A stretch of DNA of 64,000 bases from Harriotta raleighana (lineage: Eukaryota), in NCBI GenBank assembly GCA_050575255.1, contig JBNZDD010013610.1:1844366-1908365 (forward strand), read 5' to 3'. Below the pieces are notes generated by a model. The model was not told where the DNA came from. It saw only the letters and a program-made list of their open reading frames with translations, and did not search any database. Every line of letters starts with the position of its first letter. The stretch's first letter is position 1. Positions 1 to 64,000 of this stretch are shown here, piece after piece. A program made the translations under genes and the position numbers.

Positions 1-1364
1 AAGAGGAGGGGAGAATTAATTCGAAGGATCAAGTTCATCATCATTTAGATTTTGCAGCTTAATAGCAGGCTTCCTACTATAATGATTTAAGAAAATAGAA
101 TCTGTATTAATTTCCATCCAGGTTACTGACCCCTGATCCTGGTTGTGGAGGGTTTTTCTTGATTTCTTTTTCAGAAGTTCTTTGTTGGCGTGTGTGTTGA
201 TGTGTAATTTTAATATGAAAGGGAGAGCTTTGCCACTCACTTATTTTGCTGTTAGCAGTGGCTGAGGTTTATAAATGACCTTGGGGCGGCAGCGATTGGT
301 CTTGCAGAATCATAATAAGGAGGTGTCTGTGCCATTTGTGCTTGATGAATATTTTTACCACTTCAGGCATGCTGTTGTTATAGGAGATGGAAGCTTTGCA
401 GCAGTGAAGTGCAGAATGCAATTAGCCAGTCTTGTTTTGCACTGTGACCCGGAATGTATTCAGCCATTCTAGACAGTAAATACATCAGTTGATTTAAATG
501 ACACTGGGAAAGCGAAGGTGGGTGGGGGGGGGGGTGGAGAAAGAAACCTAACGTAACCAGGAAAGGTAGCCATCCAGGCATTTACAGTTAGTGTAGGGCA
601 TTGGAGAAAGGCTTATCAATGATAATGCTTAAGAGACATGTGTGCTTTTTTTTACTGTTCACTGCACGCTTTATTGGCTAATAAGAGAAGTTAATGATGT
701 ACCACTGTACACAGCAATAGTAATTGCTATTCAGATAACAAAAATATTGTGAAGTGGAGAGGCGCAGTTCATTGCAGGATTTTTTCTTGTGTTACAAAAT
801 GAAAATGGGAATAAATATTAATGTTTTCCTCTTTTTCAAAGCAAGGTTGAGGTGACAAGGTTTTAATAGCAGAGGGCATTGTGTGAACTTGCTTCGAGAA
901 TATAGCAATTATATAATGCCTTGGCAACTGATAGCTTGTCTAAATTAAGGATTTTGCAATTGGCAACAGTGTTAAATTCACCTGCGTGAGTAATTTTAAT
1001 GATTAAACCTAAATTCTGCAAAATAATCAGACACTTGATACAATGTAAAACCCAATAGGATAAGGTAATGTTGCCAAACAGGATGGTTTCTGTTGAATCC
1101 AAATTCACTTCAACTGCAATTCTCCACTTCCCTGTTATAGTCTTCAGAGATGAGAGTGGGTGAGTGATGGCGTGGAGCAGGGAGCATGTATTGATGCAAA
1201 ACACAGGTGCTGTGTACATGAGACAGTAATGGTAATTTTTTATTAGTCATGCAGGTTCATAGATAATTGTTGGTTTTGGAGCAGGAGATCAGATTGTCAT
1301 GCGAACATGGGGTCTGATCCCAATCAGCCAGAGTGAGTGCAAGTATGTCACCAGTCCCCTGTAG

Positions 1365-1672
1365 TAATAATAATCCTTGCATTTGATATAGAGCTTTTCA
1401 CGTCTTCTAGACATCTCAAAGCGCTTCACAGAATATACTGTAAAGTGAATTGCCTGTATATATGTGGCCGAAATGTGGCAGCCAATTGCACACAGCAGTG
1501 TCCCACAAAATAGTTGTGGATTGAAATGACCAATTCATTATTTTTTTGAGGGATTATTGTCTGGCATGCGAAGTAAGGAAACTTGCCCATGGTTTCACCC
1601 TGCCTGGAATCAAATCCCAGGGCTCTCGCTTGTAAGGCAAGTGCTCTAACCACTGAGCTGCAGGACTCCACA
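1365..1672 (-). mobile_element. Full-length tRNA-derived SINE (Deu-domain-like body, L2-type tail, (ATT)n end)
   Basis: Reverse complement reads GCTCAGTGGTTAGAGCACTTGCCTTACAAGCGAG...GATTTGATTCC (A/B-box-like), then tgtgggacactgctgtgtgcaattggctgcc, then tgtgaagcgctttgagatgtc...atatcaaatgcaaggattattatta. The same sequence recurs at 15255, 20237, 27209 and 61353. Confidence 0.9.
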
Positions 1673-4183
1673 ATCAAGCTAATCAATCAGTGATCTAATC
1701 AAGCTAGTATGTTTCCATTGCCTATTGGTTTGCTTGGAGGAAGTTGATGTGTAGCACAGATTTCTGATCACTGGTATCTACTGGGTTTAAAGCCTTGTGG
1801 TCAAATGGTTTGGAAGATGTGCATTACCGTGTGCGGACACTTTTGGTGGGGTAGAGTGGTGTCACAGTATGCTTGAGCTTGAACGCTTTGTAGGGTATTG
1901 AAGAGTGTCTCCTCACTCACATAGTATGTGAGTATCACATTGTTTATTAGCATCGAATGCCTGTTTACCTGTTTGCATTGACTGCGTAGGACAGTATCTG
2001 TGTAATTGTTGAATATGACTTAACGAGGAAGCTGTGCAAAGCGAGTTTCAAAGTGCAAAAAGGATTCAAAATGATAAATGCTATTTATTGCATGCTTCTG
2101 GTCAATTATACCGAATACACATTGTTCTCTGAGCAGCAGGACAATACACACATAATACATTTCTTATATCCAGAATAGATTTACATACAAGACTGGATAC
2201 ACCCGGTCTCTAGAACAAATTAAGATTTGGTGAAAATGTGCTTATCTCAGGCATTTATTTCCATAGATACGATTTGCATATAAATGGCTTTGAGGGTGTA
2301 TCCGTACACACTTACAGTACACACAAAAAGTGCAAAATAATGAATGAATAATTATTCCAATGAAAAAAATTAAAGAGGGTCATTTGCAGCTAAGCAAAGC
2401 TCACTCCTCTCAGAATTTCATAAGGTGAAAAAACAATTCTAGCAAATTCTAGTAAACCTGTTTAGAGCACAGCAGAGCCCATTTTATAGTTTCTAGGTTC
2501 AAATAGTTTTAGGTCAGTCTGGTGTCTGACACTCTGAAGGCCAACATTGTGCTTATTATCCAAACAAGACTGGAGTGTCCCATAGGTCAACTGCGCTTGA
2601 AAATTCCCCAGTGTTTGGAATGGAATCTGTGAGAGAGAGAGAGAGAGACAGACAACCTCCTCACCTAAGTCCAGAGAATGTTAGCACAGGTTTGGCAAGA
2701 GTTAAGGCTTGGGAACCCCCAGAGTGTGTGTTAGGTACTGCTGGAGTTTAATTAGCTAAAACCACAGAACTTGCCATTGAGAGCAATGTATGGCAATCTT
2801 GTCCAGCTAGAGTCACCTTATATGTTGGGACTTTAACTTGCAGGTTTGATAGGACCAGAATAGGAACAACAACAAATTGCTTTTATATAGCACCTTTCAT
2901 GTTGGGAGAAAAAATGCCTGTCCCCAGTGACTGATCTGCCCATATCTAGGTTAAAGGTACCATTTAATTAACTTGAATTTAAGATGCAAATCTGCTAAAG
3001 TTAGTCACATGCCCAGAGTGGGTGAATATTTCAGTTAACGCAAACAGCTCCAAACCTTTGTGTTAGTTATTTTCCTTTTGTTTTCCACCCCTCGTGTTGT
3101 TTTCCACCCTCTGTGTCCCATTTCCGTATTGCCTATTTTTTTAAGCCTGTTAACTGGTATTGTGTGAGTTTTTTATCCCCCATCTGAGTTGCTCCAGTTT
3201 TCATCCTTTCTTGTTTCTCCTGCACACTCGTAAAATTTTGCGACCACGAGGACTTACAGCCAAAGATTACAACAACAACAACAAAAATAAAATTACATTT
3301 TTATAGTGTCTTTCATGTCCTATGGTGCTGGACAGACAGTATTCCCGGCCAGACTAGCTGGAATTATTTTTCCTCAGGGCCCAGAATGACAGCCATAAGT
3401 CACCACTGTCTCATGGCCCACTCTCTATGTACAAACATACTGAGGTGACCCGCGGAAACACTTCACCTTGTCCCATCATTTCATGGAATTAGATTAAAAT
3501 GCATTTGAGGCCCGGGGATTGCCAAACACAGAATTCCGATCAATATCTTTTCATTAAGTTGGATCAGGTTTGAAAGCTGAAACCTAACTGAAAGAGCTGA
3601 TTTCCCCCCACCACCACCATCCTTTTCTTTACTCCTTTCTTGATTGTTTAACACCATGTTTGTTCGTGGCTTCACTCTGATGCCAACCAGAAGATTTGAG
3701 AAACTGGTCCCAAACTATCAAGGAGTGTGGGATTGTAATAACAACGTCCTTGATAGGTGTGACTTAGTGACAGTAGTGGTGGGTGGCACTTGCGCTGTCC
3801 AAGGTTGGGCTTGATGATATACCAGGTCAGCTGTCATTTTTGTCCTTCAGTTATTCAGCCTATTCTCAGTCAGGGCAGTGCAGGCTTCATCACCCTACTC
3901 TGTACATGAGCAGCAGATAAATTAACAGATCTGTGGAGCGAGGTGGAAAAGTGGAATTTATTTTATTGACAAAAAGCGATTCTCAAAGCAAAGTGGAGTG
4001 ACTATGTGTTTACAAGTGAATGCAACAACAATTTGCATTAATACATTGAAATAGTGGAGGAGGTGTATGAAAGAGTGAAAATAAAGATCCAATTTTGGGT
4101 TTGGTTTGCTGTGAACAGCAACACACAGGGACAACACTGCAATTTGATGGCTGGTAATGTTGACATTGCCAATAGCTTAACAT

Positions 4184-4290
4184 TAATAATCCTTGTATTT
4201 GATATAGCTCTTTTCACATCTTATCGACATCTCAAAGCGCTTTACAGAATATACTGTAAAGTGAATTGACTGCATATTTGTGGGCGAAAC
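4184..4290 (-). mobile_element. 5'-truncated copy of the same SINE (3' tail)
   Basis: taataatccttgtatttgatatagc...ctcaaagcgctttacagaatatactgtaaagtgaattgac. Confidence 0.85.
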
Positions 4291-5124
4291 TGCTAACGCC
4301 GCAGGAACGGCTAGGTCAACACGTGCTCACCCTCTGCAACACCAGCATCGGGGCACAGAGGACAGATGGAAAAAAAATAAGTGTCTTATGAGAACGGTAT
4401 GATCCGTTATTGCTGCAGAGTGAATAATGTCATTAGAATTTCATCCCGTGGGTGGGTGTGTGGGTGGTTGGGTGGTGGGGTGTTCTGCTGCTTTAAAGTC
4501 AACGTTATTTGGGTCAACACAACAGCTACTGTATTTGCAACAACAGAATAATATTGTATTAATTATGGAGTTTGTTGTAGCGTTTACTACCCATCCGCAC
4601 CACCACTTTCCGCAACCCCATTTTAAAAGAAAAGGGAAATTAACAGAATTTAGGGAGAAGGAGATTCCTGGAGTGTTTTTTCCTTTTTGTGAGTAGTTTA
4701 CTGGAGCAATTGCCCAGCAATTAAAATCTGTTTACAGCAAACTGCAGCTACTGGGGACGAGCTATTAACAAAGGGATTTGACAGTTTCAGGTTATGTGAT
4801 TTTTATTCCAAATGAAAAATCAATACATTTTCTGGGTTTCTGCATATTCAGAAAGGCCTGATATTTCCATCATAATGGAAAGTGGATGTTGTATTTCCTC
4901 CTCGCTTGTCGTGGCAGGACCATTGCATTTTCCGACCCACTGGTGAATATTTCAACATGATTTGATTGCAGCTCATGACAGCATTAATGTCCTCAGCCCT
5001 AAGCACACTTCAAATAGGTGAGCTATGCCGGCCTTTGGCTTGTGTTTCAAATGCACGTTAGGTGGAAAATAGCCTGCAGAAAGAAAGATGAAATAAGCAC
5101 ATAACCTCATAACCTTTCAGCCTG

Positions 5125-5180
5125 TGATTGTGTGTGTTTGTATGTGTGTGAGTGTTTATGTATGTGTGTGTGTGTGTGTA
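5125..5180. repeat. Imperfect (TG)n microsatellite
   Basis: Seen directly in the sequence. Confidence 0.85.
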
Positions 5181-5840
5181 GTGTTTCTGTCTGCAAATGC
5201 AAACACAGGCCATTTCTGTCGCTGTTATTGTCTCGTGATTTCTCTCTCTTTCTTTCCTTTCTTCACCCCAACCTTCTGCTTTAAAAATCCAGCTGCCACT
5301 CGAATGGTGATGCTTTTCTTCTCTCTGGTTATGATGGAGCTGCCCTTCGCTGTTAATTTATAATTAATGTTTCTGAAATTTGCTGAAAAATAATTGCACT
5401 GCCCTTTTGCAATGACTGCACGTCAGCCTTTCTTGAAACCCACCATTGCGGCACTGTTTTTTGCGTTTATTTTTCTACGAGTTTACCCCTCTTTATCTTC
5501 TCTATTCTCATCTCCTGAATCCCCTTCCTCAACTCCCAACACATTACATATCAGTCAGAATTAGACAAATGTCCTATCGCCAGCTATATCTTGCTGCAGA
5601 CAATAACTGACCACAAGGAGGTGTGAGAGAGCACCCTGGGGGTGGGGGTGGCTTGTCTCTGATTTTCTTGTCCTCTCTGTCGAGAATCAGAAGGATTCTC
5701 CTTGCATCCTCTTACAACAACGAGTTGCCTATTACATTTCTCTGTTTAAGATTCCCTTACATGTGTTGTAAGACTTCTTGAATTCCTCCCCTTCCTTCCC
5801 CTCCCGTTATATTATTTGAATAAAAATAAATAATTTTTTA

Positions 5841-5940
5841 AATCCTCGCATTTGATACAGAGCCTTATCACGTCTTCAAGACATCTTTGGGCTCTTCACA
5901 GAATATACCATGAAATTAATTGACTATATATTTTATGGGC
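5841..5940 (-). mobile_element. Diverged SINE 3' tail
   Basis: aatcctcgcatttgatacagagcc...ttcacagaatatac. Confidence 0.7.
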
Positions 5941-7144
5941 ACTTATTTATATGTATATCAAATGGCACTGGATTTAAAATCTATTCCAGTCAACATTCAC
6001 TCCTCACAGATGAAAAATCTTCTCAAAAAGGAAACCCCTCAAAAAAAGATTCAAAACAATTTCATGCTCTTTTTTATTCCAGTGCTGCATTAGGTATTTT
6101 GTCTCACTGAAACACACAATTTGATCTGTAAATGACTTGGGAACTGTTCAACTCACATTTTTTTGTGCAGCAAAGCTGGTAAAACAGTGCAATCGGAATT
6201 CAACCTACATCAATCACATTCCACAAGCCAATATTTATATATATATATATTCCATCCACCGAATATTCCCTCATATGAAATGAGGGAATTCTCTGCTTAG
6301 TTTGGATACCCTTAAGCATGGTGATGGGTTTCCACATGTAGCAGACACCTAACTGACCCCCCAAAGAAGTCAGACCACTTGGTTGAAATGAAATCCCTAC
6401 CTCCAAATACACTCACCATATAGTGTTCCAGGACTTTCCCACCACGTCAAATTAATTTTGTCATAAACTAGGGCCTTTTCTTGAAAAACTGAATGGGATG
6501 TTATCTGTGATCAGTGCTGAAGGCATGATTATTGTCTCCGTGATAAAACAGCTCACTTGAGGAAGTGTAAAAAAAATGCCACAGTGAAACCTTTTGACAT
6601 TTCGTATATTTTTTTTGTTTGTATCTTTAACCCCACAACAAAGAACATTAAAGTGATCTGTTGGAAGGCAAACCCATCTCTTCTGTGAGGAACTATTTGA
6701 TTGTGCAACTTAGTGTGACAAGACTTTTTCTCTGAATGAGAAGAGTTGATATGTCACCACCAGGACTATTTATTTACTTACAGCCATGGTCACCCATAAT
6801 AATTTTGCTTAGTTTGGTTCTGAGCTACTTTGCGTTCTCTTTTGATCTTCACTTATTGTGCCTCAGGTGTTAGGCAGGTGACTTATTGATGCTGTTGGAT
6901 GCTTGGAGCAGGCTAGCTGTGGCGACTGTGGTCCTGGGTTTCCCCTCACCCCTCCCTCTTTCGAAGCAAAGAACTTGGCCTCTGTTTAACATCTCTCTTT
7001 GGCAGCTGAGCCGAGGAGCTGATGTTGAAGGAATCTACTGTAGAAATCGTGTCCCGCAACCTCACAGCTCCAGCAACACAGCAACACCACAGTGTGGTCT
7101 CTTTAACTCATTCCAATGAACTGTGGATCATGTTTACAGATAAT

Positions 7145-7260
7145 TTCGTCCACAAAACATGCAGTCAATTCACTTCACAGTACGTTCTGTGAAGTGCTTT
7201 GAGATGTCTTGAAAACGTGAAAAAGCATTGTATCAACTGCAAGCATTATCATTATTATTA
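7145..7260 (+). mobile_element. SINE 3' tail
   Basis: cagtcaattcacttcacagtacgttctgtgaagtgctttgagatgtc...tgcaagcattatcattattatta. Confidence 0.8.
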
Positions 7261-7546
7261 ACATCATACCGAAATGTGTAAGCCACATAATGGACGCTGA
7301 ATGCGCAAGGGGGCTGTTTGACAAAAAAACCAGGCTGTTGATAACCAGATTGCTAGCTGGTTTAAATGTTGCCTCTTGACCCAGCAAGTTCACCTCTGAA
7401 GTAGGCGTGAGTTTATAAAATGCCCTTATTGCGCCCGCAGTTTACCCACAGGAGCGTTTTCAATCCTTGTAGCCTCTCCACATCCGCACCACCAATAATA
7501 TATTGTTTGCTTGATAAAGCCCCCCACCCTTGTGTAATGTACCTTC

Positions 7547-7556
7547 NNNNNNNNNN
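7547..7556. other. Assembly gap (10 N) next to a poly-C tract
   Basis: Run of N in the sequence. Confidence 0.99.
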
Positions 7557-9154
7557 CCCTCGCCCCCCCCCCCCCCCCCACCCCCATGTATAATGCAGTG
7601 CTCACTGCATTCTCTTCTCCAGCCAGCCTTGCTCTGCAGACCTGAGAGCACGTACATAAAACTGATGGAAGAGGCAATCAAAAGCCTCACTGTGAAATAC
7701 CGGCAGATATTTAAAAGCGTTTTAATTGAAACAATGTTGGGTCATCCAGAGTCACTATACAGTACAGTAAGTCTGGTGCAACCATCTGACGGGGGTGTTT
7801 ACACAGGTTAGATTATCTGTGCCAGGATTCTAGCAGCTGCACTGCCTTCCTCAGATCTTGCGCTTGGTGAGGTACCTCAAGAATACTTACTTTCCTTTCT
7901 CGCTGAACAGCTGGAGACCCTAATGAGCAAAAATCTCAATCAGCAAACCCGACCCGACCTGACCTGACTTTGCATATTGTTCTTAATAAGGACATACATT
8001 AAAGCATTGAAGGAATTGTTCATTCTTTGGGAAGTGGAGGATTGTCATTGTTTGAGGGCCCCAGTCACTGCTGTTTGTGATTAACTTGATGTGTAAAGTT
8101 TTTGCTGTTTGCTGGATTCAGCCCCTTCACAGCATTGGCACAAAGTGCTCATTCACATTTAGATTAGTCTAACAGCTCTAAGGGTCAGTCTAAGGTCAGA
8201 CTTAGTAATGATGTAAGGAGAGGCATGTCTGGGATTCTTACTTTGAATTGAAACATATACTAAAATCAGTCCAGAAAGATGCAACTCGGGGAAATAAAAA
8301 TGAACATTGCTTTTAAGAGCACGCATAAATTCCGACTGCTACCTTAAGAGAGTGCGTTTGGTTTATTTCTTCTGTTTCTTTCTCTCTCTCACTCTCTCTC
8401 TCTCTATTTCTCTCTCCCGATTTCATAATTCTCCTTCGCATTGTAATGTTTTGGGAATGGGAAATAAAAAGTTTGCGAGGGTTCGCAAGTTAGATGCATC
8501 CGAAGAGAAAGAGAGACTGAGAGTGAGAGAGAGTGAGAGAGCATCATAACCTCTGCCACAAACTGTAGTCGTGCTGCACCAATCATGGAATGATGTGTGG
8601 AGGAGGAGGAGGAGGACTGGAGCTCAGGATCAACAACAAAAAAAAAGCCCTTGGACTATGCATGAAAGACTCACAGCATGGAGGCTGGCACTCGCCCTCG
8701 CTGAGCGCACTTCTGCCAGTTGTGCATGTCGTTTCTCATTTTGTTACAATATAAAAAGGCGCAAGGAGTGTCACTTCAATAATCAGCAGAGGCTTTATAT
8801 TTAACAAAAATACTGGGATATTGTTAAATGCAGCAGGGAAACGGTCCCCCTTTTACTATGAAGGCACCAAACAGGGCAAACCACACCATTGAAGATTGGA
8901 AGCTTTTTATGTTTCATATATACATTCGTATACACATATATATATACTTACCCACAATATAAACTTTATAGTGAATTGACACAACCCCATCCCCCCCACC
9001 AATCCCTCAATTGACACCTCCCCCCAATGCGCCGGTTAGGAATCAGGCTCCGCCACTGTTATGCTCTCTGAGACGCTACCAGGGATGGCGGGGGCTGTAT
9101 ATGTTCAAGTTGTTGTTGTTGTAGGGCATAGTGTACAGTTAAAAAACAATAATT

Positions 9155-9362
9155 AATTGGTCATTTTGATCCACAACTGTTTGAGGGACACTGCTGGCAT
9201 GCAATTGGCTGCTGCGTTTCACTCACAAATATACAGTGAATTCACTTATTTTAGTATAAGTATATTCATGTGAAGTATATTCTGAAGCAGTATATTCTGT
9301 GAAGTGCTTTGAGACGCCTAGAGTAAGTGAAAAATGCTATATCAAATGCAAGGATTATTATT
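9155..9362 (+). mobile_element. SINE body and tail with internal stutter; a further tail fragment follows to ~9428
   Basis: aattggtcattttgatccacaactgtttgagggacactgctgg...atatcaaatgcaaggattattatt. Confidence 0.85.
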
Positions 9363-10627
9363 CAGTGAAGCACTGTGAGACGTCTCGAAGATTCGATTCT
9401 GTGCTAAATCAAATCAAATGATTTTTATCTAAAATGTAGGTAAAATAAAGTAATTAAAATTTTAGGTTCTCTTTACAAAGGGGAGTTTGTTAGTTGAGTT
9501 TGTGGTGGAATTTAATCAGACTGAGGTGTGAGCGGTGGCTTGGTGTGGGAGGTTTAGTGTGTGACAATGTGGGATAGGTTTGCACTGTGGGGAGGGCTTC
9601 TGCCGTGGAAATGTATTACTGGCCAGAACTAAAGATGAAATGTGGATGCTAAAGCCACCATTGACCTTTCTGAGTTGCTTCATAGAGTGTTTGTGTTTCA
9701 CGTTTTTTTTCTTTCTTTAAAACAAAACTTCCTTTGATACTTGTTTCGAAAACGTTCATTTATTCTTTTTCATAAAATTGGCACTTTTTTGTGATGTTTC
9801 GGATTGCGAGTGAGAGTCAAACGTTGCAGGGGCATTGTTCTCTGTGAGATCAAAAACCGTATTTAAAAATCCACGTCGCCCAGTGGAGCGAGAGATGCCA
9901 AAATATCTTCTATTTGATGAATTCCATTGGGATGTGGATCTGTAAGACGCCACAGAAACTGGGATTCTACCTTTGCGAAACAGAGATTGTAATGTGATTC
10001 ATTGTTACAACCCAAACAGCACATGGAAAACAAAAGGTGCTGTTAAAATTTTCAATTCTAAAGCAGTTTGTTTACGTCGTGCTGCATATCCATGCATGGC
10101 TAAGCCAGACAGCATGATGAGGCGTTATTACCATATGCACAGGTTAGGGAAAGGGAGGAATCTGTGGAAACAGGTTAACTTTGTACAGTATGTCTGTTTG
10201 CTGAGGGTGACACCTATAGGTCAATATGTGGAAATGTACGCCACTGTGTGTATCCAATCAGCCAACTTTGCAAACAAAATTTTTGCGAAAGAGATTTAGA
10301 TCGCAAACTTCATTTTAGGCTCCTGAGGAACGAGCCCTCTGCAAAGCTTCCCTTTCATTGCTGGCCTCTGTGAACTGTTAAAATCCAGTGAAGGTACTCA
10401 ATTGTTCCTGGGCCAATCTTCTGTCAAAAGTGGAGCTTAGAAAGCAAATCAGAGAGGGAGCGACGGAGGGAGTATTCAAATCCAGGCACAAATTTCCATG
10501 TGTTTGGTGGCATGTATATTTGAAAGTCTTTGTCCGGTTTGGATACTCTTCAAACAAGGTGATGGATTTCGCCATTGTCTGGCTGAGCAAAAGAAGAAGA
10601 AAAGAGTTCCTGCAAAATTATTATTGT

Positions 10628-10691
10628 AATAATAATAATCCTTGCATTTGATATAGCGCTTTTCACGTCTCCTGGACGTCTCAAAATGCTT
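10628..10691 (-). mobile_element. SINE/L2 3' tail
   Basis: aataataataatccttgcatttgatatagcgcttttcacgtctcctggacgtctcaaa. Confidence 0.85.
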
Positions 10692-10890
10692 AATTGCTGG
10701 GAATCTGAAATAAAATCAGGCTCTCGGGGAAATAAACTGGGGGCAGAGCGGGGAAACGGGGTTATTGGCACTTGAATAGAAAGAGAGGTGAGTACTTTTA
10801 GATGATCAATTTCCCCCAATCAAAAAAAAACTGCTGTCCCAATAATCTGTCACATCTCAGAACAACACTTAGCGTAACGGAGGTATTTCA

Positions 10891-10967
10891 TTCTGTGAAG
10901 CACTTTGAAACGTCTCGAAGATGTGATAAGATGTTATGTCAAATGCAAGGGTTATTTTTTATTATTT
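10891..10967 (+). mobile_element. SINE 3' tail
   Basis: ttctgtgaagcactttgaaacgtctcgaagatgtga...tcaaatgcaagggttatt. Confidence 0.8.
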
Positions 10968-11048
10968 CCTTTTCCCTGCTGGTTTTAAAGCATATCTTGT
11001 TTTTGAAAAATGTTTTAACCTATACTTGTTTTGGTTTCTACAAAACAG

Positions 11049-11156
11049 AAGAAGCCAGCGAAGATGTGGAGGGGCCAAGTGAGTCTAACCAGGAAACAGA
11101 AGATTCTACCAAAGACAAGGACAATGGAGGCGAGAAGGAGCCTAACAAAGAAACAG
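11049..11156 (+). CDS. ZFHX3: ZFHX3 internal coding exon (equivalent of human exon 5), 108 nt, phase 1/1: (E)EASEDVEGPSESNQETEDSTKDKDNGGEKEPNKET
   Basis: Pyrimidine-rich tract plus CAG acceptor ending at 11048; CAG|GTAAGA donor at 11157. The peptide resembles mammalian ZFHX3 'EEAIEDVEGPSE'. The phase joins correctly to the next exon. Confidence 0.88.
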
Positions 11157-12199
11157 GTAAGACAATAGGTATGATAGTTCCTTTCTGTGTCTCAACGGCT
11201 TGAGTTTACTTCAACGGATACTCCAGTAGTGGGTAACTGGCATTGCAGCTATGCCAACCCATTGTATAAATAGATTTCTTGCCTCCTTTATGGCATTGAT
11301 CAATACAGAGCTCGCAAGCATTAATTCCAGGCAAAATCTAAATTTGGTGCATGGAGCCTCGTTCTGTTTCTTCTGGTTGGGAGTCTTGCAGCAAGCATTT
11401 GGGATTTTCTGTTTTACATACAGAGCTCCTGCTCTCTTAAGATCAATAGCTTGATCAACATGGAGTTGCTCCTCAGATATCGAAAAGGGTCTGGATTTGT
11501 GTTGCCCTCCCAATTCATACGTATCCAGCTCTGAGAGTTCATGACCGAGACCGCGCTCATTTTGCTTAGTTTCGTATCAGATTATCTTCAGTGTGGAGGT
11601 AATTGTCACCAGTGGGTCTGTCCGATCAATGTAGATCTCTGACAGACCCAGTAAAGGCACATGTACTGCAACTTTAATTAAGCCTGTGCAATGCATGTGC
11701 CTTTACTGGGTCAAACTCTCTAGTTTGACCATCTCACTCAAATGGAGAAGAAGCCAAGACTTGGGTGTGAATGAATTGAGTGCTATAACATTAAAGACAC
11801 ATTCACGTGTATTTTATTGCTGCTTTCATATTGACTGGTGTAAATTATCACCCTCGGGGCCATATAATATCACCTGAAAAGACATCAGAGCCAGTTGCAG
11901 TCTAACAATGACAGATAGGCACAGTACAGCAACGTCAGAAAGTATAGGAAAGCAACCACATTAATTAAAATCATCAGTTATTCATGAAACATTTAAATAT
12001 TCATCATATTTAAAGAGGGTGCATATAAACTATTACTCTTTTTAAATGTGATAATCATGCAGTCTTTATTCAATAACACTTGCAGCTGTTGGAATCTTTC
12101 AGTCAGAAAGCATCTCTGTATTAGGGAAGAGGGAAAAATATAACCTTAAATAATCATCATGATCACAGGCTGGAAACACTAGTATTTGGGATACAATCC

Positions 12200-12436
12200 A
12201 ATTTACAAGTATAAAGCGCCTTTCATGTCAGGAGGATGTCTCAAAGTGCTTTACACTGCTGAATTGGCAAGCAAGCTGAGGGTGGGAGCGGAGAATCGGT
12301 GAGGGGATGGGTGGATGAGGGGGAAGAGGAAAGATGACTGTAAGTGGGGTCAAAGAGGTACATTTTGAGACATGCCTTGAAAGAGAAGAGGGAGAGAGCA
12401 AGTCTGATGGAGTCCAGGATGCAATTCTAGAGCAGG
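12200..12436 (-). mobile_element. L2-clade LINE 3' fragment
   Basis: Shared tail (gcgcctttcatgtcaggaggatgtctcaaagtgctttaca) joined to a purine-rich 3' region (gggtcaaagagg...ttgaaagagaagagg...ttctagagc) like those at 31895, 34021 and 60401. Confidence 0.6.
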
Positions 12437-13835
12437 CTAAAGATATTTTTTATGGATGCCAGTTTCCATTCATAATGCCAGTCAATTTATAAAAATAATT
12501 TTCCTGAAATTGGTCTAAAATATCACCATAGCATTGTCCATAATATAGTTTCTCCTCCAATGCCAAGCTTCTATTAAATTTTCACTTGTGTCTTGGGCTC
12601 ATTTTTTTGCATTGCGAAAAATTATTCTCTGATAGCACAATTTCCATAATAACTAGTTTTTCACACAAAATGCTTTGTGATTGCACAGCAATCCTTTCAA
12701 ATGAAAATTGCTTTATCAGACCATAGAAAATTCATAAAACCTTATTAATATGATACATTGCTTTAATGAAATGATTTATGAAGTTTTGTGGGCATTTAAA
12801 GATTAGTGAGAGTTAGTAAGAATCAAACTAAACAACACAAACTCAGCGCTAGTTTTTTTTCACCTGTGTGTTATTATCTTCCATGGAGCAATCTGCTGAA
12901 GGACTCAACATGGCTTCTACTTTAATTCCATTTACTCCAGAGCGCAGCTTAACAAAGGTCTTGATGGCCCTTTTCGTATTTCACATTGTTGAAGAAATTA
13001 CATTTTTTTTTGTTATTAATATTTTTAGCCCGGCTACCTCTGAATTTCTGTCCCTCGCATTCCACATGATTGCCTCCTCTGCGACTCATGAATAATATTA
13101 GTGTATCTGCGTATATTCCATTGTCCTGTGAAAAGATATCTGAAGTTAGCCGCAGAATGTCTGGTCCACCGTCGCCTCTGAGATGGGGCATTTTTTTTAA
13201 AATTTGAGGCGTCTTAAAAAAGAAAAAAAAACACACCGCGAGTACAAATGTATTTGCAATTATGTACAGGTGTTGTAACATAGGATTATATCCAGTAACA
13301 GCTGGGTCGACTGCATTACACGGCTGTAACAAAATTAAGCGGTTAAGATGACGGCATCAACTGCACTCTTTAAGATTGTGTTACAGCCTGTAATCATGCT
13401 GTTATTTTATAGAGTATACAGTTCACCGGGTATTTTTACCCCTACCAGTTGTTTCAGTGCTGTTAAAAAACCTACAGCTTATGGTTGACATTGTCATGCT
13501 TGTTGTTCCAAAGCACGGAGGATTCACACAAATTGAACAGGGTTTTGACCACACCATGAAACAGCTTCTAAACATGCAGTATCTATCACACATGATACTC
13601 TCAGAAAATGCGGACTCAGATTTGCACTTTTTACACTTATTTTTTTCAACAGCAAGATTTCGGTATTTCCACCTTGCCCCTCACAGACACGGGATACACT
13701 TACATCTGAAAGCCCCAAGGCACGGGTGTGAACATTCATTCCTATTTTACAAGCTGTGCAATTGAATGTTTGGAAGGAAAACTTTTGTTAATGTTTCCTT
13801 TCACACATGGACCGGGAATGGTAGAGGTTTTGGGA

Positions 13836-13897
13836 GCACCTTGGGACGTCCTCCCGATGTGAAAGGCGCTCTAGCAATGTAATTTTGTTGCTGTTGT
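13836..13897 (+). mobile_element. Older L2/SINE tail ending in (GTT)n-like sequence
   Basis: gcaccttgggacgtcctcccgatgtgaaaggcgctctagcaatgtaattttgttgctgttg. Confidence 0.7.
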
Positions 13898-14149
13898 TTT
13901 TTCATTTCTACACTCATGACTTAAAAACCCGATAACGGGCACTCCTTTTCCAGCAGTATTACCACTCCCCCCCTCCCTTAGTAAAACCTTGTCCTCCTTT
14001 TCTCACGCCCACCCCCACTCCCCCCTGCTGCCCCCCCACCCCCCCACCACACACACACAATAGTTGTCCAACATTTGGACATGGAGATATGGAGATAATA
14101 TAAAGCTTGCGGATTCACTATATACAAAATGCAAAATCCTGAAGTTATA

Positions 14150-14315
14150 GTAATAATACTACTGTAATAGCATTTGATGCATCCCACTTCACTTTGGGAG
14201 GATGTCTCAAAGTGCTTCACAGGACTTTACTGTACTGCATTTTGACTGTGTACAACAAAATACAACAAAATTACACTTGTATAGTGCCTTTCACGTCGGA
14301 AGAACATCACAAAGC
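14150..14315 (-). mobile_element. Two adjacent diverged L2/SINE tail fragments
   Basis: gggaggatgtctcaaagtgcttcacagg (to ~14222) and caacaaaattacacttgtatagtgcctttcacgtcggaag (~14262-14315). Confidence 0.6.
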
Positions 14316-14859
14316 ATGTATCTCGCAGACCCCAAATAACCATTGGTGCTGTGACCTCTGGATCCCTTTGCTCTTTTCGTTCTATTTAGTGACCAAAGTG
14401 CTGGTTTATAGCAGCAACACTGCACTTAGAGGCCTGCTGTGTGGACTTCAAGCAAAGCACATGTTTTATTGCTGCAATTTTTTACATGTATTTTTAAAAA
14501 AATATTTATATTGAGCCATAGCGCTAAACAATCCCACTACCTTGGTGACTTGCTGTTAAATGAGGTTTTGAGCCAGCTTATGAATTTAATGCACAGTCCC
14601 GGCTGTGGATTGAGAAGTCAATTCATTTAAACGGCAAAATGAATTTAAAGGAGCACAATAATTTAAAATTTGTCTTTTAAACGTGCGATACAAATAGACT
14701 GTCAAAGTAAGTGGCAAAATTATTTCCACCTGGAGTCGACCAAGTCACGAGTCCTCCCAGTCCCTCTCATTCAATCGTTGCCATGTTTTTTGTATCTTAT
14801 TGTTGACCTGTACATTTTCGCGTATATCTTTGCAAAGAAGTGTGAGAGAGCGAGAGGGC

Positions 14860-15078
14860 CTATGTTTACATAGAAGGTTGATAGAAAATGGAAAATGGCT
14901 TTGCGCCAATATAGTTGAAAGCGAAGTAACAACAGCCTTTAAACAGAATTTGGATAAATATTTGATAAATACGACTGAAGGGAGAGTGCAGGGGCATGGT
15001 GGTTTGAGTCGGTGGCAGAGATACAATGAACCAAATAACTAGTTTTGTGTGGTAAATATTGTTTGGTTTTATATGTTC
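14860..15078 (+). mobile_element. CR1-type LINE 3' fragment
   Basis: Translates ...IVESEVTTAFKQNLDKYL, resembling the CR1 ORF2 C-terminal 'VVEA..FK..LD..L' motif, followed by a degenerate CR1-like 3'UTR. Confidence 0.6.
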
Positions 15079-15179
15079 CTTTGCAGATGGCTTAATAATC
15101 CTATGACTGCACTGGCCACCTGTTAGATAATGTTATTGTCAATGCATCCAATTGTTACCAACAGAAAGCATGTGTGTGA

Positions 15180-15211
<32 letters not shown>

Positions 15212-15254
15212 ATTATATATATTTTTACTGTATAGATCATAATATATTATATAT

Positions 15255-15580
15255 TGTGGAATTCCCATAGCTCAGTGGTTAGAGCACTCGCTTACAAGCG
15301 TGAGACTTGTGTTCAAATCCAAGCAGATCAGGGTGAAACCTTGGGTAAGTTTCCTTACTCCACATGCCTAATAATAATTGTCCAAAAAAAAACAATAATA
15401 AAAATTGGTCATTTTCAATCCACGACTGTTTGTGGGACACTGCTGTGCGCAATTGGCTGCTGCGTTTCGCCCACAAATATACAGTCAATTCAATTTACAG
15501 TATATTCTGTGAAGCGTTTTGAGACGTCGATAAAATGTGAAAAAGCACTATATCAAATGCAAGGATTCTTCTTATTATAA
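15255..15580 (+). mobile_element. Full-length tRNA-derived SINE
   Basis: TAGCTCAGTGGTTAGAGC (A box), GTTCAAATCC (B box), Deu-like body, then tail to ...tgcaaggattcttcttattat. Confidence 0.92.
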
Positions 15581-16034
15581 CTATGTTGTACCTTGTTTTC
15601 ATCCTTCAGTTATGCTGAATTAACAAGTGCAGACCATCATGTTAATTTTTTGGCATATCAGTGTGGAAAATGTGAACAGTGCCCATTAACTAACCTATAA
15701 TTAGTGAAATATGTTTGAAGAAGTGAAAATAAAAATTCCTGTGGGATAGAAATGCCCCCCCCCCCAACCCCCCCAACCTGAAGTACTACAGTTTCCTGGC
15801 ACATTGAAAACACACTGCAGCCTTGTTCAATAGAGTTTCATGATGGTTTTTCCTCATGTTCTTGTAGTTGTCACGATTGGGAGAGTTGGTGGACCGAGTT
15901 ATGCATGTTGGTGGGTGAAACCCTTTTTACACTGTAATGTACTGGGCTGCAGTCACTGTACGTGGAAATATCATAGCGAGTAGTTTGCGAGAGAGGGAGA
16001 GAAAGAGCGAGCAAGCCAAGATTTTGGTCTAAAA

Positions 16035-16156
16035 TTTGTGCCCACTGAACACGCAGTCAATTCACTTAACAATATATTCTGTGAAGTGCTTTGAGATGTC
16101 TCAACGATGTGACAAGGCTCCATATCAAATGTAAGGATGATGATTAATATTATTAT
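16035..16156 (+). mobile_element. SINE 3' portion
   Basis: cagtcaattcacttaacaatatattctgtgaagtgctttgagatgtc...atatcaaatgtaaggatgatgatt. Confidence 0.8.
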
Positions 16157-16212
16157 AAGATGACTGTTTCACTCAAATCTGAGCATCCAAATGCCTACAA
16201 ATAACAATAATC

Positions 16213-16308
16213 ACAATAATCCTTGCATTTGATATATATCACCTCTTCGAGACATCTCAAAGCAATTCACGGAATATACTGTAAAATATATGATTGTATA
16301 TAAATGAG
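16213..16308 (-). mobile_element. SINE 3' portion, tail-to-tail with the copy at 16035
   Basis: aataatccttgcatttgatatat...gagacatctcaaagcaattcacggaatatactgtaaa. Confidence 0.8.
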
Positions 16309-17364
16309 AGGCCAGTTCATTTCAAGCGCTTTGAGATGTCCTCCTTCCTGACCTAGGTGCTGTGGAAAGCTAAATCGTATTAAATCGTACCTCCTCTGTG
16401 AATGGGTTGTGATGTGTGCCTGTATGTGTTGGGTGGGGGTGGGGTGAGGTGAGGAACGGCAGGAGAAAATATTTCTCTTCCATCCTTTCCTCAGTGGTAA
16501 ATTCATTATTTTTCTACAACTACGTTTTAAAAGGCACCCGGAACGTCCCCCGTCTTAAAATTCCATTAAAACCCAGCCGCAATGCTCGGAATACAAAAGG
16601 GAGAGAAAAATTCAATAAAATGCTCATTCCTACCTAGTAAGCGGGTATCAGAGATGCTGAGAAGACAATCAAGCCTGAAAATAAATGAGTGAACGATGGG
16701 AAAATGAAAGAAAACACCAGCAAAAGCAATGGCTGAGACCATCGATTATCTGGACTAATAGTGGAGGGTTTGTCACAATGAACTGGCTCGCAAAGTGTCT
16801 AATCATTGCTGTCCCTCCTCCTCCTCCTTGCACTAAAAATAAAATATTTATAAAACTATGGCCTAAAGGTTGGAGTTGCTCACCTAACGTTGTGCGATTA
16901 GTGAAATGGACCATTTCTGATTTGAGTCGGGAAGAGAGGAGAGAGAGCGAGAGAGGAGGGGAGGAATAGCTATTAAAGATGGTATTAATGGACTGCAAGC
17001 AAAGAAAAGTTGTCATGGAAGTGTGTTTATGGTGTATAGTGCTGGCAGGCATGATTTCGATAGGCTTTGACATGTTTAACATAAATGTATACAGCGGGGC
17101 TCCTACATTCATGAATAATTCCTTGAGGCCCCATGCCTCCCTAATTACTGAAATTGAAAAAATAGGTCATGCACATCTTTACTTGAACAGCAGTATTTTT
17201 TTCCTCCTCTGTGTGCTTGATGTGCGGAATACATCTGTGATACAATGAATTGGTTGGACAATTGCAGCTGCAAGGGCAAAGAGAATTTAAAGGAGAACAA
17301 AAAACCCACCAAAAAAAAGTTTTATTTGTTAATTTGTCTAGAATTCAAATGAATCTATATATAC

Positions 17365-17400
17365 TGTATATAGATATATATATATATATGTGTGTATATA

Positions 17401-17431
<31 letters not shown>

Positions 17432-17435
17432 TTAT
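17365..17435. repeat. (TA)n/(TG)n compound microsatellite
   Basis: Seen directly in the sequence. Confidence 0.85.
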
Positions 17436-17509
17436 ATCTACCTTTCCTGAGGTAGGAGGAAAATAAAAAAGGTATTGTATTCACTACCTCAGGCAATTTT
17501 TAAAAATAA

Positions 17510-17635
17510 ATAAATAATAAATCTTGCATTCGATACAACGCCTTTCATGTCTGTGGACATATCAACCCACATCACATAATTTGATATATTTTTCTAGGTA
17601 GACAGAGCCTTGGTTTATCGTTTTATCTGTAAGGA
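17510..17635 (-). mobile_element. Old DeuSINE-like remnant
   Basis: Tail atcttgcattcgatacaacgcctttcatgtc, plus gtagacagagccttggtttatcgttttatctg, which resembles the reverse complement of the recalled DeuSINE segment 'cggatgagacgttaaaccgaggccccgtctgc'. Confidence 0.5.
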
Positions 17636-20082
17636 GGAAAATGTTTTTTTTTAAAAGTTAGTTTCAATATCTCATAGAAACTCTGCAAATATTCTATTAA
17701 TTATTGAAGTTGCATGTGTAATCCTCAGAAGTATGATTTATATTTCTATAGACATGAAAATGACTGCCCACTTCAAACTGTAATACATTATAATATTTAT
17801 GTGTAATTAGTATAATAAAATGCAGGTTCATATAGTCCTTGCTGTGGCCTGACCTAGGTTTGGTTTAAAAAATTATTTAATCATTAGATCCATACAGCAT
17901 TAATAATTTATCTTAAAATGGTCTCTAAAGTCCAAATTAAATGTTAAACTAACTCACCAGCTACTGAGAATTTAATATCTTACTAGCCAAAGTTTCCATT
18001 AAATCAGTGCCAGCATCTTTTATTCCGTTTTACTTTGATGTGTCCTAAACTAGAAGTCTGCAAGAGAAAACATGAATTGGATGCCATCAACATTTACAGT
18101 CTCTTCCTTCTCACCCTGTTTAAGAGGGTGGGTTGGTCAAACTTGTGGATATCTCCACAGAGGCCATCAACTGTCATTAATTGCGCTCTTTGGCCAACCA
18201 GCCAGGAGGCATGCTGAAGGGTTGCAGGAAAGCACACATACACGCACACAAACACCGCCCTTTCTCTGGGCTGTTTGGCTTTCTCCACAATGACCTGGCT
18301 GAGACTGGCAAGCGCGTCCCTGGGGAAATGCTTTTAATGGGAATGTCCGCAGAAATCGGAATCGTTGAGAGCTAAATCGCCCCCGTGTTAGAGCCACCTC
18401 TGCATCTTGAAAACATCCCTGCAGTGCTCTTTGAAAACGAATAGAAATTGACAAGAACTTAGTAATAAGACTGGGGCATATGCAAGGGGATACAATGTAG
18501 GTACGAGTTTTTGAATCTTATTCATTGGTGCCTGTTTGATGACCTACCTAGGTTGCAAAATCAGAACTAATGAGTATTAAAGCTGTCTAATATACTGTAG
18601 CCTTCACATTCAATTAGATCAACTCAAAGGTATTTTTTTTACACAGAGCCATAAAGATAGAGCTGATTTCTGCAGGAAAAAATATCATTAGCCTAATTGA
18701 TGACGATACCTAGAATCTTTTTGAGATGGCTTGGAATAGTAGAGGGAAAATGTCATAAAGGTTGGATTATTTGAGTTTTTAACATCAGTGCTATAGATGA
18801 ACAAAAGGCTGCTGTCTTTGTAAGTGATGCTGAGTGCCTGGAGCGATGTTGAGTAGAATAATGAGTAACAATATATGTATTCTGGGTAAAAAAAAAAAAA
18901 TTTTTAACCACTTCACCCAAGTTAAGTCAGGAATGCATTATCTCTCAATAAGAAGATATCTGATTGACATTTTTTTCTCAAGGCTGGGCAGTGCACACTG
19001 ATTACCTAGTGCATTGCTCAGATCTACGTACACTACTTCTCTCTTAATTCTATTCAATCAGCAGGCAATGCCTTGGAAACCAACTGCACACAACACGAGA
19101 GGTCCAGTATGCTTGACCAAAAATTATTGATGAGATTCTGCCCGAAAATGTTCTGAAACCAGCTCTTCATTTATTTATCTTCTTGAAAAGCTCAACTTTA
19201 TGCAAGGAAAAAACATATAAACTGATGAGGAGCAGGTGTGTGTGTATGTGGGATGGGGGTGCACAACACTGCAAAGCTCTGTGTACAGAATACTGCACGT
19301 CCATCAAAACCCTGGCTTCAGATTGTCAGACATTTAAGGCAACCTATATGGTTCTTTATCAGTTCTCAAGAGGCAACAGAGGATGTGACTGTTTACAGAC
19401 ATAGATTATTCAACTGAGAATTCTGGCCTTTCCTCTCCCGCCTCCATCCTATGCTTCCATTCATTTCCCCTCCTATTGGTGAGAGATGTTGCCAGTCAGA
19501 GGAAAGGCTTGCAAATGATTTTGCTCCTAAGTGAAGGGGAGACACAAAGCCTTTATCTACAAACGATTTACCAGAACAGGGATAAGCAGAAAGTGGGGTC
19601 AATGATGAACCACAGGAGAGGCCTAATATTACTGGAGCTGTGATTTACCTTGTAAGCAAGTGTTTTTTTGTCTAGCTGTACTGTCAGAAGTTCTCTTACG
19701 TTAGTGTGCTTGTCGTCAGTTACTGTATGCATCGATGTGCAACTTTAACATAGATTTTGTTGAAACTCTTGAGATTCATCTTAGTTGTATTTAAATGGAG
19801 CTCAGATAAATACACCAGAGATGGTCTACACCATGTAAAAGTGTGCTTAAAAGCATACGTCTATTTTTATTCTTACATTAAGCTTAAGAGGACTATGAAG
19901 CACATCTCAAAATACTACCAGGTTTCAATGTTCCACTTCATTAAAAAGAATTGTTAACCCTCTCGCTTTCTCGTGCATTTTCTTGCTGTTGTCATGGTGC
20001 TTTGAAGAACATTTTGCAGGGATTCTTTTCTTCCTAATTTTTACACCTTTGAGAAAAATCAATCTTTTTAGAAATTCGCAGC

Positions 20083-20700
20083 ATGAAAGGAGGCCATTCA
20101 GCCCATCAAGTCTGCAATGGCTCTCAATGCAAGATGGACTTTCAATCCCACCACTGCCCTATCCTCATATCCCTTCAAGCATCTAACTTTCATATTCCTG
20201 TCTACTTTCCTCATGAAACCCATGATCGTAGTCCAGTAGAGCACTCACCTCTTAACAAGCGAGAGTTCAATTCCAGGCAGGACGAAACCTTGGGCAAGTT
20301 TCTTTACTCCACATGCCTAATAATAATCCCTCAAAAAAAATTGGTCACTTCAATCCACGACTATTTGTGCTCAATTAGCTGTCCCATTTCTCCCACATAA
20401 ATACTGTTAATTCACTTTACAGTATATTCTGTGAAGCACTTTCAGACATCTAGAAGATGTGAAAAGCACTGTATCAAATGCAAGGATTATTATTATTGAC
20501 TCGGCCTCTATCACCTACTTATCTTGGTAGGGCGTTCCACACCACAACAACATGTTTTTGTTTAAAAAAAATATCCCCTATGATCTTCTTTTACACTTCT
20601 TGTAGTTATTTTATATCTTTGTCCCCTAGTTATTGACTCCTCTATCAGTTGAAATTACTTCTCTCTCTTGACCCCGTCAAAACGGCACATCATTTTGTAG
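20083..20700 (-). mobile_element. CR1-type LINE 3' fragment interrupted by a SINE
   Basis: 'gaaaggaggccattcagcccatc' (CR1 3'UTR, minus strand) before the SINE, and 'gcgttccacaccac...tgtcccctagttattgactcc' after it. Confidence 0.55.
20237..20497 (+). mobile_element. Near full-length SINE with partly deleted head
   Basis: tagagcactcac...acaagcgagagttcaattccaggcagg...atcaaatgcaaggattattattatt. Confidence 0.88.
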
Positions 20701-21249
20701 GCCTTTTGTCGCAATGCACTGGGATGTGCAAGGAGCCATACAAATATAAATTTTGTATTGTATTGTGTATTGACCAATGCTCCCAGTGCCAGGATTTTCC
20801 AGATCCACGTGACCTGAGGTGGTCAGGTGGCAGTGCAGCAATCTTTATTTAATATTATCTGCTCATCATATTTCCATCCCACCTTTAAATTTATCCTTAC
20901 CTTGGAACGAATACCAGCAATGATGTTATCCGCAAGGCAGCAGTCGCCTGTCAACTGCGTAAAATAATACTCATTTTGTTTAATAGTGTCAAAGGTCATT
21001 TGATCCGCCAGAAGAACCAGGTAAACAGTGGATTTAAGTGGTATAGACAGGTGCATGATATAACGCCAAAGAGTTGTATTGGTGGATGGGAGGTGGGAGA
21101 AGGGGATAAACTTTCAAAGCCTGGCTGGATGGAATATGAGAGCAAGACAGTCTCTTTCTTTGGTTTCTCCCTTACCTAACTCTCAATTCTCAAACAGCAT
21201 TGATTCACTGATCAGAGCGTTGGCAAAAGATCACATCACCTTTACATTT

Positions 21250-21315
21250 AAGTGCTTTGAGACCTCTGGAAGACGTGAAAAGCACTATATCAAATGCAAG
21301 GATTATTATTATTAT
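21250..21315 (+). mobile_element. SINE 3' tail
   Basis: aagtgctttgagacctctggaagacgtgaaaagcactatatcaaatgcaaggattattattatt. Confidence 0.85.
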
Positions 21316-24300
21316 TTGTTTTCCATTCCTGCCCATTTCAGCTCCAGGCACAGAAATTTGAGGTGGGAGTTCACTGGCCAAACCCATCCTATTTTGGGCT
21401 TCATCGGAAACTGTCAACGGTATATCATCACTATTGCAATCCTGGGGTAGAGAGAAAGTTTTTTTTAAACAGCCACCATTAAGAATCATTTGAAATAAAA
21501 TGTAACATTTGTGTAAATAAATACAACGCATCTGGCCTATTGATATTGGAAGCAGTGATTAAAAGGTTAAAATGTGTTGCACAACAATAAAAATACTAAT
21601 TTTTATTATTAATACGTGAAAGAACGACAGGCAAATTTATAGCTGCAAAAGTTTATTCGTTTACGGTATTATACGATGGCCACATGATGCTGAAAACACG
21701 AGACTTACGGAAAATGGCATGAATTAATGATTACCTAATTGGCTCTTAGATTTTTTTTCACTGGGAGATGGAAGTTTATTTGATGTGCCTGTCAAAAGTG
21801 CTTTAGTTGACTGATGTTGATGCGAAAGAGAGAGAAATGGCCCTCCCCATGTTCCTGTGGGGTAATGTGTTGGGTAGGTTTCTTGTGTGGCTTTGGTGTA
21901 ATGTATGGTGCTAAAGCAGATTGTTGTATGTGTGGAGAATGTCGGGCCTGCGATGTAATCATTTTTGACGCATGATCTTTGATTGAGAATGACACTTTAA
22001 TGTCTGGAGCCTTGCTAGAGGTCAGATGTGGTTAACCTGGCTCTCTACCCTCCCTCTTCTCGCAGAAGCAATGTCATTTAATCAGCCTAAATTTAACTCT
22101 TCGTGCACTGTGCCCTGGCAGGCAGCGAGCTGGCTTACTTACGTTTTGCTTTTAGCCCTCACCACCCATACAATAAGAAAGAGACGCAAACAAACACTGG
22201 AACATTGACTACTCCACTGGCTCGTGGAACACGAGCCTTGTCTTGGGATGGTTGTTGAATGATAAGGGAAGAATGTTGGATCTCTCACCTCAACGAGCTT
22301 GGATGCCTTGATTAAAAAGCTAATAATACAAAACAGCTGCTAATCCCTTTGGGGTTTATTATAAAAGTATGCCAAATGTTTAAACAAACTCAATCACAGT
22401 GTCCCTGCCCCATGAAAGGGTTGGTGGGTGGGTGAGTGGGGGTTATTTTGGCCACTGGCCTGCATGTACGCGCACATGTCAAAATGTCAAGACATTATAG
22501 ACCGTCCACGAGGACTGAGAATTCCTCGGCCCAATCCTAGGCATTCACAGTCATTTAACATACGTCGGTAACCAGTAGTAGTTAATGGTAAAGTCAAGTC
22601 AAACCGTAATCTTTAAATTGTTTGTTTGTGCTGCTGCTGATGTGAAGCTGTAGAAGAAATTGCTGACATCACCAAGCTCCACAGGGAGAGTAGCACTTCA
22701 TAAATACAGGTTTTAAAAATGCCTGTTCGTTTGACTTTTTTCAGGGTGTGGGGAGGGATGGGGGTTGGGTCGGGGAAGGAAACATAGTTTTAGGTGGCCA
22801 CATATTATGGTATGGTTGATTGGTTTCAAGGCTTTGCCCATTGCAGCTGAGCAGAACTGGAGGGTCCTCCAAGGCTTCTCTCAGCTGGTCGGACATGCAG
22901 ACGCACAATGGGTTGAATGGAGTGCCTTAGTGACTTGGACCCACTACAAGTGAGACACATGCGTAACACTTGGCAGGCGGCTTTGGAAAGTTCGCCCTCA
23001 GCCAGAACTCAAACCCCGCAGCCACGAGAGGTGTGAAGCAAACATCATAGGCAGGCAACACTGCATGAATGCACTTGGATACATAATATAGGCTTTGCTT
23101 GAAACCCAGAACCAAAGAGCCTGCTTTTCAGTGCAAACCTGGAAGAATCTGCAGCAGTTTAGCAGAGATGGACAGTTTTACTCACAGCCACATTCCAGCA
23201 GCATATGTTTCCTTGACACTAAATTTTTGCAATAACCATTGTCCTGTGTGACCTGTTTCAGCCACATCTGGCACTCAGGCCTCAGCTCTCATTTATTATT
23301 TATTCACTTAAATGACAATCACTCAGCAAACTCCCAAAAAAGGGAGAGATTTGAAAGGATATGAGTGAAAGATTGCTTTGTGTTCACGGATCTTACTCTA
23401 AATCTGAAGTAGATCAAGTCTATACAGTAATGTATGGTCAATGACATTCATTTTCCTGGCAGAATAAGATCCAATGGCTCCCAGTATATGAATGTTGCAA
23501 TGCATGTTTAATCTGGACCCAATCCATCATTTGAAATATCCAGATGTCACACATTGCTTTTATCAAGCGAAAATGGATAATGATCATTAAGCAGAAGCGA
23601 GAGGAGAGAAATGCCATTTCACTTGTCCCTGCGAGAGGAGAACAATGGGACTGCGGTACTCCAGCTCAGCAGTCAACGGTAGTCAGGTTACCCTTGCAGA
23701 AGAGGTTATAGGTCAGTGTTCGCTTCTGGAAAGCTGTTCGAATCGATGTGACTGCCCACTGCATTCTCCCACAGACTTTCAACAGTTTCTGGAGCTTTGG
23801 GATTTCAGTGACTTTTAACAATTTGATGAATTTAAAAGAAAGTCGTTTGAAGCGCTGATAAAGGAATACGCGTCCTGAGGTGTCTTGAAATTCAATTCTC
23901 AGCATTCTGAGTATTCGGTCATCAAACTATTTTGAAGCCATAAATAATTTAGATTTCCTCGTTCTTTTATTCAATACCCACTATCAGTTCTGTGAAGTAT
24001 ATCGTCATTTTCTTCCCTAACCCCTCACCTCCCATCCCTCGGAAAGATGAAAATTACAGGAGGTATAAAAAGTTCAGATTAGCTTGATTGTTCTGTACAG
24101 CAGCTCTTTGTAATTGCAGTATACTGTTTGATGGAAATGAACGTAACAAGCCTGATTTCATGCAAAACCACAAGAACAAGTTGACTGTAAATATATTGCG
24201 ATCATTCAGATCTTCTCTCCACATTTAAATCCATGTGATTTGCAAGCATTTGGATTTTTGAGTATTGAAGAGATGAGGAATAAATGATGTTCGCCTTCAT

Positions 24301-24544
24301 TTGCTTGAAATTGGGCTTGTGAAAGTGTTCAGTTTGGACAACAATTATTGTATGTTACAAGATGAGCTCCAAGTGTCCCATCTTAACATGACAATAGCAT
24401 TGAGTTTCTATCTCTTTCCCCCACACACACATGCTCGCGGACACTCATACACAGAGACACAAGTAGTCTCTCATACCAGATTTATTTGCACATACCCCAT
24501 CATTTCTTTATAGTTTCATTAGTTTCATTATTATGATAAATAAG

Positions 24545-24641
24545 AATAATAATTCTTGCATTTGATATAGCTGCCTCAGCACATCGCTGAAACATCTCAA
24601 AGTCTTCACAGGATATTCTGTAAAATGAATTGACTGGATTT
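24545..24641 (-). mobile_element. SINE 3' portion
   Basis: aataataattcttgcatttgatatagc...catctcaaagtcttcacaggatattctgtaaaatgaattgact. Confidence 0.8.
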
Positions 24642-24754
24642 ATTAATAAATGTTGTTTCTTCAAAATATACAAAGTATACGGCATTTATCAAGAAAATGT
24701 TCACATTTATCAACACAAATCCATACTTGAGATGAAATTGTCAATCCACCCTTC

Positions 24755-24865
24755 TACAAATGTACAGTCAATTCACTTTACAGTATATTCTGTGAAGCGC
24801 TTTGGGATGTTGATAAGATGTGAAAAGCGCTATATCAAATGCAAGGATTATTATTATTATTATTA
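24755..24865 (+). mobile_element. SINE 3' portion
   Basis: acagtcaattcactttacagtatattctgtgaagcgctttggg...tgcaagg(att)n. Confidence 0.88.
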
Positions 24866-25369
24866 CAGATTCAGACGTGATCTCAATGGCAAGCCATGGG
24901 GTTTTAGCTGGTCAGACTCCAGCGGTTACCCCAATGTACACTCTGGAAATCCTAAGCCTTGGCTCTTTCCGACCTGTGCCTAATACTTTCCGGAATTAGG
25001 CAAGCAGAATACATCCCTCCAGAGAGAAAGTGTGCATTCCATTCCAATAAATATTTCTGTTCTAAGTGTAGATATGATGCATGAAATTCTGTTCAGTTTG
25101 GATGCTCTTAAGCATGGTGAATCGTTTATGAATGTGTCAGAAACCCGTCTAACCAAAAAAATTCAGACCATACGAAAGTATGGAATAAGTAGAGGGCGCT
25201 TGCTCATTAATTAGCTCTCTCCCTCCATAGTCCAGTCACAATTGATTCCGTCATTGACTTCACCCCTCCAACCTAGCTCCTGAGGAAAAGTTCTGCTCAG
25301 TTTCTCTCCAAGCATCAAAGGCAATTGAAGGAAAACTCCAGGATATTAGTAACTCAGCACTTCTCTACC

Positions 25370-25730
25370 ATTCAACCTTGACCCTCCCCTCTACAGGCAA
25401 CCTTGCCCTCCAAGCATATTCACCACTTAATGGGGGGAATAAAAATCTTTTAATTTCTAGTTCCACTTGAAATGCTTTTAATTTTAAACCTATGCCCTCC
25501 AGTTCTGTTATCATTGTCGGAGTCATATTCAAATTCTTACATCTGCCTCACATGCACCTCTTATCATTTGAATCATGTCTTTCTCCCTCCTCCCCTGTTA
25601 AATGTAATTAGAACCATTTCTGGTCAGTGAGCTTCCTCATCACGTAGAGTCCGAAATCCAGACTCATCCTTTTGTTCTTTCCTGGATCCTCTCAAAGCAA
25701 CAATTTCCTTTTAGAAAAATAAGATGCAGT
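25370..25730 (-). mobile_element. Highly diverged CR1-like fragment
   Basis: 'ttttaaacctatgccctccagttctg' and 'ctggatcctctcaaagcaacaatttcctttt' resemble the CR1 ORF2 3' region on the minus strand. Confidence 0.4.
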
Positions 25731-25876
25731 ATTTTGTTGTTGGTGGTGGTGGTTGGAGGGGTGGGGGAGGGGGGTTAGGAAGAGCAAAAGCAAATATTTA
25801 ATGAATTTTATGCTTCAGCAGACAGATAAGCTTTGAACCATTTGCCGATTTGTACTATCCTTCATACTTCATCCTT

Positions 25877-25944
25877 TAAATGCTTTGAGACATCTAGAAG
25901 ACATGAAAGGCACTATATCAAATGCAAGGATTATTATTATTATT
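25877..25944 (+). mobile_element. SINE 3' tail
   Basis: tgctttgagacatctagaagacatgaaaggcactatatcaaatgcaagg(att)n. Confidence 0.85.
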
Positions 25945-26887
25945 TTAACATTTATTATTACTTTGAATGTGACGAGACATTTCCTTCTCCCTCTGCTATT
26001 GACTCTATGATCAGCTAATAGTTGGTGTCCTACAGGATATGTATGTGTGCCAAGAGATTTTCCTTGCTGATACCACTTCAGATAGAGCAGTTCCTTACCT
26101 CCAGGGACACATCCATTGCAGGGGAGCCACCTCTAAATAGCAACTGGACTGTGAATAGATTGTAACTCTGCTCCTGGAATTATCCTTGATTTTGTGGTTG
26201 GGTGGGGGGAAATGAGAGAAAGTTTGGTTGTGAGCAGTTGAGCCAAATATAGTTGAAATTTTTGGCGAACGCAGCCATTGGAATTACAGTAGATGTGACA
26301 ATTTGTAAAACAGAAGCTATCACAAGGCTATATAGATGTGTATAAATATAAGACATCCCACTGTCAGAACAATCAACAGCAGTGGCTAGATTATGCCTGT
26401 GGCTGCTAACATTGCCTTCTAGCTATTTATGCTCAGGTCTAAACAGTTTCGGAGCTAAGAATATCAAGGACATTGTCCACAAAAAATAATTGCTAAATTC
26501 TTTTCATTCTGGAATTGAATAAATCCTTTGAAGCCCCAATCTGAATTCGAATGAATGGTTGAAATTGAAGGGCCTTTGTTAAAAGGTGTGGGCAGACCTC
26601 TGAAATGGTTTGCCCACACCTCAAGGCAAATGTACTTTATTGTTATTAACTGTTGAGGCGCGAGGCCAGAGAAGGAAATCAGATATGACATTGGGGTCAT
26701 TGACAGAGAGGGAGAGGGATACCTGATTACTTGTTTGTTTGTGTTTGGTAACTTGCAAAAAAATACCATTCAGCAAAGCAAAACTGTCAGTAAAACATTC
26801 TGTTTTTATTGTGTTCATTGTTTTACTTAACTCTGTGTAGATATATATATATATATTTTATATTGGTTATTTTATTATTATTTTATT

Positions 26888-26928
26888 TGAGTTCTGACGA
26901 AGGGTCGCGGACCCGAAACGTTGACTCG
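26888..26928 (+). ncRNA. Minimal type-I hammerhead ribozyme motif
   Basis: Stem I TGAGTT (26888-93) / GACTCG (26923-28); core CTGACGA (26894-900) plus an extra A; stem II GGGTC-GCG-GACCC (26902-14); GAAA (26915-18); loopless palindromic stem III AACGTT; predicted cleavage after GUU at 26922. Confidence 0.7.
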
Positions 26929-27022
26929 CTTTTCCTTTCTCCATAGATGCTGCCTATGCTAAGTATTTCCAGCTGTTTTTGTTTTTGTTTCAGATATCCA
27001 GCAACTGCAGTATTTTGCATTT
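26888..27022 (+). mobile_element. Penelope-like element terminal-repeat fragment
   Basis: 'ctgacgaagggtc...gacccgaaacgttgac...tctccatagatgctgcct...tgctaagtatttccagc...tttcagatatccagcaactgcagtattttgc' resembles an abundant chondrichthyan repeat as I recall it. It carries a hammerhead core, a known hallmark of Penelope-like elements. Confidence 0.65.
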
Positions 27023-27208
27023 TTTAAAAATATATTCGTTATACATTTCTAAAATATATTCTTTTATTTAGTACTAAAAACTTATTTTTAATTAGTAAAG
27101 GATTTGGCAAATGTGATTGTTGATATATTTCCATCTTGATTTAATTTCCCAGTGTTTTATCGTGGACCAGTTCGAGCTCAACTGTTTGTACCTACACGCC
27201 GGAGAATC

Positions 27209-27488
27209 GTGGAGCCCTGTAGCTCAGTTAGAGTATTCACCTTGCAAGTGAGAGACCTGGATTCAATTCCAGGCAGGGTGAAACCATGGGCAAGTTTCCT
27301 TTCTCCACAATCCTAATAATAATCCCTATAAAAAAAAATTGGTCACTCAATCCATGACTGTGGGACCTGGCTGCCGCGTTTCGCCCACAAATAGACAGTC
27401 AATTCACTTTACAATATATTGCGTGAAGCGCTTTGAGATGTCTAGAAGATGTAGAAAGTGCTATATCAAATGCAAGGATTATTATTAT
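27209..27488 (+). mobile_element. Full-length tRNA-derived SINE with small internal deletions
   Basis: gccctgtagctcagttagag...cctggattcaattccaggcagggtgaaacc...tgcaaggattattatt. Confidence 0.9.
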
Positions 27489-30400
27489 AATAGGAGGAGC
27501 AAAGAAAATACATGACAGTCGGGTTAAGCTGCATCTGTGTAATTTTTGCATAGAAACATTTTTAAGAGATGTTCAGAGAAGTAATTCAGACTCACTAAAA
27601 TGTTTAAAGTTTTAAGGGACCATTGTTCTCCTCTGAAAGAGTAAAAAGCATTAACAACAAGAGAAGCACATTGAACATTGTACAGAAGGTAGAACAGAAA
27701 GGTTTTTTATGTCATTACAGGAAAAAAAAATCAGCTTGTGGCATGGACACTATTGGTTTCAATAATGTGTTTTGGATGTGCAAAATTCGAAAGCTTACAA
27801 TTGAACTCATAAGAAAATTATATTTTTTGACAGAATCCTCCAGTAAAAGTGCATTAGCATTGTGCTTTGCTAAACAATTTGTGCAGAAGACATCTAATAA
27901 AAGTTTGCTGGGACACATTATTTGGAACAAGTATAACAATAACCAGTGGGAGAAAGAATAAAGTACCAGTACAGTACAAAAAGAGTTGAGGGAGACAGGC
28001 AAAATAATGAGAGAGCAAAAGAGTCCCGGCTGACACATACAGAAGCCCCCAAATCGAATTGATTTCTTTTTAAAATGTAAACCTAAATTAAATTCAAGCA
28101 TGAATGTTCCTCCCAGTCTTCTCAGGGCAAAATAATATTGCATCTTTCTGATTCCCCATCATTAAGGAGATGCTCCCTTTCTTTACTGCTTATCAGGATG
28201 GTTACCTAAATCAGTCACTTCCTACGAAAGGTTAGCAAAAATCTAAGTGGAGCTTGTGCCTACAAACAGCAGCCATCAGATTAGGTGCTTCTAACCCTAA
28301 ATATCATTATAATTGGGCTTATTTTACATATTTTAGTGTGTATCACCTGGATTTACCAGGGACCGGTTTTAAGCAACCACTCATAATTCTGGCCCAAAGG
28401 CTAATGCTTAATCCATCTTTTACCTCTGTTTCCATAATTGATTTTCACATAAATGCACAGGTTTAGAGGTTTAAAAGCAAATTATTTTAACTTTGTGATA
28501 CGTACAAGATGTATCTGTGTCTATCTGGCTGGCGATGAAAAATAGATCGCTATATGGTGCTTCTGTCTGTTAGTGCCTGAGGCATAGTTGGACCAGAAAT
28601 TGTCTCTCTGCCACTCCCTCTTTGGCTCACTGCTGTTACCCTTCTTCCCAAATGATTTAAGTTCAAGATAGTACTTCTGTACAATGCTTTGCTAAGTTAT
28701 TCTTTGCCCTCCAGACCTTCCATTCCTCTGACAAATGAACCCCTCCACGTCGTCTGGAGCCTTGCATCCCAAGTACAAGATGCTCAAGCACTTTATCTCT
28801 GCAAGCTGATTGACGTTTTTTCTAAATTGCTTTGTTCTTTCTCAAACTATTTTATTTGTCACTCTGCCACATGTCACAAGCACAATAAAAAGGTCTAAAA
28901 GTCTGAATGTGCCTAACTAAACCTTCATATATTTTCAGAGACTCTTGAGTATCGTTGGGTGGGGGGAGAGGGGGCTGCAAGGGTAAGAATGCTTTCCTTA
29001 GCTCTACAGTTTTCATGTCAAAGAAGCTCAGTAATTCCTCCTAACCACCTCTGACTGTTTCTCCATTTTTCGAGCTTGCAGAAACCCAGCCAATTAATTA
29101 TTTAAAGCTCAAAGGCACGGCAAATGTGACAAACGGAAATAAAAAAATGCCTTCTCTTGACCAGTCCATCTTTGCGTACTGCAGTTTCCTTGCCAGCAAT
29201 TTAGGCATTAAGTAATTTAACATTTTTTGCCTTCTGTGTTCCCACTGGCAAATTAACCATTGAGTCTTTGTCTTCCATTGCCTCGAGGCTCATTATACCC
29301 TCAACAATTATTCAGGAACTAGCTGTGTGATCATAGCCATGTTTATGAGGCCCTGTCATCGTATGACTGTAAAAAAAAATCTCCTTAACCCCCCACCATC
29401 TTCCCACTCTATTCTATTCCGCCCTTCATACACCCCCACTTTTGTATCTCCTCCCCCCTTTCAATTAATGTTTTCCAGACTAGGATTTTTCCATCAGAAA
29501 TATGGCTCCAGTAGACCAGACTGTTACTCATTTGCAGATCACATCAAACCACTTTACTTACCATTTATAACCAATTCCGAAGCCATAGGTTCATACAATA
29601 CTGATTGATTTGACAGATGGACATCACTAAATAGTCTAGCATAGTTGTGGTCATGTCATAGTTGTATTCCAAATCATTCCCTCTGCTCCAGCAGTGAGAC
29701 ATACAGCGTCATTTGTGCGCTTGGCTTGTTAATGTTCAAAAGAGATGAGAAAGGTGTTAAAGCAGAAATGACCAACACCTGCCTACTATGTGTTGTAACA
29801 TTAAAACTCTCATTGCCTGTGAAAGTCATGCAAGTGATAGATCAAAATATCTCTTTATCCTGTTAAATTAAATTTTGATTAATCTACATAGTACTGACTA
29901 GCTTGGTGTGTGCCTGTTGCACATTGTGCAGCTGTGTTTGCATTGCACTCTCACACTTATCACACAACAGAGCTTTTTGGACTCATAATTTGTTGTTGAT
30001 GATGCCTGTGGCAGTCTTGGACAATTGCCAGCGTCTTTCCATTTGCATTGTGTGGGCTGCTTTGCTATAAGACAGGGTGTTAAAGATGCCATTTACAATC
30101 TGCTAATTGGGACAAAAGACTAAGTTAACATATGCCACCGACAGCATCATATAATCTGTCCCTAATTGTTTTATATTTGCCTAACATCAGTGTTAGAGTT
30201 TAAATTATGCCAGTGTGAATGTAGGAAACAGCATGGACTGATTGTTTAGATGACAATTAACAGTGATGGAAATTAGAGTGTGAAAGTATCGCATTTAGTT
30301 TGAGGATGGGGGAGGGAACAGCGCTGTGTGCCAAGACTCTGCTTCTTCCGTTCATTAAGAACACTGTAAATAGCAATCCGCATCGGAAAGTTATCCAAAC

Positions 30401-31084
30401 TACAAAACCCATTCACAGATTCTAGCCAGATCCGCGTGTCAAAGGAAAAAGTTGAGAAACAGGAATATCTTGATTTAGAGATCAGGAATCAGAAACCTGG
30501 CCAATTGAGGGTGTTGAGATTCATTTCACTGCCTATCCTGAAGTAATAATAATACTAATAAATATAATAATAATAATATCCTCTAAAACAAGGCCATCAA
30601 ATCTAAGGAATTCAAATTTCTTGCACTTTATGGCTCAGTTTTGTACCAGATGGTTCACTTTAACTGCTGAACCATTTGGAGGGCCTGTCAGTCAGATTTA
30701 TAACTGCTGAGTGGTCAAAATATTTGGCCGGAGTAATACAGATTAATGTCAGCAATTGAGCATTTATCTAACGATACATTGAGACAACCAAAGCTCCTAT
30801 AAATACTGTATTGCTTTCAGATGGAACTATTATAGAACGCTGTGTCCAATAAACATCTCTGCCTCAGAATGGTTCACATGGAAAAGTAGCTGGCTACAAC
30901 TCGGAACATTTGCATTCTTATTATGCAATAAACTGGATCTTAAATTAAATAATCCCTGTCGTTTAACTGCAATCATAAAGACATTCCTGTATTATTAAAA
31001 TCTAAATTGTCTTTCGCAAATATTGTGTCCATCTTGGACTTTTCTTCAGTTACAATGCAACAACAAGCTGCAGTAATATTCAAA

Positions 31085-31200
31085 ACATTCAAACCACTAA
31101 TCCCCGGTATGATCCTAGCAAATTTCCTCTGCACTCTCTCTATTACCTTTGATGTCTCTCCTAAAGTGGAGTGGCCAAAAATGGGATACAATATTCCAAC
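31085..31200 (-). mobile_element. CR1 LINE ORF2 fragment
   Basis: Minus strand reads LEYC.../..KVIERVQRKFARIIPGISGL, matching the CR1 motif 'LEYCVQFW...LERVQRRFTRMIPG'. Confidence 0.8.
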
Positions 31201-31229
31201 TATATTTATTTATTAAATGCACCAGTAGA

Positions 31230-31297
31230 TCCTGTGAAGCGCTTTGAGATGGCTTCCGTTGTGAAAGGTGCTATACCAAATGTAAAGATTATTATTA
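31230..31297 (+). mobile_element. SINE/L2 3' tail
   Basis: ctgtgaagcgctttgagatgg...gtgaaaggtgctataccaaatgtaaagattattatta. Confidence 0.8.
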
Positions 31298-31617
31298 GCT
31301 TCTGAATGAGACAGAACCATTGCTGTTCCTGCTGCAGTTTTTTCATTCATCCATATAGTGGCTTGGCAACTTCCATTTTAAATATTGAAGGTTTCAACGG
31401 GTTTCAAAGATTAACATCTGAATTTGCATCGGATTTCAGCTCACCTTATGGTCAAATATTTAGTTTTCGCAGAATACTCAAAAGCTAATGTTTCTGAACT
31501 TGAGAGCCTTTTTTGTTTGCCAAAACCATTGGTTTTATAATTCAATCTACGTGGGGATTTGCATGGGGTTAAACAAAAAGATCAGGTTGAGTGTGTTTTT
31601 GTCTCCTCTCACTATAG

Positions 31618-31745
31618 TGTCTGCTGGTGACCGTGAGCCACAGGACTCCACCACGACTAAACGACCATCACTGCCTGGGAGCATGGACACCCCTCTTTCC
31701 TCCAAAAGACCAAGAACATCCGAAGAGACAAGCACAGATCAGCAG
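31618..31745 (+). CDS. ZFHX3: ZFHX3 internal coding exon (equivalent of exon 6), 128 nt, phase 1/0: (V)SAGDREPQDSTTTKRPSLPGSMDTPLSSKRPRTSEETSTDQQ
   Basis: Acceptor 'gtctcctctcactatag' ends at 31617; donor CAG|GTAGTT at 31746. The PLSSKRP motif matches ZFHX3 and the frame is consistent with both neighbours. Confidence 0.87.
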
Positions 31746-31894
31746 GTAGTTATAGAAAGTTGTGTAATAGGGCCGATATGTAAAGCAATGGAGGGATGGG
31801 GCATTGGGCTGCAAAACTAAAAGTGCAGGTAAACTCTTTAGACTGACTGAATTGACAACTTGTTGCTCTCAGAACCTGAGATGAACACAGTGCA

Positions 31895-32140
31895 AACGTA
31901 CATTTATGTATTTACACGGAGAAGATGGTCTCAAGGCTCTGGACAATCGAGCTGGGATTGGGATATGAGAGAGGGGAAAAATGCTTAAAAGTGGGTCAAA
32001 TAGACTGACTTTGAAGGAGGTGAAAGAAGGGGCAAGTCAACCAGACTCCAGGTTGGAGTTCCAGAGAGTGAGGTTAGCTACGCACAAAGCCCCGACTGAC
32101 AATGGTGGGGTGAGGGACAATAAACAGGACAGTGCCTGCT
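31895..32140 (-). mobile_element. L2-clade LINE 3' fragment
   Basis: gggtcaaatagactgactttgaaggagg...ggagttccagagag...aaagcccc...atggtgggg matches the reverse complement of the 60530-60640 LINE region. Confidence 0.55.
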
Positions 32141-32532
32141 GACCAGCCAGGTTGGTAGGGTTTGATATCTGTTTTTTATCGCACTTAATAATTAATCAAC
32201 AATCTTATGACACATGTGCATTGGTGAGGTCAATCTACAAGGATAGTACTCTGTGAACATGAGTGGCCCTGGTGCCTGTACAGTTTAATCTGGGGAATTT
32301 CTTCACTGGATTTCCTTTAGAAAAGATCCGAGTACTGCAAACGCGGAATCCTCTCTGGTTTCCCAGAACTACCTCACATTGACTGGTGGGGACATTACAC
32401 TCAAACATAATCTGCCAAGTGGGCTGCCGACCATAGATAAGTGTAGCTCTTGGTGGTAAATTCACCTTTTGAGATGTGTTCATTCAATATGAGATGTGGA
32501 AAATAAAGGCGTCCAGGGAAGATAACAACATA

Positions 32533-32640
32533 AATAATCCTTGCATTTGATATAGCACCTTTTCGCGTCATTGAGGCATCCCCAAGCGCTTCACGGAATA
32601 TAGTGTAAAGTAAATTGATTGTGTTTTTGTGAGCCAAAAG
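32533..32640 (-). mobile_element. SINE 3' portion just upstream of the 201-nt exon
   Basis: aataatccttgcatttgatatagcaccttttcgcgtc...aagcgcttcacggaatatagtgtaaagtaaattgatt. Confidence 0.85.
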
Positions 32641-32703
32641 ATGCAGTGCTGCAGCATGGTGCAAACCTTTATAAAACCCTCCCCCTTTCTCACATGCCCA
32701 CAG

Positions 32704-32904
32704 ATGTATCAGTGCCCTTACTGCAAGTACAGCAACACTGATGTGAACCGGATCCGGATGCATGTTCTGTCCCAGCATTCGGTGCAGCCGATGCTGCGCT
32801 GCCCGCTCTGCCAGGACATGCTGAACAACAAGATCCACCTCCAGCTGCACCTCACCCATCTACACAGTGTGGCACCCGATTGCGTTGAGAAACTCATCAT
32901 GGCT
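32704..32904 (+). CDS. ZFHX3: ZFHX3 internal coding exon (equivalent of exon 7), 201 nt, phase 0/0, two C2H2 fingers: [67 protein letters not shown]
   Basis: CAG acceptor at 32701-32703 and GTAAGT donor at 32905. The peptide is nearly identical to the recalled human ZFHX3 segment. Confidence 0.96.
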
Positions 32905-32913
32905 GTAAGTGCT

Positions 32914-32988
32914 CAGTGTTTTGAGACATCCTCCCGACGTGAAAAGCTAGCCATGTCAATTACAAGGATAATTAGTATTATTATTATT
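32914..32988 (+). mobile_element. SINE/L2 3' tail just downstream of the 201-nt exon
   Basis: cagtgttttgagacatcctcccgacgtgaaaagc...tacaaggataattagtattattattatt. Confidence 0.75.
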
Positions 32989-34020
32989 TTTAGTACAATT
33001 CACTGTCATTAGTTCTGTTATCTTACCATAAGTGAGCGATCACCCTTTTTATTTTTGATTCCAGTTTTGGTAAGGACTTCATTAATGCTCCTTACCCGCC
33101 AAAGCGGAGATAACTTGCCTTTAGAAACTTAGATGTTTGCATCTCAGAACTCTTAGTTCTGTCACAATTAATCTTTTTTTAAATCAATGTTCTTACCATA
33201 ATTTGAATTGTTTAAAGAATCCAGCACAGATAAGAAAAAAATATAATTGCATTGATTGCAAAGGAATGGAACAGTCAACAAGGTGCTTTTGTAACAGTGG
33301 AAGTATTAAGAAATCCCAATATCCTGAAAAATTGACATTGCACAGAATTGTTGAAAATTGTCACACTCAAGTTTTAGTTTGAAAGGCTTTTTTTTAAACA
33401 ACTGTGGAAAGCCAGATTCCAGATTAAGATTCCTTTAAAAAATATTCTGCACAATCTTATTTTTTCAAATAAATGGTAGTTACATGCCTAAAACAAGGTG
33501 GAATTTGAGGATTGCATAGCTTTTAAAACTTGCCATCACCAAGTCACTTCTCAAGTCATCTCGCTTTCTCTGCTGCTTGTTTCACCTTTGTTGCATTGCA
33601 ATAAGGACCTTGGTACTTCACTTAAGTTCTCAACAATAATAGTAGCTCCAGTAGTAGTAGATTCTTTCGGTGGTGAAGGTGTGTGAGAAGCAAGGTGTGA
33701 TGCTTGTCTTGATGCTTGTCAAGGAAAATTGATTTGCAGGTGAAGTGGTTTTGTAGGGTTTGAATGGTGTTGAAAGACGCCATACAAATGAAATTTTGTT
33801 GTTGTTTTTGCTGTTAACTAATTCCAGCATTTGCTTTGAGCAGCAACAACAATTGACACTGATGCAGCACTTTTCCACATTGGGAGAGGGTCTCAAATTA
33901 TTTGCAAACACTGAGCAGGAGCCTGAAGGATGCCAGGGTGTTGATGGGGGAGTTAGCAGGGGATCAGAGAAGCTCATCCAAAGTATAGTCAAGAAGAAAG
34001 GGATTGAAAAGCAGAGCGTG

Positions 34021-34360
34021 AACAACATCTTGCCTTTATTTGGCACCCTTCATGCCACATCTCAGAGCTCTTAACAGTGACATCAAGACGAGAAGAGAAG
34101 GGTAGTGATTCCAAATTGAAGAGGGGGAAGGATTGAAGGGGAGAGTTTCAGAGGTAGGGAGCAAAGTGGCTGCAGATTCACAAGCCGGGAGTGGGGTGGA
34201 GTGGGGAGTGACTGAGAGGGGCAGCAATGAAGCAAGTTGATTTGGACAGAGTTGAGGGAGTAGTCATGGTGGGCAGATGGGAGGGAGTGGCCTAGAGGTA
34301 GAGTTACAGGAGGTTGAAGATACAAGGAGGGGCAATAGGTTGGTGGGCATTAGAAATTGA
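34021..34360 (-). mobile_element. L2-clade LINE 3' fragment
   Basis: Tail caacatcttgcctttatttggcacccttcatg...acatctcagagctctt. The minus strand carries ttgcccctccttgtatcttcaacctcctgtaac ('LAPP.YL.NLL'-like) and cctacctctgaaactctc. Confidence 0.55.
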
Positions 34361-35154
34361 TAATAGAGGGATAGATAGGTGAGCGGTGAGTGAACAACAG
34401 GCAAAGTATAAATTAATGTGTTGCAGGGTTCTGTGATCATAATAAGGACAAACTACCCACCAGTCTGAAATCTAGCCCCAACTCAGAAAGCGTGATGCAC
34501 CATCACAGAACGTAAAGCATTGTGTTTGCTAGATAGGTAGGAGAAAATATATTTCTGTTTATAATTTGGCTGTCGGTTTCCCAAGCCTTTAAAATGCCCG
34601 TTGTCATGGTAACTGTTTCCCGCCTATCTCGCAGAACTCCCAATGTTACCGGAGTCTTCAGTTAGTCCCTCAGTAAGGTCCTTTTAATCAAAATAGAACA
34701 GATGTTGAACCCTCTCGCCTGTGCCTGAGCTCTGGAAGACTTCAAAATGACAGCTCTGAACCACATCGCTAAAATCTGTAATGACAGACAGACAAGGTGG
34801 AGGGGTTCAGTTTATTATGAGAATTTTGTAATAGTTTGGGAGATTATTTTTCCTTGCTTCATGGCTTTTTTCTTTCATAATCCCCCAAATGATGCAATGC
34901 TAATGTTCGTGGACTGTTTTAAAAATCAAATAAGGGTGCTGCAGGAGGCAGCCCCTGTCGTGAGATGCAATGTCTAGAGCTACAGGTTATGGAATGGAGA
35001 TTCCCTGGCACTGAACTTGTTAAATCACAGCCAGGGCAAGGGTGAAGGGAGAACTGGGGAGGTGACCATACGTGCAATCATCCGAAAAGATATAAGCTAT
35101 ACCTGTGTATATTTGGAATTAAAGCTGAATACAACAGACTTTTCTGAGTAAGGT

Positions 35155-35265
35155 CACACACACCACCACACAGGACACACATACACAGGACAAACTCAGG
35201 GCATACACACACATCACACTCACATACCACACATACAAAACAAATACATGATCCATACACACACA
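35155..35265. repeat. CA-rich degenerate microsatellite
   Basis: Seen directly in the sequence. Confidence 0.7.
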
Positions 35266-61352: not shown

Positions 61353-61684
61353 AATAAGAATAATAGTAGTGCTTGAATTTGATGTTGTGCTTTCCCATCT
61401 TCTAGACGTCTCAATGCGCTTCACAAAATATACTGTAAAGTGATTTGATTGTATAATTTGTTGGCGAAACATGGCAGCCAATTGCACACAGCTGCGTCCC
61501 TCAAATAGTTGTGGATTGAAATGACCAATTTATTACTGTTTTGTTTGGAGGAATTATTATTAGGCATGTGGAGTAAGAAAACTTTCCCAAGGTTTCGACC
61601 TGCATGGAATTGAAACCAACTCTCTTTTTTCAAGGTGAATGCTCTAAGCTACAGAGCATTGTAACTGAGCTACAGAACTCCACA
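61353..61684 (-). mobile_element. Full-length tRNA-derived SINE with a short duplication in the head
   Basis: Same body and tail as the other copies; head end ...aactgagctacagaactccaca, with duplicated agctacaga. Confidence 0.88.
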
Positions 61685-61707
61685 AATATAATGTCTACAA
61701 ATGTAAG

Positions 61708-61766
61708 CACTGAAATTAGCACTGAGTTCAACACTGAAATTAGAAATTAGGACTGAGTTCAACACA
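61708..61766. repeat. Short two-copy tandem repeat (cactgaaattag...actgagttcaa)
   Basis: Seen directly in the sequence. Confidence 0.7.
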
Positions 61767-62089
61767 CCAAAACACAAAAATAGCTCAGTTGAGTTTATTG
61801 CTCCATTGATTGCAGAGTGACAAGTTCCAAAGTTCTCATGTTGACTTGTACTGGTTACGTTCCCAACTAATTGGCATGCAATGTAAAAGTAAAGGGCAGG
61901 AATGTATGGAAAGTGAAAATCCATGTGAAAATAAGTTATTTATGCATGAAGGATATCCGATTATTTGAGCTTTCATATAGAAAATACCATACAAAATAGT
62001 AGCCTTTTTAGACTTGTGTAACTTTAAGCAACTTACAGAACTACTGTAAGTGGTAGATATGTATCAAATCATGTTTAAATCTGTGTTCT

Positions 62090-62380
62090 CTCATTTCACT
62101 CTTGCAGTGTAAGTGAAATCTCCTACTGTACTTATTTTTACGTCATTCCTGCCTCTCAGCATGTTAGAGACCTGGATCATCCCCAAGTTCCGGTCTATGA
62201 ACCTTTCCTCATAAACAGAGCTCATCCTTATTCTCTGAACCCTCTCCAACGCTTCAATGTCCTTTTGATGTAGGATGCCCAATGTGGCCTCATCAGTGAC
62301 CTATGCAGGGTCAAAATAACTTCTTTTAACTTCTCGTCAATGCCCTAAGATGTAAGCTAGGATTTGATTAACTTTGCTAG
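62090..62380 (-). mobile_element. CR1 LINE ORF2 fragment
   Basis: Minus strand reads KVNQILAYI../..KEVILTLHRSLMRPHL../..QKDIEALERVQR..YEERF, with frameshifts and deletions. Confidence 0.82.
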
Positions 62381-64000
62381 ATGTAATCATGCAAATCAAA
62401 CAGTTAACAGGAAATGAAAGAATTAGACTTTGTTAATGGCTCAAGAACAATAATAGAAGCAAAATGGTGTGCAAAAACCCACTGTTGCAGAAAGCCATGT
62501 TCTCTAGGGGGCAAGAACATGATATTTGAGTTAAAGAATCACATGAAGGAAATCAAGAATTGGGGATTCAAAACCTAAAAGCCTAAACCAAATAGCTGGT
62601 TACAAAACTACCTGGAAAAATAAAGAAAATTCCTCCCATTGAAGTGCAAAAGTGTTTTTTTTAAGTCACTTAGAATAGGGCTTTGACCTACAATTTTGTC
62701 ACTGCCAAAAAAAACACAGCAGATGACAATTTCCCGATTCAAATAAGGCTTTCCCTCATTGTGTCCATATACAAATACATTGATTCTTTGTTGGTATAAT
62801 ATCCTATAATAATAGATTGCAGTGACTTTGTGTCCTTCAACTGTCGACCGCTAATTTACACATGGTAATAATCCAGAAACCACTATGAAGATGATGAACA
62901 ATTTTATTTTGGTGGATTGTTGGCCAGGATTTCCATGGTTCCAAAGAGTAAAGAATTTCAATGGTTTACTAAAAGAGTAAACAAGATGTATGCATTGATG
63001 GGCCTGATAGATGTTTCTTGCATGACAATAGCCAGAGGCAACTATGACAAGGATGCATGTCTCATGAGTTGATCGAGACAGGTACAGAAAGCAGAAAGAG
63101 CTGGAGAACTTGTGCAGCAGCAGCAATGGAGAGGAAATTCCACTGACCATCCTAATGAATGCTTTAATAGAACCATAGATACTTACAGCATAGAAAGAGG
63201 TCAACTCCATGAGTCCCTGCCATCAAGAAAATTCTGGACAACCCTTACTCTGTTTAGTTGGTCCCTAACGTGACATTGAAGAGAAATTCCAGGCTTTGGC
63301 TTTCCAGGAAACCAAATATATTGCTGGGATCAAAATAGAGCCCAACTTGTGCAATTGATACGGAGATTTCATTGCTGTTCAGTTNTGTTTGAGACATTGA
63401 CCTCTTGCTGTTCATAGCGAACAAGTGCAATAGTGTCAGCTGAAGATGCTTCCAATGTCCATGTGCATCAACCAGCTGGGGAAAAATAGTGCAAGCAAAT
63501 GATATTTTTTCCTGCGATTGTTGACAGCCAGGTACCTTGTCCTCCCCCTTCCTCAGCTAATGTGCAATGCACCTGGCTAGGAGGCTTTTAGGCTTCAACC
63601 AACATTTTATTTGAGATCCTGTTCATGTCAGGACTATTTAAAATGTCTGTTCGACAATGCATTTACCATAATTATTTCAACATGATAGCAATTACGAAAT
63701 ACACAGTGAAGCAATTTCTTGCTTTATCATTTCTCTACTTCTTATACAAAATGGTTGCAATTACTTACAAAAAAAGGCCAGCTCTGGAAAACTTCCCTTG
63801 ATGTTAAAAGAGGATTGTTGCCATATTGGAGGAGATTTTTTTTGAATGGGCTAGGACCCTGGAAAGGCCATGAATTGAGTTGACTCTTTTGAAAAAGCTT
63901 CTCAAACTCTTAACATGTCAGACCCTGGCAAAGATCTGCATTACAGCAGATGCCAATATCGCAACAGTGCAAAATTGTAACTTTCATGACTAGCTATTAA

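What the first reader, a model, noticed from the sequence alone, without database searches (positions are those of the whole stretch)
26888..26928. Sense-strand minimal hammerhead ribozyme inside a ZFHX3 intron
Seen: TGAGTT-CTGACGA-A-GGGTC(GCG)GACCC-GAAA-CG-TT-GACTCG. This gives the complete CUGANGA/GAAA/UH core, a perfect 5-bp stem II and a 6-bp stem I with two G-U pairs. Stem III is the loopless palindrome AACGTT. Known: Penelope-like retroelements carry such minimal type-I hammerheads, whose palindromic stem III is thought to require dimerisation. Inference: it is on the transcribed strand of the 20-kb intron, so any activity would cut ZFHX3 pre-mRNA after 26922. Dependence on dimerisation would make cleavage require a second hammerhead-bearing RNA. 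Caveats: it is the only copy I found in the window, has an extra A after the core and a GUU triplet, so it may be inert. The class itself is already described.
Basis: partly seen in the sequence, partly recalled or inferred. Interest (0 to 1): 0.72.

Follow-up and report, generated by a model that had tools for sequence, protein, structure and literature searches.

The report
Penelope retroelement stub with minimal hammerhead
The small self-cutting-RNA motif in this ZFHX3 intron is real, but it is the front end of a 140-base leftover of a Penelope-type jumping gene with thousands of copies in this genome, and as a lone copy it likely does not cut the gene's RNA.

Summary
The motif is present as described, on the sense strand of a 20,461-nt ZFHX3 intron, and is not chance. 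It is not unique: it starts a ~140-bp repeat, 729 genomic copies match its core and stem II exactly, and 5,254 match a 22-mer of the adjoining family tail. In 24 of 30 GIY-YIG-anchored loci the same fragment lies ~0.5 kb downstream, in a decayed RT + GIY-YIG Penelope-like element with a Neptune-type linker. The 'extra A' and GUU are family traits; the extra base is a published hallmark of Penelope minimal hammerheads (PMC4209133). No partner copy lies in 264 kb, and the monomer is predicted to bury its core. Intact cores occur in 1 of 24 and 1 of 25 unselected copies, so chance survival suffices. The insertion is shared with two related organisms; their core was not seen. Side result: many stubs begin exactly at the hammerhead's first base, 29-30 nt after a TATA-like box. 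The scan noted this class before on other DNA (122 findings). Ordinary.

The parts
26888..26928 (+). Minimal type-I hammerhead motif (stems I and II, full core, extra A after A9, loopless palindromic stem III; predicted cut 26922/26923)
   Evidence: architecture as in PMC4209133
26890..27030 (+). 5'-truncated Penelope-like (Neptune-type) pLTR stub: hammerhead plus ~100 nt including the optional tail; 3' end blurred in a T/A run (27024-27030)
26888..26889 (+). Junction bases TG, not in the parent pLTR (which has CC). They give the two outer stem I pairs. Origin open: copied cap, fold-back, or target DNA
26894..26922 (+). Core plus stem II; this pattern has 729 exact matches genome-wide. In the monomer 26896-26899 are predicted to pair with 26919-26922 (inactive fold)
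26841..26887 (.). AT-rich insertion site with a (TA)n run; target-site duplication not resolved
11157..31617 (+). Host intron of ZFHX3, 20,461 nt, GT..AG, phase 1 (inferred from DNA)
11049..11156 (+). ZFHX3 exon upstream of the intron (5' bound approximate)
31618..31745 (+). ZFHX3 exon downstream of the intron

Best explanation
The motif is the minimal hammerhead at the 5' end of a ~140-bp stub of a decayed Penelope-like retrotransposon in a ZFHX3 intron, and this lone copy is likely inert. Shown: family membership, copy numbers, linkage to RT and GIY-YIG, no second hammerhead copy in 264 kb, and presence of the stub's 3' part at the same site in two related organisms. Inferred origin: the element's RT started inside the RNA, about 100 or 135 nt downstream of the hammerhead's first base, copied uncut RNA to its 5' end at AGTT, and the short cDNA was inserted at an AT-rich site. 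Inferred behaviour now: it is transcribed as part of ZFHX3 pre-mRNA, but stem III cannot form without a second hammerhead, the monomer is predicted to pair G5-A6-C7-G8 with C15.2-G16.2-U16.1-U17, and the element's protein is probably absent, so cleavage would be too rare to matter.
For: 2,420 first-look candidates, with the best hits at 82-89% identity over the same ~140 bp. 729 exact core+stem II matches, control 0. 5,254 exact matches of a family tail 22-mer, control 0. Same fragment downstream of the GIY-YIG motif in 24 of 30 loci and an inverted upstream copy in 7 of 30. Pfam RVT_1 (E 9e-5) and GIY-YIG (E 2e-4), both just under the curated cut-offs. All parent copies inspected are broken. 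3' ends are bimodal, +90-119 in 22 of 52 and +130-149 in 21 of 52, matching the two RT start sites and tail in PMC11167929. One hammerhead copy and one antisense tail piece without hammerhead in 264 kb. Core-burying pairs at P 0.86-0.99 in three context lengths; -15.2 versus -12.0 kcal/mol for the open hammerhead fold. Intact motif in 1 of 24 and 1 of 25 unselected copies, with CpG decay hitting G8, G12, C15.2 and G16.2. Literature: a single min-HHR showed no cleavage and dimers little (PMC4209133); the anole PLE hammerhead did not cleave without the element's protein and no RNA-seq ends were found at its cut site (PMC11167929).
Against: This copy keeps every core and stem II base, CpGs included, while CpG sites in 24 unselected copies are changed in 36 of 192 cells. 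The neutral chance of that for one copy with this much tail divergence is 0.1-7%, so it is among the best-kept few percent. The insertion is old (shared with organisms about 7.5% diverged in the flank). Its stem I is 6 bp against 4 bp in the parent. The core at the orthologous sites was not seen and no RNA or cleavage data were available. No open full-length parent was searched for exhaustively, so an active source of protein or partner RNA is not excluded. Folding energies do not model the dimer.
Confidence: 0.88

Rival explanations
1. Domesticated intronic ribozyme: the copy is kept by selection and cuts ZFHX3 pre-mRNA when it dimerises in trans with another hammerhead RNA or is helped by a protein, tuning ZFHX3 output or splicing.
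For: Sense orientation; complete core with all CpGs kept; 6-bp stem I; insertion shared with organisms B and C; hundreds of potential partner loci; precedent of conserved intronic hammerheads in amniotes (PMC6155905, passages).
Against: Core versus own tail conservation is not significant (p = 0.45); about 4% of unselected copies are intact anyway; no cis partner; predicted inactive monomer fold, and a partner helix of only -1.7 to -3.5 kcal/mol; the amniote precedents are canonical motifs with tertiary contacts, not loopless ones.
Confidence: 0.04
2. Incidental low-level cleavage without function: the intact copy is occasionally cut (partner RNA or chaperone), but the intron is still spliced or the loss is negligible, and nothing is selected.
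For: Core intact; low but detectable dimer activity reported for min-HHRs (PMC4209133; PMC6765202 passages).
Against: Same structural points as above; GUU is recalled as a slower triplet than GUC (recalled, not from a call).
Confidence: 0.07
3. The stub belongs to an independent non-autonomous element (retrozyme-like, replicating through circular RNA) and is not a truncated Penelope copy.
For: Fixed 5' and 3' ends; two sequence variants of the tail; PLE-derived retrozymes are reported in one chondrichthyan (bioRxiv 10.64898/2026.07.22.740005).
Against: The copy is single, not tandem; it starts 33 nt upstream of the cut site and not at it; both tail variants continue upstream into the parent pLTR in some copies.
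Confidence: 0.04

Closest known systems
Minimal hammerheads (min-HHR) in pLTRs of metazoan Penelope-like elements (Cervera and De la Pena 2014, PMC4209133; parts 1-2 of 4 read)
   Same: [quoted passage not shown]
   Different: Helix II is 5 bp (7-8 in the Schistosoma family); GUU triplet; no cartilaginous fish is named in the parts read (supplements not seen).
Poseidon PLE of Anolis, PAc (Frangieh et al. 2024, PMC11167929; parts 1-2 of 4 read)
   Same: Hammerhead about 100 nt upstream of the ends of genomic copies, two 3' end classes separated by a tail, AT-rich targets.
   Different: The parent here has a Cys-rich RT-EN linker (Neptune-type). Its ORF start relative to the hammerhead was not established, and protein assistance was not tested.
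Neptune-clade PLEs (diagnostics from PMC8557442 and PMC3846280, passages)
   Same: RT followed by a C-terminal GIY-YIG, CCHH residues, C-x4-C-x2-C linker, inverted 5' pLTR pieces, 30-40-bp tail, TATA/Inr-like motifs in the pLTR.
   Different: No tree against reference Neptune proteins was built and no Repbase comparison was possible, so the clade rests on the linker.
Conserved intronic hammerheads of amniotes, RECK and others (PMC6155905, passages)
   Same: Type I hammerhead in the intron of a host gene.
   Different: Those are canonical, conserved motifs; this is a loopless member of a high-copy decaying repeat with no shown conservation of the core.
Animal non-LTR retrozymes (PMC7229834 passages; bioRxiv 10.64898/2026.07.22.740005, parts 1-2 of 5)
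   Same: Short PLE-related repeat with a type I hammerhead, often in introns (about 43% of copies in Xenopus).
   Different: Not tandem here; the unit does not run from cut site to cut site.

Membership tests
PLE minimal hammerhead | Complete CUGANGA / GAAA / UH core in type I order | tested here: met
PLE minimal hammerhead | One nucleotide between 9 and 10.1, and G10.1-C11.1 | tested here: met
   A26901; G26902-C26914; unchanged A in 24 of 24 copies
PLE minimal hammerhead | Loopless palindromic stem III | tested here: met
   26917-26922
PLE minimal hammerhead | Located in the pLTR of an RT + GIY-YIG element | tested here: met
   24 of 30 loci; Pfam
PLE minimal hammerhead | Self-cleavage as a dimer or with protein help | not testable with these tools
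   bench assay needed
Penelope-like element | RT followed by C-terminal GIY-YIG | tested here: met
   L095:4881-5780 RVT_1 E 9e-5; L097 GIY-YIG E 2e-4, both below cut-off, in broken copies
Penelope-like element | 5' truncation, inverted 5' pLTR pieces, optional 30-40-bp tail | tested here: met
   7 of 30 inverted; bimodal 3' ends
Penelope-like element | Full-length copy with 5' pLTR and an intact ORF | tested here: inconclusive
   longest linked pieces about 2.4 kb, all broken, among 10 long loci; search not exhaustive
Neptune clade | CX2-5CxxC linker between RT and EN, and CCHH motif | tested here: met
   read in L097, L100 and others; diagnostic from PMC8557442
Neptune clade | RT phylogeny groups with Neptune | not tested
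   no named reference set in hand
Non-LTR retrozyme | Tandem hammerhead-bearing units | tested here: not met
   single copy
Domesticated intronic hammerhead | Core conserved at orthologous sites beyond neutral expectation | tested here: inconclusive
   insertion shared with organisms B and C, core not seen; within-copy test p = 0.45
Domesticated intronic hammerhead | Stable stem III and loop-loop contacts allowing monomer cleavage | tested here: not met
   no stem III; A15.1-U16.1 pair probability 0.0

The most novel reading that the evidence does not exclude
An old Penelope stub has been kept as a conditional ribozyme in ZFHX3: silent alone because its core is folded away, it cuts the nascent pre-mRNA when Penelope RNA or protein is present, linking retroelement activity to the dose of a developmental regulator.
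Probability: 0.04. Interest if true: 0.65.

Novelty: new member of a known kind. Interest (0 to 1): 0.13.

Why it matters
As it stands it matters little: it is one of hundreds of intact and thousands of decayed Penelope hammerhead stubs. The more useful by-product concerns the open question of what PLE hammerheads do. Roughly 40% of copies with an intact 5' arm appear to begin at the hammerhead's first base, 29-30 nt after a TATA-like box, with an excess of G at the junction. If that base is the transcription start, the ribozyme sits at the very 5' end of the element's RNA, cutting would remove the cap with 33 nt, and the stubs were copied from uncut RNA. That is testable by 5' RACE or CAGE. 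Earlier notes of this scan reach similar readings, and one full-text search for it found no paper.

Tried and rejected
Rfam found no hammerhead. Three pairs of nearby same-strand hammerheads did not turn out to be two-pLTR full-length elements: one had an assembly gap with duplicated sequence, two were separate insertions. No intact parent among 10 long loci. PDB and the protein atlas could not separate ZFHX3 from ZFHX4; one search did. Sequencing runs: no RNA holder listed, which is no evidence on expression. The state of the core at the orthologous sites stays open: one search showed no piece across it, and for organism D no piece bridging stub and flank. Target-site duplication of the window copy: two imperfect AT-rich candidates, unresolved. 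Local CpG protection: o/e 0.56 around the copy versus 0.39 for the intron, within the intron's range 0.15-0.63, so not conclusive. Depletion of the family at ZFHX3 is not claimed, as no unbiased genome density was measured. A spliced 5' exon as the source of the junction TG: no shared upstream sequence among 28 copies. Lunse et al. 2017 was not held; only its title and a review's summary were seen. The search of earlier findings by sequence returned nothing.

Full report
Observation. All core positions are present, stem II has 5 Watson-Crick pairs, stem I has 6 pairs with two G-U, and 26917-26922 is a loopless palindrome. My descriptor finds it as the single hit on both strands; 150 shuffled windows gave 0.007 loose and 0 strict hits per window. 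Rfam reports only two tRNA-like SINE heads at gathering level and no hammerhead at E<=10 near the site. The gene is ZFHX3 on the + strand: residues 1450-1815 of the large exon are 72-78% identical to the top 23 hits (22 named ZFHX3 by their first source name, one a hypothetical protein named ZFHX3 by UniRef) and 53-55% to the best ZFHX4 rows. The host intron is 11157-31617 (inferred from DNA).

What it is. A search of the own genome with 281 bases gave 2,420 candidates; the 39 best other places cover the same ~140 bp at 82-89% identity. The core-plus-stem-II pattern has 729 exact matches (351 and 378 by strand, control 0), and a 22-mer of the family tail has 5,254 (control 0). One locus showed a GIY-YIG fragment upstream of the motif. 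Using that peptide, 24 of 30 fetched loci (of 150 listed) carry the same hammerhead fragment 286-642 bases downstream on the same strand, and 7 of 30 have an inverted copy upstream. Longer copies reach about 2.4 kb and hold RT and GIY-YIG sequence in broken frames. The closest named homologues of the RT are from rays and sharks (53-60%), so the host is likely a cartilaginous fish. A C-x4-C-x2-C linker before the endonuclease points to the Neptune clade (diagnostic from PMC8557442 and PMC3846280, passages); no tree was built. The window copy is therefore a 5'-truncated pLTR stub. The extra A is unchanged in 24 of 24 copies and is listed as a conserved feature in PMC4209133 (parts 1-2 of 4 read). 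All 100 listed matches have the GUU triplet although the pattern allowed A, C or T.

How the stub likely arose. 3' ends of 52 of 57 copies with enough sequence fall in two groups, +90-119 (22) and +130-149 (21) from the A of AGTT. This fits the two internal RT start sites and optional tail described for the anole element (PMC11167929, parts 1-2 of 4 read); the window copy has the tail. 5' ends cluster too. Of 1,972 matches to the intact 5' arm, 546 have a non-C base before AGTT and 1,426 have the parent's C. In samples, 23 of 28 non-C copies and 7 of 26 C copies show 0-3 bases of upstream parent sequence (two contig-end rows dropped; one of the 7, L205, is a divergent pLTR, so 6). Weighted, about 40% start at AGTT. 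The parent has TTAAAA 29-30 bases upstream in 24 of 26 copies, and CCAGTT resembles an initiator (recalled consensus). Among the first 100 listed non-C matches I counted G 53, A 27, T 20 (p = 2e-9 against an assumed 25%), and T precedes G in 13 of 16 distinct G copies. Inference: RT ran off the 5' end of uncut RNA. The G may be a copied cap, as known for LINE-1 (PMC4859970, passages), or come from fold-back on stem I, which predicts TG and would also explain the inverted pieces, or from target microhomology. These were not separated. The samples are the first places listed, rich in small contigs, and hold some assembly duplicates. PMC3846280 (passages) argues that an antisense template is also possible.

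Would it cut ZFHX3 RNA? Probably not. The published single min-HHR did not cleave and dimers did so weakly (PMC4209133); the anole motif needed the element's protein, and no RNA-seq ends were found at its site (PMC11167929). In 264 kb, from 200 kb upstream to the window's end and including the large coding exon at -129.7 kb, a tail profile finds only this copy and an antisense piece without hammerhead at -49.9 kb; non-coding 5' exons could lie further out. The monomer is predicted to pair 26896-26899 with 26919-26922 at P 0.86-0.99 in three context lengths, 3.2 kcal/mol below the open fold, while the palindromic partner helix is worth -1.7 to -3.5 kcal/mol. These are predictions and do not model the dimer.

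Is the copy conserved? Against the majority of the 29 best hits it has 3 substitutions in 40 hammerhead bases, none in the core or stem II, and 9 substitutions plus a 3-base gap in 92 tail bases; Fisher p = 0.45. Each of its 12 substitutions is shared by 2-15 of about 42 other copies, and its nearest neighbour differs by 9%. Intact motifs occur in 1 of 24 endonuclease-anchored and 1 of 25 tail-anchored copies and in 9 of 57 copies chosen for an intact 5' arm; CpG decay hits G8, G12, C15.2 and G16.2, as expected for unselected DNA. Against my reading: the per-copy neutral chance of staying intact is only 0.1-7%, and the insertion is old. Contigs from organisms B and C bridge the stub's 3' part and the unique flank (X5 record 26, 26957-27255; X10 record 4, 26980-27195), with about 7.5% flank divergence (62 of 828 and 26 of 346 letters); organism D (88 of 581) showed no bridging piece (4 of 18 listed runs laid). 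The core at those sites was not seen. With 729 intact copies, finding one sense-oriented in some intron is expected.

Comparison and novelty. It is a member of the described class of Penelope minimal hammerheads on all sequence criteria tested; cleavage is untested. It fails the tandem criterion for retrozymes and the monomer-fold criterion for the amniote intronic hammerheads. Searches for sharks with Penelope and hammerhead and for Neptune in cartilaginous fish found no paper on this family; a preprint reports retrozymes in one chondrichthyan (bioRxiv 10.64898/2026.07.22.740005, parts 1-2 of 5 and passages; supplements closed). Supplements of PMC4209133 were not seen and may list such motifs. 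The search for a start site at the hammerhead returned 0 papers at 4 of 5 terms. The scan's own notes hold 122 similar findings in at least 22 genomes; these are leads, not support. Other papers seen as passages only: PMC6155905, PMC7229834, PMC2377424, PMC6765202.

Verdict. Real motif, known kind, likely inert passenger (0.88). Interest 0.13. The boldest open reading, a conditional ribozyme domesticated in ZFHX3, has about 4% probability.

Noticed in passing
Parent pLTR, e.g. L061:4490-4530; window 26889-26890: TATA-like TTAAAA 29-30 nt upstream of the hammerhead's first base in 24 of 26 copies; many stubs start exactly there, with G in 53 of 100 listed non-C junctions. Suggests the transcription start is the first base of stem I.
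   Followed up: partly
window 26929-26946 and 26975-26993 (+): Two pyrimidine tracts ending in AG inside the stub resemble 3' splice sites in the sense orientation of ZFHX3; possible cryptic acceptors, no RNA data.
   Followed up: no
window 26896-26899 with 26919-26922: The family sequence itself allows the core to pair with the stem III palindrome and cut site, a possible built-in off state of the monomer; it persists more weakly with U at position 7.
   Followed up: partly
L094:4181, L095:4417, L096:3452: Three long parent copies lose mutual similarity at nearly the same point about 2.4 kb upstream of the tail; either a shared deletion derivative or a preferred truncation point.
   Followed up: no
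window 27209-27490 (+) and 1595-1667 (-): tRNA-derived SINE copies (Rfam tRNA 40 and 34 bits); 15 head matches in 264 kb.
   Followed up: no
window 49936-50300: Long CAG/CAA glutamine tract in the last ZFHX3 exon with an apparent internal duplication; may be real or an assembly artefact.
   Followed up: no
G000:C13610, about 49.9 kb upstream of the window (-): Antisense fragment of the same element's tail without hammerhead, inside the ZFHX3 locus.
   Followed up: yes
L161, L165, L176, L179, L202, L204: Solo stubs flanked by 8-14-bp target-site duplications abutting the 5' junction.
   Followed up: partly
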